Assembly: GCA_965202665.1 (NCBI GenBank)
Contig: OZ241841.1
Coordinates: forward strand, 2,112,001 to 2,176,000
DNA length: 64,000 nt
Direction: 5' to 3'
DNA from: Candidatus Spongiisociaceae bacterium
GTDB taxonomy: Bacteria; Actinomycetota; Acidimicrobiia; Spongiisociales; Spongiisociaceae
Part shown: positions 1 to 64,000 of the stretch, piece after piece
Layout: every line of letters begins with the position of its first letter
Position numbering within the stretch: the stretch's first letter is position 1
Position numbers and translations under genes: made by a program
Notes under the pieces: generated by a model
Seen by the model: the letters and a program-made list of their open reading frames with translations, nothing else
Database searches by the model: none
Told to the model about the DNA's origin: nothing

Positions 1-2
1 AC

Positions 3-1004
3 AACACCGGGGAGTGGCTGCCGGAGGAGACGGTGGAGGCCATCCGCTCCCATCTGGTGGCCATCAAAGGCCCGCTTACCACCCCGGTGGGAGGCGGCAT
101 CCGCTCCCTGAACGTGGCCCTGCGCCAAATCCTGGATTTGTACGTGTGCCTGCGCCCGGTGCGGTGGTACAAAGGGGTTCCGTCCCCGGTGCGCCAACCG
201 CATCTGGTGGACATGGTCATTTTCCGGGAAAACACCGAAGACGTGTACGCGGGGCGGGAAGCGGAGATGGGTTCCGGCAAGGCCGAGCTCCTGCTTAATT
301 ACCTGCGCGACATCTGCAAATGGAACATCCGCCCCGACTCGGGGATCGGGATCAAACCCATTTCCGAAACCGGCTCCAAGCGCCTGGTGCGGGCGGCCCT
401 CAAGTTCGCCGCGGACCACGGGCGGCGGTCGGTCACCCTGGTGCACAAAGGCAACATTATGAAGTTCACCGAAGGGGCCTTTCGCAATTGGGGCTACGAG
501 GTGGCTCGGAAAGAGTTCCCCGAACAGGTGGTCGCCTGGGAGGACTGCGGGGGCGATCCGGGCGGCAAGATTCTGGTGCAGGACGTGATCGCCGACGCCA
601 TGTTGCAGCAGGTGCTGACCCGTCCCGCCGACTACGACGTCATCGCCACCACCAACCTGAACGGGGATTACCTGTCGGATGCGGTGGCCGCCCAGGTGGG
701 GGGGATCGGCATCGCCCCGGGGGGCAACATCAACTTCGACACCGGCCACGCCCTGTTCGAAGCCACGCACGGCACCGCCCCCAAATACGCCGGGCAGGAC
801 AAGGTGAACCCCGGTTCGGTGATTCTGTCCGGGGCGAACATGTTCCGCTACATGCGCTGGCGGGAAGCGGCTGACCTGATAGAGCGGTCCCTGGAGGCGG
901 CCATCGCCGACCGCATCGTCACCTACGACTTCGCCCGCCTGATGGACGGCGCCCGCGAAGTCAAAACCTCCCAGTTCGCCGACGCCATGATCGAACGGAT
1001 GTAA
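3..1004 (+). CDS. icd: NADP-dependent isocitrate dehydrogenase (5'-truncated by window edge)
   Basis: Frame is open from base 3 ([10 protein letters not shown]); motifs [55 protein letters not shown]. Confidence 0.97.
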
Positions 1005-1093
1005 GGCGGTTTTGAGCGGACGGCCAATCGCCGGTTCGGGGCGGCTAGATTGGGGACCATCCAAACGACAAACGACAAGGGAGTTGAACGACC

Positions 1094-2044
1094 ATGGGTG
1101 AAAACGGGATTCGCAAGATAACGGTGGTGGGGGCGGGCCACTACGGATCCACCACCACCCAGTTGCTGGCCAGTTGGGATATCGTGGACGAAGTGGTGAT
1201 GGTGGACATCGTGGAGGGCCTGCCGCAGGGACTGGCCTTGGATTTGAACCAGTCGCGGGTGGTGGAAGGGCACCGCACCCGGGTGGTGGGGGCCAACGAC
1301 TACGCCGCCACCGCCGGGAGCGAATTGGCGGTGATCACCGCCGGCCTCCCCCGCCGCCCCGGTATGACCCGCATGGATCTGCTGGGGGTGAACGCCAAAA
1401 TCGTCCGGCAGGTGACCGAGAACCTGATGGAGCATTCCCCGGCTTCGGCCATCATCGTGGTCACCAACCCGTTGGATCAGATGACTTTTTTGGCGGCCGA
1501 GGTGAGCGGGCTTCCCCAGCGCAAGGTGATGGGGCAGGCGGGCATCCTGGACACTTCCCGGTTCGTTCATTTCATCGCCGAACGGCTGGGGGCGGACATC
1601 AGGTCGGTGAAAGCCCTCACCTTGGGCAGCCATGGGGAGACGATGGTGCCCGTTCCCTCCCAGTGTTTCGTGGACGGCCGGCCCCTGACGGAGGCGCTGC
1701 CCCCGGAGGAGATCGCCGACATCGTGAATCGCACCCGGGAAGGGGGGGCGGAGATCGTGGCCCTGCTGAAAACCGGGGGGGCCTATTACGCCCCGTCTTC
1801 GGCGGCGGCGGTGATGGCCCGGGCAGTGGTGCGGGACGAGCAGGAGGTGTGGCCGGTGTGCGCCTGGGTGGAAGGGCAGTACGGGATCGACGGCGTTTAC
1901 CTGGGCGTGCCCGCCCGCCTCGGCGCCGCCGGAGTGGAGGAGGTGGTGGAGTTGCCGTTGGCCGAGGAGGAAATGGCCGAACTGCACGAGGCCGCCCAAG
2001 CCGTCCGGGACAAGGTGGCCCAGATGAAAGAACTCCTCGGCTGA
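1094..2044 (+). CDS. mdh: Malate dehydrogenase (LDH-like)
   Basis: GAGHYG NAD-binding loop, TAGLPRRPGMTRMDL, TNPLD, LDTSRF, GSHGE; follows icd. Confidence 0.95.
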   Translation: MGENGIRKITVVGAGHYGSTTTQLLASWDIVDEVVMVDIVEGLPQGLALDLNQSRVVEGHRTRVVGANDYAATAGSELAVITAGLPRRPGMTRMDLLGVNAKIVRQVTENLMEHSPASAIIVVTNPLDQMTFLAAEVSGLPQRKVMGQAGILDTSRFVHFIAERLGADIRSVKALTLGSHGETMVPVPSQCFVDGRPLTEALPPEEIADIVNRTREGGAEIVALLKTGGAYYAPSSAAAVMARAVVRDEQEVWPVCAWVEGQYGIDGVYLGVPARLGAAGVEEVVELPLAEEEMAELHEAAQAVRDKVAQMKELLG

Positions 2045-2164
2045 CCGCCCGCCGGGGAGCGTTCCGCGGACGGGTATTTTTTCGCAAACGGAAATACGCA
2101 CCGGATAAGCTTTCCCGCTATACTGGCGGGACTGTAAAACACTATGAAAGGGAGGTTGTCCCTC

Positions 2165-2440
2165 ATGAACAAAGGAGAGCTGGCGGAAGCGGTAGCAGCC
2201 GTCACCGAGTTTAACCGGGCGCAGGCCGGGCGGGCGGTGGACGCCGTTTTGGGCGTCATAAAGGACGAGCTGGCGCGCGGCGGCAAAGTGTCGCTGGTCG
2301 GTTTCGGCAACTTCGAGGTGCGCCACCGTCAAGCCCGCATGGGCCGCAACCCGCAAACCGGCGAGGCGGTGGCCATCGCGGCCAGCAAAGCCCCCGCCTT
2401 CAAACCGGCCAAGCCGCTTAAGGAGGCGGTCAACAACTAA
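2165..2440 (+). CDS. hup: HU family DNA-binding protein
   Basis: MNKGEL...GFGNFEVRHRQARMGRNPQTGE...PAFKP; RBS GGAGGT upstream of ATG 2165. Confidence 0.95.
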   Translation: MNKGELAEAVAAVTEFNRAQAGRAVDAVLGVIKDELARGGKVSLVGFGNFEVRHRQARMGRNPQTGEAVAIAASKAPAFKPAKPLKEAVNN

Positions 2441-2458
2441 CCGTTGCTGGGTTGGGTG

Positions 2459-2497
2459 AAAGCGGGCGTTCCCGGCGGGGCGCCCGTTTTCGTTTTT
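2459..2497 (+). terminator. Rho-independent terminator after HU
   Basis: GC-rich stem gcgggcgttcc / ggggcgcccgt followed by T-runs, between convergent genes. Confidence 0.6.
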
Positions 2498-2519
2498 CGC
2501 CCCGGCTCCGGCCGGGGGG

Positions 2520-2906
2520 TCAGTATTCCACGCTGAGGGAAGACACCGCTTCGGCCAGCCGCATCACCGCGTTGCGGTCTTTGATCAGTTTGGCCAAGTT
2601 TCCCGCCACGTCGATTTTGCCCGAAAAGTAGGCTTGTTGAATGTTCAACTCCCCTTTGGAGATGGCGGCGGCGGTGTCGTAGTCGCACACCAAGGTAACA
2701 TCGGCGTCCGCCTGTTTGCCCAAAGACAACTCGGCCCGCCCCCCTTCCACCAGAATGTAGTAGGACACCGCCCCCTCCTCCGTTTCCGTGACCGAAAACT
2801 GAATGAGCAGGTCCGCCCCGGCCAGGGCCTCGCCCAGTTCGGGGTCGGACTCGAAGGCGGCGGTGGCGTTCAAAGCCCATTCTTCGCTCAGAAACCGGAC
2901 GGCCAT
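2520..2906 (-). CDS. SCP2 sterol-binding domain protein
   Basis: RFLSEEW N-terminus; ADVTL...ISKGELNIQQAYFSGKIDVAGNL is the SCP2 signature. Confidence 0.85.
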   Translation of the reverse strand: MAVRFLSEEWALNATAAFESDPELGEALAGADLLIQFSVTETEEGAVSYYILVEGGRAELSLGKQADADVTLVCDYDTAAAISKGELNIQQAYFSGKIDVAGNLAKLIKDRNAVMRLAEAVSSLSVEY

Positions 2907-2929
2907 AACCGAAGACTACCCTCCCCGCC

Positions 2930-3691
2930 CTACCGCCGATCGGCCAGTTTGCGGTTGCGGATTTTGGCCGACAGGTAGTCGCGGTTCATCAGGGCGATGT
3001 TGTCCAAGGAGATTTCCTTGGGGCAGGCTTGTTCGCATTCCCCGTGGTTGGTGCACGAACCGAAAAACTCCTCCATTTTTTCCACCATCGCCTCCACCCG
3101 CTCCCACCGCTCCGGACGGCCCTGGGGGAGCAGGTTGAGATGGGCCACTTTGGCGGCGGTGAACAGCTGGGCGGCCCCGTTGGGGCAGGCGGCCACGCAG
3201 GCCGCGCACCCGATGCAGGCCGCGGCGTCCATGGCCGCGTCGGAGGAGGCTTTCGGAACGGGGATCATGTTGGCTTCCGGTGCGGAACCGGCCGCCACTG
3301 AAATGTACCCGCCCGCTTCGATTATCCGATCGAAGGCGGTGCGGTCCACCACCAGATCCCGGATGACGGGCAGGGAAGCGGCCCGCCACGGCTCCACCAC
3401 CACGACGTCCCTGTCTCGGAATTGGCGCATATGCAACTGGCAGGTGGCGGTCCCGCTCTGGGGGCCGTGCGCCCGCCCGTCGATCATCATCCCGCAGGAA
3501 CCGCAGATGCCCTCCCGGCAGTCGTGGTCGAAGGCGATCGGCTCCCGCCCGGCTTCGGTCAGCCGTTCGTTTACCACGTCCAGCATTTCCAGAAACGACA
3601 TGTCGGGGCTGACATCCGGGGCCGGATAGGTCTCAAACCGCCCTTCCGCCTCCGGTCCGGCCTGCCTCCAGATTCGCAATGTAAGTTCCAT
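2930..3691 (-). CDS. sdhB: Succinate dehydrogenase/fumarate reductase Fe-S subunit
   Basis: [38 protein letters not shown]. Confidence 0.95.
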
Positions 3692-3698
3692 GGCCTCC

Positions 3699-5633
3699 CT
3701 ACTTGTAACTGCGTTGGCTGGGCGGGACGTATTCGAAGGTCAGCGGTTCTTTGCGCAGAATCGGCTCGCCCCCGTCCGCCCACTCCCAGGCCCCCGCGTA
3801 GGCGAAGTTGTCATCGTCCCGCAGGGCTTCGCCGTCTTCGGTTTGATGCTCCACCCGGAAGTGGCCGCCGCAGGATTCCTCCCGGTGCAGGGCGTCGCGG
3901 CACATCAACTCCGCCAACTCGAAGAAGTCGTCCACCCGCCCCGCCCGCTCCAGGGACTGATTGAGGGTTTCCGCCTCCCCGGGCACCCGCAGATCGGAGT
4001 CGAATTCGGCCCGCAACGCCCCGATTTCGGAGATGGCTTTTTCCAGCCCGGCGGCGCTGCGTTCCATCCCGCAGTTGTCCCACATTATTTTCCCCAGCCG
4101 GCGGTGGAACCAGTCAGCCGAGCGGGAGCCGCCCGTTCCCAGCAGCCGTTTCACCCTGTCCTCCACCCGCCTTTTGGCTTCGGCGAACGCCGGGTCGTCC
4201 TCCGGCGTGGAATCTTCGCCCAGCAGCCCGGCCAGATAGTCGCCGATGGTGTAGGGGAGGATGAAGTAGCCGTCGGCCAAGCCCTGCATGAGGGCGGAGG
4301 CCCCCAGGCGGTTGGCCCCATGGTCGGAGAAGTTGGCTTCGCCCAGGCAGTACAGGCCGGGGATGGAAGTCATCAGGTTGTAGTCCACCCACAGTCCGCC
4401 CATCGTGTAATGCACCGCCGGGTAGATGCGCATGGGAACCGAGTAGGGGTCCTCCCCGGTGATCCGCTCGTACATTTCCAGCAGATTCCCGTACCGCTCC
4501 CGGATGGCGTCGCCCCCCAAGCGGGCGATGGCGTCGGAGAAATCCAGATACACCCCGTTGCGCAACGGCCCCACCCCTTTCATCCGGTCCACTTCCCGCT
4601 TGGCGGCCCGCGAGGCCACGTCCCGGGGCACCAGGTTGCCGAAAGCCGGATAGCGCCTTTCCAAGTAGTAGTCCCGCTCCGATTCGGGGATGCCGTCCGG
4701 GGGGCGGTCGTCGCCCGCTTTTTGGGGCACCCAGATGCGCCCGTCGTTGCGCAACGACTCCGACATCAGGGTCAGCTTGGACTGAAACTCGTCGGAGGCG
4801 GGGATGCAGGTGGGGTGGATTTGGGTGTAGGCCGGGTTGGCGAACAGGGCCCCCCGGCGGTGCGCCCGCCAGGCGGCGGTCACATTGCTTTTCATGGCGT
4901 TGGTGGACAGGTAGAAAACGTTGCCGTAGCCGCCGGTGGCCAGCGCCACCGCATGGGCGGAGTGGGCGCGGATTTCCCCGGTGAGCAGATGGCGGGCGAT
5001 GATTCCCGCCGCCCGTCCCTCCTTGGTCACCACGTCCAGCATCTCGGTGTGGTCGTGGAGATGCACCGTCCCCCGGCTCACCTGGCGCATCAGGGACTGG
5101 TAGGCGCCCAGCAGCAACTGCTGTCCGGTCTGGCCGCGGGCGTAGAAGGTGCGGGAAACCTGCGCCCCCCCGAAGGAGCGGTTGGCCAACAGCCCCCCGT
5201 ATTCCCGGGCGAACGGCACCCCCTGGGCGGCGCATTGGTCGATGATGTCCACCGACAGTTGCGCCAGCCGGTACACGTTGCTTTCCCGGGAGCGGTAGTC
5301 GCCCCCTTTCACCGTGTCGTAGAACAGGCGGTGGACGGAGTCGCCGTCGTTGGGGTAGTTTTTGGCGGCGTTGATGCCCCCCTGGGCGGCGATGGAATGG
5401 GCCCGGCGGGGGGAGTCGTGGAAGGTGAAAACCGACACCCGGTATCCCAATTCGCCCAGGGTGGCGGCCGCCGAGGCCCCGGCCAGGCCGGAGCCCACCA
5501 CGATGATGTGGAAACGGCGTTTGTTGGCCGGGTTGACCAAGCGGATGGAATGCTTGTGGCTGTCCCAACGTTCGGCGATCGGCCCGGACGGAATTTTGGC
5601 GTCCGGCGTACCGGCGCCGTTCAGCCCGCTCAC
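3699..5633 (-). CDS. sdhA: Succinate dehydrogenase/fumarate reductase flavoprotein
   Basis: [36 protein letters not shown]; GTG at 5633 overlaps sdhC stop (GTGA). Confidence 0.95.
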
Positions 5634-6358
5634 CTCACCACTCCGAAGGCGACGCCCAGCGGCACGGCCAGGAACCCGGCCGCCACCACCGCGGAGAACA
5701 GGTTGGCGAAGATGCGCCGGTAGCGGTTGAACCGGGGGTTGTGCACCCCCAGGCTTTGAAACAGGCTCCACGCCCCATGCCAGACATGGAAGGCCAAGGC
5801 TGCTTGAGCGGCCACGTAGAACAACCACACCGGCCAGCGGGACAGGCTGGCCACCAAATTCTCATACACCGCCCCCCGTTGGAAATCGGGGTTGACCGCC
5901 TCCACCCCGATGGTGAAATCGGCCAGGTGCCAGAGCAGGAACAGCAGGACGATTATCCCGCTCCATCGCATGGTGCGGCTGGCGTAGTTGGCGGCCAAAT
6001 AGTTGCGGGGGGACTGGTATTTGACGGGGCGGGCCGCCCGGTTGCTGCGGGTCAGGGCCCAGGCGGCGTGGATGTGCACCAGGGCGGCGGCCGCCAACGG
6101 GATGCGGATGGCCCACAGGGCCAGGGTGCGGGGCAGCAGGGGCTGGCCGATGTCCCGCAGGGCCTCCCCGTATTCGTCGATTCGGTACGTTCCGTCGTGA
6201 GCCCCTTCGAATACGTGCAGGTTGCCCACCATGTGAACGAAAACGAATATGAGCAGGATCACCCCGCTGACCGCCATGGCGTATTTCTTGCCGGTGTCGG
6301 TGCGGTAGAGGCCGATGATCCAGGGCAGGTTGCGGGTTCGTTTTTCGACGTCGGTCAT
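5630..6358 (-). CDS. sdhC: Succinate dehydrogenase cytochrome b558 membrane anchor
   Basis: [10 protein letters not shown], conserved His in HMVGN/HIH/HLAD/HVWHG; hydrophobic helices; first gene of sdhCAB. Confidence 0.92.
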
Positions 6359-6397
6359 TTCCCTCCCATTTTAGCCCCTCAGGCCGGACGCTCCGAT

Positions 6398-6426
6398 TTG
6401 ACAAGTCCAAACGTACGCGCCAATAT
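6398..6426 (+). promoter_or_regulatory. Sigma70-type promoter of whiB
   Basis: TTGACA (6398-6403), 17-bp spacer, CAATAT (6421-6426). Confidence 0.5.
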
Positions 6427-6467
6427 TACATCGCTGTAGTTACAACCCTGTCGCAAGGAGGGCCGCT

Positions 6468-6749
6468 TTGCCGCTTTCACTGATTGAAGCCTTGTCGTCG
6501 GAGGCTCTCGCTTGGCAGGATTTCGCCAACTGCCGGGGGGCGGATGTGGACATTTTCTTCCCCGACCGGGGGGCGTCCACCCGGGGGGCGAAGGAGATTT
6601 GCGCCGCCTGCCAAGTGCAGTCCGACTGCTTGGATTACGCGGTGACGCGGGGGGAAAAATTCGGCATCTGGGGAGGGCTGTCCGAGCGGGAGCGCCGCAA
6701 GATACGCAAGCAACGGGCGTTGGAGACTCAAGGAATCATCAGCCTGTGA
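6468..6749 (+). CDS. whiB: WhiB family Fe-S transcriptional regulator
   Basis: WQDFANC...FFPDRG...AKEICAAC...C...FGIWGGLSERERR: four Cys plus GIWGG turn. Confidence 0.93.
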   Translation: MPLSLIEALSSEALAWQDFANCRGADVDIFFPDRGASTRGAKEICAACQVQSDCLDYAVTRGEKFGIWGGLSERERRKIRKQRALETQGIISL

Positions 6750-6849
6750 CCGGACGGGTTTCCCGGCGCGGCGACGCGGGAGGCCCCGCAGGTTGGTTAT
6801 TTCATCCGGCGGTGGTAGCATCATCCCACGCGCCTAAAGGAGATGTTGC

Positions 6850-7080
6850 ATGGGAAGAATCGGCGGCGGTGAGATCGCCATCATCCTGGTAGTGCTAGTA
6901 TTGCTGTTCGGGGCCAAAAAGCTCCCCGAGCTGGCCCGCTCGCTGGGCACCTCGGCCCGCGAGTTCCGCAAAGGCACCGAGGAGGGCCGCAAGCAGGAGG
7001 AGGCGGCGGCCAAGTCCGAGACGGCGCCCGCTCCCGCCGAAGAGGCCAAACCCTCCCCCGAAACAACCACCACCACCTAA
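6850..7080 (+). CDS. tatA: Twin-arginine translocase TatA/E
   Basis: EIAIILVVLVLLFGAKKLPELARSLG...EFRKG. Confidence 0.93.
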   Translation: MGRIGGGEIAIILVVLVLLFGAKKLPELARSLGTSAREFRKGTEEGRKQEEAAAKSETAPAPAEEAKPSPETTTTT

Positions 7081-7112
7081 CCGTCCCGGCCTGATAGCTC
7101 CGGGCCGCCAGC

Positions 7113-7410
7113 GGGGTAAAGGGCCCGAGCCGGGTTCAGCCAAGAGTCACCGCCTGCCCTCAGAGCCCCCGCCAGGGAATAATGGGCCCTTCGGCCATTA
7201 TTTGATATACGCCGCAAGGGGGCGGGACCGAACTGTTGGACGTCTGCGCTTTGGCGCCATCCAAGATCTACCACCACCAACGTGCTCGGTACTGTCGCTT
7301 CAATCGGCGCATCGCCCGGTTGCGCGTGACGGGTCTCCAGCGATATTTAGCGAGGGTCCTCGCTCGTCGTTGGCGATATTGTTGGCGACGGCGGGCCTTT
7401 TTTCCCATTT
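7113..7410 (-). ncRNA. Candidate ~300-nt structured sRNA (6S/Ms1-like rod)
   Basis: Extended -10 TGCTACCTT on minus strand (7425-7417); nested 5'/3' complementarity; internal hairpin at ~7178-7202; no credible ORF. Confidence 0.5.
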
Positions 7411-7491
7411 GTTACGAAGGTAGCAGGAACGGACGGCCAAGACCGGCGGAGCTTCTTAGGCAACCGGGTGCGCGTTCCGGGGGGCCGGGAA

Positions 7492-7944
7492 TTAGCTGAG
7501 GGCGGTTACGTAGTCTTCCAAGTTGCGGGGGGTGAGGATGTGGTCGGTGGTGAAAATATCGGTCACCGTCCCCTCCGCGTCCAGTACGTAAGTGGCCCGG
7601 TCGGCTATTCCCAGTTGCTCGTTGAAGCACCCGTAGGCGGAGGCGACCGCCCCATGCGGCCAGAAGTCGCTCAGGATGGGATACTCCAGTCCCTCCAGTT
7701 CCGCCCATTTGCCGTTGCTGAACGGCGTGTCGCAGGTGATGACCGCCACATTGGCGTCCTTCTCCCGCAACCGGGACAGGTTGTTCTGCAGGTCGCACAC
7801 CTCCCCGGTGCACACCCCGGTGAACGGAAACGGGACGAACACCAGAAGCGTCCGCCGTCCCCGCAACGACTCCAGGGTCACCGCCTCCCGGTTGGCGTCG
7901 GGAAGCGAAAAGTCGGGGGCGGGCTTGCCAATCTCAGCGGCCAT
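7492..7944 (-). CDS. ahpE: Peroxiredoxin, AhpE-like (AhpC/TSA family)
   Basis: APDFSL, PFPFTGVCTGE, LSDFWPHGAVASAYG; RBS AAGGAGG before ATG 7944. Confidence 0.85.
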   Translation of the reverse strand: MAAEIGKPAPDFSLPDANREAVTLESLRGRRTLLVFVPFPFTGVCTGEVCDLQNNLSRLREKDANVAVITCDTPFSNGKWAELEGLEYPILSDFWPHGAVASAYGCFNEQLGIADRATYVLDAEGTVTDIFTTDHILTPRNLEDYVTALS

Positions 7945-7963
7945 TGATTCCTCCTTGTCCATT

Positions 7964-8851
7964 TCAGCTGTTGGATGCCGGAACCATTGTAGGGAAACCG
8001 GGCTCAAAGCCGATATGCTCCGGGGCGCAGAAGGCCAGGCGCCGGGCCATCACCTGCGTCGCCTGCGGGTTGTCGTCCACCAGGGTAAACGACCGTCCGC
8101 GGCGGGCGGCCGCTTCCCCGGCGGTTCCGGAACCGGCGAAGAAATCCAGCACCCGATCCCCGGCGCGGCTGTGCACTTTAATGATCCGGTCGAGAACCCC
8201 CAGCGGTTTCTGGGTCGGATACCCGGTGCGTTCCGAGCCGTTGGTGGGGACGATGGTGTGCCACCAGACATCGGTGGGGGTTTTGCCCCGGCGGGCTTTA
8301 TCTTCGGTCACCAGGCCGGGGGCCATGTACGGGATGCGGTCCATTTCCCCGTAGTTGAAGGTGTAGTCGTCCGGGTCGGCCGCGTACCAGAAAATGGAAT
8401 CGTGTTTGGCGGGCCAGCGGTTTTTGGGCCGTCCGCCGTAGTCGTAGGCCCAAATGATCTCGTTCATAAAACATTCCCGTCCGAAAATGGAATCCAGGAG
8501 CACCTTGGCGTAGTGCGCCTCCCGATAGTCGATGTGCAGGAAAAAGGAGCCGTCCCCCCGCAACACCCTCCGCCCTTCCCGCAGGCGCGGTTCGAGAAAC
8601 CCCAGGTAATCGTCGTACCGGTCATCGTAGGAACGCCGCCGGCCCGCCTCCGTGCGGTAAGTGCGGCCCCCGAATCCGGTACGGTCGCCTTCCGCATCGG
8701 CGACGGTTCGCAACCGGGCGTGGCTTTGCGGGCGGCCGGTGTTGAACGGGGGATCGATGTAAACCAGATGGTAGGCGCCGTCCGGGACCCCGGCCAGGAA
8801 CTCCAGGTTGTCGCGGAGGACAATTTGCGAACGGGGCGGCTGGGACGGCAT
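7964..8851 (-). CDS. Orphan N6-adenine/N4-cytosine DNA methyltransferase (beta class)
   Basis: YIDPPFNTG catalytic motif precedes YPTQKP...VLDFFAGSGT SAM motif. Confidence 0.9.
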   Translation of the reverse strand: MPSQPPRSQIVLRDNLEFLAGVPDGAYHLVYIDPPFNTGRPQSHARLRTVADAEGDRTGFGGRTYRTEAGRRRSYDDRYDDYLGFLEPRLREGRRVLRGDGSFFLHIDYREAHYAKVLLDSIFGRECFMNEIIWAYDYGGRPKNRWPAKHDSIFWYAADPDDYTFNYGEMDRIPYMAPGLVTEDKARRGKTPTDVWWHTIVPTNGSERTGYPTQKPLGVLDRIIKVHSRAGDRVLDFFAGSGTAGEAAARRGRSFTLVDDNPQATQVMARRLAFCAPEHIGFEPGFPTMVPASNS

Positions 8852-8860
8852 CCCCGCCCT

Positions 8861-9967
8861 TTAGGCGAGAAACGGGTCGTGGAGCAGAACGCGGGCCGCC
8901 CAGCCGGTGGCGTCGGCGATCTCTCCGGGGAGGGGCAGGCGGTCGGGGCCTTCCCATATTTTGGCCACCGCCTCCCTTCCCCACCGTTGCTCCACTTCGG
9001 CGCAGAAATCCGCCCCCGGCCCCCACTGGCCGGCCCCGGTTTCCTTTTCGGGGCCTGCGATAAGCCGCCCCGCCGGCTGGTCGCCGTCTCTTGAATCCGC
9101 CGACCGCTCCCGCATCGCCCGCTGTATGGCCTCCCGGTCCGGGATCATGCTCCCCGCCAGTTCCGCCAGCGCGTAGTCGGCGTACCCCTCCAGCACGGCC
9201 ATGAAACCGTTCACCGCGTCCAAGCCGGGCCCTTCCACGGTGACCGGCATGCCGCCCGGCGGCAAATTGCCTCCCCCGGCTAAAGCGGCCCGCAACTGCT
9301 CCGGGTCGTTTATCTCCTCCGGGCCGAAACCCAGCATGCTCGAATCCAAACGCAGATCCTCCTGCATCTCGCTGATCAGCCGCAGGAAATGGGGACGCAC
9401 CCATTCCCGGCACAGCACCCCCTCCCGGATGGTTTCCTGAAAGGCCGTCCACAGCCGGACTTGGCGGCCGTCCAAGCCGCGCTCTTCGGCGAAAGATTCG
9501 ATGTTGGACACCACGAACCCCATCGGGCCGGGGGAGGCGGTGGGCAGGCCGGCGTCGAACTGGCCCAAGACGGCGCGTCCCAGCAACCCCACCGCCGTGC
9601 CCATTTGCATGCCCAACAGGGCCGGGGCCAAAGGACGGAGAAGCGCTTCCATTCCGCCGCCCGCGGAGTCGGCGAACCGTTCCGCGATCGGCTCCACCAT
9701 GTAGCGAAATGAACGTATGTTGAGGGAGGCCCATCCGGCCGGGTCCAGCGGGATCGGTTCGTTGACCGGGCTGAGGTGGAAATCCGTTTCCTCCTCCATC
9801 CGATAGGCGGCCAGGCGGAACATTTCCATGTACTCGTCGGCCAGCCAAGGGTCCACCGGCCCCCGGGGGCCGGTCAGATGCCCGGCCGTCTGCTCGGCCA
9901 AGGCCCAGTTCACCGGCCCCGGCTCTTTGAGCAGATTCATTAAATCGTCGAGGATGTTGCGGTCCAT
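8861..9967 (-). CDS. Actinobacterial zincin-like putative hydrolase (DUF2342-type)
   Basis: GPVNWALA, VLGQFD, MAVLEGYADY, LPLPGEIADATGW; the usual HE metal motif appears as QE. Confidence 0.7.
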   Translation of the reverse strand: MDRNILDDLMNLLKEPGPVNWALAEQTAGHLTGPRGPVDPWLADEYMEMFRLAAYRMEEETDFHLSPVNEPIPLDPAGWASLNIRSFRYMVEPIAERFADSAGGGMEALLRPLAPALLGMQMGTAVGLLGRAVLGQFDAGLPTASPGPMGFVVSNIESFAEERGLDGRQVRLWTAFQETIREGVLCREWVRPHFLRLISEMQEDLRLDSSMLGFGPEEINDPEQLRAALAGGGNLPPGGMPVTVEGPGLDAVNGFMAVLEGYADYALAELAGSMIPDREAIQRAMRERSADSRDGDQPAGRLIAGPEKETGAGQWGPGADFCAEVEQRWGREAVAKIWEGPDRLPLPGEIADATGWAARVLLHDPFLA

Positions 9968-10011
9968 AATCCGCTCCTCCGTATCGGCCGTCCGCCGGCC
10001 GAACGACCCGT

Positions 10012-11547
10012 TTAGGAGTCGTCCGACTGCGGATACAGTCCGAGCGTAACCGATAATTCCATGGCGGCGCCCTCGCGGAGGACGCTGACCCGCACCGGGC
10101 TGTCCGCCCGGTAGCCGCGCAACCGGGCCACCAACAACGTCATGGAGACCACCGACTGGTCGTCCAAAGCGGTTATCACATCCCCGGCCTGTCCCCCGGC
10201 CGCCCCGAAACCGGAGCCGTCCAGCAAGCGGTTGACCTCCACCCCGATCGGGGTTTTCACGCCGAAATCGTCTTCTTCGAAGGCCGGGCTGCCCTCTATC
10301 CCCAGGTAGGCGTGCCGCACCTCGCCGTCGGCCAGCAGGTCGTCGATGATGCCGGTAACCAGGTCTATCGGAACCGCGAATCCGATGCCTTCCGCCCCCA
10401 CGTCGCTCAGGCCGATGGCGGAGGTGATGCCCAGCAACTGGCCTTGCCGGTTGAGCAGGGCCCCTCCGCTGGAGCCGCGGGTGATGGGCGTGTCGGTTTG
10501 CAACAGTCCGTACAGTTGGGCCCCGGAGTAGGGGTCGACCAGCAACGTCCGGTCGAAGGCGGAAATCACCCCCGAGGTCACCGAGGGCCCCCCGTCCAGA
10601 CCCAGCGGGTTGCCGATGGCCACCGTCGGATCTCCGATGCGGGCGGTTTTAATGTCGGCGAACTCCACCGGACGCAAGTCGGGCCATTCCACTTTCAGAA
10701 CGGCGATGTCCATCAGCGGGTCGGAACCGACTTCTTTGGCGGGCAGGCTGCGCCCGTTGTGCAGGAGCACCCGCAAGGCGGCCGCCCCGTCGATCACATG
10801 ATGGTTGGTGAGCAGATGGCCGTCGGTGTTGAAAATCACCCCGCTCCCGGAGGACGACGGATCGACATCGCCCTCGTCGGCGTAGTTGTAGACGGCCACG
10901 ATGGTCGGAATAACCTGCTCGGCCACCTCGGCCACCGTATTAATTGGGGTAGTGGTGGTAGTGGTGGCAACGGGGGGGATGGGGACGGCGGGGGGGCCGT
11001 CCGTTTCATATTGGTCCTCGTCGCCCAAGGAGAGGTCCGCCAACTCTCCGGCGACGGCCGCCGCGTCCCCGATCGCCGGCGCGGCGGGGGATTGGACGAG
11101 GGTGTAGTTGGGGGAGGCCGTCTCGGGTGTGACCGGCGGCGGCTGGTCGAACGCCCCGGCCCGCCACAACAGAAGACCTCCGGAGACGGCGGTCAGCAAG
11201 GCGGTCAGCAGGGCGACGGCGGTTATCATCCGCCACGGCGGCCGGGACGGTTCCGGCTTCGGTTCGGGGTCGTCGTCTAGTTGTTCCAAAATCCCCCAGT
11301 CAAAACGGGCCCCCGGGGCGAACACCGGTTCCGAGTGCGGATAGGGGCCGGCGTCGTCCCCCGCGCCGTCGTAAGCCGGACTTTCACCGGGAGGTTGCGG
11401 CGGGCGGTCGGCGGGGGGTTGGTCCCGCAGGCCGGTTTCCGCCGCGGGCGGGTCCGGTCGGGGTTTGGTTCCGTCCGGCGCGCGTTCCATCCCGAAGGGC
11501 TCCGGCGGGTTTTCCGGTTCGGTCGGCTGATAAGGTTTATGTTCCAT
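10012..11547 (-). CDS. htrA: HtrA/DegP-like membrane serine protease with PDZ domain
   Basis: TM helix, GSGVI, LTNHHV, DIAVLKV, QTDTPITRGSSGGALL, C-terminal PDZ. Confidence 0.9.
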   Translation of the reverse strand: MEHKPYQPTEPENPPEPFGMERAPDGTKPRPDPPAAETGLRDQPPADRPPQPPGESPAYDGAGDDAGPYPHSEPVFAPGARFDWGILEQLDDDPEPKPEPSRPPWRMITAVALLTALLTAVSGGLLLWRAGAFDQPPPVTPETASPNYTLVQSPAAPAIGDAAAVAGELADLSLGDEDQYETDGPPAVPIPPVATTTTTTPINTVAEVAEQVIPTIVAVYNYADEGDVDPSSSGSGVIFNTDGHLLTNHHVIDGAAALRVLLHNGRSLPAKEVGSDPLMDIAVLKVEWPDLRPVEFADIKTARIGDPTVAIGNPLGLDGGPSVTSGVISAFDRTLLVDPYSGAQLYGLLQTDTPITRGSSGGALLNRQGQLLGITSAIGLSDVGAEGIGFAVPIDLVTGIIDDLLADGEVRHAYLGIEGSPAFEEDDFGVKTPIGVEVNRLLDGSGFGAAGGQAGDVITALDDQSVVSMTLLVARLRGYRADSPVRVSVLREGAAMELSVTLGLYPQSDDS

Positions 11548-11579
11548 CGCGCCCCCTAGTTTAAAGGAAAATAAAACTT

Positions 11580-12026
11580 ATGTCGTCCGTTCCGTTCCCG
11601 CCGCCCGCCGTTCGCCGGGTGCGGGTGTCCGAAGCCCCCATCGAGGCCGGGATTCTGGCCGAGCGGGTAACCCATCCGGCCAGCGGCGCCATCGCCCTCT
11701 TTTTGGGGACGGCCCGCGATCATTCACCGGGCCGCGCTGGCATAACCCACTTGGAATACGAGGCTTACGAAGGGGCGGCGCAGGACAAGATCAACCAGGT
11801 GATCGACGAGGCGGCCGCCCGCTGGCCCCTGCGGGCGGTGGCGGTGGAGCACCGCACCGGGCGGGTGGAGGTGACTGAAGCCTCGGTGGCGGTGGCCGTG
11901 TCCAGCGCCCACCGGGACGACGCCTTCGCCGCCGCCCGCCACATCATCGACCGGCTAAAAGAACGGGTCCCCATCTGGAAGAAGGAAGTCTGGCCGGGGG
12001 GCGGGCAATGGTCGCCGGGTTCTTAG
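11580..12026 (+). CDS. moaE: Molybdopterin synthase catalytic subunit
   Basis: GAIALFLGTARD, LEYEAY, HRTG, SSAHR, LKERVPIWKKE. Confidence 0.93.
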   Translation: MSSVPFPPPAVRRVRVSEAPIEAGILAERVTHPASGAIALFLGTARDHSPGRAGITHLEYEAYEGAAQDKINQVIDEAAARWPLRAVAVEHRTGRVEVTEASVAVAVSSAHRDDAFAAARHIIDRLKERVPIWKKEVWPGGGQWSPGS

Positions 12027-12170
12027 ATAAGGACGGGGCCGCCTCCCCGTCCGCCAAAGGCGCCGAAATTTCAAGACGGGACGGCGATAATCGTATAGGC
12101 TTCCATCGGGGCGCGGCGCCGTCTTAACATATAGCGTGGCAACAACCGGCGGGAGGCGGGAGAAAATCTG

Positions 12171-14048
12171 ATGACAGCCGTACTGGAACGTCCGCAAGAA
12201 GAGTCGACCGAACCGGGGGCCGACTATCCCACAGTGGCCGCCCGGGTGCGCAACTGGGCGGAGAAACACCCGGAGCGGGTGGCCTTGCGGGAGAAGGATT
12301 TCGGCATCTGGGTGGAAATCACCTGGGCCGACCTGTGGGAGGAGGCGCTGACCGCCGCCCACGGCCTGCTCGCCTTGGGGGTGGGCAAAGGGGAAGTGGT
12401 TTCCATCCACTCCGAGGACCGCCCCGAGTGGGTGATAATGGATTTGGCGGCGGTGGCCATACGGGGCATTAGCACCGGGCTTTACCCCACCAATCCCACC
12501 GCCGAAGTGGAATACCTGGTCAACGACTCGCAGGCCGCCGTCCACCTGGCCGAAGACCAAGAGCAGGTGGACAAGGTGCTGGAACTGCCCCGGGATCGGT
12601 TCCCGCTGGTCACCACCATTATTTACGTGGAGCCGCGCGGGGTGCGCCGATACCAGGACGACCGCTTGCTGTACTGGGACGATTTCATGGAAATGGGTCG
12701 CCGCCACCGGGCCGAACATCCGGGGGCGGTGGAGGAGCTGATGGGCGAAGCCGAAGCCGGAGATGTGATGACCCTGGTTTACACCTCGGGCACCACCGGC
12801 CCCCCCAAAGGGGCCATGCTCACCAACGGCAACGCCTCTTACTGCATCGACAAGGTGGTCAATGTGGACGGGCGCCTGCCCGGGGACAAAAAGCCGGTGC
12901 CGGACGATGAAATTCTCACCTACCTCCCGCTCTGCCATGTCGCCGAGCGGATTTTTTCCACTTGGACGATGGCGGGCAACGGGGTAACGCTCAACTTCGC
13001 CGAATCCATTGAAACCGTCCAGCAGAACCTGCGGGAAATACAGCCCACGTTGTTCTTCGCCGTCCCCCGCATCTGGGAGAGGATTCACGCCACCGTCCAG
13101 ATCAAACTGAGCGACGCCACCCTGTTCAAGCGGATAATGAACAAACTGGGAACCGCCCTGGCCGTCTATGTGGGGCGCAGCCGGGTTGGAAACAACGGCG
13201 ACTTCACGTTCTTGTCCCGGCTGGCCTACGTGATCGGCAACCCGCTTTTCTTCCGGGCCCTTAAAGAACGGGTCGGCCTGCGCCGTTGCCGCTGGGCCGG
13301 GTCGGGGGCGGCCCCCATCGCCCCCGAGGTGCTGGAGTTTTTCATGGGGCTGGGAGTCCCGGTGTTCGAGTTGTACGGGATGACCGAAAATTCGGCCATC
13401 GCCACCGTCAACTTCGCCGGGCGGGTCAAACTGGGCACGGTGGGCGAACCCTATCCGGGCATCGGCCTGCGCATCGACGAGGAGACGGGGGAGATTCAGA
13501 CCAAGCACCCGGGGGTGTTCGACGGCTACTGGAACAAGCCGGAAAAAACCGCCGAAACTTTCACCGAGGACGGCTGGTTGAAAACCGGGGACGTGGGGGA
13601 GTGGGTGGACGGAACCCACGTCAAGATAGTGGACCGCATCAAGCACATCATCATCACCTCCGGCGGGAAAAACATTTCCCCTTCCGAAATCGAGAATTCG
13701 CTCAAAACTTCCCCTTTCGTCAAAGAGGCGATGGTGATCGGCGACCGCCGCAAGTACGTGACCTGCCTGATCGGCATCGAGTTCGACACGGTGGGGGACT
13801 GGGCCACCCGCCGGGGCGTTCCCTACACCACCTACCGCGACCTGTCGGAGAAGCCGGAGGTGCTGGAAATGATGCAGGGGGTGGTGGACGAGACCAACCG
13901 CAAATTCGCCCGGGTGGAGCAGATCAAAAAGTTCCGTATGATTCCCAAAGAACTGGACCACGAGGACGGCGAGTTGACCGCCACCCAGAAACTGAAGAGG
14001 GAGGCGATGGAGGACATGTTCACCGAGTTGGTGGAGTCGATGTACTGA
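12171..14048 (+). CDS. Long-chain fatty-acid--CoA ligase (AMP-dependent)
   Basis: YTSGTTGPPKG, YLPLCHVAER, YGMTE, TGDVG, GGKNISPSEIE. Confidence 0.9.
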   Translation: MTAVLERPQEESTEPGADYPTVAARVRNWAEKHPERVALREKDFGIWVEITWADLWEEALTAAHGLLALGVGKGEVVSIHSEDRPEWVIMDLAAVAIRGISTGLYPTNPTAEVEYLVNDSQAAVHLAEDQEQVDKVLELPRDRFPLVTTIIYVEPRGVRRYQDDRLLYWDDFMEMGRRHRAEHPGAVEELMGEAEAGDVMTLVYTSGTTGPPKGAMLTNGNASYCIDKVVNVDGRLPGDKKPVPDDEILTYLPLCHVAERIFSTWTMAGNGVTLNFAESIETVQQNLREIQPTLFFAVPRIWERIHATVQIKLSDATLFKRIMNKLGTALAVYVGRSRVGNNGDFTFLSRLAYVIGNPLFFRALKERVGLRRCRWAGSGAAPIAPEVLEFFMGLGVPVFELYGMTENSAIATVNFAGRVKLGTVGEPYPGIGLRIDEETGEIQTKHPGVFDGYWNKPEKTAETFTEDGWLKTGDVGEWVDGTHVKIVDRIKHIIITSGGKNISPSEIENSLKTSPFVKEAMVIGDRRKYVTCLIGIEFDTVGDWATRRGVPYTTYRDLSEKPEVLEMMQGVVDETNRKFARVEQIKKFRMIPKELDHEDGELTATQKLKREAMEDMFTELVESMY

Positions 14049-14049
14049 A

Positions 14050-15126
14050 ATGTCGGCTCGGTCGGAGGGCGGCGGGGGCCGGTCGTTGTTGCCCCGGATT
14101 GCGGGATGGGTCAGGGCGCATCGCAGCCTGGCTTGGGCGGCCGGGGCGGCCACGGCCGCTTTGGCGATATGGCGGGCGTCGGCGGCCCACGACCCGGCCG
14201 CCACCGCCGGGGGGGTGCTGGCCGGCGGGCTCTCCCTAGGGGCCATTTACGCCCTGCTGGCTTTGGGGTTCGTGATCATCTTCAAAGCCACGCAGGTCAT
14301 CAACTTCGCCCATGGGGCCATCGCCGCCCTGGGGGCCTACGTGGTGGCCTACCTGATCACCCGCTTGGAGATTCCCAGCCGCTGGTGGCCGGGGGTTCCC
14401 GGCTGGATGGACTGGATCGCCGGGCTGATCCTGGCCATGTTGATCACGGCCGCGGTCGGGCTGGTGCTGGAGCGGCTGGCCATCCGCCCCATGGTGGGGG
14501 AGCCCCTGTTCGCCATCGCCATGGTGACCATCGGGCTGGACATCGTGATCCGCACCATCACCAACGACCTGATCCTGCCCGACCCGGACCCGCTGGGCGA
14601 TCCGTGGGGGGCGAGCGTGGTGAGGGCGGGGCCGACCAACATCGCCGCCACCGAGATCGTCACCATCGGTGCGGCGGTGGTTTTGGTGGTGGCGGTGGCC
14701 CTCTTTTTCCGCTCCCGCACCGGGGTGGCCATGCGGGCCACCGCCTTCGATCAGGAGGCGGCCATGGCGCAGGGCATTTCGGTGGGGAAGATCTTCGCTT
14801 TGGCGTGGGCCATCGGGGCGGGGCTGGCCGCCATCGCCGGGGTGTTCGCCTCGGTCTTCCCCCGTTCGGTGGGAGTGGACACCGCCACCGCCTTCGTGGC
14901 CTTCAGGGCTTTCCCGGCCATCATCCTGGGCGGGCTTGATTCGGTGACCGGGGCGGTGATCGGCGGGTTCATCATCGGCTTGGCGGAAAGCTACGCCGGG
15001 GCCTATTTCACTTGGAGCGGTTTCGGCACCGGGTTCCCCGGCATCGTCCCCTACCTGGTGATGATGCTGGTGCTGCTCATCCGCCCCTACGGGCTTCTGG
15101 GGACCGAGGAGATCCGCCGGGTATGA
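14050..15126 (+). CDS. livH: LivH-like ABC permease
   Basis: GAIYALLALGFVIIFKATQVINFAHG; GVAMRATA; ILGGLDS. Confidence 0.88.
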   Translation: MSARSEGGGGRSLLPRIAGWVRAHRSLAWAAGAATAALAIWRASAAHDPAATAGGVLAGGLSLGAIYALLALGFVIIFKATQVINFAHGAIAALGAYVVAYLITRLEIPSRWWPGVPGWMDWIAGLILAMLITAAVGLVLERLAIRPMVGEPLFAIAMVTIGLDIVIRTITNDLILPDPDPLGDPWGASVVRAGPTNIAATEIVTIGAAVVLVVAVALFFRSRTGVAMRATAFDQEAAMAQGISVGKIFALAWAIGAGLAAIAGVFASVFPRSVGVDTATAFVAFRAFPAIILGGLDSVTGAVIGGFIIGLAESYAGAYFTWSGFGTGFPGIVPYLVMMLVLLIRPYGLLGTEEIRRV

Positions 15127-16448
15127 GGGGCCGCCCGCACCTGTTCGTCTCCTACGAGGCGGAGCAGTCGCTGTTCCCCACTTGGACGCAACGGGTGTTG
15201 CTGGCGGCGGCGGCCCTGGTGTTGCTCCTGCTGACGATGGGAACCACGCTGGACTTCGGGGAGGCCTCTTTGCGTCCGCTGGGTTTTCTAGCCGACCCCG
15301 ACTGGCAGAAAATTCTTTCCCGGGTGGCCATCTTCGCCATAGGGGCGCTGGGCATCAACATTCTCACCGGGCTGGCGGGCCAGATTTCGGTGGGTCATTC
15401 TTTCTTCGTGGGGATCGGGGCTTACACGGCCACCGTGCTGGGGTCCGCCCCCGGCTCGGAAGGCGTTTTCGGCCCCCGCTGGGGAATGGGGCTCCCCATC
15501 TGGATCTGGTTGCCCGCGGCCGGGGCGGTGGCCGCCTTGGTGGGGGTGTTGGTGGCCCCCACCGCGGTGCGGGTGCGGGGCTTGTATCTGGGGTTCGTGA
15601 CTTTGGGGCTGGTGTTTATCGGGCAGTGGGCCTTTCGCAATTTTTCATCCGTCACCGGCGGTTCGCAGACCGGGCGGACTTGGCCCGGTTTCGAGGTGCG
15701 GTTGTGGCGGGAGGAGCAACCGTTGCTGGACATGACCGCCGACGGGCCGGCTTGGTTCTGGTTGGACTGGCTGGACTGGCTGCTGGGGCCGTGGATCAAC
15801 CTGGCCGACGAAATGTCGGAGGAGGCCAAGGTTTTGCTGTTCGTGGCCGCGTTGGCGGCGGTGTTCGTGTGGACCGCCAAAAACCTGCAGCGCACCCGCA
15901 TCGGCCGTTCTTTCATGGCCCTGCGGGACCGGGACATCGCGGCCGAGGTGATGGGCGTGCCGGACGCCCGCACCAAACTGATCGCCTTCGCCATCTCCTC
16001 CTTCTACGCCGGGGTGGCCGGGGCCCTGTTCGGGGCTTTCGTGGGCCGCCTCATCCCGGAGGGATTCGACTTGGCCATGGCGGTGCAGTTCCTGGCCATC
16101 ATCCTCATCGGCGGGGCGGGCACCGTGGCCGGGGCGTTGATGGGCACCGCCTTCGTAGTGATGCTGCCCCGCCTGGTGCAGGACTTCTCCGAGTGGCTGA
16201 GCGGAATCGCCGAGAGCGGTTCGGGGGTGTTGGCCGCCGTTTCCGACCTGGTGGTTTCCACCGGTTCCGACAACGCCGGATTGGTGTCCGTAAAGTCCGG
16301 CTTCACCCCCGGTCTGAGCGTGGACCAGCTCAACCTGTTAATTTACGGACTGTTGATCGTACTGTTCCTGATTTTTGAACCCCTCGGCTTGTACGGGATC
16401 TGGATAAGAATTCGCAACTATTGGAAAGGATGGCCCTTTACTTATTAG
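15123..16448 (+). CDS. livM: LivM-like ABC permease
   Basis: ATG overlaps upstream stop (ATGA); GINILTGLAGQISVGH, RVRGLYL, GRSFMALRD. Confidence 0.88.
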   Translation: MRGRPHLFVSYEAEQSLFPTWTQRVLLAAAALVLLLLTMGTTLDFGEASLRPLGFLADPDWQKILSRVAIFAIGALGINILTGLAGQISVGHSFFVGIGAYTATVLGSAPGSEGVFGPRWGMGLPIWIWLPAAGAVAALVGVLVAPTAVRVRGLYLGFVTLGLVFIGQWAFRNFSSVTGGSQTGRTWPGFEVRLWREEQPLLDMTADGPAWFWLDWLDWLLGPWINLADEMSEEAKVLLFVAALAAVFVWTAKNLQRTRIGRSFMALRDRDIAAEVMGVPDARTKLIAFAISSFYAGVAGALFGAFVGRLIPEGFDLAMAVQFLAIILIGGAGTVAGALMGTAFVVMLPRLVQDFSEWLSGIAESGSGVLAAVSDLVVSTGSDNAGLVSVKSGFTPGLSVDQLNLLIYGLLIVLFLIFEPLGLYGIWIRIRNYWKGWPFTY

Positions 16449-16502
16449 AGTATCGGGAAAGGTTTCCGGCCGGCGCGGTCGCCGGCCTCGACTAGAGAGA
16501 GG

Positions 16503-17927
16503 ATGAAGACAATGCTCAAGTACAAAACCCTAGCGGCGGTGATGCTGGCCATGGCCTTGGCGGCGGCCGCTTGCGGAGGCGGCGACGACGAACCCGCGCC
16601 CGCTACCACTCAGCCCGCCACGACTACCACCCAGGCCCCGACCACCACCATGGCCGAGGAGGAGATGGAGGAGACGACCACCACCACGGCCGCTCCGGTT
16701 ACCACCATGGCGGAAGAAGACGACATGATGGACCTCGCCACCGACGTGGGAGTGGATCTGGACGCCGGAGTGATCAAAGTCGGGTTGCTGTCCGATCTGA
16801 CCGGTCCGTTCGGCGCTCTGGTCACGCCCATCGTCACCGGCCACGAAGCCTATTGGGACAACGTCAACAAGAGCGGCGGGATCAACGGGATGACCGTGGA
16901 GCTGGTGGTGCGCGACACCCAGTACGTGATCGACAACCACGTTCAGATGTACGCGGAGCTGAAAGACGAGGTGGTGGCCTTCGGGCATTCCACCGGTTCC
17001 CCCCACACCGTGGCCATCAACGACCAATTGCAGGAAGACGGCATTTTGGCCGTTCCCCTCACTTGGTATTCCGGATGGAGCGACCCGGCTTTGAACGACA
17101 ACCTGGTGCCGCACGGGGTTCCCTACTGCATCGAGGCGATGAACTCCATCGACTACATCGTCAACAACCGGGACGTTTCCACCATCGCCATCGTGTCCTT
17201 GCCCGGCGACTACGGGCTGGATTCGGCCACCGGCGCCATGTTGGCCGCCGAAGCCCTCGGTTTGGAGGTGGTGTACGACGGCAGCGGCAAGATAATTCCC
17301 GGCGAGGACATGAAGCCGATCGCCGATGAGATCGTGGCCAGCGGGGCTGATCTGGCTTTCGTCACCACCACCCCGGGGACTTTCTCCCAGATCTACGGGC
17401 AGGCCATCGCCCAAGGTTACGTGGCCGCTTGGTCGGGGGCCCTGCCTTCTTGGAACCCGGCCTACGTGGACCCGGATTCGGCCATCAAAGAAGCCATTGA
17501 GCGGGACTTTATCGCTTCCGGTTACATTTCCCTGTGGTCTTCCCCCCGGGCCGCCGACGTGCGGGATCTGATCACGGGGTATCAGTCGGACGCCGCCCCC
17601 AACGACTATTACGGGGAGGGGATCGTGGAGGCCACCATCCTCCATCAGGCCTTGTTGAAAGCGGTGGAAAACGGCGATTTGACGCAGGGCGGGGTTTTGG
17701 CCGCCGCCAAGAGTTTGGAGAACGTGGACTTCGGCGAGTTCGCCCCGTCGGAGAACTACACGGCCTCCAACCCCAACGACGGGGTGCAGAAGACTTCGGC
17801 GGTAATTTTCAAGCCGTCGGCGGCCGACCGGGCCGCGGGGGGCACCGGCACCGAAGTCTTGGCCGAGGACTGGGTTTCGGAAACCGCCCGCAACTACGAC
17901 TTCCAGTCCGCCTGCTACTCGCTCTAA
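16503..17927 (+). CDS. Liv-type ABC substrate-binding lipoprotein
   Basis: Lipobox AAAC, Thr-rich linker, IKVGLLSDLTGPF, GGING. Confidence 0.85.
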   Translation: MKTMLKYKTLAAVMLAMALAAAACGGGDDEPAPATTQPATTTTQAPTTTMAEEEMEETTTTTAAPVTTMAEEDDMMDLATDVGVDLDAGVIKVGLLSDLTGPFGALVTPIVTGHEAYWDNVNKSGGINGMTVELVVRDTQYVIDNHVQMYAELKDEVVAFGHSTGSPHTVAINDQLQEDGILAVPLTWYSGWSDPALNDNLVPHGVPYCIEAMNSIDYIVNNRDVSTIAIVSLPGDYGLDSATGAMLAAEALGLEVVYDGSGKIIPGEDMKPIADEIVASGADLAFVTTTPGTFSQIYGQAIAQGYVAAWSGALPSWNPAYVDPDSAIKEAIERDFIASGYISLWSSPRAADVRDLITGYQSDAAPNDYYGEGIVEATILHQALLKAVENGDLTQGGVLAAAKSLENVDFGEFAPSENYTASNPNDGVQKTSAVIFKPSAADRAAGGTGTEVLAEDWVSETARNYDFQSACYSL

Positions 17928-18000
17928 GGACGACCGGTCGGGGGAGCGGAGCCGCCGGTTCCGCCCCCCCGGCCCCTCCTCACCCGGATTTTGTCCCATC

Positions 18001-18810
18001 GTGTCGGAGCAAGCCAACCGCTTGGAAGTCGCCAACCTGGAAGTGGTGTACAACGACGTGGTGTTGGTGTTGCGCGGCATTTCCCTGGAGGTGCCGGCCG
18101 GCCAAGTGGTGGCCCTGCTGGGGGCCAACGGAGCGGGCAAAACCACCACCCTGCGGGCGGTGGGCGGCCTGCTGGACATCCACGAGGGTGAGATCACCAA
18201 AGGTTCCGTCACCTGGAACGGGGAGGTGATCAACCACAAGGATCCCTCCTACATCGTGCGCTCCGGCATCACCCAGGTAATGGAAGGCCGGCGGGTGTTC
18301 GTGGAGTTGAGCGTGGAGGAAAACTTGCGCACCGGGGCTTACACCAACCGCCGCCGCGATTCGGTGCGGGACTCTTTTGACCGGGTGATGACCCTGTTCC
18401 CGGTGCTGGCCGAACGGCGGAGGGCCACCGCCGGTTACCTTTCCGGCGGGGAGCAGCAGATGCTGGCCATCGGGCGGGCGTTGATGGCCGACCCGAAACT
18501 TTTGGTGTTGGACGAGCCGTCGCTGGGGCTGGCCCCGCAACTGGTGCAGCAGATGCGGGACATCATCGTGGAGATCAACCGGCAGGGGGTGGGGGTGTTG
18601 CTCATCGAGCAGAACGCGGTGATGGCCCTGTCCATCGCCTCCCACGGCTACATAATGGAAACCGGCAAAATGGTGATGGATGGCAAGCCGGACAAACTGC
18701 TCAAAGACGAGGATGTGCGGGAGTTCTACCTGGGTTTGCACGGGGAAGGGGAACGCAAATCCTTTCGGGAGGTGAAACATTACAAGCGCCGCAAACGGTG
18801 GCTGAGCTGA
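18001..18810 (+). CDS. livF: LivF-like ABC ATPase
   Basis: GANGAGKTT, LSGGEQQMLAIGRAL, LDEPSLGLAP. Confidence 0.92.
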   Translation: MSEQANRLEVANLEVVYNDVVLVLRGISLEVPAGQVVALLGANGAGKTTTLRAVGGLLDIHEGEITKGSVTWNGEVINHKDPSYIVRSGITQVMEGRRVFVELSVEENLRTGAYTNRRRDSVRDSFDRVMTLFPVLAERRRATAGYLSGGEQQMLAIGRALMADPKLLVLDEPSLGLAPQLVQQMRDIIVEINRQGVGVLLIEQNAVMALSIASHGYIMETGKMVMDGKPDKLLKDEDVREFYLGLHGEGERKSFREVKHYKRRKRWLS

Positions 18811-19652
18811 TGTCCTCCGCCGGCCGCCGCCAGGCCATCCGCACCCTGGAATCCTGGGCCCATCGGGAGGAGGCGGAGGCTTCCTACGATCACCTGTTGG
18901 AAGTGGAGGACATCGACCTGTCCTTTAAGGGACTGCAGGCCTTAAGCGGGGTCGGTTTCCATGTGGACCAGGGGGAGCTGTTCGCCATCATCGGACCCAA
19001 CGGAGCGGGCAAAACCTCCATTTTCAACTGCCTGAACGGGGTGTACCGTCCGCAACGGGGGGAAATCCGGTGGGCGGGGAAGTCCATCTTGGGGGTCCGC
19101 CCCGATCGCATCGCCCGGCTGGGCATCTCCCGCACCTTCCAAAACATCGAACTGTTCGCCCATATGACGGTGTTGGAGAACCTGAGCCTGGGCAGGCACG
19201 TGCGCACCAACGTGGGCTGGCTGGCGGGCAGCGTGTGGTGGGGGAAGGCGAAGCGGGAGGAAATGGCCAACCGGGAGTTGGCGGAGGCCATCATCGACCT
19301 GCTGGAGATCAAGCAGTGGCGCAAATATCCGGTGGCGTTGCTTCCCTACGGAGTGCAGAAAAGGGTGGAGTTGGGCCGGGCGTTGGCCATGGAGCCCCGC
19401 TTGCTCCTGTTGGACGAACCGGTGGCGGGCATGAATCTGGAGGAAACCGAGGATATGGCCCGCTTCATTTTGGACGTCCGGGAGGAGCTGGGGATCAGCA
19501 TCATCTTGGTGGAGCACGACATGGGCCTGGTGATGGACATCGCCGACCGGGTGATGGTGCTGGACTTCGGCCGCAAAATAGCCGAAGGCCCGCCCTCCGA
19601 GGTGCAAACCAACCCGGACGTAATCAAAGCCTACCTGGGCGAAGCCTCCTAA
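18810..19652 (+). CDS. livG: LivG-like ABC ATPase
   Basis: GPNGAGKTS, RTFQN, LPYGVQKRVELGRALA, LDEPVAG, EHDM. Confidence 0.92.
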   Translation: MSSAGRRQAIRTLESWAHREEAEASYDHLLEVEDIDLSFKGLQALSGVGFHVDQGELFAIIGPNGAGKTSIFNCLNGVYRPQRGEIRWAGKSILGVRPDRIARLGISRTFQNIELFAHMTVLENLSLGRHVRTNVGWLAGSVWWGKAKREEMANRELAEAIIDLLEIKQWRKYPVALLPYGVQKRVELGRALAMEPRLLLLDEPVAGMNLEETEDMARFILDVREELGISIILVEHDMGLVMDIADRVMVLDFGRKIAEGPPSEVQTNPDVIKAYLGEAS

Positions 19653-19683
19653 CCGGGCTCCCCCATCCGGCGACGTCCGGCGT

Positions 19684-20310
19684 TTACGGGGAGCGGCCGC
19701 CCACCAGCTTCCAGGCGGTGGGGAGCAAGCCGGCCGCCAACAGCAGTTTTATGGCGTCGCCGGCTAGGAACGGGGCCACCCCCCGTTCGATGGCTTCCGT
19801 GAAAGCCCAGTCCGGGAAGGCCCGCATCAGGCCCGCTACGCCCAGCACGTAGATGATGAAAGTTCCGGTCAGGAAAGCCCCTATGGAAGTGGAGAAACGG
19901 CGGTCTTGGCGTTGTTCGGCCAGGTAGCCCACCGCGTAACCGGCAACTATGAAACCGAGCAGGTAACCGGCGGTGGCTCCGGTGGCGGACGTCCAGCCGC
20001 CCGACCCTCCGGCGTAGAAGGGCAGCCCCGCCGCCCCCATCGCCCAGTACAGCAGCTGCGATCCCGCCCCGGCCCGCGCCCCTAAGACGGCCCCGCTCAG
20101 CAACACGGCGAAGGTCTGGCCGGTGATGGGCACCGGCGTGAACCAGAGCGGAATGGAAATCTGGGCGAACAGCGCGGTCAGCAGGGCGAACCCCGCGGTC
20201 AGGGCCAGGGTGTAGACCGTCCGGGCGGCGCGATCGTCCGCCCACCGGCGGGGCATGACCGCGGCGGCGATGGTGGCGGCGTGCATAGCGGACTCCTCCT
20301 TGTTCGACAT
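19684..20310 (-). CDS. bioY: Biotin transporter BioY
   Basis: PVPITGQTFAVLLSG, GLPFYAGG, TAGYLLGF, PFLAGDAIK. Confidence 0.92.
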   Translation of the reverse strand: MSNKEESAMHAATIAAAVMPRRWADDRAARTVYTLALTAGFALLTALFAQISIPLWFTPVPITGQTFAVLLSGAVLGARAGAGSQLLYWAMGAAGLPFYAGGSGGWTSATGATAGYLLGFIVAGYAVGYLAEQRQDRRFSTSIGAFLTGTFIIYVLGVAGLMRAFPDWAFTEAIERGVAPFLAGDAIKLLLAAGLLPTAWKLVGGRSP

Positions 20311-20402
20311 AGTTTGTTACCGGATCTTTTTGACCGGACGGGACGGCCGTCCGTTACCCCGGCCGGGCGCGGCGTCCGTTTAGTTTCGCGCCGCCGTTAT
20401 CC

Positions 20403-21560
20403 TTGGCCAAACCGGATATGGAAACTTTACCCCCGCCCCCCGCCCCGGACGAACCGGCCCGGACCGCCCCCCCGGAGGAGCCCGTCCCCCAAGAGGGGGC
20501 CGGAGCCGCCGAGCCGCCGCCTTCCGCCGATTCCCCTCCCGAGCGGAACCGTCCGCCCCGTTGGCTGTGGCCGGTCCTGGGCGGGATGGCGGTCCTGCTG
20601 GCCTTGGTTTTAACGGCGGGCCAGATGCGCGTTCCTTTCTACGCCCTGTCCCCCGGCGCGGTGCAGGAAGTGGACGACCTCACCGAAATCACCGGGACTC
20701 CCACCTACAATTTGAACGGCGATCTTTACATGCTCACCGTCACCGTGCAAGAGGTGAACCCCTTCGAGTTGGCGCACGGCTGGTTTTCCCCGGCGGTGGA
20801 CTTGTACCGCCGGGAGGTCATCCGCCCCCGGGACGTGACCCCCGAAGAGCACCGCGAGCGGAACCGTCAGATGATGCGCGACTCGCGTGATATCGCCATC
20901 ACGGTCGCCCTGCGCCATCTCGGTTACGACGTAGGGCAAACGGGGGAGGGGATGCTGGTGGTGGAAGTAGCGGAAGGGTCGCCCGCCGCCGGGGTTTTGC
21001 AACCGGGGGATGTGATCACGGCGGTGGACGGGGAGCCGGTGACGGGGTGGGCGGAGGGGGTGGAGGCCATCCGCTCCAAACAGCCCGGCCAAGCGGCGGA
21101 GTTCACCATCTACCGGGATTCGGAGAAACGCACCGTCCGCCTCACTTTGGCGGAACACACCTCCGAGCCCGGTCAGCCGATGGCCGGCTTCACCCCCGAC
21201 ACCGCCAACCCTTCCCTGCAACTGCCGTTTCCGGTGACCATCGACACCGCCAACTCCGGCGGTCCGTCGGCGGGAATAATGTACGTGCTCGCCATCCTGG
21301 ATCTGCTGACCGAAGAGGATCTGATCAAAGGCAACATTGTGGCCGGGACCGGCGCCATCGACTTGGACGGGACGGTGGGGCCCATCGGCGGCGTCCGCCA
21401 GAAAGTAGTAGCCGCCCAGGAGGCGGGGGCCCGTTTCATCCTGGTGCCGAGGAGAAACTACGCCGACGCCCTGACCGCCAAAAACGACGGAGTGCGGATT
21501 TTTCCCATCGCTTCTTTGGAGGAGGCGTTGGCCGTTTTGGAGGGCCTTCCCCCCGCCTGA
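20403..21560 (+). CDS. Membrane PDZ-domain Lon-like (S16) protease, YlbL family
   Basis: TM, PDZ, GGPSAG (catalytic Ser), AGTGAIDLDGTVGPIGGVRQK (catalytic Lys); start could be 20418. Confidence 0.88.
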   Translation: MAKPDMETLPPPPAPDEPARTAPPEEPVPQEGAGAAEPPPSADSPPERNRPPRWLWPVLGGMAVLLALVLTAGQMRVPFYALSPGAVQEVDDLTEITGTPTYNLNGDLYMLTVTVQEVNPFELAHGWFSPAVDLYRREVIRPRDVTPEEHRERNRQMMRDSRDIAITVALRHLGYDVGQTGEGMLVVEVAEGSPAAGVLQPGDVITAVDGEPVTGWAEGVEAIRSKQPGQAAEFTIYRDSEKRTVRLTLAEHTSEPGQPMAGFTPDTANPSLQLPFPVTIDTANSGGPSAGIMYVLAILDLLTEEDLIKGNIVAGTGAIDLDGTVGPIGGVRQKVVAAQEAGARFILVPRRNYADALTAKNDGVRIFPIASLEEALAVLEGLPPA

Positions 21561-21596
21561 CCGCGGCCCGCGGTACGGCCGGAGCCAAAAAACCGG

Positions 21597-21685
21597 TTGA
21601 CATTTGGGGAGGTTATCCACAGAATAGGGCGGGAAAAGGCTCCGCCATTGGAGTTATCCACAACAAAGGTGTAGAGTTATCCACA
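21597..21685 (+). promoter_or_regulatory. Promoter with three perfect DnaA boxes
   Basis: TTGACA 21597-21602, 17 bp, CAGAAT 21620-21625; TTATCCACA at 21613-21621, 21654-21662 and 21677-21685. Confidence 0.8.
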
Positions 21686-21686
21686 A

Positions 21687-23681
21687 ATGAACGAAAACCC
21701 GACGCCCAACGCCCCGGACGGCGACCGCCCGGTTCCGCCCGAGGCGACTCCCGCGTTCGCCAAAGTGTTCCGCGGTTACGATCCGGCGGAAGTGGACGAC
21801 TACATTTCCAGCCTGGTAACCCGTCTCAAGTTGCATCGGGCCCACCTGCCCGACTCCGAGTTGAGCGGAGAGCAGGGGGCGGAGATGATCGACACCGCGG
21901 CCGCCGACATCGCCGAACTGTTGCAATCCGCCCGGCTGGCCGCCGGGAAAATAAGAAGCCGCGCCGACCATCAAATAGCGGCCGACCTGACCGTCGCCGA
22001 AGCCCAAGCGCGGCAGGTGCGGGAGGACGCCGAAGCCGACGCCTACGCCATGCGCAAGTCGGCCTGGGATATGGCGGCGGAAGCCTTAGAGTCGCTGGAG
22101 GGGCAGGCGGCGGAGATGGAGGCGGAAGCCGACCGCAAGGCTTTGGCCATCATCGGCGAATCGGAGCGCACCGCCCACCGCAACCTGGCCTCCGCCCGCC
22201 GGGAAGGGGAGCGTCTGATGCAGGAGGCGGGGGCCCAAGCGGAGCGGATGCTGATGCAGTCCCGGGAGCAAAGCGAGGAGATGATCGCGGAAAGCGAACG
22301 CCGGGTGGATGTGATCAAAAAGCAAATCAGGTTGGAGTCCAAACGACGGGACGCGTTGGCCGCCGAAGTGAACGAGTTGCGTTCCAAACTGGACGGCCCC
22401 GCCCCGTTGGAGGAGCACGGCGGCTCCGCTATCCGCCTGGTTCCCCCCATGGAGCGGGACAACGGCGACCGCGTCCGGTCCGAACCGGAGGAGCGGGCCC
22501 GCGATGACCGCGCCCCAACCGAGGAGGTCCGCCCGGCCGCTGAGTCGCCCGCGGTGGACGGCCAAGACGTGGCCGAGGAGGTGGCCCTTTTGCGGGAAGC
22601 GGCCGAGGCCAACGGCGAATCGCCCGCCCCCGTCCGCCCGCCCGCCGGGGCGGAAAAGCCGCCTCCCCGACCCCGACCCGACCCGCCCCCGGAGCCGGCC
22701 CGCGTCCGCTCCGAGCCGGAAGACGCCGGCCGGGCGGATCCCGAGCCGGTCCGGGAAGAGTCCCGGTCCAGGTCCCGTTCGGAACCGGAACCGGCCGCCG
22801 GGGAACGCGCCGCGGTTCTGTCCGCGCCGCCGGTGTCGGAGCGGGAGCTGGCCAAGATGTGGTCCACCGGCCAGCCGTTGCGCCGCGCCTACGACGAGGC
22901 GGCCGCCGACAGTTTCGGTTCCCTGTTCGAAGACCTGCGCCGACTGCAGGAAACCGAGGCGGGAGGGGCCGACGGCCCGGCGGCGCCGGCCAAGCCCCCC
23001 GCCCCGCCTCCCCCCCGGCCGGCTGGGGACAAGCCCGTCTCCGCCCGCCCCGCGGAACGGCTGTCGGCGGCGGAGCGTTATCACATGGCGGTGTTCCCCA
23101 TCGCCAACCGCACCTTGCGCAACATCAAACGGCGCCTGATCGACATTCAAAACCAGCAGTTGGAAGCCCTCAAAAACGATCCGGCCAACTGGCAACCGGA
23201 GCGGGCCCGGCTGGAGGAAAGCCTGGCGCGCGATTTGACGATCATGCACCGGGAGGCCTTCGCGGCCGGACGCGCCGCGGCCGGTGAAATCCTGGAGGGG
23301 GCCGGGGCCGCTCCCCATCCCGAAATCCCGGAGGGCGAATCGGAGGTGTTCGTATCGGCCCTGTTCGACGAGTTGGTGCTGACCGTGCAGGCGGGCCGGG
23401 AGAACGGCCATGGGGCCCGCCAGCTGGGGGCCGCCCTTTCCCAGGCCTACCGGGTGTGGCGCACCGACGAAGCCGAACGCCGGGTGCGTTTTTTGGCGGG
23501 CCGCTCCTACCATCGGGGATTGCTGGCCGGGTTCCGGCAGGCGGGAGTGGAGCGGTTGCGGCTGGACTCGGCGGATCCGTGCCGGGAATGCGCCTATGAT
23601 GTAGGGGATTCCCGGCCCGCGGCGGAAGCCGAGCCGTTTCCCGACCATCACGACTGCCGTTGCACCCTGGTTCCGGCTTGA
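21687..23681 (+). CDS. DivIVA-domain coiled-coil protein with C-terminal Cys/His (MuF-like) domain
   Basis: FAKVFRGYDPAEVDDYI DivIVA motif; long coiled coil; Pro-rich linker; CREC...PFPDHHDCRCTLVP. Confidence 0.8.
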   Translation: MNENPTPNAPDGDRPVPPEATPAFAKVFRGYDPAEVDDYISSLVTRLKLHRAHLPDSELSGEQGAEMIDTAAADIAELLQSARLAAGKIRSRADHQIAADLTVAEAQARQVREDAEADAYAMRKSAWDMAAEALESLEGQAAEMEAEADRKALAIIGESERTAHRNLASARREGERLMQEAGAQAERMLMQSREQSEEMIAESERRVDVIKKQIRLESKRRDALAAEVNELRSKLDGPAPLEEHGGSAIRLVPPMERDNGDRVRSEPEERARDDRAPTEEVRPAAESPAVDGQDVAEEVALLREAAEANGESPAPVRPPAGAEKPPPRPRPDPPPEPARVRSEPEDAGRADPEPVREESRSRSRSEPEPAAGERAAVLSAPPVSERELAKMWSTGQPLRRAYDEAAADSFGSLFEDLRRLQETEAGGADGPAAPAKPPAPPPPRPAGDKPVSARPAERLSAAERYHMAVFPIANRTLRNIKRRLIDIQNQQLEALKNDPANWQPERARLEESLARDLTIMHREAFAAGRAAAGEILEGAGAAPHPEIPEGESEVFVSALFDELVLTVQAGRENGHGARQLGAALSQAYRVWRTDEAERRVRFLAGRSYHRGLLAGFRQAGVERLRLDSADPCRECAYDVGDSRPAAEAEPFPDHHDCRCTLVPA

Positions 23682-23763
23682 ACCCGGTCCCCCGTTTCGC
23701 CGACGGCGGTTTTGGGCGTAGGATGGGAGGCCGGGCCGCATCCGAAAGGGAGTTAGCCGCTCT

Positions 23764-26673
23764 ATGATCAGACGAGACAACCAACGTTCCCGCTCCGGGC
23801 GCCGTTCGCCCCGCCGGTGGATGATCCTGGCCGCCGTCGGGGTGTTGGCCGCCTTTTTGCTCCTCCGGTTTCTAGCCGTTTTCTGGACCGATTTCCTGTG
23901 GTTCGCTTCGGTGGACGCCACTTCGGTGTGGAGCACCCGTTTGCTGTCCCAACTTTGGCTGGGGGCGGCGGGGACGGTCGCCGCCGCCGTTTTGGTGTGG
24001 GTGAACCTGTGGGTCGCCTACCGGATTTCCAGCCGGTTTTCCCTGTACGACGCCAGCCCGGGCGAGGAGCTGATCGTCCGCTTCCGGGAGTGGGTGGAGC
24101 CCCGGGTGCGCTGGTTGCATATCGGGGCGGCGGGGGTGCTGGGATTGTTGCTGGGGGCGGGGGTGTCCGGCTGGTGGCGGGACGTTCTGCTGTTTATGAA
24201 CCAGACCTCTTTCGGCAAAGCCGATCCCATTTTCAGCCGGGACGCCTCCTTCTACGTGTTCCAGTTGCCGGTGTACCGCAACATCGTCGCGTGGTTTTTG
24301 CAGATCGTCATCCTGTGCACCGTGCTGAGCCTGGTGCTGCATTACCTGTACGGGGGCATCCGCATGCGGCAGTCCCGCATCCCCCAGTTCGGGGCGGGGG
24401 TGAAAGCCCACCTGTCGGTTTTGCTGGCCGGTTTGGCCCTTATCAAGGCGGTCGCCTACCAGTTCGACGTGGCCGAGCTGGTGTATTCGTCCCGGGGGGC
24501 GGTGTTCGGGGCTTCCTACACGGATGTGACGGCCCATCGTCCGGCGCTGATCCTGCTCAGCCTGATTTCGGTGTTCGCGGCCGGATTGTTGTTGTGGAAC
24601 ATCCGCGCCCGGGGATGGACTTTGCCGGCGGTGGCGGCCGGGTTGTGGCTGGTGGTGTCGCTGGTGGTGGGGGGGTTGGTGCCGCTGGCCATCGAACGTT
24701 TCCGGGTGCAGCCCAACCAGTTCAACCTGGAAAAAGAATACATCGAGTACCACATCGATTTCACCCGGGAGGCCTACGGGATGGGGGAGGGACGGGTGGA
24801 GGTGCGGGACTTCGCCGCTTCTCCGGATCTGACCGCAACCGACATCGCCGCCAACCAGGCCACGATCGACAATGTGCGGCTGTGGGATCCGGGGGTGCTG
24901 GCCCCCGCCTACCGGCAGTTGCAGGCCATCCGCCCCTACTATCAGATTTCCAACGTGGACACCGACCGCTATGTGATCGACGGCCAGTTGACGCAGGTGA
25001 TGGTGGCCGCCCGCGAGTTGGATTCGGAGGGCCTGCCCGCCACCGGATGGGTGAACGAACGGCTGGTGTACACCCACGGTTTCGGGGAGGTAATTTCCCG
25101 GGCCAACGACGTGAATCCGACCACCGGCGAGCCGGCTTTTCTGGTAAGGGACGTTCCGCCCGCCACCGGCGTTCCCGAACTGGAGACCAAACAGCCCCGC
25201 ATCTATTTCGGGGAGTCGTTCGACACCGGCAGTTACGTGATTGTGGGCACCAACCAGCAGGAGGTGGATTTCCCGTCCGGCCAGGACGACGACGTGGTGC
25301 GCAACACCTATGAGGGGGAGGGCGGGGTGCGGCTGTCCAACTTTGCGGTGGAGGCGGCGATGGCCATGCGGTTCGGCGATTTGAACATCCTGATTTCGCC
25401 GGAGTTGAATTCCCGTTCCAAAATTCTGATGGTGCGGGACGTGACCGACCGGCTGGCCATGGTGGCCCCTTTCCTGTACGCCGACTACGACCCCTATTTG
25501 GCGCTGATCGACGGGCGGCTGGTGTGGATAGCGGACCTGTATTCGGTGACCGACCGGTATCCGTATTCCCAACCGTCGGTGGACGACCGTTTGGGCCGTA
25601 CCGCGCCGTTGCCCCGCAACTTCAATTACATCCGCAATTCGGTGAAAGCGGTGGTGGACGCCGAGGACGGGACGATGGACTTGTACGTGTTGGAGGGGGC
25701 GGACGCCCTGACCCGCACCTACCGCAAAGTGTTCCCGGAAGTGTTCCGGGACGCTTCGGAGATGAGCGACGAGTTGCGCAGCCACCTGCGTTATCCGGAG
25801 GACCTGTTCCGGGTGCAGTCCGACATGTACGCTGTCTACCACCAGTCCGACCCGGAAGTGTTTTTCCAAGAGGAGGACAAATGGGAAATTCCGGGGGAGT
25901 CGGCCACTTCCGCCCGGGAGGTGGTGCGGGGGGACATCATTTCGCTGGCGGGGACGGTGGACGGTTCCTCCCGGCAGAGCCTGCCCTATTACCTGTTGAT
26001 GCGGTTGCCCGGCGAGGAGGACTTGTCGTTTCTGGTGTTGCAAAGTTTCAACCCGGCGGGCCGGGCCAATATGACGGCCTTCATGGTGGCGAAAAGCGAT
26101 CCCGGCTCCTACGGGGAGATCATCGATTACCGACTGCCGAGAGGGGAGTTGATCAACGGGTTGGAGCAGATCAGCGCCCGCATCGACCAGGACCCGGAGA
26201 TTTCCCAGCAGTTTACGCTGTTGGGCCAGCAGGGTTCCGTAATCATCCGGGGGAACCTGCTGGTGGTGCCCATTGAGGAGTCGCTCCTGTTCATCCAGCC
26301 CATCTACCTGCGGGGGGAGGGGTTGGAGTTGCCGGAGTTCAAGCGGGTGGTGGTGGTGTTCGGGGAGGAGACCCCCCCGATTATGCGCGGCACGCTGGAG
26401 GAGGCCTTAGCGGTGATCTTCGGGGAGGGCGCCGTTCCGGATCCGGATGCCGAAGTTGCGGAGCCGGACCAGCCCGCTCAGCCCGACCCGCCGGACGAGC
26501 CGTCCGCCCCCGCCCCCGACGTCCCCGACGACCTGAACGCTTTGGTGGCCGAGATCGACCGCCTGCTTTCCGAGGCCGACCAGGCCCTCCGCTCCGGCGA
26601 CCTGGGGGCCTACCAGTCCAAAGTGGACGAAGCCCGCGCCCTGGCAACCCGCCTAACCGCCCTGATCGGCTGA
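23764..26673 (+). CDS. UPF0182 family membrane protein
   Basis: WTDFLWF, DPIFSRDASFYVFQLP, GASYTDV, NVRLWDP, YTHGFG, PRIYFGE, NYIRNSVKAVVD, HLRYPEDLF. Confidence 0.93.
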   Translation: MIRRDNQRSRSGRRSPRRWMILAAVGVLAAFLLLRFLAVFWTDFLWFASVDATSVWSTRLLSQLWLGAAGTVAAAVLVWVNLWVAYRISSRFSLYDASPGEELIVRFREWVEPRVRWLHIGAAGVLGLLLGAGVSGWWRDVLLFMNQTSFGKADPIFSRDASFYVFQLPVYRNIVAWFLQIVILCTVLSLVLHYLYGGIRMRQSRIPQFGAGVKAHLSVLLAGLALIKAVAYQFDVAELVYSSRGAVFGASYTDVTAHRPALILLSLISVFAAGLLLWNIRARGWTLPAVAAGLWLVVSLVVGGLVPLAIERFRVQPNQFNLEKEYIEYHIDFTREAYGMGEGRVEVRDFAASPDLTATDIAANQATIDNVRLWDPGVLAPAYRQLQAIRPYYQISNVDTDRYVIDGQLTQVMVAARELDSEGLPATGWVNERLVYTHGFGEVISRANDVNPTTGEPAFLVRDVPPATGVPELETKQPRIYFGESFDTGSYVIVGTNQQEVDFPSGQDDDVVRNTYEGEGGVRLSNFAVEAAMAMRFGDLNILISPELNSRSKILMVRDVTDRLAMVAPFLYADYDPYLALIDGRLVWIADLYSVTDRYPYSQPSVDDRLGRTAPLPRNFNYIRNSVKAVVDAEDGTMDLYVLEGADALTRTYRKVFPEVFRDASEMSDELRSHLRYPEDLFRVQSDMYAVYHQSDPEVFFQEEDKWEIPGESATSAREVVRGDIISLAGTVDGSSRQSLPYYLLMRLPGEEDLSFLVLQSFNPAGRANMTAFMVAKSDPGSYGEIIDYRLPRGELINGLEQISARIDQDPEISQQFTLLGQQGSVIIRGNLLVVPIEESLLFIQPIYLRGEGLELPEFKRVVVVFGEETPPIMRGTLEEALAVIFGEGAVPDPDAEVAEPDQPAQPDPPDEPSAPAPDVPDDLNALVAEIDRLLSEADQALRSGDLGAYQSKVDEARALATRLTALIG

Positions 26674-26678
26674 ACTCG

Positions 26679-26690
26679 CCCCCCCCCCCC
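26679..26690. repeat. C12 homopolymer upstream of tRNA promoter
   Basis: Run of 12 C followed by AATT. Confidence 0.85.
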
Positions 26691-26733
26691 AATTTGCGCC
26701 CCTGCCCGACGGCGTTATAATGGCCGAACGCGA

Positions 26734-26811
26734 CGCGGGGTGGAGCAGTCTGGTCAGCTCGTCGGGCTCATAACCCGAAGGTCGCAGGTTCAAATCCTGC
26801 CCCCGCTACCA
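26734..26811 (+). tRNA. Initiator tRNA-fMet (CAT)
   Basis: CGCGGGG...CTCATAA...GGTTCAAATCC...CCCCGCTACCA; unpaired C1, three G-C pairs in anticodon stem, encoded CCA; TATAAT at 26716-26721. Confidence 0.97.
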
Positions 26812-26940
26812 ACCAGCCGCAAACTTCCCGATCCTCCCGATCCGGCCAAAAACCGCCCCCACGCTGGGCTTTCGCAAATGCGTTAGTTTGTCACAGGATG
26901 TTGTTATAGTATTGTTACCACTATTTAAAAGGGGATATCA

Positions 26941-28266
26941 ATGGTTAAACAATACGAAATCCGCGACCCGGTGCTTTCTTTCATCGGGGTTGATTCGGGT
27001 GAGCGGCGGGTGATAGATTCCCGGCCGGTGCAACGGCTCCGCTACATTCGCCAGCTGGCCACATCGTATCTGATATACCCGGGGGCGACGCACACCCGGT
27101 TCGAACATTCGCTGGGCACGATGGAGCTGGCGGGCCGGATTTACGACGCGGTGACCGTTCCGTCGCGCTCCAACGGTTTCGTCTTCCAAGCCTTGCCCGA
27201 GCTGCGGGAAGGGGAGGAACGCTCTTATTGGAGGCGGGTGGTTCGGATGGCGGGACTATGCCACGACCTCGGCCATCTGCCGTTTTCCCACGCCGCCGAG
27301 CACGAACTGCTCCCCGAAGAATGGAGCCACGAGCGTCTCACTTACGAGATTATCCGCTCCAAAGAGATGACCGAAGTTTTGTCAAGCGGCAGGCCGCCGG
27401 TGGATTCCGAGGATGTGGCGCGGATCGCAGTGGGGCAGAAGCACTGGATCGAGAAAGCTCTGACCCCTATGGAAACTATCCTGTCCGAGATTATCGGCGG
27501 AGACGCGCTGGGGGCGGACCGGATGGATTACCTGCTACGGGATTCGTTGCACGCCGGCGTGGCCTATGGTCGCTTCGATTACCATCGCCTGATCGGAACC
27601 CTCCGGATTCTGCCCTCCTTCTCGCTGGATGAGGAAGACAAGGGACGGCCGATGTTGGGAGTGGAGTGGGGCGGGATTCAGTCGGCGGAGGCCCTGCTGA
27701 TGGCCAGGTATTTTATGTTCTCTCAAGTATATTTTCATAAGATAAGAATGATTTACGACCTTCATCTTATCGATTTCCTGAAAGATTGGCTTCCTGGTGG
27801 ACGATTTAAGACCGATATCGAATCCCATCTGAAGTTCACGGACAGCGAAATCATCGCCGCCATCCGCGAGGCCGGTTACGATGAGGGCATGGACGGGCAT
27901 AAATGGGCGCATCGCTTGGCGAATCGCAAGCACTTTCGGGTGCTCGATCCGGGCCGCCCGCAACATGCGGCTCAGAATTCGAGGATGGCGAAAGCCATCT
28001 GCCGGGCCGCGCAAGCCAAATTCGGGGCGGATTTCGCGCGGGCGGCCCATCCTCCGCCTAAAGAGAGCAAGTTGGAGTTTCCGGTTCTGATGGAGGACGA
28101 AAAAGTTCAATCGTCGCTTACCGTGTCGCAGGTGTTTGCTTCTCTTCCCGTTCCAACACCCGGTTATGTTTACGTCGATGAGAGAATATTGGATGAAGCC
28201 CGAAAATGGTTGGCGAAGCATCGCGATCACATTATTAAGGAAGCATCTCAAGGAGGAGGTGAATAA
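26941..28266 (+). CDS. HD-domain dNTP triphosphohydrolase-like protein (SAMHD1/YwfO-like)
   Basis: IRDPV, QRLRYIRQLA, YPGATHTRFEHSLG, CHDLGHLPFSH, ADRMDYLLRD, RYFMFSQVYFHK. Confidence 0.9.
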   Translation: MVKQYEIRDPVLSFIGVDSGERRVIDSRPVQRLRYIRQLATSYLIYPGATHTRFEHSLGTMELAGRIYDAVTVPSRSNGFVFQALPELREGEERSYWRRVVRMAGLCHDLGHLPFSHAAEHELLPEEWSHERLTYEIIRSKEMTEVLSSGRPPVDSEDVARIAVGQKHWIEKALTPMETILSEIIGGDALGADRMDYLLRDSLHAGVAYGRFDYHRLIGTLRILPSFSLDEEDKGRPMLGVEWGGIQSAEALLMARYFMFSQVYFHKIRMIYDLHLIDFLKDWLPGGRFKTDIESHLKFTDSEIIAAIREAGYDEGMDGHKWAHRLANRKHFRVLDPGRPQHAAQNSRMAKAICRAAQAKFGADFARAAHPPPKESKLEFPVLMEDEKVQSSLTVSQVFASLPVPTPGYVYVDERILDEARKWLAKHRDHIIKEASQGGGE

Positions 28267-29906
28267 TGGACCTTTTGCGGAAGATAGCGTTGGTTTCCGA
28301 ACTGTTGGACCGGATACGGGCCAACAACGTTTGGGCGGGCCCGGTTCACCTGCAGAAGAGCATGTTCTTCTTGCAGGAGATGCGGGGAGTCCCGCTGGAC
28401 TTCGAGTTCGTTCTGTACCGATACGGGCCGTACTCTTTTGAGTTGCAGGACGAGATCGAATATATCCGAGGGTCGGGGTTTCTGAAGTGGTTTTTTCACG
28501 ACTCCCCCGGCTATGCCACCGGCCTAGAAACTACCGAGGCCAGTCGCAATATCCGCGACAAACTTCCCAAGCTTATGGATAAGTACGAGGATGATTTGGC
28601 CTTTGTGTCCGAAAATATCGGTCCTATGAGGTCCATGCAACTAGAGCGGGTATCGACTTCCTTTTATTACATGGTGAAGGGCTTGGAAGGCGACGAGGAT
28701 ATCGCCCGCGAGGTTTGCAAGGTAAAACCGCATATTGATTACTCGGACGCGGCAGAGGCTGTGCAACAGGTCCGCCAGTTCGCCGAGCAGTCAGGTTGGC
28801 GCCGTATGGACAGCGTAACTTGGCCAATCGAACCTCATACTTTAGCTAAGCACGACCTCCTTCGTAGGTATCTCGGAGATTGGTTTCCTATTATGTACAA
28901 GCGCAACAAGAGAATTATATATCTCGATGCTTTTGCTGGTCCTGGTGTTTACGCGGGCGGTGAGCCAGGGTCGCCTTTGATTGCACTGGAAACACTTATT
29001 ACGCATAAGTCATTTCCAAAGATGAGTGAAACAGAATTTGGGTTTGTATTTATAGAAAAGGATAAATCGAAGTGTCAAAGGCTGGAGCAAGAAATAGAAA
29101 CCTTTTGGCTAAAGCAGGGAATAGATAAGCCCTCGAATATAGAAATCGATGTGATAAACGATGAATTTATGAATATTGCTCAGGATGTTCTTAATAAAAT
29201 TGAACCTAAAGGTGCAACACTAGCACCTGCTTTTGCTTTTATTGATCCTTTTGGTTGGTCCGATATTAGATTCGATCTAATGATGCAAATTGTTTCCTTT
29301 GATAAGTGGGAAATTTTATTTACCTTTATGGTTGAGCATATTTCTCGCTTCTTAAATAAACCAAATACACAAAAATCTTTACAAGGTTTTTTTGGCACAG
29401 ATAAATATAGAGATTTTGTTTCTCTATCTGGTGATAAAAGGATAGAATCTTTAAGAGATCTATTTGTTGATCAGTTAAGAGAAAAAGGTTCTTTCTCGCA
29501 TGTAACACCATTTGAAATGGTTAGCAATAGAGGTAAGACCGAGTGTTTTTTGATTCACGGCACACGTCATATAAAAGGGCTTCAAGTAATGAAGGATGCA
29601 ATGTGGAAGTTGGATCCGACCGGTAACTATCAATTCGAGGCAAGGTGGAAGGGACAGGAAGTTCTTTTTGGCCCTAATTATATCAAAGATCTCAAAAAAG
29701 AGTTTATTGAAGAATTCAAAGGAAGAGAGGTATCAATTTCAGAAATAGAGAATTACGTATTAACAGATACTCTCTATACTAAAAACCATGTAGTACCAAC
29801 TTTGAAAGAAATGGAAAAAGAGATAGAAAATAAAGGAATAATATTAGCAACAAACCGTCAAAGAAAGAGAACATATCCGTCTGGCACTAAAATTACATTC
29901 TTCTGA
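28266..29906 (+). CDS. Fusion: YwgA/Panacea(DUF4065)-like N-domain (aa 1-180) + TcmP three-Cys-motif partner domain
   Basis: N-part HLQKSMFFLQ...FVLYRYGPYSFEL; from Met at 28806 a paralog of the 31088 protein (HTLAKHDLLRRYL, YLDAFAGPG, GSPLIA, FIDPFG); TAATG overlap with HD gene. Confidence 0.8.
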   Translation: MDLLRKIALVSELLDRIRANNVWAGPVHLQKSMFFLQEMRGVPLDFEFVLYRYGPYSFELQDEIEYIRGSGFLKWFFHDSPGYATGLETTEASRNIRDKLPKLMDKYEDDLAFVSENIGPMRSMQLERVSTSFYYMVKGLEGDEDIAREVCKVKPHIDYSDAAEAVQQVRQFAEQSGWRRMDSVTWPIEPHTLAKHDLLRRYLGDWFPIMYKRNKRIIYLDAFAGPGVYAGGEPGSPLIALETLITHKSFPKMSETEFGFVFIEKDKSKCQRLEQEIETFWLKQGIDKPSNIEIDVINDEFMNIAQDVLNKIEPKGATLAPAFAFIDPFGWSDIRFDLMMQIVSFDKWEILFTFMVEHISRFLNKPNTQKSLQGFFGTDKYRDFVSLSGDKRIESLRDLFVDQLREKGSFSHVTPFEMVSNRGKTECFLIHGTRHIKGLQVMKDAMWKLDPTGNYQFEARWKGQEVLFGPNYIKDLKKEFIEEFKGREVSISEIENYVLTDTLYTKNHVVPTLKEMEKEIENKGIILATNRQRKRTYPSGTKITFF

Positions 29907-29914
29907 ATAGGTGG

Positions 29915-29960
29915 TTATAATGTGGGAAGCCATTCCAAGTAATGCCATCTAAGGTTCGGC
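29915..29960 (-). pseudogene. 3'-terminal relic of a DUF5131 gene
   Basis: Encodes RTLDGITWNGFP, identical to the C-terminus of the 32235-32942 protein; DNA nearly identical. Confidence 0.8.
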
Positions 29961-29961
29961 T

Positions 29962-30339
29962 TTGGTCAGCGAGGGGGAGCGGCCGGTTGGGATCATCCAG
30001 AGTTACCGCATCGGGGACGACCCTGAATATTTGGATGACCGGTGGATGGTGGGGGCGCCGCCCGACGAGGTCAGCTTGGACTATCTGATCGGGGTACCGG
30101 ACGCGGTGGGGCGGGGGCTGGGTTCGGAGATGATACGGCGGTTCGCAGCCAGCCTGTGGGAGCGCTACCCGCGGGCACCGTCGGCGATCGTGGCGGTGCT
30201 GGCCGACAACCCGGCTTCCTGGCGCGCTTTGGAGAAAGCCGGGTTCGCCCGGATCTGGTCGGGCCCGGCCCGCTCCGACTACGGAGCCGACGAACTCACC
30301 CACATCTACCGTCTTTCCCGCCCGTCGCCGGTTGCCTGA
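29962..30339 (+). pseudogene. 5'-truncated GNAT acetyltransferase (AAC(6')-like C-terminal half)
   Basis: PVGIIQSY, LDYLIG...GRGLGS, NPASWRALEKAGF; N-terminal part missing, abuts the DUF5131 relic. Confidence 0.7.
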
Positions 30340-30370
30340 CTCGGCTCACCGCCGACCCGCCCTTTGCTTA

Positions 30371-30429
30371 CGACAAAAGGTCGGAAAACAACCGACAAAT
30401 TGTCGGTTTATTTTGAAAGGTAGTATAGT
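30371..30429 (+). promoter_or_regulatory. Tandem palindromic operator overlapping a putative promoter
   Basis: CGAC-N5-GTCG at 30371 and 30393; AACCGACAA-A-TTGTCGGTT 30390-30408; TTGTCG-N18-TATAGT. Confidence 0.5.
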
Positions 30430-30442
30430 GGAATATAGGGAA

Positions 30443-30480
30443 GGCTGGGGGCGGTGTTTTACGGGTTGCCGCCCCCAGCC
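30443..30480. terminator. Perfect 12-bp GC hairpin
   Basis: ggctgggggcgg / ccgcccccagcc. Confidence 0.6.
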
Positions 30481-30524
30481 CGGTTGTTGCCTTTTGCCTG
30501 CCTGGAATCAGGCTAGGGCAACAT

Positions 30525-30602
30525 CTAGCGGACGCCGGAGATCAGAAACCTGACCGACTCCAGATCGACATCGTTCAAGTTTGCCTTGAAGGTGGCGGTC
30601 AT
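30525..30602 (-). CDS. Putative 25-aa small protein MTATFKANLNDVDLESVRFLISGVR
   Basis: Upstream consensus promoter and purine-rich leader AGGGAAAGGGA; downstream hairpins. Confidence 0.4.
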   Translation of the reverse strand: MTATFKANLNDVDLESVRFLISGVR

Positions 30603-30620
30603 AATCTTATCCCTTTCCCT

Positions 30621-30649
30621 ATTATATATAAGTAATACATTTGAGGCAA
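30621..30649 (-). promoter_or_regulatory. Sigma70-type promoter
   Basis: TTGCCT-N17-TATAAT on minus strand. Confidence 0.65.
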
Positions 30650-30665
30650 ATCGCCTGTGGCAACC

Positions 30666-30984
30666 CTACTCGGCCGGGTGCGACAAAACGGGGACAACAA
30701 GATGTTTGATGGCGGTGGTGTCCGAGATGGTTCCTGGCCGGGAGTTTGGGGCAGCGTTATATGGTCGTCCGTTATCGGCAGGAAGGGCGGGCTGGGGTTT
30801 CTCGCAGGGGGCTGGGGTTGGTGTCCACTTCCAGCAGACCTCCGCCCGCCGCGGCCGCTAGCCAATCGGTCATCGTTCCGAACGAGGTGAGCACCGGCCC
30901 GCGCAATCGGTGCTCGGAACGCCTGCGTCGTCACTTTTGCACACCGCCAGGCTCCAGCCGCCCGCCGGGAGTAAATTCCCCTCC
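30666..30984 (-). pseudogene. Internally deleted, frameshifted copy of the enolase-superfamily gene at 32975-34150
   Basis: 30666-~30862 aligns by eye to 32975-~33173 and ~30865-30984 to ~34035-34148; about 0.85 kb missing. Confidence 0.85.
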
Positions 30985-31053
30985 TCGGCCAAATCCCCCT
31001 TGGGATGGAATCAGGTAGGAAGCAGGCGAGCCGCCCAGATGGCTAGCCAGGAT

Positions 31054-31081
31054 TTGCCTTTACCATTTAGTGTGGTATAAT
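31054..31081 (+). promoter_or_regulatory. Extended -10 promoter, probably leaderless, for stand-alone tcmP
   Basis: TTGCCT 31054-31059; TGGTATAAT 31073-31081; ATG at 31088 with no SD. Confidence 0.6.
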
Positions 31082-31087
31082 GAGCGT

Positions 31088-32224
31088 ATGGACAGTGTAA
31101 CTTGGCCAATTAAACCTCATACCAAAGCTAAGCATGAGCTCCTTCGTAGGTATCTCGGAGCTTGGTTTCCTATTATGTACGAGGGCAACGAGAGAATTAT
31201 ATATCTTGATGCTTTTGCTGGTCCTGGTGTTTACACGGGCGATGAGCCAGGGTCGCCTTTGATTGCACTGGAAACACTTGTTAATCATAGTTCATTTTCA
31301 AAGATGGGTGGAACAGAATTCTTATTTGCATTTATAGAAAAGGATAAATTAAAGTGTCAAAGGCTAGAGCAAGAAATAGAAACCTTTTGGCAAAAACAAG
31401 GAAAAAATAAGACCTCGAACATCAAAATTGCGGTGCTGAACGACGAATTTGAGAATATTGCTCAGGATGTTCTTAATATCCTTGAATCTGACAATGCAAT
31501 TTTAGCACCTACCTTTGCTTTTGTTGATCCTTTTGGCTGGTCCGGTATGACTTTAGAATTGATGACGAAATTCCTTTCTTTCAGAAAATGTGAAATTCTA
31601 GTTAACTTTATGGTTGAAGATATTTCCCGGTTCCTAGATAAAGAAAATACACAAAAATCTTTGCTAGACTGTTTTGGTACAGATAGATATAGAGATTTTG
31701 TTTCTCTATCTGGCGATGAAAGGATAGAATCTTTAAGAGATTTATTTGTTGATCAGTTAAGAGAAAAAGGTTCCTTCAAATACGTAACGCCATTTAAAAT
31801 GGTTAATAATAGAGGTAAGACCAAGTATTTTTTGATTCACGGCACTCGTAGTATAACAGGGCTTCGAGCAATGAAGGATGCAATGTGGAAGTTGGATCCG
31901 ACCGGTAACTATCAATTCGAGGCAAAGTGGAGGGGAAGGCAAGTGCTTTTTGGTTCTGATATTATTCAAGATCTCAAAAAAGCGATTTTTGAAAAATTTA
32001 AAGGAAGAGAGGTATTTATTTCTGATATAGAGGAATTCGTATTAACGGATACTCCTTATACTATAAAGCATGTCCGACAACATTTGAAAGAGATGGAAGA
32101 TGAAGGAATAATATCAGTGCCCGGTAGATCTGCACATTTATCGGTACAGGCGACTTTGGAAGGAATGGAAGATCAAAAAAGGAAAACATATCCGCCTGGT
32201 ACCAAAATTGATTTCTCTGAATAG
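31088..32224 (+). CDS. tcmP: Three-Cys-motif partner protein TcmP (methyltransferase-like + wHTH)
   Basis: HTKAKHELLRRYLGAW, YLDAFAGPG, GSPLIA, FVDPFG, YFLIHGTRS...MKDAMWKLDP; convergent with DUF5131. Confidence 0.85.
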   Translation: MDSVTWPIKPHTKAKHELLRRYLGAWFPIMYEGNERIIYLDAFAGPGVYTGDEPGSPLIALETLVNHSSFSKMGGTEFLFAFIEKDKLKCQRLEQEIETFWQKQGKNKTSNIKIAVLNDEFENIAQDVLNILESDNAILAPTFAFVDPFGWSGMTLELMTKFLSFRKCEILVNFMVEDISRFLDKENTQKSLLDCFGTDRYRDFVSLSGDERIESLRDLFVDQLREKGSFKYVTPFKMVNNRGKTKYFLIHGTRSITGLRAMKDAMWKLDPTGNYQFEAKWRGRQVLFGSDIIQDLKKAIFEKFKGREVFISDIEEFVLTDTPYTIKHVRQHLKEMEDEGIISVPGRSAHLSVQATLEGMEDQKRKTYPPGTKIDFSE

Positions 32225-32234
32225 GTGATGATAT

Positions 32235-32942
32235 TTAATAGTTTGGAAAACCATTCCAAGTAATGCCATCTAGGGTTCGGCCACCTGCTTTGGGGGTGTT
32301 ACCGCCCCATTGTTTGAAGAAAAATGGGATTTCTGCTTTTTGAGAAAGGTCTCGGAGATTACGTACCCAATCAATCTCTATGGGCCGGTGGCCTGGGCCG
32401 GACTCGCCACCTGCTATTACCCATTGGATATTGTTTAGGTCGAGAGAGGGGAGGGGCCCTAGCAGAGGTTCGCAGGAAAGAAACCTTATACAGGCGTTTA
32501 TCATACGTAAGTAGTTCGCTCGAAAGGTGTATTGATCGTTTTCTATACTTGTTCCCATCCATATATGCGGAGGTAGTTGCGTGCCATTTAGATGTTTTGC
32601 CGCTCTTTGAGGACGCTTGGTTAAAACCTGAAAAGTGTGCTGTGATGCCCTTGCCATCGTATCAAATACTCCGTCAATGAAGTCGTCCGGCACCTCGGGA
32701 TGGAAAAGATCGCTCATAGAGTTTACGAATACAAGTCGAGGGCGCATCCAGCGGAGCGGTTCCCCGATTTTGTCCCAGTGGAGCGTGACGCGGAAGCCGT
32801 TGATATAGCGTTTGTTGCCCATTGCCTGCAGACGGGCGGCCAGCCTCTCCGCGTAGCAGTTATCGCACCCAGGCGAGACGGAGTCGCACCCGGTTACGGG
32901 GTTCCAAGTTTCCTCGGTCCATTCGATATTTGACTTGCCCAT
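32235..32942 (-). CDS. DUF5131 / phage Gp37-Gp68 family three-Cys (radical-SAM-like) protein
   Basis: SNIEWTEETWNPVTGCDSVSPGCDNCYAE, FVNSMSDLFH, QVLTKRP, FLSCEPLLG, GGESG, FFFKQWGG. Confidence 0.92.
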   Translation of the reverse strand: MGKSNIEWTEETWNPVTGCDSVSPGCDNCYAERLAARLQAMGNKRYINGFRVTLHWDKIGEPLRWMRPRLVFVNSMSDLFHPEVPDDFIDGVFDTMARASQHTFQVLTKRPQRAAKHLNGTQLPPHIWMGTSIENDQYTFRANYLRMINACIRFLSCEPLLGPLPSLDLNNIQWVIAGGESGPGHRPIEIDWVRNLRDLSQKAEIPFFFKQWGGNTPKAGGRTLDGITWNGFPNY

Positions 32943-32974
32943 AGGTTTCCCTTCTTTCGGCTTTCTCAGCAAGC

Positions 32975-34150
32975 CTACTCAGCCGGGTGTGACAAAACGG
33001 GGATGCCGAGATGTTTGACGGCGACGGTGTCCGGGGTGGTTCCTAGGCCGGGGGTTTGGGGTAGATTCATTTGGCCCTTCTTTATTGTTGGGAAGGGGCG
33101 GGCTAGGGCTTCTCGCAGGGGGTTGGGGTTGGCGTCTATTTCCAGCAGGCCGTCGCCGCCTGTTGCGGCTAGCAGGTGGGCGGAGGCCAGCAACCCTATT
33201 CCGCCGCCCAGGTAGTGGGGGTAGAACCGTTTGCCTGCGGCCAAAATGCGGCGGGCCAGCGGCAGGCCCCCTGAAAAGCCGCCCCATTTGGTTATGTCCG
33301 GCTGGATGATATCCAGCGCGCCGGTTTCCAAAGCGGCCGCAAACTCCGCTTCGCCCCGCAGGTTCTCGCCTCCCGCCAAAGGGAGGGGCGACTCCTCCGC
33401 CAGCCGCCGCCAGTCCTCCGGGGGGCTGTCGGCCGGGATGGGCTCCTCCAGCCAGGCGACGCCGAACCCGTCCAACCGGTTGCTCATCCGGGCCGCCTCC
33501 TCCGCCGGCCACGCCCCGTTGGCGTCCGCCGCTATCACCGCCTCCGGCCCCAAACCTTCCCGCAACTGCCGCAGATTGGCCTCATCAACCTCCCAGCCGA
33601 AACCCACCTTCAACTTGAACGCCCCGAACCCCCCGGCCCGCCGCGCCTCCTCCGCCAAAGCCAGCGGCTCCTCCGGCCCCAGGCCGCTGGCGTAGCCTTC
33701 CACCGACCCCTCGCCCGCGCCGCCCAGGAACTTCCACAACGGTACCCCCGCCCGGCGCGCCGCCGCGTCCCACAGCGCGATGTCCACTCCGGCGATGGCC
33801 TGCGCCAGCGGCCCGGGCTCCCCCGACTGCACCGCCAACAGCCGGGCCCGCTCCGTCAAATGCGCAAACGCCTCCCGCGGCCCGGCCCATTCCCGCCCGG
33901 CCGTCAAAGGCCCCAGGAAAGATTCGATCAACCGGGCCCGGTGCTCGGCCCCCACCGCCGGAAAGTTGCACCACGCCTCCCCGAACCCCCGCACTCCGTC
34001 CTCATCCTCCACGCACACCGCCACCGCCGGCCGGTCGGTCATCGTTCCGAACGAGGTGCGCACCGGCCGCGCAATCGGCGCCCGGAACACCTGCGCCGTC
34101 ACTTTGCGCACCGCCAGGCCCCCGCCGCCGGGGGTAAAGTTCCCCTCCAT
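32975..34150 (-). CDS. Mandelate racemase/muconate lactonizing (enolase superfamily) enzyme
   Basis: GFGEAW, AGVDIALWD, FKLKVG, ADAN, WLEEP, GGEN, QPDITKWGG, YPH; start could alternatively be a GTG near 34111. Confidence 0.9.
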   Translation of the reverse strand: MEGNFTPGGGGLAVRKVTAQVFRAPIARPVRTSFGTMTDRPAVAVCVEDEDGVRGFGEAWCNFPAVGAEHRARLIESFLGPLTAGREWAGPREAFAHLTERARLLAVQSGEPGPLAQAIAGVDIALWDAAARRAGVPLWKFLGGAGEGSVEGYASGLGPEEPLALAEEARRAGGFGAFKLKVGFGWEVDEANLRQLREGLGPEAVIAADANGAWPAEEAARMSNRLDGFGVAWLEEPIPADSPPEDWRRLAEESPLPLAGGENLRGEAEFAAALETGALDIIQPDITKWGGFSGGLPLARRILAAGKRFYPHYLGGGIGLLASAHLLAATGGDGLLEIDANPNPLREALARPFPTIKKGQMNLPQTPGLGTTPDTVAVKHLGIPVLSHPAE

Positions 34151-36398
34151 GGAAACCCAACATACCAACCTCCCGCCCTCCCAGGGCGAACCGGAATTCC
34201 CGGGGGTGATCGGCCCCGACTTCCGCACCTCCACCCCCTGGTGGCCGCAACCTGAAAACGACGCCCGCGGCAAACCGGACATTCTGCTGGTGGTGTTGGA
34301 CGATGTGGGCTTCGCCGGACTGGGCTGCTACGGGGCGGAAATCGACACCCCGGTCATAGACGGCCTGGCCGAACAGGGCCTGCGCTTCAACGATTTCAAC
34401 GTCACCCCGCTCTGCTCGCCCACCCGGGCCTGCCTGCTCACCGGACGCAACCATCACAGCGTGGGAATGGCCTACCTGTCCAACGTGGACTCCGGCTTCC
34501 CCGGCTACCGGGGGCGGGTAACCGAATCGGCCGCCACCCTGGCCGAAGTGCTGCAGCACGCCGGATACGCCACTTTGGCCATCGGCAAATGGCATCTGGC
34601 CCCGCTGGAGGAAACCACCGCCGCCGGCCCCTACGATCAGTGGCCGCTGGGCCGGGGCTTCGGGCGCTACTACGGGTTCTTGGACGCCCTCACCGACCAT
34701 TTTTACCCGGACGTGGTGGAAGACAATCACCGAGTGGACCCGCCGGGCCGCCCCGAAGAAGGCTACCACCTCACCGAAGACCTCATCGACCGCGCCATCT
34801 CCTACATCCGGGATCAGGTTTCGGTCAAACCGGAGCAGCCCATCTTCACCTACATCGCCTTCGGGACCGCCCACTGCCCCCACCAGGCCCCCCAAAAATA
34901 CTTGGACAAATACCGGGGACGCTACCGGGAAGGGTGGGACGTGATTCGCCGCCGCCGCTTCGAACGTCAGAAGCAGATGGGGATCATCCCCCCCGACGCC
35001 CGCTTGGCCCCCCTCAACCCGGGCGTTCAAGAATGGGCGGACCTGACCGCCGACCAGCAACGGCTGTTCGCCCGTTTCCAGGAGGCCTACGCGGCCATGC
35101 TGGACCACACCGACGCCCAAATGGGGCGGCTGGTCGATTTCCTCCGCTCCATCGGGCGGATGGACGACACCATCGCGGTGGTGCTGTCCGACAACGGGGC
35201 CAGCCAGGAAGGGGGTCCGGACGGGGGAGCGGACATCGTCACCTACGAGGAGGACCGGTTCTGCAGCGTGGAATTCAACTTGGAGCGGTTCGACTCCATC
35301 GGCGGCCCCCATTCGCAGACCAACATTCCCTGGGGATGGGCGCAGGCGGCCAACACCCCTTTGCGCTGGTACAAGCAGAACACGTACGCCGGGGGGGTGC
35401 GCACCCCCCTGGTCATCGCCTGGCCGCGGGGGATAACCGACCCGGGGGCGGTCCGTTCCCGGTTCGTGCACGCCATCGACATCGCCCCCACCCTGCTGGA
35501 TCTGGCCGGGGTGGAACCGCAGCCCTCCTACAACGGGGTGGAGCAGATGCCCTACCACGGGGACACCATCCGCCCCGTTTTGGAAAACCCGGACGCCCCC
35601 CCGTCCCGGGAAAGCCAGTATTTTGAGATGATCGGCCATCGGGCCATCTGGCGCAACGGATGGAAAGCCCTCACCCGCCACCGCCGCAATGAGCCGTTCG
35701 CCGACGACCCGTGGGAGCTGTACCACATCGACTCCGACTTCTCCGAATGCGAAGACCTGGCCGGCCGCCACCCCGGCCGCCTGCGGGAAATGGCCGAATT
35801 GTGGGAGGAGGAGGCGGCCAAATATTCGGTGTTGCCGCTGGACGACCGCTACCTGGCGGTGCGGGCCTCCTCTTTCCAAACCCCCGGTTCGCCCCGGGCC
35901 CGCGACTCTTTCACCTACCTGGGCGGGTCGTCCCGCGTCCCCGGCGGGGTAACCCCCCTGATTTTCAACCGTTCCTTCTCCATCACCGCCCGCATCGCCC
36001 CCGCCCGCCCCGCCGAAGAGGGGGTTTTGACGGCGACCGGGGATGTGAGCGGCGGCTACGCCCTGTACGTCAAAGATGCCCGGCTCACATTTGAATACCA
36101 CTATTTGGGGCGCCGCCAAATCCTCGCCTCCCCGGTCCCGGTTCCCCCCGGAACCCGCCGTTTGGCTTTCCGGTTCGAGCGCGACGGCGACTTCCAAGGA
36201 AAAGGCTTTTTGGAAGCCGACGACCGGGTTTTGGCCGAGGGGGACATGGACGACATGGCCCGGGGGATGATCTCGTGGGGGTCGTTGAGCGTGGGCGCCG
36301 ACACCCTGTCCCCGGCCGGTTCCGGCTATGCGGGGGAGTTCCCGTTCACCGGCCAAGTGGAGCGGGTGGACTTCCAACTGCAGCCGCCCCCCGCCTGA
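34149..36398 (+). CDS. Arylsulfatase (formylglycine type, Cys)
   Basis: VLDDVG, CSPTRACLLTGRNHH, GKWHL, SDNGASQEGG, ANTPLRWYK, WELY. Confidence 0.93.
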   Translation: METQHTNLPPSQGEPEFPGVIGPDFRTSTPWWPQPENDARGKPDILLVVLDDVGFAGLGCYGAEIDTPVIDGLAEQGLRFNDFNVTPLCSPTRACLLTGRNHHSVGMAYLSNVDSGFPGYRGRVTESAATLAEVLQHAGYATLAIGKWHLAPLEETTAAGPYDQWPLGRGFGRYYGFLDALTDHFYPDVVEDNHRVDPPGRPEEGYHLTEDLIDRAISYIRDQVSVKPEQPIFTYIAFGTAHCPHQAPQKYLDKYRGRYREGWDVIRRRRFERQKQMGIIPPDARLAPLNPGVQEWADLTADQQRLFARFQEAYAAMLDHTDAQMGRLVDFLRSIGRMDDTIAVVLSDNGASQEGGPDGGADIVTYEEDRFCSVEFNLERFDSIGGPHSQTNIPWGWAQAANTPLRWYKQNTYAGGVRTPLVIAWPRGITDPGAVRSRFVHAIDIAPTLLDLAGVEPQPSYNGVEQMPYHGDTIRPVLENPDAPPSRESQYFEMIGHRAIWRNGWKALTRHRRNEPFADDPWELYHIDSDFSECEDLAGRHPGRLREMAELWEEEAAKYSVLPLDDRYLAVRASSFQTPGSPRARDSFTYLGGSSRVPGGVTPLIFNRSFSITARIAPARPAEEGVLTATGDVSGGYALYVKDARLTFEYHYLGRRQILASPVPVPPGTRRLAFRFERDGDFQGKGFLEADDRVLAEGDMDDMARGMISWGSLSVGADTLSPAGSGYAGEFPFTGQVERVDFQLQPPPA

Positions 36399-36529
36399 CC
36401 CCGTTCAAACGAAATTCCCCGACGGGGGCCGCTCCGCAGCGTTTGCCCCGCGACCCGCGCCCCCGCGTCTCCTCGGAAACATTTTTTCCGGTTTGGGCGG
36501 CGCCCGGTCCGCAACCCGGCTAACTTCGG

Positions 36530-36557
36530 TTGCGCAAAAGCTCATGAGCATGTGCAA
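36530..36557. promoter_or_regulatory. Palindromic operator before SorC-family regulator
   Basis: TTGCGCAAAA-GCTCATGAGC-ATGTGCAA; reverse complement TTTTGCGCAA recurs at 47241-47250 upstream of the ABC SBP gene. Confidence 0.45.
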
Positions 36558-37541
36558 ATGATACGTTCGCCCGCGGTCCGGGAACGGGAGATAGACCTCC
36601 CGTTGCCCCGCCATCGCCTATGCGCCCGCATCGCCCGTCTCTACTACGAGTCGGAGATGACGCAGGAGCAAATCGGGGAGGCGTTGGGCATTTCCCGCAT
36701 GAAAGTGAACCGCATGCTCAGCCTGGCCCGCCGCACCGGGGTGGTGCGTTTCCAGGTTACCGGGCCGGAAGAACCCTTCGCCGCCCTGCAACACGACCTG
36801 CTTACCTCCCGCCGTCTGCGGGATGTGCGGGTTACGGCCACCCCGCCTTCCCGTTCCGCCTTGCGCGCCTCGTTGGCCGCCGGCGCGGCCGACTGGCTCG
36901 CGGAGCAACTGCGCCCCGGCCTGGTGGCGGGGGTGGGCCTGGGACGGACCGTGTCCCTCATCCCCGGGACTTTCCGCACCGACCGCCCCATCCCATGCAC
37001 TTTCATCACCGTGGAAGGGGTGGGTGCCTCCCCCAAGGCCGGGTTCGCGGCCTACAACGTGACCAGCCGGTTGGCGGACGCGGCGGGGGCCGCTTCGGAG
37101 ATCATCACCGCCCCCACTTTCGTCAGCGAACCGGCCACCCGCGACGTCCTGTTGGCCGAACCGGCGGTGCGGGCCTCCCTGGAACGGGCCCGCCGCGCCG
37201 ACCTGGTCATCCAAAGCGTGGGCACGGTGGACCAAGACGCCCTGCTTTACCGGCACGGCGCCCTGGACGACCGGGACCTGCGGCGGCTGCAGGAGGCGGG
37301 GGCGGTGGGCGACGCCCTCGGCCATTTCTTCGACCAGGAGGGCCGCCACGTTCCCTGGCCCACCGACGACATTCACATCGGCCTCACTTTGGAGGACCTG
37401 CGCCGCCTGCCGACCAGCGCCCTGGTGGCGGGGGGGCGGGACAAGGCCCGCGTCATCCGGGCGGCCCTGCGGGGCGGATATTTCAACGCGCTGATCACCG
37501 ACGCCGACACCGCCCGCCTGTTGCTGGAGACGGGCCCGTGA
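36558..37541 (+). CDS. SorC/DeoR family sugar-binding transcriptional regulator
   Basis: ARLYYESEMTQEQIGEALGISRMKVNRML HTH; GVGLGRTV, AVGDALGHFFD, AGGRDK, LITD. Confidence 0.9.
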   Translation: MIRSPAVREREIDLPLPRHRLCARIARLYYESEMTQEQIGEALGISRMKVNRMLSLARRTGVVRFQVTGPEEPFAALQHDLLTSRRLRDVRVTATPPSRSALRASLAAGAADWLAEQLRPGLVAGVGLGRTVSLIPGTFRTDRPIPCTFITVEGVGASPKAGFAAYNVTSRLADAAGAASEIITAPTFVSEPATRDVLLAEPAVRASLERARRADLVIQSVGTVDQDALLYRHGALDDRDLRRLQEAGAVGDALGHFFDQEGRHVPWPTDDIHIGLTLEDLRRLPTSALVAGGRDKARVIRAALRGGYFNALITDADTARLLLETGP

Positions 37542-38737
37542 GCGGGGAGGCGCTGGTGGTCGGCGTGGGGATGACCCCTTTCCGGGGCTTCCGGGAGGAC
37601 GCCAGTCTGCGGGACATGGCGGCCGAGGCGGCGCGGGCCGCCCTGCGGGACGCCGGAACGGGGCCGGAGCACATCGACTTGGCGGTCATAGCCTGCGAAA
37701 GCGACCATTTCAACCGCCAGTTGAGCCCCGGCCAGATCCTGTTGGAAACGGCCGGGCTGGTGGGCAAAGCGGCGTTGCGGGTGGAGGGGGGTGGGGCCAC
37801 CGGGGCTTTGGCGGTGCAGGCCGCGGCGGGGGCGGTGGCCGCCGGGCGGGCCCGTTCCGCTTTGGCGCTGGGGGCGGAAACCAACGGACGGGGGGTGGAC
37901 CGCCCCACCGCGGTGGAGATTCTGGCCATGTCCGCCGACCTGGAATGGGAGACCCCGGTGTTCGGAACTTTCGCCGCCCCTTACGCCCTGATGATCAAAG
38001 AACACATGCGCCGTTACGGAACCACCCCCGACCAGTTCGCCCGCATCGCGGTCAAAAACCGCCGCGCCGCCCTCCACAACCCTTTGGCCCACAAAGGAAT
38101 GTCCCTCACCGTGCCGGAGGTGCGCAACTCTCCGCCCCTGGCCGGCCCCTACCGCCTGTACGACGCCAGCCCGCTCAGCGACGGGGCGGCGGCGGCGGTG
38201 CTGGCCGACGAAGAGTGGGCCCGGTCGCACAGCGCCACTTTCGGCCAGCGCCCGCCGGTGGCGGTGCGGGGGATGGGATGCGCCTCCGACCATCCCCGGC
38301 TGGCCGACCGCCCCGCGGAAATGTTCCCCCATTTTGCGGCCAAGCGCCGGGCGGCCCGCCGGGCTTTTCGGGAGGCGGGCATAGACGACCCGGCCCGCCA
38401 GATCGACGTGGCCGAAGTGTACGATTCGTTCAGCGGGGCGGAGTTGCAGGCCTACGAGGATCTGGGGTTGTGCGGGGAGGGGGAGGGGGGCCGGGCGGCC
38501 GGGGAGGGCCGGTTCGAACTGGGCGGCCCGCTTCCGGTCAACCCGTCCGGGGGTTTGCTGGGACGGGGGTCGGCGGTGGGGGCCACCGGCATCGCCCAGG
38601 CGGTGGAAGTGGTTTCCCAGTTGCGGGGGGAAGTGGAGGGGGAGCGGGCGGTGGCGGGGGCCCGAATCGGAGTGACCGACGCCCACGCCGGGGTGGGTTC
38701 CCTGTGCGCGGTCAACGTGTTCGGCAGGGCCGCCTGA
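37538..38737 (+). CDS. Thiolase-fold (SCP-x type) protein lacking canonical catalytic Cys/His
   Basis: GTG overlaps regulator stop; GVGMTPF, RVEGGGATG, VKNR, SDGAAA, AEVYDSF, NPSGGLLGRGSAVGATG. Confidence 0.85.
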   Translation: MSGEALVVGVGMTPFRGFREDASLRDMAAEAARAALRDAGTGPEHIDLAVIACESDHFNRQLSPGQILLETAGLVGKAALRVEGGGATGALAVQAAAGAVAAGRARSALALGAETNGRGVDRPTAVEILAMSADLEWETPVFGTFAAPYALMIKEHMRRYGTTPDQFARIAVKNRRAALHNPLAHKGMSLTVPEVRNSPPLAGPYRLYDASPLSDGAAAAVLADEEWARSHSATFGQRPPVAVRGMGCASDHPRLADRPAEMFPHFAAKRRAARRAFREAGIDDPARQIDVAEVYDSFSGAELQAYEDLGLCGEGEGGRAAGEGRFELGGPLPVNPSGGLLGRGSAVGATGIAQAVEVVSQLRGEVEGERAVAGARIGVTDAHAGVGSLCAVNVFGRAA

Positions 38738-39264
38738 TGCGCGTTTTGTCTTTCACCCGGGACGCCAATTACCCGCCGGAGGGCCGGGAGGACGGCGCCC
38801 CCGCCTTCTTGGAATGGGAGGCCTCCCAGCGCTACCGGCACGCCCTGGGCAGCAACGGCCCCTTCTACCGGGGTTTGGCGGAGGGCAGGCTGCGGGCCAG
38901 CCGATGCCGGGAGTGCGGGACTTCTTGGTTCCCCCCTTCTCCTTTCTGCCGCAAAGACCTCCGCCCCGCCGAATGGCGCGACCTGCCCGGAACCGGGCGC
39001 ATCGTCTCGGCGGCGGTGGTGCACAGCCCCCCGCCGTTCGGGGGGATACGGGCCCCCTATGTGCTGGCCGCCATCCGCTTGGACGGGGCCGAGGGAGGAA
39101 TAACCCACCGGGTGGCCGGGGACGCCGCCCCCCGGCACGGGGCTCCGGTGCGGGCCCGGTTCGGGGCCCCGGAAGGGGAGGCCCACCCTTTGCTGGGATT
39201 GTTCTTCGAAGTCGAAGAAGCCGCAAACGGCCCGGAGCCCGCGGAGGGAGAGGGGAAAAAATGA
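38737..39264 (+). CDS. DUF35 Zn-ribbon/OB-fold thiolase partner
   Basis: GRLRASRCRECGTSWFPP..FC, GTGRIVS, APYVLAAIRLDG. Confidence 0.85.
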   Translation: MRVLSFTRDANYPPEGREDGAPAFLEWEASQRYRHALGSNGPFYRGLAEGRLRASRCRECGTSWFPPSPFCRKDLRPAEWRDLPGTGRIVSAAVVHSPPPFGGIRAPYVLAAIRLDGAEGGITHRVAGDAAPRHGAPVRARFGAPEGEAHPLLGLFFEVEEAANGPEPAEGEGKK

Positions 39265-40103
39265 GCCGCCCGGTCGGGATAGAAATTTTTTACTGGCTGG
39301 ACAGCTGGTCGGACGAGCAGTCCTCGGTGTTTCACAAGGCGGCCGCCGCCGGATACGACGGGGTGGAGATTTCGCTGGTGGCCGGGCTGGAGATGGACAT
39401 TCCCCTCATCGCCCGCACCGCCGCCGAGCACGGCCTGACGGTGCTGTGCAGCACCGGCCTTTCCCCGGAGATGGACATTTCCAGCCCGGTGTCCGACGTG
39501 CGGCGGGCGGGAGTGGATCATTTGCGCCGGTGCTTGGAGCAGGCGGCCGAGTTGGGCAGCCCCATCCTGGGCGGGGTCACCTACGCCACTTGGATGGGTT
39601 TCCCGGAGCGGGACCACGACGGCTATCGGGAGCGGTCGGCGGAAACCCTGGCCGAAGTGGCCCCCTACGCCCGGCGGCTGGGAGTGGACATCTGCCTGGA
39701 GGTGCTCAACCGGTTCGAGACTTTTATGTTCAACACGGTATCCGACTGCCTCCGTTTCATAGACATGGTGGGCGAGGAGGGCGTGCTGGCGGAGCTGGAC
39801 ACTTTCCATATGAACATGGAAGAAGACGACTTGGCCGACGCGGTGCGCCGGGCGGCGGGGCGCATCGGGCATGTGCAGGTGGCGGCCAACAACCGGCGGG
39901 CCCCCCAGTACGGGCACATCGACTGGACGGCTTTCCGGGCGGCCTTGGACGAGGCGGGATACGGGGGGTGGGTGGTGTTTGAAACCTTCCCCAACTCGCG
40001 GGCCGAAACCGGCCGGGCCACCTACGCCTGGCGGGATCTGACCGACGACCCGGACGGCGACGCGGCGCAGGCGGCGGCTTTCATCCGGGAGCGCCTGGCA
40101 TGA
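39261..40103 (+). CDS. D-tagatose/D-psicose 3-epimerase family protein
   Basis: GYDGVEI, LEVLNRFET, LDTFHMNMEE, GHVQ, NNRRAP, VFETF. Confidence 0.85.
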   Translation: MSRPVGIEIFYWLDSWSDEQSSVFHKAAAAGYDGVEISLVAGLEMDIPLIARTAAEHGLTVLCSTGLSPEMDISSPVSDVRRAGVDHLRRCLEQAAELGSPILGGVTYATWMGFPERDHDGYRERSAETLAEVAPYARRLGVDICLEVLNRFETFMFNTVSDCLRFIDMVGEEGVLAELDTFHMNMEEDDLADAVRRAAGRIGHVQVAANNRRAPQYGHIDWTAFRAALDEAGYGGWVVFETFPNSRAETGRATYAWRDLTDDPDGDAAQAAAFIRERLA

Positions 40104-41116
40104 CCCCCCGCACCCGCTGGTTCCTCAACGACCCCGCCGAGGCGGTGGGGGAGATGCTGGAAGGCTACGCCGCCGTCCATAAGGACAAGATCCGGCTGGA
40201 GGGGGGAATGGTGGTGCGGGCCCGCCCCAAAGAGGAAGGCAAGGTGGGGGTGGTGATCGGCAACGGCTCCGGGCACGAACCGGCCATGATCGGCTGGGTG
40301 GGGGAGGGCCTGTTGGACGTGAACGTCCCCGGCCCCATTTTTTCCTCCCCCGGCCCGTCCGCCATCGCCCGGGGAATCCGGGCGGCAGACCGGGGGGCGG
40401 GGGTTTTGCTGTTGGCGTCCAGCCACGCCGGGGACATCATCAACGCCGAAATGGCCATGGCGGAAGCCGCCGAAGCCGGAGCGGAGGCGGAGATGGCCGT
40501 GCTCTACGACGATGTGGCCTCCGCCCCCCCGGAGCGGATGGAGGAGCGGCGGGGCGGGGCGGGCCTGTTTTTCGCCTGGAAGATGATCGGGGCGGCGGCC
40601 GAAGAGGGCCGCCCTTTGGCGGAATGCGTACGGGTGGCGGAGAAGGCGCGGGCCAATATCCGTTCCATCTCGGCCGCGATGGGCGCGGTGGCCCACCCGG
40701 TGAGCGGAACCCCCCTGGGCGGCCCGGACCGGGGCGGCCTGTCGGTGGGAATGGGGGTGCACGGGGAACCGGGGACGCGGGTGGGCGAAGAAGCCTCCGC
40801 CGACGAAATAGCCGAACTGCTGGCGGGCCGGCTGGCCGACGACCTGGGCCTGGCCGGGGGGGATGAGGTGGGGACGTTGCTGAACAACGCCGGGTCGCTG
40901 ACTTTGATGGAGTTGTCGGTGTTGCACCGCGGCGCGGCGGCCGCCCTGGCCCGGCGGGGGGCGGAGCCGGTGCGGTCCTGGATGGGCCCCTACGCCACCA
41001 CTTTGGACATGACCGGGTTCGCCCTGGCCCTGTGCCGAATGGACGAAGAGTTGCTGGCCTTGTACGACGCCCCGGCCGACGGAGCGGGTTTCACGATGCG
41101 GGGGGGCGGGAGATGA
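40100..41116 (+). CDS. dhaK: DhaK family kinase substrate-binding subunit
   Basis: GNGSGHEPA, GPIFSSP, DDVAS, RRGGAG, GMGVHGEPG, TTLDMTG. Confidence 0.88.
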   Translation: MTPRTRWFLNDPAEAVGEMLEGYAAVHKDKIRLEGGMVVRARPKEEGKVGVVIGNGSGHEPAMIGWVGEGLLDVNVPGPIFSSPGPSAIARGIRAADRGAGVLLLASSHAGDIINAEMAMAEAAEAGAEAEMAVLYDDVASAPPERMEERRGGAGLFFAWKMIGAAAEEGRPLAECVRVAEKARANIRSISAAMGAVAHPVSGTPLGGPDRGGLSVGMGVHGEPGTRVGEEASADEIAELLAGRLADDLGLAGGDEVGTLLNNAGSLTLMELSVLHRGAAAALARRGAEPVRSWMGPYATTLDMTGFALALCRMDEELLALYDAPADGAGFTMRGGGR

Positions 41117-41763
41117 GGGCGGTGGACGCGGGGTGGGCGGTGCGGATGGCGGAGGCGGCCGCCCGGCGGGTGGCGGAGCGGGAAGAGGAACTGTCCCGCT
41201 TGGACGGGGCGGCCGGGGACGGCGACCACGGGGCGAACATGACCGCCGCCTTCGCCGAAGCCCGCCTCCGTTTGGAGCGGCGCCCCCCCGCCGGGCCGTC
41301 CGGGGCGTGGCGGGCGGCGAGCGGGGCTTTTCTGGAAAAAGTAGGGGGCGCGGCCGGCGGCCTGTTCGGGGCTTTCTTCGCCGCCGCCGCCGCCGCCGTG
41401 GCCGGCCAAGACGAGGCGGGTCCCGGCCTTTTGGCCGCCGCCTGGCGCCGGGGTTTGGATCAGGTGCGGCGGGCCGGTCGGGCCGCCCCCGGCCAGAAGA
41501 CGATGCTGGACGCCCTGGCCCCGGCGGTGAAAGCGGCCGAGGAGGCCGCAGCCTCCGGGGAGGACGCCGCCGCCGTCTTGCGGGTAGCCGCCCAAGCCGC
41601 CCGCCGGGGAGCGGAGGCCACCGCCGAAATGCGGGCCGCCGCCGGGCGGGCCCGCTACGCCCCCGACCGCAGCCAGGGCCTGCCCGATCCGGGGGCGGTG
41701 ACCGTCGCCCTGATGTTCGAAGCTTGGGCGGAAACCGCCCCCCGGCCGGCGGAGGCGGTATGA
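41113..41763 (+). CDS. dhaL: DhaL family kinase nucleotide-binding subunit
   Basis: LDGAAGDGDHG, GGAAG, GQKTMLDAL, GRARY, PDPGA. Confidence 0.9.
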   Translation: MRAVDAGWAVRMAEAAARRVAEREEELSRLDGAAGDGDHGANMTAAFAEARLRLERRPPAGPSGAWRAASGAFLEKVGGAAGGLFGAFFAAAAAAVAGQDEAGPGLLAAAWRRGLDQVRRAGRAAPGQKTMLDALAPAVKAAEEAAASGEDAAAVLRVAAQAARRGAEATAEMRAAAGRARYAPDRSQGLPDPGAVTVALMFEAWAETAPRPAEAV

Positions 41764-43196
41764 AAGAAAGACTGCGCCTGGGCTACGCCGGGGTGGCCTT
41801 CCCCACCTACTACGCCGACGAGCACAACCAGTACCGCCGGGCCATCGACGGCTTGGAGAAACTGGCCGGGGAAATGGATTTCGACCTGACCGCGGTCGAC
41901 GGGGCGGTGGCCGACGTGCCCGCCGCCCAGACCGCCGCCGCCCGCTTGGCGGACGCCGGAGTGGATTTCCTGCTGTTGCAGGCGGCCGCCTGCGCCTCCG
42001 GCGAGATGCTGGAGCCTTTCACCCGGGCCGCCCCCCGCCTGGGCTTGTGGGCCACCCCCGAACCGACCCTGGCGGGTTCCATACAGTTGCATTCGCTGGT
42101 GTCGGTCAACCATTACGCCTCCATCATCCGCCGTCACCTGCGGGAGCGGGGCGTCCCTTTCAAATGGTTTTTCGGCCACATCGAAGACCCCGGCTTCGAC
42201 CGCCGCCTGCGGGTGACCGTCCGCGCCCTGCAGGGAATCAAGGCGATGAGTTCGGCCCGCATCGGATGGATCGGCGGCATCTCCCCCGGTTTTTACAACA
42301 TGAACTTCGACGAAGGGATGCTGCGGGAACGGTTCGGGACGACGATCGGAACTCACGACATCTCCGAAGTGGTGGAACGGGCCGAGTCTTTCCACCCCGC
42401 CCGGGCCGCTTCGGTGGTGCGGACCGCGGTGGAGGTCGCCGACGAAGTCACCGCCCCCGAACTGGGCATGGAGCGCAACGCCCGCCTCTACCTGGCCTTG
42501 CAGGAGTTGGCGGCCGAAGAAGGCTACGACGCCCTGGCCGTGCAATGCTGGCCGTCTTTCCAGGAGGAATACCATATCGCCCCTTGCATGGCCTACAGCC
42601 TGCTGGGTTCCGAAGACGGGATGGCCGTTTCCTGCGAAGGGGACGTGCCCGGTTCGGTGTCCATGCTGCTGATGAATTCCATGTCGCCCCGGAGCGGGTC
42701 CTCCACCCTCCTGGACCTGACCTGCCTGGACCCGGACAACGACGCCATCCTGTTCTGGCACTGCGGGGTGTCCCCCCGCCATTTCGGGGCGGGCAACGGC
42801 ATCCGCTGGGTGGACCACGTCACGCTGGGGCGCAAGTCGGATGTCCGCTACGGGGTGTCGGGGGATCTGCTGTTCGCCCCCCAGACGGCCACCATCGCCT
42901 ACGCCGGCGACCAGTTCCGGGAAATGTTCATCGCCACCGCCCAAGTGGTGGAAACCGGCAATCCCGGCTTCGACGGCACCCGGGGCTGGTTCTCGCAGTT
43001 CCGGCTCAACGGGGAGCCGATCGGGTTGATGGATCTGGTCAACACCGCCATCGTCGGCGGTCATGAACATCATTACGCGGTGGCCCAGGGCGACCTGTCC
43101 TCGGAGCTGGCGGAGGCGGCCGCCTGGCTGGGCATGAGCGCCACCCGCCCGGTTCCGATGCGGGATTACCTGCAGTTGGAGGGGGTGAACGCGTGA
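41760..43196 (+). CDS. L-fucose/D-arabinose isomerase-like protein
   Basis: DALAVQCW, SCEGD, FWHCG, GHEHHYA. Confidence 0.75.
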   Translation: MKERLRLGYAGVAFPTYYADEHNQYRRAIDGLEKLAGEMDFDLTAVDGAVADVPAAQTAAARLADAGVDFLLLQAAACASGEMLEPFTRAAPRLGLWATPEPTLAGSIQLHSLVSVNHYASIIRRHLRERGVPFKWFFGHIEDPGFDRRLRVTVRALQGIKAMSSARIGWIGGISPGFYNMNFDEGMLRERFGTTIGTHDISEVVERAESFHPARAASVVRTAVEVADEVTAPELGMERNARLYLALQELAAEEGYDALAVQCWPSFQEEYHIAPCMAYSLLGSEDGMAVSCEGDVPGSVSMLLMNSMSPRSGSSTLLDLTCLDPDNDAILFWHCGVSPRHFGAGNGIRWVDHVTLGRKSDVRYGVSGDLLFAPQTATIAYAGDQFREMFIATAQVVETGNPGFDGTRGWFSQFRLNGEPIGLMDLVNTAIVGGHEHHYAVAQGDLSSELAEAAAWLGMSATRPVPMRDYLQLEGVNA

Positions 43197-44089
43197 ACGG
43201 CCGCCTGCAACGTTCCGCCACCGACACCGGCCGCTTCGCCATCCTGGCCTTGGACCATGTCCGTTCTTTCGCCGCCGCGGTGCGGCCCGCCGACCCCGAT
43301 TCGGTCGCCCCCGAGTTTCTGCGGGAGGCTAAAACCCGGCTCCTGTCCGGATTGGGGGAGCGGGCCAGCGCGGTGCTGGTGGATCCCGTTTTCTGGAGCG
43401 GTCTGCCCCCGGAGAGCCGCCGCCCGGCCAACGGGGCGGGGATCGTGCTGGGCATCGAGGACGGCGACTACCACCGGGCGGCCGCCGCCCCCCGGCTGTT
43501 GCCCGGGTGGGATGCGGAACGGGCGGCCCGGATGGGGGCGGACGCGGTAAAGATTTCCTTCTACTACGACCCGGACGGGGACAGCCCCGCCCCGGACCGT
43601 TTCCTGGCCGAGGCGGCGGCCCAGTGCCGGGCGGCCGACATGCCTTTGTTCTGCGAACCGCTGGCCCTGAACGGAGACCCGCGGGCCCGGCGGCGGGCGG
43701 TGCTGGAAGGGGTGCGCCGTTTCGGGGAGTCGGGGGCGGACGTGCTGAAAGTGCAGTTCCCGGGGGAGTTGCGCCCCGACGCCCCCCGCGGCGCCTGGGA
43801 GGAGGCGTGCCGGGAAGTTAACGACGCAAGTCCGGTACCCTGGACGGTGCTGTCCGAAGGCTCCGACTTCCGCCTGTTCGCCGACTGCCTGCGCGTTGCC
43901 TGCCGGGCCGGGGCTTCCGGATTCATGGCGGGGCGGGCGGTGTGGCGGGAGGCCGCCTCCGGCGAGGGCGACATGGAAACCTGCTCCGCCCGGCTGGACG
44001 GCCTGCGGGCCATAGCCGAAGGGGAAGGGGCCGACTGGCGGGACAAGTCCCCGGTCGGATCAGCCCGCCCCGGAGAGGGAGGAAAATGA
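43193..44089 (+). CDS. Class I aldolase, LacD (tagatose-bisphosphate)/YihT family
   Basis: ILALDH, SAVLVDP, GADAVK, GADVLKVQFP, PWTVLS, GASGFMAGRAVW. Confidence 0.85.
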   Translation: MNGRLQRSATDTGRFAILALDHVRSFAAAVRPADPDSVAPEFLREAKTRLLSGLGERASAVLVDPVFWSGLPPESRRPANGAGIVLGIEDGDYHRAAAAPRLLPGWDAERAARMGADAVKISFYYDPDGDSPAPDRFLAEAAAQCRAADMPLFCEPLALNGDPRARRRAVLEGVRRFGESGADVLKVQFPGELRPDAPRGAWEEACREVNDASPVPWTVLSEGSDFRLFADCLRVACRAGASGFMAGRAVWREAASGEGDMETCSARLDGLRAIAEGEGADWRDKSPVGSARPGEGGK

Positions 44090-45180
44090 CCGACTTTCCC
44101 GTGTTGGACGAGGCCGCCCGGTTGCGGATGATGGAGGACCGGCCGGGGCCGGTGCGGGTCCTGTTCGACACCGACGCCGCCAACGAAATCGACGACCAGT
44201 TCGCCCTGGCGTGGGCTTTGCTGTCCCCCGACCGGCTGCAGGTGGAGGCGGCGGTGGCCGAACCGTTCTCCTTCGCCCATCTCCGCCCCGCCCTGCTGGA
44301 GGCGGCCGCCGCCGAACGACGGGGGGAGCGCACGGAGAACGTGGACAGCGCCCGCAAATGGGCCGCCAACCTGCTGCGGCAGGGCATGGACCCGGAGGAG
44401 TTGGAGTTCGTAACCCCCGCCCGGGGAATGGAACTGTCCTACCGGGAGATACATACCGTTTACGAAAAGCTGGGGCTGTCCGCCGCCGGTTCGGCCCACC
44501 GGGGGGCGGACCGCTACATGACCGCCCCCGACGTCCCGGTGGAAAGCGAGGGGGCTCACCGCATCATCGAGGCCGCCTTGGCCGACGAGGAGAGGCCCCT
44601 GTTCGTGGCCGCCATCGGGTGCGTCACCAACGTGGCCTCCGCCCTGTTGATGGCCCCCGAAATCGCCGCCCGCATGGTCGTCACCTGGACTTCCGGTTAC
44701 CCGACTTGGACCGACTTCTCCAACCGGCCTTCTTTGAACCTGGTGCAGGACCCGCACGCCTCCCGCTTGCTGTTCGACTCGGGCGTTCCGTTGGTTTACC
44801 TCCCCGGCTATCATATCGGAGCGCAACTGCGGTTCTCCGGGCCGGAGATGGAAAGATGGGTGGCGGGCAAAGGGGCGATAGGCGATTACCTCCACCACCT
44901 GTACACCCACAATCCCATTCACGCCCAGCGGGGGATACGGCCTTTCCCCGGCCAGTCGTGGGTGATCTGGGATCTGATCAACGTGGCCTGGCTGCTGGAA
45001 CGGGACTGGGTTCCCTGCCGCACCGCCCGCACCCCCCGTTTGGGGGAGGACCTGCGGTGGCGCCCCTGTCCGGACGGGCCGCTGATGATGGAGGCCTGCG
45101 AGATCGACCGGGACGCCATTTTCAAAGACCTGATAGCCAAATTGGACGATCAGGACCGGATACTGGAGGTGTACAAATGA
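44086..45180 (+). CDS. Nucleoside hydrolase family protein
   Basis: DTDAANEIDD Asp motif, AIGCVTNVASAL, NLVQD, VIWD. Confidence 0.85.
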   Translation: MTDFPVLDEAARLRMMEDRPGPVRVLFDTDAANEIDDQFALAWALLSPDRLQVEAAVAEPFSFAHLRPALLEAAAAERRGERTENVDSARKWAANLLRQGMDPEELEFVTPARGMELSYREIHTVYEKLGLSAAGSAHRGADRYMTAPDVPVESEGAHRIIEAALADEERPLFVAAIGCVTNVASALLMAPEIAARMVVTWTSGYPTWTDFSNRPSLNLVQDPHASRLLFDSGVPLVYLPGYHIGAQLRFSGPEMERWVAGKGAIGDYLHHLYTHNPIHAQRGIRPFPGQSWVIWDLINVAWLLERDWVPCRTARTPRLGEDLRWRPCPDGPLMMEACEIDRDAIFKDLIAKLDDQDRILEVYK

Positions 45181-46229
45181 AGGCGGCGCTGCTTCATCCC
45201 GGCGACGGGAGGCGCATAACCATCGAAGAGCGCCCCCGCCCTTTCCCCGGCGCCCGGCGGGTGCTGGTGGCCCCGCGGGCGGTGGGCGTCTGCGGTTCCG
45301 ACCTGCACTATTACCGGGACGGCCGAATCGGGGAGTGGGTAATCGAAAACCCCCACATTCTGGGGCATGAGTTCGCCGGGGTGGTGGCGGAGGCGGGACG
45401 GGGGGTGGAGTCGGTGCGGAAAGGCGACCGGGTGACGGTGGAGCCCATCATCAACTGCGGGGAATGCGACCCCTGCCGCAGCGGCCTCTACAACCTGTGC
45501 CGGGATTTCCGCTTCATCGGCTCCCCCCACACCGACGGGGCCCTGGCCGGGTTCGTGTCGGTGCCCGCCTCTTCCGTCCATCCCCTGCCCCCGGGGATGT
45601 CCATGGAGCTGGGGGCCCTGGTGGAGCCCACTTCCATCGCGGTGCACGCCGTGCGCCGCAGCGACCTGCGGGGCGGGGAGATCGCCATGGTCATCGGAGC
45701 GGGACCCATCGGGCTGCTCATCGCGGCGACCGCCCTCACCTACGGGGCGGCCGGGGTGTTCGCCTTGGACATCAACAAGCGCCGCCTGCGGGCCGCGGAG
45801 AAACTGGGGGCGTGGCCGGTGGACGTTTCCCGTGACATCCCCACCGAAAAACTGTTGGCCAAAACGGAACCGGACGGGCTGGACGTGGTGTACGAGGCGG
45901 TGGGCGGCCCGGTCACTTTGGAGACCGCCTTGCAGGTGGTGCGGCCCGGGGGCAAAGTGGTGGCGGTGGGGGTGTGCTCCGAAGAGAGGATTCCGTTCAA
46001 CCTGATGCTGGCCCAGTCCCGGGAGGCCGACGTCATCCCCGTCTTCCTGGGCCGGGACGCCTTCCCGGAGGCCATCGAACTGTTGTCGTCGGGCGCGGTG
46101 GACGGCGAAGTCCTGCTGGGGGAGCCGTTCCCGTTGGAGCAGACCGATCTGGCCATTCAGATGGCGGCCGCCGGGGCGGACGGCCCCATCAAAATAATGA
46201 TCCGGCCCAGCCGGGAAGGGGAAGGTTGA
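45177..46229 (+). CDS. Zn-dependent polyol dehydrogenase (sorbitol DH-like)
   Basis: GVCGSDLH, ILGHEFAG, CGECDPC...NLC, GAGPIG. Confidence 0.9.
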   Translation: MKAALLHPGDGRRITIEERPRPFPGARRVLVAPRAVGVCGSDLHYYRDGRIGEWVIENPHILGHEFAGVVAEAGRGVESVRKGDRVTVEPIINCGECDPCRSGLYNLCRDFRFIGSPHTDGALAGFVSVPASSVHPLPPGMSMELGALVEPTSIAVHAVRRSDLRGGEIAMVIGAGPIGLLIAATALTYGAAGVFALDINKRRLRAAEKLGAWPVDVSRDIPTEKLLAKTEPDGLDVVYEAVGGPVTLETALQVVRPGGKVVAVGVCSEERIPFNLMLAQSREADVIPVFLGRDAFPEAIELLSSGAVDGEVLLGEPFPLEQTDLAIQMAAAGADGPIKIMIRPSREGEG

Positions 46230-47236
46230 TGGCCAAAATGTGGTTCGACGCCGACGCCGACCCGGCCCACATCCGGGGCAAGGTCATAGCCGTGGTCGGG
46301 TTCGGCAACCAGGGACGGGCCCAGGCCCTCAACCTGCGCGACTCCGGTTTGGAAGTCATCGTGGGCAGCCGCCCCGACTCCTCCTACGAGCAGGCCGCCG
46401 CCGACGGGTTCACGGTGGTTCCGGTGGCGGAGGCCGTTTCCCGGGCGGATGTGGTGTTTTTCCTGGTTCCGGACGAGGTGATGCCGCAGGTGTTCGAAGC
46501 CGACATCCGCCCCGGCCTGCGGGCGGGCGACATGCTGGTGTTCGCCAGCGGCTACAACATCGCCTTCGACCTGATTACCCCCCCGCCGGACGCGGACGTG
46601 GTTCTCATCGCCCCCCGGATGATCGGGGCCGGGGTGCGGGAAACCTTTTTGAGCGGGGAAGGCTTCCCCAGTTTGGCGGCGGTGCATCAGGCGGCCACCC
46701 CCCTGGCCTGGGAGCGCACCCTGGCCCTCTGCCGGGGAATCGGCTCCACCCGCATGGGGGTCATCGAATCCAGTTTCCTGGAGGAGGCCACGGTGGACCT
46801 GTTCGCCGAACAGGTGGGATACCTGTACGCGGTGCGCCGCTACTGCGAGGTTTTGGTGGAGGCGGGATGCAGCCCGGAGGCGGCCATGCTGGAGTTTTAC
46901 GCCTCCGGGGAGATGGTGGAAACCTCCAAGGCCTACCGGGACATCGGTTTGTGGGATCAGATCGTCCTCCATTCCCGCACCAGCCAGTACGGGCAGGAGG
47001 TGACCGCCCGGCTGTCGGCGACGGAGGAGGAGGCCGAGCGGGAGCGGTTGCGGGGGATCATCGCCCGCATTCAGGACGGAACTTTCGCCCGCCGCTGGTC
47101 GGCGGAGCAGGCGGCCGGCTTCCCCGAATTCGACCAGGTGCGGTCCGAGAACATGAACCATCCCCTGCGGGCCGCGGAACGCCGTCTGTACCAGACGCTG
47201 GGCCGGACGGGGGAGGAGGTTCCGGCGGGCGGCTAG
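46229..47236 (+). CDS. Ketol-acid reductoisomerase-like protein (IlvC paralog)
   Basis: GFGNQGRAQALNLRDSG, LVPDE, FASG, IAPRMIG, EEATVDLFAEQ, HSRTSQYG. Confidence 0.85.
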   Translation: MAKMWFDADADPAHIRGKVIAVVGFGNQGRAQALNLRDSGLEVIVGSRPDSSYEQAAADGFTVVPVAEAVSRADVVFFLVPDEVMPQVFEADIRPGLRAGDMLVFASGYNIAFDLITPPPDADVVLIAPRMIGAGVRETFLSGEGFPSLAAVHQAATPLAWERTLALCRGIGSTRMGVIESSFLEEATVDLFAEQVGYLYAVRRYCEVLVEAGCSPEAAMLEFYASGEMVETSKAYRDIGLWDQIVLHSRTSQYGQEVTARLSATEEEAERERLRGIIARIQDGTFARRWSAEQAAGFPEFDQVRSENMNHPLRAAERRLYQTLGRTGEEVPAGG

Positions 47237-47401
47237 GAGATTTTGCGCAACACGGCGATTAATTGCCATTATCTAAAGAAAAGGAGGAAAGAAAAAACCG
47301 AATTTAATATGACGGCGGCCTTTACGAGGGGATAGTATGAGAAAAGGCTTCCCGGAGGCCGCGCCGGTCTTAGATAAAAACAACCCAAGGAGGCAAATCA
47401 A

Positions 47402-48802
47402 ATGAGATACGGAAAATTGCTAAAGGCCTCGGCGCTGGTGTTCGTCCTCGCCTTGGCGGCGACGGCGTGCACCCGCACCGAGACCGTGACCGAGACCGTG
47501 GAGGTTACGGTACCCGGTGAAACCGTGGTGGTCACGTCGCTGGTGACCGAGGAGGTGGAGGTGCCGGGCGAGACCGTGGTGGTTACCGAGACCGTGGTGG
47601 TCACCGAACCGCAGACGGGCCCCACCGGCGCCGGACTGCTGGACCTGGACAACTCCGAACTGGGCGGCATGACCTGGGACGACATCGTGGCCGCCGCCGA
47701 CGGCAGCCGGGTGAACTGGTTCATGTGGGGCGGCAGCGCGGTGATCAACGCCTACGTCAACGAATGGGTGGCCGAAGAGGCCAAAAACCGCTACAACATC
47801 GACTTGAACCAGGTTCGCATCACCGACACCGTGAACGCGGTGGACACGGTGCTCAGCGAAACCCAGGCCGGCGAGTTTACTTCCGGTTCCATTGATCTGA
47901 TCTGGATCAACGGTGAGAACTTCAAGACGATGAAACAGGGCGGCCTGTTGTTCTGCGGCTACTGGGACGTCATGCCCGCCATGTCAAACGTTGAGCAGGA
48001 CGCCGGGCACATCGCCTATGACTTCGGGACCCCGGTGGAGGAATGCGAAGTGCCGTGGAACTTGGCCCAGTCGGCCGTGTTCTACAACAGCGACTTGGTA
48101 CCGGAACCGCCCGCCGACTTGGACGCCCTGCTGGAGGCGGCCTGCGCCAACCCGGGCTCCTTCACCTATCCGGCCCCGCCCGACTTCACCGGCAGCGTGT
48201 TCGTGCGGCACGTGTTCTACGACGTGGCCAACGACATCCTGCCCGGCGGATACCAGGACATGGTGGGAATCCCCTTCGATCAGGCCATGTACGATCAGGT
48301 GGCCCAGGCCACTTGGGATCGCCTGAACGAGTTGGAGCCGTGCCTGTGGCGGAGCGGATCCACCTACCCGGTGGACCAGCCCGCTTTGGAACAGCTGTAT
48401 TCCAACTCGGAGGTGAGCCACTTCCTGGCCTACGGCCCGGCTTCCGCCGGTTCCAAGGTGGACAACGGCACCTTCCCGGAGAGCACCCGCACCTACGGGT
48501 TGTCAAGCGGGCAGATCGGCAACACCAACTTCGTAGCCATTCCCTACAACTCCCCCAACAAGGCGGCCACCCTGGTGGTGGCGGACCTGCTGCTGAGCGT
48601 GGACGCCCAGTTGCAGAAGGCCTACCCGGACGTGTGGGGCCAGATCAACGTGTTGAACGCCGCCAGCCAGTCGGCCTTCGCGGACGTGCCCCGGCATCCG
48701 TCGGTGGTGGACCCGGCCGATGTCATCGGCCTGCCCGAGTTGCAGGGCGACTGGGTTCCCAAGATCGAGGAAGGCTGGGTAGCCAACGTAGCCGAGCAAT
48801 AA
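47402..48802 (+). CDS. ABC substrate-binding lipoprotein, YnjB-like
   Basis: Lipobox ATAC, V/T/E-rich repeats (VPGETVVVT), MWGGS, DLIWINGENF, FTYPAPPDFTG, GNTNFVAIPYN. Confidence 0.85.
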   Translation: MRYGKLLKASALVFVLALAATACTRTETVTETVEVTVPGETVVVTSLVTEEVEVPGETVVVTETVVVTEPQTGPTGAGLLDLDNSELGGMTWDDIVAAADGSRVNWFMWGGSAVINAYVNEWVAEEAKNRYNIDLNQVRITDTVNAVDTVLSETQAGEFTSGSIDLIWINGENFKTMKQGGLLFCGYWDVMPAMSNVEQDAGHIAYDFGTPVEECEVPWNLAQSAVFYNSDLVPEPPADLDALLEAACANPGSFTYPAPPDFTGSVFVRHVFYDVANDILPGGYQDMVGIPFDQAMYDQVAQATWDRLNELEPCLWRSGSTYPVDQPALEQLYSNSEVSHFLAYGPASAGSKVDNGTFPESTRTYGLSSGQIGNTNFVAIPYNSPNKAATLVVADLLLSVDAQLQKAYPDVWGQINVLNAASQSAFADVPRHPSVVDPADVIGLPELQGDWVPKIEEGWVANVAEQ

Positions 48803-48811
48803 GCGGAAACC

Positions 48812-48852
48812 CGTTTGGCGGCGCGCCCCTCCGGGGGCCGCGCCGCCAAACG
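48812..48852 (+). terminator. Perfect 14-bp hairpin between SBP and permease (stabiliser or attenuator)
   Basis: cgtttggcggcgcg / cgcgccgccaaacg; no U tail. Confidence 0.55.
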
Positions 48853-48871
48853 CCCGCCTTACGGCCCGTCC

Positions 48872-49786
48872 ATGACCCCCAAACTTCTCAAAGCCCCCCG
48901 CATGGGCGGTCCCCGCCTGTCCGAAAAAGGGGCCCGGCGCCTGAACATCGCCCTTTTGCTGACCCCCGCCATGGCGGTCATCCTCCTGCTGTTCATGGGC
49001 GGCCTGGTCACCGGTTTCCTGCGCAGTTTGGGCTATTTTCCGCTCATCGGCCTAACCGATTTCAACCTGGCCGCCTACTTTAACATTTTCACCGACAACG
49101 GTTTCATCCGCAGTTTCATCCTCACCTTCCACATCGCTTTTACCTCCACCCTGATCGCCAGCATCCTGGCCATCGCCTCGGCCATGTTGCTCCGCCCCGC
49201 TTTCCGGGGAAAACGGTTCGTCCATTTCATGTTTTCCCTCAACCTGACCATCCCCCATCTGGTGGGGGCGGTGGGCGTGCTCTATCTGTTTTCCGGTAGC
49301 GGGCTGGTGTCCCGCTTGGTGACCGGGGCGGGGCTGATCGACTCCCCGGGCGAGTTTCCGGCCATGGTTTTCGACCCGTGGGCGATCGGGATCATCATCC
49401 AGTACGTGTGGAAGGAGATTCCGTTCATCGGGGTGATCGTGCTGGCCATTTTGCTGTCGGTGGGGGAGGATTACGAGTCGGTGGCCCGTTCGCTGGGCGC
49501 CAACCGCTGGCAGGCTTTCCGGCACGTGACCCTGCCCCTGATCATGCCGGGGGTGGTGTCCGCGTCGGTGATCGTGTTCGCTTTCACTTTCGGGGCGTTT
49601 GAGATTCCCTGGTTGTTGGGGGCGACTTTCCCCAAAGCCCTGCCGGTGCTGGCCTTCGAGTCCTACACCGATGTGGACTTGGCGGCCCGTCCGCAGGCCA
49701 TGGCCATGGCCATGGTGATCGCCTTTATGAGTTCGTTGATGATTTTCGCCTACATGAAACTGTCCCGCCGCTACATCAGGAGCTGA
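48872..49786 (+). CDS. ABC permease (PotB/YnjC-like)
   Basis: WKEIPF; EAA-loop YESVARSLGANRWQAFRHVTLP. Confidence 0.88.
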   Translation: MTPKLLKAPRMGGPRLSEKGARRLNIALLLTPAMAVILLLFMGGLVTGFLRSLGYFPLIGLTDFNLAAYFNIFTDNGFIRSFILTFHIAFTSTLIASILAIASAMLLRPAFRGKRFVHFMFSLNLTIPHLVGAVGVLYLFSGSGLVSRLVTGAGLIDSPGEFPAMVFDPWAIGIIIQYVWKEIPFIGVIVLAILLSVGEDYESVARSLGANRWQAFRHVTLPLIMPGVVSASVIVFAFTFGAFEIPWLLGATFPKALPVLAFESYTDVDLAARPQAMAMAMVIAFMSSLMIFAYMKLSRRYIRS

Positions 49787-49787
49787 A

Positions 49788-50645
49788 GTGAGAGCCCCCT
49801 CCCTCCCCGCCCCCACGGATACCGCCGTCTCCCACCGGGCCGCCTGGCGGGCGACCGGCCGCTGGGTGGGTATCACCGGCCTGCTGGCTTTTCTGGTGGC
49901 CCCCATCGTGCCCCTGTTCATCTGGTCCATCAGTTTCCGCTGGTTCTACCCGGCTATCCTCCCCACCGAATACAGCGGGCGGGCCTGGGCGGAGGTGCTC
50001 AACCCCAACAACGACGTGGTGGGGGTGGCGTGGAACACCGCCCTCATCGCCCTGGTGGTGACTTTGCTGTCCGTTCTGTTCGGGGTGCCCGCCGGGCGGG
50101 CCCTCGGTTTGTACGAGTTCCGGGGCAAGCGCATCGTGGAATGGATGATCCTGGCCCCCATCATCGTCCCCGGCCTGGCGGTGGTGCTGGGCATCCACGT
50201 CCTGTTCATCCGGGCCAACCTGTCCAACACCCTGCTGGGGGTGATCCTGGTGCATCTGGTGCCCACCTTGCCCTATATGACGCTGGTGATGTCGGGGGTG
50301 TTCGCCAACTACGACACAGATTTCGAACTGCAGGCCCGCTCCCTGGGGGCGGGCCGCCTGAAAACCCAGTGGTACGTGACCTTGCCCGCCATCTTCCCGG
50401 GGGTGGTGGTGGGGGCCCTGTTCGCTTTCATCATTTCCTGGAGCCAATACGTGCTGACCCTGCTCATCGGAGGCGGCCAAATCCAGACCCTGCCCCTGCT
50501 CCTGTTCAGCTTCGTCCGCTCCGACCCGGCCATCGCCGGGGCGTTGAGCGTGGTGTTCATTTTGCCCGCGGTGCTGGTGCTCCTGCTCAGCTCCCGCTAT
50601 CTGTCCGGCGACAACGCCGCCGTAGGAGGGATCGGAAACATATGA
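49788..50645 (+). CDS. ABC permease (PotC-like)
   Basis: LAPIIVP; FELQARSLGAG...VTLPAIFPG. Confidence 0.88.
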   Translation: MRAPSLPAPTDTAVSHRAAWRATGRWVGITGLLAFLVAPIVPLFIWSISFRWFYPAILPTEYSGRAWAEVLNPNNDVVGVAWNTALIALVVTLLSVLFGVPAGRALGLYEFRGKRIVEWMILAPIIVPGLAVVLGIHVLFIRANLSNTLLGVILVHLVPTLPYMTLVMSGVFANYDTDFELQARSLGAGRLKTQWYVTLPAIFPGVVVGALFAFIISWSQYVLTLLIGGGQIQTLPLLLFSFVRSDPAIAGALSVVFILPAVLVLLLSSRYLSGDNAAVGGIGNI

Positions 50646-51760
50646 CACAGGTACGCCTCGACCAGCTGACCAAAATCTTCGACGAGAAGTCCGACCCGGC
50701 CGTGGACCGGTTCGACTTGGACATCGAATCCGGGAAACTGACCGCCCTGCTGGGGCCGTCCGGGTGCGGCAAAACCACCACCATGAAAATGATCGCCGGG
50801 TTGCTCCGCCCCACCTCCGGGGACATCCTGTTCGACGGCGACTCCATCGTCAACGTCGCCCCCGAGGAGCGGGGGGCGGTGATGGTCTTCCAGAACTACC
50901 TGCTCTTCCCCTATATGAGCATCGCCGACAACATCGGGTTTGGCCTGAAAATGCGGGGGGTGCCCCGCCGGGAAATCCGCCAACGGGTGGGGGACATGCT
51001 GGACTTGGTGCAACTGCCCGGCTTCGAAGGCCGCAAACCGAGCCAGCTGTCGGGCGGCCAGCAACAGCGCATCGCCCTGGCCCGGGCCCTCATCATCCAG
51101 CCCAACGTGCTCCTGTTGGACGAGCCGCTCAGCAACCTGGACGCCCACCTGCGGGACGAAATGCGGGATCTGATTCGGGGCATCCAAACCGAGCTGGGGA
51201 TCACCACCGTGTTCGTCACCCACGACCAGGAGGAGGCGGTGGTGCTGGCCGACCGCATCGCCCTCCTTTTCGAAGGCCGGTTGCAGCAGTTCGCCTCCCC
51301 CGACGCCTTCTACGAAAATCCTCTCAGCGTGGAGATAGCCAAGTTCTTCGGCGGCGCCAATTTCATCCCCGGGGTGAAAACCGGGGACGAGGTGGCCACC
51401 GAAGTGGGCACTTTTTCCGCCCCGCACGGGGTGGCGGAGGACGGACCGGCGGTGCTCAGCATCCGCCCCGAGGCGGTGGAGTTGGACGGCCGCGGCTACA
51501 ATTCGGCCCGGGGGGTGATCCGCTCCCATGTCTACGTGGGCCGTTTTTCCCGCTTCCGCATTTCCCTGGGGGAGTACGAGGTGGAGGCGGTGACCGAACC
51601 GGGCCGCGTGAAGGACTTTTCGGACGGGGACGAGGTGATGGTGCGGTTCGACCCGGACAAAATCTGGGTGCTGGGACCCAACGGCCCCCCCGCTCCGGAC
51701 GGCCCTCCCGCCCCGGACGGCCCCGCCTCGCTTCCCGCCCCTAGTCCGCTTGAGCCCTGA
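50642..51760 (+). CDS. ABC ATPase (PotA-like)
   Basis: GPSGCGKTT, FQNY, LSGGQQQR, LDEPLSNLD, VTHDQEEA. Confidence 0.92.
   Translation: MTQVRLDQLTKIFDEKSDPAVDRFDLDIESGKLTALLGPSGCGKTTTMKMIAGLLRPTSGDILFDGDSIVNVAPEERGAVMVFQNYLLFPYMSIADNIGFGLKMRGVPRREIRQRVGDMLDLVQLPGFEGRKPSQLSGGQQQRIALARALIIQPNVLLLDEPLSNLDAHLRDEMRDLIRGIQTELGITTVFVTHDQEEAVVLADRIALLFEGRLQQFASPDAFYENPLSVEIAKFFGGANFIPGVKTGDEVATEVGTFSAPHGVAEDGPAVLSIRPEAVELDGRGYNSARGVIRSHVYVGRFSRFRISLGEYEVEAVTEPGRVKDFSDGDEVMVRFDPDKIWVLGPNGPPAPDGPPAPDGPASLPAPSPLEP
51681..51727 (+). repeat. 18-bp tandem repeat (x2.5) encoding a GPPAPD tail
   Basis: acggcccccccgctccgg acggccctcccgccccgg acggccccgcc. Confidence 0.7.
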
Positions 51761-52944
51761 CCGGGAGCGGCGCCCGGTGGGGCCTGGTTGCGGCCGGGTG
51801 GTCGGTTTACGCCTTCTACTACCTGGGGCGGGTCAATTTTTCGGCGGCGGTGCCCGGCCTGGAGTCGGAAATGGGCTTCACCCCCTCCCAGATCGGGTTT
51901 TTGGCGGCCGGGTTCTTCTGGGTTTATTCCCTGTCGGTGGCCCCCGTCGGCAAGCTGGCGGACCGCATCGGAACCCGCTGGCTGGTGGGACTGGGTTTGA
52001 CGGGAAGCGGCTTGGCCAACATCTGGTTCGCCTACGCCGGTTCTTTCGGCCCGGCTTTGGCGGCCTGGTCGGCCAACGGGGTTTTCCAGGCCATGGGCTG
52101 GACGCCGCTGCTGGGGGCGTTGCGCCGCTGGGTCCCCCCGGAGCGGGCCTCCCGGGTCATCGCCTCTTTCGGTTCCTGCTTCGTGGCCGGCACGGCCCTC
52201 GCTTTGGCCCTGGGCGGGGTCATCGCGGAACGGGCCGGGGCGCAACGGGTGTTTCTGGCGGCGGCGGCGGTCCTGATTCCCCTCGGTTTGGCGTGGTGGG
52301 CGGCGGTGCGGGATCCGATGGAGAAGCCGCGCCCGGCCCGGGCCGGGGCGGGGCCGGGGGCGCGCCGGGCGGTTCCGCTGTTGGTTCCGGCAGCGGCCAT
52401 CGGGGCCGTCTTCGTGGCCCTGGTGGTGTGGACCCCCGCCTACTTCGCGCAGGTCCACGGCCTGTCCGAATCCCGGGCCGGGGCCCTGTCGGCGGTTCTG
52501 CCCGCTTTGGCCGTCGCCGTCACTTTCCTGGCCGGCCGCTGGTTCCGGCGGGCGGAGGGGCCCCGGGCGGCGGCGGGGGGCGGGGTTCTGCTGGCGGCGG
52601 CCGCCCTGGCGTTGGCGGCGGCGGCCGGGGCCTCCGGGTTGGCGGCCGGTTTTGCGGCGATGGCGGCCGCCACCGCCCTGGTGGGCGCCGCCTCTTCGGT
52701 TACGCTGGGGCTGTTTCCCCGCCTGCTGGACGACGCGCAGGCGGCTTTCACCGGCGGTATTTTCGTGTTGGCTTTCAACTTGGGGGGCGGGGCGGCTTCG
52801 CCGGTGATGGGCCGCTTGGTGGAGCGGGGTTCCTGGAACCTGGCTTTCCTGTTCCTGGCGGCCTGCGCCGCGGCGGGGGCCCTTTGGACGGGGGGATGGT
52901 ACGCGAAGGCGAAGAGAAAAGGAGGAGCGGGCGATGAGGGTTGA
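51757..52944 (+). CDS. MFS transporter (GlpT/UhpC-like)
   Basis: YAFYYLGRVNFS TM1 in frame upstream of 51850; GKLADRIG motif A; NGVFQAMGW; likely CTG start. Confidence 0.8.
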   Translation: MTGSGARWGLVAAGWSVYAFYYLGRVNFSAAVPGLESEMGFTPSQIGFLAAGFFWVYSLSVAPVGKLADRIGTRWLVGLGLTGSGLANIWFAYAGSFGPALAAWSANGVFQAMGWTPLLGALRRWVPPERASRVIASFGSCFVAGTALALALGGVIAERAGAQRVFLAAAAVLIPLGLAWWAAVRDPMEKPRPARAGAGPGARRAVPLLVPAAAIGAVFVALVVWTPAYFAQVHGLSESRAGALSAVLPALAVAVTFLAGRWFRRAEGPRAAAGGGVLLAAAALALAAAAGASGLAAGFAAMAAATALVGAASSVTLGLFPRLLDDAQAAFTGGIFVLAFNLGGGAASPVMGRLVERGSWNLAFLFLAACAAAGALWTGGWYAKAKRKGGAGDEG

Positions 52945-54583
52945 CGACTGCGATCTGCTGGCCTTCGGCGGCTACCGGGAGATAAAAGACGGGTTCGCCT
53001 GGGACATCCCGGAGCGGATGAACATGGCGGCCGAGATTTTCGACCGGTGGGCCGACGACCGGCGCCGGGCGGCCCTGTACGTGGAGAAAGCCGACGGGCG
53101 GCGGGAGGTTTGGTCTTTCTGGAGCCTCATCCGTCTGGCGAAACGCTACGCTAATTTTCTGGCTTCGCTGGGGGCGGGGCGGGGCGACCGGGTGGCGCTG
53201 GTGATGCCGCAGGGGGCGGAACTGGCCGCCCTGCATCTGGCCGTCTATTCGCTGGGGGCGGTGGCCCTGCCCATGTCCAGCCTGTACGGGCCGGACACCT
53301 ACCGCCACATCCTGTCCGATTCGGGGGCGGGGATCATCGCGGTGGACGAGCGGTTCGCCGACCCCATCCGGTCCATCCGGGACGGCCTGCCCGATCTGCG
53401 CACGGTGGCGGTCGCCGGCCGCCCCGGCCCGGGCGAAGTCGGTTTGGCGGAGGCGGAGGGCTTTCCGCCCGCGTTTTCACCCGTCGATTCCGCCGCCGAA
53501 GACCCGGCCCTGCTGCTTTACACGTCGGGCAGCACCGGCCATCCCAAAGGGGCTTTGCACGCCCACCGCATCCTGGAAGGCTATCTGCTCACTTTCAAAC
53601 TGTTTTTCAACATAGAGTTCGATCAGTCCACCGTGTTTTACACCCCCTCCGACTGGGCCTGGGTGGGGGGCCTGCTGGACATTCTGCTGCCCGCTTTGCT
53701 GTTCGGCCATCCGGTGGTGGCCGACGAAAGCCGGTTTTCGGGGGAGCGGTCGTTTGAGGTGATGGCCCGCTACGGGGTGACGCACGCTTTTCTCACCCCC
53801 ACCGCTTTGAAGGTGATGGCCCAGGCGCCGGAGCCGGGCGCCGCCTACGACTTGGATGTGCGGGTCATCGCCTCCGGCGGCGAGTCGGTGGCCGACGAAC
53901 TGCACCGGTGGAGCGAACGGGAGCTGGGGGCGGTCATCAACGAGTTTTACGGGCTGACCGAAGTGAACCACCTGGTGGGCGGCTGTTCCGCTCTGTGGCC
54001 GGGGCGGCCGGGCTGGATGGGGCTTCCCTATCCGGGACGGGAGGTGGCGGTGCTGAACGAGGACGGCTCGGCGGCCGCCGACGGGGAAATCGGGGAAATC
54101 GGGGTGCGCCCGGGCGACCCCACCGGAATGCTGGAATACTGGGGCCGCCCGCAGGCCGCCGCCGACCGGGTGCGGGGCGGCTGGATCATGACCGGGGATC
54201 AGGCGGTGCGCGACCGGGACGGCTACATCCGGTTTCTGGGGCGGGACGACGACATGATTTCCAGCGCCGGCTACCGCATCGGCCCGGCCGAGGTGGAGGA
54301 ATGCCTGGTGCGCCATCCAGCGGTGGCGGAAGCGGCCGCCGTCCCCGCCCCCGACCGGTTGCGGGGGCAGGTGGTGAAGGCCCTGGTGGTGCCCGCCGAA
54401 GGTTGCGTCGGGAGCGAAGAGTTGGCGACTGAGTTGCAACAGCAGGTGAAGACGCAACTGGCCGCCTACAAGTATCCCCGCCTGGTGGAGTTCCGGGACC
54501 GCCTGCCCAAAACTTCCACCGGTAAGATAAACCGCAAAGTTCTAGCCGCCGCCGAGCGGGAGAAAGGAGACGACCATGCTTGA
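52934..54583 (+). CDS. Acyl-CoA synthetase (AMP-binding)
   Basis: YTSGSTGHPKG, DWAWVGG, FYGLTE, TGD, GRDDD...GYRIGPAEVE, LPKTSTGK. Confidence 0.92.
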   Translation: MRVDDCDLLAFGGYREIKDGFAWDIPERMNMAAEIFDRWADDRRRAALYVEKADGRREVWSFWSLIRLAKRYANFLASLGAGRGDRVALVMPQGAELAALHLAVYSLGAVALPMSSLYGPDTYRHILSDSGAGIIAVDERFADPIRSIRDGLPDLRTVAVAGRPGPGEVGLAEAEGFPPAFSPVDSAAEDPALLLYTSGSTGHPKGALHAHRILEGYLLTFKLFFNIEFDQSTVFYTPSDWAWVGGLLDILLPALLFGHPVVADESRFSGERSFEVMARYGVTHAFLTPTALKVMAQAPEPGAAYDLDVRVIASGGESVADELHRWSERELGAVINEFYGLTEVNHLVGGCSALWPGRPGWMGLPYPGREVAVLNEDGSAAADGEIGEIGVRPGDPTGMLEYWGRPQAAADRVRGGWIMTGDQAVRDRDGYIRFLGRDDDMISSAGYRIGPAEVEECLVRHPAVAEAAAVPAPDRLRGQVVKALVVPAEGCVGSEELATELQQQVKTQLAAYKYPRLVEFRDRLPKTSTGKINRKVLAAAEREKGDDHA

Positions 54584-54971
54584 CGACCTGGCCCGGGAGT
54601 TGGCCTCCGGTCCCAACTTCGCTTCTTTGGCCACCATCCTGCCGGACGGGACGCCGCAGGTGCATCTGATGTGGGTGGACACCGACGGGGAGAACATCCT
54701 GATCAACACCGAGACGCACCGCCGCAAGTTTAAGAACATGACGGCCAACCCGGCGGCCACGGTTCTGATAGTGCATCGGGACAACCCGTGGCGGTACGCC
54801 GAGGTGCGGGGGGAGGTGGCGGGGACGGTGACCGGCCCCGAAGCCCGGGCCCACATCGACGAGTTGGCCCGCAAGTACCTGGGGGTGGACGAGTATCCCA
54901 ACCCGATCCAGTCGGAGCGGGTGATAGTCAAAATCGCCCCCCGGCGGGTTTTCACCCTTTCCCTGGGTTAG
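54576..54971 (+). CDS. PPOX class F420-dependent oxidoreductase
   Basis: LATILPDGTPQ, RRKFKN, NPWRYAEVRG, IDELARKYLG. Confidence 0.88.
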   Translation: MLDDLARELASGPNFASLATILPDGTPQVHLMWVDTDGENILINTETHRRKFKNMTANPAATVLIVHRDNPWRYAEVRGEVAGTVTGPEARAHIDELARKYLGVDEYPNPIQSERVIVKIAPRRVFTLSLG

Positions 54972-54978
54972 AGGCGGG

Positions 54979-55710
54979 TTGTTCTCCTACCATCCGGAGG
55001 TGCCGGCCCGGTTTCCTACCATCCGGGCCGGGGTGGCGCTGGCCGCCGGTTTGAGCAACGGCCCTTCCCCGCCCGCCCTGCTGGAACAATTTCGGGCCCA
55101 GCAACGGAAGACGCTGGCCGAACTGGGGGGCGCGCCGCTGTCCGAGGTTCCGTCGCTGGCCGCCTGGCGCCGGGTGTTCGCCGGTTTCGGGGTGAAGCCC
55201 ACCCAGTATCGAAATGCGGCCGAGGCCCTGTTGCGCCGCCTGACTAAACAGGGGGATATCCCGTCCCTCAACCTGTTGACGGATTTGGGAAATCTGGTGG
55301 CGGTGCGCCATCGTCTGCCGGTGGCGGTGCTGGACGCGGGTGCGGTGGCCGGATCTTTGACGGTGCGGTTCGCCGACGGTTCGGAAAGTTTCACCGGCCT
55401 GGGAGCGGGGGAGTCGTCCCCAGAGCCGGGCGAGGTGGTGTTCATCGACGAGGCGGGAACGGTGAGCGCCCGCCGCTGGTGCTGGCGCCAAAGCGCGGCC
55501 ACCGCCGCCGGCCCCGGCACCGAAACGGCCCTGTTCACCGTGGAAGCCCACCACGAAACCGCCGCCCCCGACACCGCCCGGGCCGTAGCGGACATAAAGG
55601 CCCTGTTGGAGGAACACCAACCAACCGCCCGTTGCCAAACCGCCCTGCTATCCCCCCAATCCCCAATATTCACCATTACCAAAAACGAAAATCAATCCCA
55701 AACCAGATAG
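54979..55710 (+). CDS. B3/B4 domain protein (tRNA-editing-like)
   Basis: AAWRRVF...KPTQYRNAAEALLRR, PSLNLLTD, GEVVF, RRWCWRQS. Confidence 0.85.
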   Translation: MFSYHPEVPARFPTIRAGVALAAGLSNGPSPPALLEQFRAQQRKTLAELGGAPLSEVPSLAAWRRVFAGFGVKPTQYRNAAEALLRRLTKQGDIPSLNLLTDLGNLVAVRHRLPVAVLDAGAVAGSLTVRFADGSESFTGLGAGESSPEPGEVVFIDEAGTVSARRWCWRQSAATAAGPGTETALFTVEAHHETAAPDTARAVADIKALLEEHQPTARCQTALLSPQSPIFTITKNENQSQTR

Positions 55711-55814
55711 CCCCCTTTAGCGGGCGGCCCGGACAGGGACACGGCGCAACCCGAAAAAAATTTCACCTCCGCCAATAAACAGGAATGGCCTCCCTGACAA
55801 TTGCCCCGATTAAG

Positions 55815-55845
55815 TTGCCCCCCCCCCCCCAATTATGTGTATAGT
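55815..55845 (+). promoter_or_regulatory. Putative promoter with C13 tract in the spacer
   Basis: TTGCCC 55815-55820, poly-C 55818-55830, TATAGT 55840-55845 (19-bp spacer). Confidence 0.5.
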
Positions 55846-55871
55846 CACATTCAACGGGGAAGTGGATCTGT

Positions 55872-58800
55872 ATGACGACAAGCGAAACCGCTCAGGGCGC
55901 AATGATGGAAGGCGTCCATCGCCCTATGCCCGCGCTTGCCCCCAAACTGTTTTGGTTCCTCGTCGCCGTTGCCGTCGGTGCCACTCTCCTTCTAGCCGCC
56001 CCCCCTTCCCCAGCCCAGGAAACCACCCCCGAGACCGCGCCCGCAACTCCCACGATCACCCTAAGCGTAAACCAGACCAGCGTGACGGAGAGCAGTAGCA
56101 ATATTTCTATTTCCGTAACAGCGACGGCGAGCGAGGCGGTTTCATCCCCAACAACGGTAATGGTTGAAATAGGTAGAAACGATGATTCTGCGATGCGAGG
56201 AACAGATTATGCTTATGTAGCACCATTTCACATTATTATTGCGTCAGGGGGTATGACGGGAACGAGCAGTTTCAATTTGGCCAGTACCGACGACAATGTA
56301 GCGGGAGAGGGATCAGAGACCATCACGGTTTCCGGCACTGTAGCCGGTTTCACGGTTAACGGCACCTCCATCACTCTTGCGGATGCCGACACTGCGGTCA
56401 CCCTTAGCGTCGATTCAAGCAGAGCGGCTGAGAGCAGTGGTGATATTCCAATGACCGTGAAGGCTACCGTGGCCGTGGCTTTGTCATCAAATTTGGATAT
56501 AACGGTAAGTGTGGGAAGTAATCGTGATACGGCGGTGAGCGGGACAGATTATAAGGAGATAGGCGATGTTGTTATAACACTACTAGAAGGTCAAACGGAA
56601 ATCTCAACAATACTTAATCTGGCTGATACGGATGATAATATAGCAGGAGAAGGATCTGAATTTCTTACGATTACAGGTAGTAGTAGCGATTCTGATTTCA
56701 TCTTTGGTAGTGCTTCTTTCATTTTAACTGATGCGGATTCTCTGCCATCCGGTATTACATTAACGGCGGATACGAACAGTAGAATATCGGGTTTGCAACA
56801 GAACATAGAAGAAGGTAATGGGACAGTCACCGTTACCGTTACGGCTTCTTTCCCTGCTAACTACTCCACCGTTTTAGCTTATGATGTCAAAATTCGTATT
56901 ACAGGAGGTAGTTCGAGTGATAGTGCTTCTCCCGGAGCAGACTATAGATTGCCTGCTGGGTATGTTACTATTAAGGCTGGAAGCACTAGTTCGGTTGATA
57001 CTGCTTTTACTCTGACTGTAATAGATGACAACTATGCAGGTGAAGGCGATGAAATCCTAACCTTGTCTGGTTCCCACGCGACATTTACCGTTACGAATAC
57101 TACTTTGACTATCAAAGATAATGATGAAAAATCAACTACAATAAATTTGAGCGTTACGGGAAATGGAGTTGAAGGCGAATCAAAGAAAATAACTGTTACC
57201 GGTTCTTTCCCAGCCGGTTCCGCGGTTCTAGTGTCAAATACTTCTGTAAGCATTACTTTTGCTGGCACTGCTGATTCTAGAGGGGATTTTATAACAATAC
57301 TTCCGAAAACTCTAAACATCGCTAGTGGACAATCCAGCAGTTCAGTATCTTTCAATTTAACCGCAAAGGAAGATACTGTGGTTGAGGGTGCTGAGATCAT
57401 AAATGTTACTGGAACCGCTACTGATTTCTCCATTAACGGATCGAAGATTACGATTCTTGATAATGATCTCGTTTTAAGTATAGATACTGATGCTAATACT
57501 GCTGGAAATCAGAATACGATTGATGAAGATAGCGGTACTGCTACTGTAATGATTACTGCTAAATTCCTTGGTTCAGGTACTTTGGCTAAAAGCACAGCGG
57601 TATCTATTACAGTAGGAAAGGATAGCGATTCTGCTACTAAAGGCTCAACCAAAGATTATACTATAACGAGTTCCTTACCTGCTATAACTATTCCGGCAGG
57701 GAGTTCGCAAGTCTCGGCTACTTTTACATTTAGCATTAATAACGACACAGAACACGAGAAAGATGAAACTATAACTATTGTCGGCGGTGCTACAGGCTTT
57801 GTTATAGGCGATGTAGAGATGAATATACGCGATAATGACATTGGATTAAGTATTTCTCCCGAGTCTACATATGAGTTTGCCCAAAATGTAGAGTTTGAAG
57901 TAACAGCTGAACTTCCGTACGGTACAGCACCCGCTGGTGGAATCACTATTGGAGTTGTAATAGGCAAAAGTAGCGATTCGGCGACCACCAATTATTATAA
58001 GGTTGTAGGTGATGATTTTACGCTCACTATTCCACACACGAAAGCAAAAGGTTCTATTAGATTTAGGTTGAATTTAACGGAGGACGATACTATCATAGGG
58101 CCGGAAAAGATTTCTGTATATGCTAAATTCCAGGACTCTGATACCATAAATTCCAGTAAGTATGGTATCGATGAAACCTATATTCGAATAGTAAACTATA
58201 CAAGAATTCCCATATCTCTTTCTATTAGAGGTAGAGGTACAGGAAGCCTAACAGAAGTGGATGAAGGTAGTGATAATCGTATGTGGCTACAGATGAGAGT
58301 TAATGGAACACCATCTGTACCACATCGGGTACCTTTATCATATCGAGGCTCAGCTACATATAGGAATAGTAGCTCATCTGTCCGAGATCCTTTGGAGGAT
58401 TTCACAACTGTTGAACCAATACTGTGGTTAGCTCGATTTTCTTCTATTTCTACCATCGAATTTAACCTGAATGATGATGACCTAGCAGAGGGGCCAGAGG
58501 AATTTTCTGTACGGGCTATTTTTGGTTCTTATTTTTTTATTAGTAATACTATAAGAATTCTAGATAATGACGTTGCGCCTGATACCGTTTCTTTGAGCGT
58601 GGATTTGGACAAGGATACTGAAGGAAATCAGGATATAATTGGAGAGGGGGATGCCACCGTTGAGGTGAAGGTTACGGCCAGCCTGCCGACCGGGTCCAAC
58701 GCCTTCGGGTCGAATACCACCATCACCGTGATGGTGGAAGGGAAAGGAACCATCGGCAAAGCCGAGGCTACTGATTTCACTACAGTGGACAATTTTGATG

Positions 58801-60458
58801 TGATAATCCCGGCGGGGGAGGAAACCGGGTCGGGGACCTTCAACTTAACAATTACCGATGACAAGGTGGTGGATGTTACTCCGGAAACCATTACCGTGTC
58901 TGGTAGTACAACTCGTTCCGGATTGTCGGTCACCGGGGATACCATCACTATTAATTCCGATAACGACGTTGTCAGTGCGATCGCATTGAGCGTGGATACT
59001 GACACCGCAACGACAAACAAAGAGACTACAATCAACGAAGATAGTGATGAAAACAAAATCGAAATAACCGCTTCTTTAGGGGAGTTTAGTTTTGAAGGTT
59101 CATCTACTACTGTTGGCGTTACAATAGCAAGTGGAACTGCAACGATAAAATCGACGGATAACTCGGAATACGACTTTGCTGTGGACAGCAGTTCGCTTAA
59201 TATAACTATACCTGCTGGTACATCAAGCGGTTCAACTACATTTGATATTGTTACTAATAATGATCGTAAACTGGAAACGGTTACTTCAGGCTCCGGGGAG
59301 ACTATATTGATATCAGGTACTCTATCTGCCAATCCTGGTTTCAGCGTTACGGGAGCTACCATTGAAATTATTGACAATGAAGTGGCGGACTTGTTACCTG
59401 GTAGATGTAATGGAACTTATGTAACCAATACCGCACTATCCGATTTGGTCAAAGATTGCAAGATACTGATTGGTCTGAGGAATGCTTGGAGCCCTAATCT
59501 GTCTGACAGTCACCCTCTCAGAACTTGGGGAAATGGTGATAATACGGCCATCACAAGTTGGAGCGGTGTCACCATTTCCAATAACAGAGTAGGCGGGTTG
59601 GCTTTAGCAGGCAGTAGCACAAATGGATTTATAGAGGGTACAATCCCTATTAATTTATGGAAAATAAGTAAGCTGACTAATATCGATTTTTCTAATAATA
59701 ATTTGAGCGGAGAGATTCCCGTTCCCATTACTAAGTTACGTGGCCTTACCGCTTTAGATTTGTCTAATAATAGTTTAACTGGAGAAATTCCTGTTCGGTT
59801 TAGGATTTTGAGTAATCTTCGAACGTTAGATCTTTCCGGTAATATGTTGACAGGATCTATTCCTAGCCATCTTGGGGCTTTGACCAATCTCACTAGCCTG
59901 AAAATATCTAATAATCTGCTGTCCGGATCGATTCCTAATCGTATAGCTTCTCTGGTTAAGACATCGAATCAAGGTTTGAAGACCTTTTTCTTTTGCGATA
60001 ATAATCTTGAAGGGACGTGGCATACAAAACTTCAAAGAATAACATCGGATCTTAAGATGTCGGATTATGTCAACGATATTGACGTATGTCGTAGGTCTAT
60101 TGACTTAACCTTCGATAATCCGAGTGCTACTACCATACAAATAGGTGAGGGCAGTGGAACCGTAACAGTGACAGTTAAGGCTACCTTACATACATATAAA
60201 ACTACTCCGCCCAACGAGGATATCACAGTGAAAATAACCGTGGCAGGAGATTCGGCAACATCACCAGGCGATTTTACTGTGGATAAAACGGAGTTCAACG
60301 TGACAATAGAGAAAGACCAAATCAACAAAACGGCTACCTTTAGAATTACACTTGTAGATGATAATAGTGTTGAAGGGACTGAGAAGGTAAGTATATCTGG
60401 TGAATCTGATGGTTATGCGGTGAATGACACAGAGTTAGAGGTGACGGATAATGACTAA
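55872..60458 (+). CDS. Giant secreted protein with Calx-beta-like repeats and a plant-type LRR domain
   Basis: Signal peptide ending SPA-QE; about ten modules with DY...DD..EG.ETITV; LRRs LxxLDLSxNxLxGxIP at ~59.6-60.0 kb. Confidence 0.85.
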   Translation: MTTSETAQGAMMEGVHRPMPALAPKLFWFLVAVAVGATLLLAAPPSPAQETTPETAPATPTITLSVNQTSVTESSSNISISVTATASEAVSSPTTVMVEIGRNDDSAMRGTDYAYVAPFHIIIASGGMTGTSSFNLASTDDNVAGEGSETITVSGTVAGFTVNGTSITLADADTAVTLSVDSSRAAESSGDIPMTVKATVAVALSSNLDITVSVGSNRDTAVSGTDYKEIGDVVITLLEGQTEISTILNLADTDDNIAGEGSEFLTITGSSSDSDFIFGSASFILTDADSLPSGITLTADTNSRISGLQQNIEEGNGTVTVTVTASFPANYSTVLAYDVKIRITGGSSSDSASPGADYRLPAGYVTIKAGSTSSVDTAFTLTVIDDNYAGEGDEILTLSGSHATFTVTNTTLTIKDNDEKSTTINLSVTGNGVEGESKKITVTGSFPAGSAVLVSNTSVSITFAGTADSRGDFITILPKTLNIASGQSSSSVSFNLTAKEDTVVEGAEIINVTGTATDFSINGSKITILDNDLVLSIDTDANTAGNQNTIDEDSGTATVMITAKFLGSGTLAKSTAVSITVGKDSDSATKGSTKDYTITSSLPAITIPAGSSQVSATFTFSINNDTEHEKDETITIVGGATGFVIGDVEMNIRDNDIGLSISPESTYEFAQNVEFEVTAELPYGTAPAGGITIGVVIGKSSDSATTNYYKVVGDDFTLTIPHTKAKGSIRFRLNLTEDDTIIGPEKISVYAKFQDSDTINSSKYGIDETYIRIVNYTRIPISLSIRGRGTGSLTEVDEGSDNRMWLQMRVNGTPSVPHRVPLSYRGSATYRNSSSSVRDPLEDFTTVEPILWLARFSSISTIEFNLNDDDLAEGPEEFSVRAIFGSYFFISNTIRILDNDVAPDTVSLSVDLDKDTEGNQDIIGEGDATVEVKVTASLPTGSNAFGSNTTITVMVEGKGTIGKAEATDFTTVDNFDVIIPAGEETGSGTFNLTITDDKVVDVTPETITVSGSTTRSGLSVTGDTITINSDNDVVSAIALSVDTDTATTNKETTINEDSDENKIEITASLGEFSFEGSSTTVGVTIASGTATIKSTDNSEYDFAVDSSSLNITIPAGTSSGSTTFDIVTNNDRKLETVTSGSGETILISGTLSANPGFSVTGATIEIIDNEVADLLPGRCNGTYVTNTALSDLVKDCKILIGLRNAWSPNLSDSHPLRTWGNGDNTAITSWSGVTISNNRVGGLALAGSSTNGFIEGTIPINLWKISKLTNIDFSNNNLSGEIPVPITKLRGLTALDLSNNSLTGEIPVRFRILSNLRTLDLSGNMLTGSIPSHLGALTNLTSLKISNNLLSGSIPNRIASLVKTSNQGLKTFFFCDNNLEGTWHTKLQRITSDLKMSDYVNDIDVCRRSIDLTFDNPSATTIQIGEGSGTVTVTVKATLHTYKTTPPNEDITVKITVAGDSATSPGDFTVDKTEFNVTIEKDQINKTATFRITLVDDNSVEGTEKVSISGESDGYAVNDTELEVTDND

Positions 60459-63400
60459 GTTTACGGCTTCTGTGTTTGGTAGGTTGCTTCTTGCCTCTTT
60501 GGCGGTTGTTGGGTTTCTTGCCCTAATGGCCGGTTCTTCGGCTTTGGCCCAGGAGTTGGGGACGGAGCCAGTTATTAGGTTGAGTATCAGCCCGGGGAGC
60601 GTTACCGAGGGAGAGAATTATTCGCTGATAACGGTAACTGCCTCGTCTGACGTGTCGGTGCCGGAAGATACACGTGTTTCGGTATTTGCTATCGGCCTAA
60701 CCTCCGTCGAGGAATTAGATTTTATATCTTCATCACTAGAATTAGTTATTCCCCAATATAGCAATAGAATCTCTGAACTTTTGCTCTTAGACATCGTTGA
60801 TGATGATGATATTGAAGGAACAGAGATTATAACTGTTGTGGGCATAGCTAGCGGGTTTACGGTTGAAGGCGATGACATTCAGATCATAGATAATGATATT
60901 TCAACATTTAGCTCTTCTACGCCTTTTGCTATTGCTGAATCTCGAAATAATGACTTTTCAACCTCTAGTTCGTCCGACCTCTTTACTTTTTCTGATTCTC
61001 AGAATGATGATGCGGAGATTCCGGTTGCTACCTCCACTACAGAAACAACTCGTACTTTCCCAACTATGAATAAAACTGGATGTTCCGATGGAACATATGT
61101 GACTGATCCTACTATCAATACAGGTTTAGTATCTGACTGCGAAGCCCTGATAGACATAAGAAATCATTGGATCAGTGATCCTGATAATGTCATTTTACCA
61201 ACCAATCATCCCTTGAGAACATGGGGAGGGAACATTCGTAATTGGAAGGGTGTTACAATTAATGCAAAGCAACGTGTAATAGGTTTATCATTCCGAGGGA
61301 CTTGGGGCCTGCGATTCGATTTTAGAAGGAGTGACAGTAAGAAAAATATTGCGGGTACAATACCTCCTGATATTGGCCGACTGACCGAACTAGTGAAACT
61401 GATATTACGGCACAATGATTTGTCGGGTTCTATTCCAGACGAGTTGAAAAATCTCTCAAATCTAGAAATTATTGATTTTGAGGGCAATATTCTTACAGGA
61501 TCCATCCCTATCTGGTTGGATGATTTACCAAATATTAGAATTGTACGATTTGGTCTTAATAAATTATCGGGTAATATTCCGCCTTTGGATAATTTGTTAC
61601 AGATAAGAACTCTTAAATTTCATGATAATAAGCTCTCTGGGAACTTGCCTAGCCTAAGCAACCTTGGTACTCTTGCTAACCGGAGTGTTACGCTCGATTT
61701 TAGTCGTAATAATTTTTCAGGATATATACCAACTAACTGGGGTAACTTAGATATAAATGAATTACTTTTGAGTGGCAACAATTTGTCGGGGACTATCCCT
61801 TCTCAATTTCGTAACTTAGATAAACTAACGACTTTAGCACTACAAAGAAATAATCTTTCGGGTCCTATTCCTAATTGGTTAGGTAATTTACCACTCCACC
61901 ATATTGATCTTTCTCGTAATCAATTTTCTGGGAATATTCCTTCCTCTTTTGCCAGCTTAAATGATCTTAGAGTTTTGTCCCTTCATTATAATAATTTGTC
62001 TGGTGTTATTCCTTCGGGGCTTGGCAAATTAAAAAAATTGGCCCAATTGTCCTTGGGATCAAATCAATTTTCTGGGAATATTCCTTCCTCTTTTGCCAGC
62101 TTGAGTAATATTTTAGGTTTGTTCCTTAATAATAATAATTTGTCTGGTGTTATTCCTTCGGGGCTTGGCAAATTAAGCAATTTGATGTATTTGTCCTTAG
62201 AAGAAAATAATTTGTTTGGTGTTATTCCTTCAGGGCTTGGCGAATTAAATTTATGGACTTTGTCCTTAAATGAAAATTTCTTATATGGAACTATTCCTCC
62301 AGAGCTTGGTAATTTAGCACCTACAAAAGGTGGCAATTTATGGGCCTTTGATTTTTGCAGAAACTATTTTTCAGGATTGTTCCCAGATCCGTTACGTCTT
62401 ATTGCCAAATTAGATGGTGAAAGAGGTCAACAAGGTGATGCTGTTGACTGTCAAAGGGAGTTTGATATTACGTTGGACGTCGGTTCGTCTAATGTAAGTG
62501 AGGGTAGTTCTGCTGTGGTTACGGTGTCCGCTTTATTGAAATCTGGGCAGGTTGCTCCGGCGGGGGGTCGCTCGATTGCGGTTTCGGTTGGAAGATTGGG
62601 GGATTCGGCGACAGAGGGAACCGATTATACGGAAGTGGAGGATTTCACTATCACGATTGCGGCGGGCGCCTCGCGGGGGTCCGGGTCGTTTACTTTGTCG
62701 GCGGCGGATGACGATGTAGCGGAGGGTTCAGAACGGGTGACGGTGTTGGGATCCTCGGGAACGTTGGCCGTTAGGGAGGCGGAGGTTTTCATCAATGATA
62801 ATGATGTTGCCCCTACTGCCATAGTTTTGAGCGTAGATGCCAACGGGGATGGGGAAGGCGCTCCCACTGCGGTACTGGAAGGCTCCATTGACAACACGGT
62901 TAAAGTTACGGCGGCTTTCCCAGAAGGGTCCAAGTTGTTGCCGGAGGATACGGTGGTGTCGGTGTCGGTGTCGGGGGACGGGGGGGCCGGGCGGGCGGAG
63001 GCTGATGATTTCACGGCGGTGGATGATTTTGATGTAACAATCGCCGCCGGGCAGACGAGCGGATCCGCAACCTTCAGCCTGGCCGTCGCCGAAGATGAAG
63101 TGGCGGAAGGGACGGAGGCGATAACCGTGTCCGGAATCACCGACGCCGACGGGTTTGAGACCGTCACCGGGGCGGAGGTTTCCATAACCGACAACGACGC
63201 CGGACCGACCTCCATCACCCTCAGCGTGGACGCCAACGGGGACAAAGCGGGCGCCCCGACCACGGTGGCCGAAGGGGCGAAGGCGGCCACGGTGTCGGTC
63301 ACCGCGTCTTTCCCGGAGGGCTCCAAGATGTTTGAGGAGGACACGGCGGTGACGGTGGCGGTGGGCAAGGAGGGGGATGCGGCGGTGGAAGGTTCCGACT

Positions 63401-64000
63401 ACAGAACGGTACGTGACTTTACGATAACCATTCCCGGCGGGAGCAGAACCGGTTCGGCCTCCTTCCGGTTGAGGGGGACCGATGACGGGGTGGCGGGGGA
63501 AAGCGACGAAAGCCTGACCGTGTCCGGCCTGGCAACCGGCTTCAACGTGTCCGACGCAACTGTTGCCATCACCGACCGGGACGACCCTCCCACCGCCGTC
63601 GGTTTGAGCGTGGACCCGGCCCGCGCTGAAGAAACCAAATCGGATATTTCGGTTACCGTTACCGCCGCTTTCCCGGACGGGTCCAATACTTTGGCCGCCG
63701 ACGCCGCCCTGACCATCTCGGTCGGCGCGGAAGGGGATTTGGCGGCGGAAGGCGCCGACTATGCGGCGGTGGACGATTTCACCGTCGCCATCCCCGCCGG
63801 ACAGAGAAGCGGAACGGGCAAATTCGTCTTGGCGGGCACCGACGACGCAACGGCGGGGGAAGGTTCGGAAACCCTGACCGTATCAGGGGCGGCCAGCGGT
63901 TTCGCCGTGTCGGACGCCTCCTTCACTCTGGCCGACGGCGACGATTCGCCCGCTTCCATCAGTTTGAGCGTCGACCCGGCCAGCCCGGCCGAGCGGGCCT
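60451..64000 (+). CDS. Second giant secreted Calx-beta/LRR protein (3'-truncated by window; absent from the ORF track)
   Basis: ATG 60451 overlaps upstream gene end; MTKFTASVFGRLLLASLAVVGFLALMAGSSALA-QE; I found no in-frame stop in the translated stretches; about 14 LRRs at 61350-62390, then GC-rich Calx-beta-like modules. Confidence 0.88.
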   Translation, partial: MTKFTASVFGRLLLASLAVVGFLALMAGSSALAQELGTEPVIRLSISPGSVTEGENYSLITVTASSDVSVPEDTRVSVFAIGLTSVEELDFISSSLELVIPQYSNRISELLLLDIVDDDDIEGTEIITVVGIASGFTVEGDDIQIIDNDISTFSSSTPFAIAESRNNDFSTSSSSDLFTFSDSQNDDAEIPVATSTTETTRTFPTMNKTGCSDGTYVTDPTINTGLVSDCEALIDIRNHWISDPDNVILPTNHPLRTWGGNIRNWKGVTINAKQRVIGLSFRGTWGLRFDFRRSDSKKNIAGTIPPDIGRLTELVKLILRHNDLSGSIPDELKNLSNLEIIDFEGNILTGSIPIWLDDLPNIRIVRFGLNKLSGNIPPLDNLLQIRTLKFHDNKLSGNLPSLSNLGTLANRSVTLDFSRNNFSGYIPTNWGNLDINELLLSGNNLSGTIPSQFRNLDKLTTLALQRNNLSGPIPNWLGNLPLHHIDLSRNQFSGNIPSSFASLNDLRVLSLHYNNLSGVIPSGLGKLKKLAQLSLGSNQFSGNIPSSFASLSNILGLFLNNNNLSGVIPSGLGKLSNLMYLSLEENNLFGVIPSGLGELNLWTLSLNENFLYGTIPPELGNLAPTKGGNLWAFDFCRNYFSGLFPDPLRLIAKLDGERGQQGDAVDCQREFDITLDVGSSNVSEGSSAVVTVSALLKSGQVAPAGGRSIAVSVGRLGDSATEGTDYTEVEDFTITIAAGASRGSGSFTLSAADDDVAEGSERVTVLGSSGTLAVREAEVFINDNDVAPTAIVLSVDANGDGEGAPTAVLEGSIDNTVKVTAAFPEGSKLLPEDTVVSVSVSGDGGAGRAEADDFTAVDDFDVTIAAGQTSGSATFSLAVAEDEVAEGTEAITVSGITDADGFETVTGAEVSITDNDAGPTSITLSVDANGDKAGAPTTVAEGAKAATVSVTASFPEGSKMFEEDTAVTVAVGKEGDAAVEGSDYRTVRDFTITIPGGSRTGSASFRLRGTDDGVAGESDESLTVSGLATGFNVSDATVAITDRDDPPTAVGLSVDPARAEETKSDISVTVTAAFPDGSNTLAADAALTISVGAEGDLAAEGADYAAVDDFTVAIPAGQRSGTGKFVLAGTDDATAGEGSETLTVSGAASGFAVSDASFTLADGDDSPASISLSVDPASPAERA
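61918..62247 (+). repeat. Nucleotide-identical LRR scaffold repeats (72/144-bp period)
   Basis: 61918-61958 = 62062-62102; 61990-62032 = 62134-62176, with a near-copy at 62206-62247. Confidence 0.9.

Follow-up and report, generated by a model that had tools for sequence, protein, structure and literature searches.

The locus downstream of a tRNA-Met gene raises the question of whether its HD-domain gene, an ORF joining a small partner domain to TcmP, a second TcmP gene and a DUF5131 gene form one defence system in which the fused TcmP acts as a guard, as proposed in an earlier note on this DNA, or whether unrelated units have come to lie together. Analysis of the window, i.e. the whole 64,000-nt stretch of DNA, and of related genomes and public runs indicated that the locus, a defence hotspot at a tRNA-Met gene, combines two distinct modules and is not one conserved four-gene system. 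The explanation considered probable is that both modules are mobile, the HD gene and its partner being a likely type II toxin-antitoxin pair and the other module a TcmP-DUF5131 unit, one copy of which was accidentally fused.

The features of the locus are listed in Table 1. The tRNA gene just upstream of the HD gene, the coupling of the latter through TAATG to a 546-aa ORF (28266-29906), and the second, free TcmP with DUF5131 nearby were all found as previously described. The DUF5131 gene (PF07505, E 2e-96) is convergent with the free TcmP, whose most likely start is ATG 31088. Remnants of DUF5131, GNAT, OsmC and enolase genes lie between the two TcmP copies and had been missed at first reading; runs X5 and X7 retain an additional 201 nt of the DUF5131 3' remnant. 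The truncated GNAT piece was rejected as a resistance gene (best AAC(6') score 21 bits versus 400).

Table 1. Features of the tRNA-Met locus, with positions in the window
Feature	Position	Strand	Description
tRNA-Met(CAT)	26734..26811	+	opens defence-cargo hotspot
HD gene	26941..28266	+	SAMHD1/EF1143-type predicted dNTP triphosphohydrolase, 441 aa
Partner domain	28266..28805	+	180 aa, predicted DarG-C-terminal/Panacea-superfamily winged-helix fold
TcmP copy 1	28806..29906	+	in-frame fused; class I SAM-methyltransferase fold + GMT-wHTH; GC 36%
DUF5131 3'-end remnant	29917..29960	-	44 nt
GNAT acetyltransferase gene	29962..30339	+	first 58 codons missing versus 181-aa G001 counterpart
OsmC-like gene remnant	30536..30617	-	G001 copy intact
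Enolase-superfamily gene, second copy	30660..30984	-	internal deletion; pieces 79-83% identical
Promoter-like element	31054..31081	+	TTGCCT-16-TG-TATAAT, 6 nt 5' of TcmP2 ATG
TcmP copy 2	31088..32224	+	free, 378 aa, PADLOC PDC-M30A
DUF5131 gene	32235..32942	-	three-Cys radical-SAM-superfamily protein, 235 aa, PADLOC PDC-M30B/M41B
Mandelate-racemase/enolase gene	32975..34282	-	intact, right flank of island

The HD gene, earlier called SAMHD1-like, encodes a predicted dNTP triphosphohydrolase of the SAMHD1/EF1143 type with the full set of catalytic residues. Profile comparisons gave E-values of 3e-84 to Aquifex O67745 (2HEK, residues 4-424), 3e-43 to EF1143 and 1e-35 to SAMHD1. The metal ligands H56, H108, D109 and D193 and the dyad E120/H130 were invariant in 47/47, and the dyad aligned with Glu122/His129 of EF1143 when a 24-residue tag offset was allowed. 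Residues D9, D26, Q31 and R34, which we take to align to the allosteric site, were also conserved. The protein scored 13.8 bits against the anti-phage dGTPase model NF041026 (cut-off 400).

Residues 1-180 of the fused ORF carry the expected LQK...F...YGP pattern, as HLQK..F..YGP, and are predicted to form a Panacea relative with an antitoxin fold. The predicted structure matched the DarG C-terminus of 7yk3 at TM 0.71-0.75, with a Z of 17.5 versus 7.3 for the next chain and 16-19% identity to that domain (PDB 7YK3), and 58/59 family members matched the C-terminal half of DarG. The near-invariant G54-P55, in strand 54-56, fits the GP(V) motif on the Panacea beta-2 strand (PMC8832971), and homology between DUF4065 and DarG has been reported (PMC13621843). 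The Panacea/YwgA-like assignment in the earlier note therefore stood at the level of the DarG C-terminal/Panacea-superfamily antitoxin fold and failed at the level of Pfam SocA_Panacea (PF13274), which gave 0 matches for the N-domain and matched 2/59 family members, at E 0.023; fold searches with the partner turned up no solved Panacea structure, a result compatible with Panacea membership. Identity as DarTG was rejected, with a match restricted to DarG 169-305 (32 bits versus a cut-off of 250) and no DarT among the ORFs scanned. The family escapes Pfam and has only partial PADLOC matches, to DarG and PDC-M19A. Its median net charge of -2 is not acidic, unlike that of an ssDNA mimic, and residues 1-113 resemble PadR/MarR winged helices (Z 6-7).

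The pairing of the HD gene with the N-domain was borne out as a tight, mobile two-gene unit. Among 80 loci fetched, of which five end at a contig edge, the partner was a free gene directly 3' of the HD gene in 75/75 evaluable loci from bacteria and archaea; its start overlaps the HD stop in 60/75, and the two genes overlap or lie ≤30 nt apart in 73/75. With no third conserved gene family in more than four loci, the organisation is that used to recognise PanAT pairs (two genes, gap <100 nt, no longer conserved operon). In a reverse test on a 400-genome phylum sample, an HD gene lay upstream of 4/5 free partner ORFs. Distances among HD proteins and among partners co-vary (Mantel rho 0.56, 63 pairs), as co-transfer alone would produce, and GC is lower in the cassette than in its flanks in 48/50 loci. 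The pair is present in 5/24 family genomes and the partner in 0/300 other genomes of the class; the partner family comprises at least 487 clusters at 50% identity (E up to 1e-30) in bacteria and archaea. Metagenome contigs scanned with the partner gave 59 pattern matches and no confirmed relative, and a distant homolog on an archaeal plasmid sits 3' of a polymerase gene, not of an HD gene. The widespread cassette is likely to be a toxin-antitoxin defence pair.

A tRNA-Met(CAT) gene also stands 5' of the cassette in G001, G004 and G009, and the cargo of relatives at this site includes DUF4062, a DRT-type RT_UG33, DUF6119, MNT-HEPN and an AbiL-like ATPase. A restriction-modification (RM)-class gene was the nearest neighbour in 10/129 cases versus 2/125 for control genes (p 0.034), the control being one family only and the RM class having been picked after the matches were known. 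No neighbour enrichment was detected when all PADLOC matches were pooled (23/129 versus 15/125 at E 1e-15, p 0.22), and most cassette neighbours are ordinary genes.

The C-terminal domain of DarG neutralises DarT, as PanA proteins do their cognate toxins. By analogy, the partner would bind and inhibit the HD enzyme, phage infection would release the enzyme through host shut-off or a phage protein striking the partner, and the freed enzyme would drain dNTPs until phage DNA synthesis halts, a sequence of events to which we give slightly better than even chances. Broken HD genes outnumbered broken partners 10 to 1, not significantly given their lengths (p 0.12), and a complex prediction for HD and partner (score 0.00, mark 0.32) was given no weight in either direction. 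Alternatively, the pair may not be a toxin-antitoxin at all, the HD protein being an EF1143-like sanitiser or regulator of the nucleotide pool and the partner an activator or transcriptional regulator. The presumed allosteric residues, the PadR/MarR-like segment of the partner, the mostly ordinary neighbours and the absence of a partner match in a phage collection searched with one query all agree with such a role. Furthermore, EF1143, the nearest characterised relative, is a dGTP-activated pool enzyme (PMC3190883). This alternative is nevertheless unlikely, as a patchy occurrence in different phyla and domains, a low GC, the proximity of tRNA and RM genes and the tandem partner copies fit conflict genes, and only an antitoxin domain matched the fold strongly.

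The remainder of the 546-aa ORF was correctly described as a complete TcmP. Residues 190-448 pass TIGR04474 with 198 bits against a cut-off of 53 (205 bits for the free copy, 69% identical), the SAM-binding DxFAGPG and DPFG motifs are conserved, and the predicted methyltransferase fold has the RlmJ adenine methyltransferase as its nearest match (E 5e-7). Three of 77 conserved columns deviate in the fused copy, as in the free one, and strain variants of the fusion, in an incomplete list, lean synonymous (6 against 4, p 0.009). Judging from its residues and variants, the fused TcmP seems to be whole and maintained by selection. Free relatives sharing 76-79% identity with it are nearly identical to it at the N-terminus. 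The claimed pairing of TcmP with DUF5131 corresponds to the PADLOC candidate PDC-M30, PDCs being offered in section 10 of the PADLOC preprint as candidates for future study; TcmP2 and DUF5131 form an adjacent, intact gene pair, while the fused copy is accompanied only by the 44-nt DUF5131 remnant.

The 81%-identical duplicated segments break short-read contigs elsewhere in the locus, as might be expected if the fusion were an assembly chimera of two strains. This explanation was rejected as having practically no chance of being correct, for single contigs with differing strain alleles cross the junction in five public runs (X1, X3, X4, X5 and X7), with at least 31 letters on each side, in frame and with no stop or indel. 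Contigs of X1, which may be the source sample, and of X3 had 0 differences from the locus, those of X4 had 50 and those of X5 had 53; in X12, two contigs cover the locus and leave the junction unbridged. The fusion is thus supported by contigs beyond one assembly, and its frame is kept in strains from four or more studies, not counting the possible source.

A search for other genomes with the same fusion, as suggested in the earlier note, found it in a single 90% protein cluster (seven members) among 5.8 billion and in 0/75 cassette loci. The best 150 partner-family matches included no long form (all free, 166-263 aa), and among 120 TcmP matches listed of 1137 there was one other protein of >420 aa, without a partner domain.

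Several features of the junction suggest how the fusion came about. The partner, usually a free gene of ~185-190 aa and known in free forms 98% and 95% identical to the fused one, here lacks its stop and final ~10 residues. Homology between the TcmP copies begins exactly at CGTATG, and GC falls from 54% to 36% at the junction. The TcmP start has taken the place of the start codon of the following gene and is surrounded by remnants of broken genes; in G001, a GNAT ATG occupies this position, shifted by one base relative to the frame. No TcmP is present here in the sister species. It is likely that the fusion arose by a local recombination accident, not as a designed guard. Very probably, a TcmP-DUF5131 unit inserted in the GNAT gene, whose start lies within the 3' tail of the partner, and intervening DNA was then lost (the final ~10 codons of the partner, the promoter of TcmP and the 5' portion of GNAT), leaving the TcmP ATG in frame. 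Since the TcmP2 transcript is likely leaderless, as its promoter-like element suggests, read-through from the partner would now drive expression of the fused TcmP. Both halves probably still work, independently, which would explain why the reading frame has been kept.

It is also conceivable, though very improbable, that the fusion is a scar, neutral or in decay, with a partner impaired by the added tail or a TcmP made separately from an ATG of its own, and that the locus is heading for loss. The four adjoining remnants, an extra base at 28099 within HD in the contig of X4 and a weak AGG 10 nt 5' of the internal TcmP ATG are compatible with decay, whereas in four runs the fused ORF is free of stops and indels wherever it is covered. 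Because the fused TcmP is intact and its variants show a synonymous excess, the fusion is not obviously decaying.

The guard proposed in the earlier note would be a TcmP domain acting as an integrated decoy or sensor, such that a phage factor inhibiting TcmP-DUF5131 would also strike this domain, making the partner release the dNTPase. A young innovation is possible even from an accidental origin, and the frame kept across studies, the intact TcmP with its synonymous variants and the erosion of its own DUF5131 while TcmP stayed whole, as for a decoy, could all be read in this way, as could the diversification of partner copies in arrays of relatives. TcmP modules also adjoin the cassette as separate genes in two other loci, L111 (1/80, counted with a broad TcmP profile, 65/75 loci holding at least 3 kb downstream) and G455 (1/4). 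Against a guard stand the single cluster and the lack of long forms among the matches above, and three cassette-bearing relatives (G001, G004 and G020) have no TIGR04474 match genome-wide. Moreover, in the main X5 strain the depth is ~500 for the fusion and 1-4 for TcmP2/DUF5131, and a joint skips both, so that the module to be guarded is missing locally, in a check confined to this site; a third operon lies at a distance. A guard fusion is hence distinctly unlikely, and a conserved four-part system was not supported, given the single fused cluster, the partner being free in all 75 other loci, the relatives without TIGR04474 and the marks of recent recombination at the junction.

An equally doubtful extension is that the cassette is a prokaryotic SAMHD1 restrained by a Panacea-type antitoxin, with a sensor slot at the partner 3' end that is open to evolution. 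Relatives would then be diversifying the partner in tandem arrays or placing new defence genes at the start codon in its tail, and the present sponge symbiont would have recently captured TcmP as an integrated decoy, phage attack on the TcmP-DUF5131 module leading to dNTP depletion; if so, a guard system would have been caught at birth.

With two mobile modules and an accidental fusion as the preferred reading, the value of the analysis lies in the two-gene cassette rather than in the fusion. Should the cassette prove to protect from phage, prokaryotes would have in it a close counterpart of SAMHD1 under antitoxin control; the two short genes of the cassette are present in cultured hosts (Conexibacter arvalis, L091, and Geodermatophilus, L089). 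The fusion itself is a clean natural case of an antitoxin gaining a domain where the next start codon overlaps its gene, and events of this kind supply the raw material for integrated decoys.

The literature covered (TcmP/DUF5131, YwgA, YwfO/COG1078/COG3465, SAMHD1-antitoxin, DarG mimicry and sponge-symbiont defence, largely outside subscription papers) did not describe the fusion and, leaving aside bioRxiv supplements, contained no test of an HD-Panacea pair. Bacillus subtilis YwfO-YwgA presumably has the same layout, with a small gene whose predicted fold is similar lying directly after the HD gene. The novelty claimed for the architecture applies to the fusion and not to an HD-PanA pair as such, one having been predicted as PanAT cluster T34 (pT33), a toxin-first 'HD domain-containing protein' (CDD YdhJ) with five rows in the TA sheet and two in the not-TA-like sheet (Kurata et al. 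2022, PMC8832971 Dataset S1). Compared by its Dataset S1 entries, T34 is likewise a two-gene cassette, an HD gene then a Panacea-superfamily gene with a gap of -17 to +23 nt; its rows are all Clostridia, pass the DUF4065 HMM that the present family fails and hold no TcmP, whereas the present family extends over many phyla and into the archaea.

The two TcmP copies and DUF5131 all match PDC-M30/PDC-M41 (TIGR04474 and PF07505) strongly, but the order here is convergent, and one TcmP is joined to a domain of antitoxin fold and no longer has its DUF5131. DarTG shares the toxin-first order and the DarG C-terminal fold of the partner, whereas the cassette has neither macrodomain nor DarT, its cognate is an HD hydrolase and its partner is not acidic. 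To our knowledge, it is the dGTPase branch that serves in the nucleotide-depleting defences described so far; the anti-phage dGTPases (NF041026, PADLOC dGTPase) share the HD superfamily and the proposed effect of nucleotide depletion with the HD gene but belong to another subfamily. SAMHD1, Enterococcus EF1143 (2O6I, 3IRH) and Aquifex O67745 (2HEK) have the H...HD...D metal site and Glu-His dyad in common with the HD gene, which differs from them in its dedicated downstream partner and its patchy, mobile distribution.

The conserved unit is the HD gene together with the partner gene that follows it. The best 80 of 87 HD protein loci were fetched, of which 75 had DNA behind the HD gene, and in all 75 the partner, a gene of about 185 aa, followed HD directly as a free ORF (one ended by the contig end, one frameshifted). 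The HD stop and partner start overlapped in 60 loci and were at most 30 nt apart in 13, and hosts of this cassette included Acidobacteriota, Thermoleophilia, Deltaproteobacteria, Chloroflexota, Planctomycetota and methanogens. By heuristic gene calls, no neighbour family was present in more than four loci. The partner profile matched 15 places across a phylum sample of 400 genomes, including 10 long macrodomain proteins, DarG-like by inspection, and five free ORFs, four of which had HD upstream; the pair was present in none of 300 other genomes of the class, and its distribution is patchy. A contig from sequencing run X4 (depth 13) carried a one-base insertion in the HD gene at window position 28099, and HD was split in 10 of the 75 other loci, with assembly errors perhaps behind some of these.

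The 546-aa ORF, in which a partner domain (residues 1-180) precedes a TcmP, is genuine, as the earlier note had read it: its junction at 28806 was bridged by single contigs in runs X1, X3, X4, X5 and X7 (X1 possibly the source sample, the remaining four from four studies), and no stop or indel was present among all contig differences from 28640 to the junction region. Differences from the window in the junction contigs were none in X1 and X3, 50 over 2.2 kb in X4 and 53 in X5; in X12 the junction was unbridged. Residues 190-448 score above the TIGR04474 (TcmP) cut-off; a match to DarG, in its C-terminal half, covers residues 7-140.

The fusion, which the earlier note placed at the centre of a candidate defence system, is local: residues 1-180 gave one match among 501 candidate proteins of 300-956 aa, the window's own seven-sequence cluster, and no fused form was present in the 40 relatives examined. 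Among proteins of 99-315 aa, the same residues matched 10 free proteins of 183-193 aa. Two free partners, 98% and 95% identical, end SGWRPHAKSAVPQVA where the fusion continues SGWRRMDSVTW. When 1.84 billion representative sequences were searched with a partner profile, 487 clusters reached E 1e-30 or better, and the top 150 of these were 166-263 aa long. Among the 120 TcmP matches listed of 1137, one besides the fusion exceeded 420 aa, and it had no partner domain.

Features of the window, its genome and other fetched loci
Feature	Coordinates	Remarks
HD ORF	26941-28266 (+)	441 aa; directly after tRNA-Met(CAT); joined to 546-aa ORF through TAATG
Fusion ORF	28266-29906	
Free TcmP (TcmP2)	31088-32224	PADLOC PDC-M30A
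DUF5131 gene	(minus)	Convergent, after TcmP2; PADLOC PDC-M30B/M41B
Second low-GC island	55872-60458, on to ~63500	Secreted-looking 1528-aa protein carrying LRR and Calx-beta repeats; further Calx-beta-like gene
Third TcmP-DUF5131 operon, same genome	G000:C1:129965-132443	Unrelated; includes MT-A70-like methylase; beside recA
DUF4062-GNAT fusion, sister species	L021:10608-11765 (minus)	Low-GC DUF4062 gene in frame with first ~17 codons of GNAT
Partner array, sister species	L022:6024-8016 (G001:C1:416023-418015)	Three tandem ~90% identical divergent copies after HD gene
Tandem gene behind that array	L022:8600-12000 (minus)	Four or five copies, ~150-260 aa, '...EQYWxERIRRMTQMSQD...'; no Pfam match for one copy
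Genes at tRNA-Met site	L023:7580-9095 / L024:7508-12042	RT_UG33-type reverse transcriptase (apparently split, 399 + 196 aa) and PLD-SNF2 helicase, or DUF6119, MNT-HEPN, AbiL-like ATPase
Archaeal plasmid locus	L144:2123-5543	28%-identical partner homolog after 924-aa 'DNA polymerase elongation subunit' gene, not HD
Distant HD-partner pair, G455	L160:777-7574	hsdR before the pair, TcmP after it; spore-photoproduct-lyase-like radical SAM gene replaces DUF5131

The window's genome is one 2.77-Mb contig of 64% GC, and the runs containing the stretch are labelled sponge or marine metagenome. A UPF0182 gene precedes the tRNA-Met(CAT), gene content that suggests an actinobacterium, and the stretch from HD to DUF5131 is a low-GC island. 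From sequence comparison we infer that the fusion arose by capture of TcmP at a GNAT start slot in the partner tail. The order in the sister species is tRNA-Met, HD, partner, DUF4062, second partner, GNAT, OsmC, enolase, and TcmP is absent; its GNAT start codon sits within the partner tail and is off the partner's frame by one base (CAA CGT C ATG), and the window has the TcmP ATG at the equivalent spot in frame (CGC CGT ATG). GC at the junction falls from 54% to 36%. The two TcmP copies are 81% identical, with identity running from CGTATG onward into 44 nt of a DUF5131 3' end; this DUF5131 remnant is eroding, since X5 and X7 retain 201 nt more of it than the window. Downstream of the fused TcmP, GNAT has lost 58 codons, OsmC is reduced to a remnant, and an enolase copy carries a deletion. 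A promoter-like TTGCCT-16-TG-TATAAT site 6 nt upstream of the TcmP2 ATG (12 such sites found vs 6.8 in shuffles) suggests that TcmP2 may be leaderless; the captured TcmP would have lost this promoter and would be read from the partner. In the main X5 strain the fusion was at depth about 500 and TcmP2/DUF5131 at 1-4, with a joint 30532-33030. The GNAT-start slot inside the first partner copy appears to have taken up different cargo in the sister species.

The HD protein is SAMHD1-like, as had been proposed, with profile matches to Aquifex 2HEK (E 3e-84), EF1143 (3e-43) and SAMHD1 (about 1e-35); D9, D26, Q31 and R34, which align to the SAMHD1 allosteric site, are conserved. The gene was also considered as an NF041026 dGTPase, and it is not of that family. 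The metal ligands and Glu-His dyad described for EF1143 (available part of PMC3190883) were invariant in 47 of 47 HD proteins. The partner model (pLDDT 95) had one fold match, in 7YK3: the C-terminal domain of DarG, which silences DarT by binding (PMC11481870). PMC13621843 states homology between that domain and DUF4065/Panacea. The predicted fold places the N-domain, called Panacea-like in the earlier note, in the DarG C-terminal/Panacea superfamily, but it does not match Pfam Panacea; in the ESM Atlas unnamed clusters ranked first and a 13%-Panacea cluster stood at 0.90. The TcmP model (pLDDT 91) has a class I methyltransferase fold, with RlmJ nearest, and DUF5131 is placed among radical SAM subgroups (PMC9477430, in part).

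Arrays of two to three partner copies were present in L021-L024 and L097. In the three L022 copies the YGP motif is replaced by YRARCWP, YRANLWP and YRADLWP, and codons 61-90 carry 11 of 24 amino-acid differences and just two synonymous-only codons, which looks like diversifying selection on a putative binding surface.

From homology, we infer every step of the following mechanism. HD and partner would form a toxin-first type II pair; the partner would bind the dNTPase and keep it silent, infection would lift the block, and the freed dNTPase would lower dNTPs. Bacillus subtilis YwfO-YwgA is another pairing of an HD gene with a small downstream gene, one predicted to have a similar fold. Genomic context backs this toxin-antitoxin reading modestly. 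RM-class genes were nearest neighbours of the cassette in 10 of 129 cases vs 2 of 125 controls (p 0.034; two PrmC-like matches left out, class picked after viewing the matches), and any PADLOC match in 23 of 129 vs 15 of 125 (p 0.22). In two other genomes, G004 and G009, the corresponding tRNA-Met site is occupied by RT_UG33, DUF6119, MNT-HEPN and AbiL-like genes.

It is unlikely that the fused TcmP acts as a guard, sensing attack on the modification module and releasing the dNTPase. In favour, the fused copy differs from the TcmP family at 3 of 77 conserved columns, as many as the free copy does; dN/dS between the copies is 0.47; and the strain variants listed in it comprise six synonymous and four non-synonymous (p 0.009 vs site counts), ten X7 variants at 29650-29786 being left out because most map like the paralog. 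Separate-gene TcmP modules also adjoin the cassette at two loci: L111, where every gene is frameshifted, and G455, with a 263 nt gap and hsdR in front. This fits shared island residence as well.

The earlier note knew of no description of the architecture. Neither the fusion nor the far larger Pfam-invisible HD-partner branch was found described in the literature searched, but the HD-PanA pair type has already been predicted in print: cluster T34 in PMC8832971 Dataset S1 has an HD domain protein (YdhJ) then PanA in five Clostridia rows, with two further T34 rows judged not TA-like. In the available part of PMC13519002, antitoxin, DarG and SocA are unmentioned, and the PDC preprint (10.1101/2024.01.29.577857), as far as accessible, regards PDCs as candidates.
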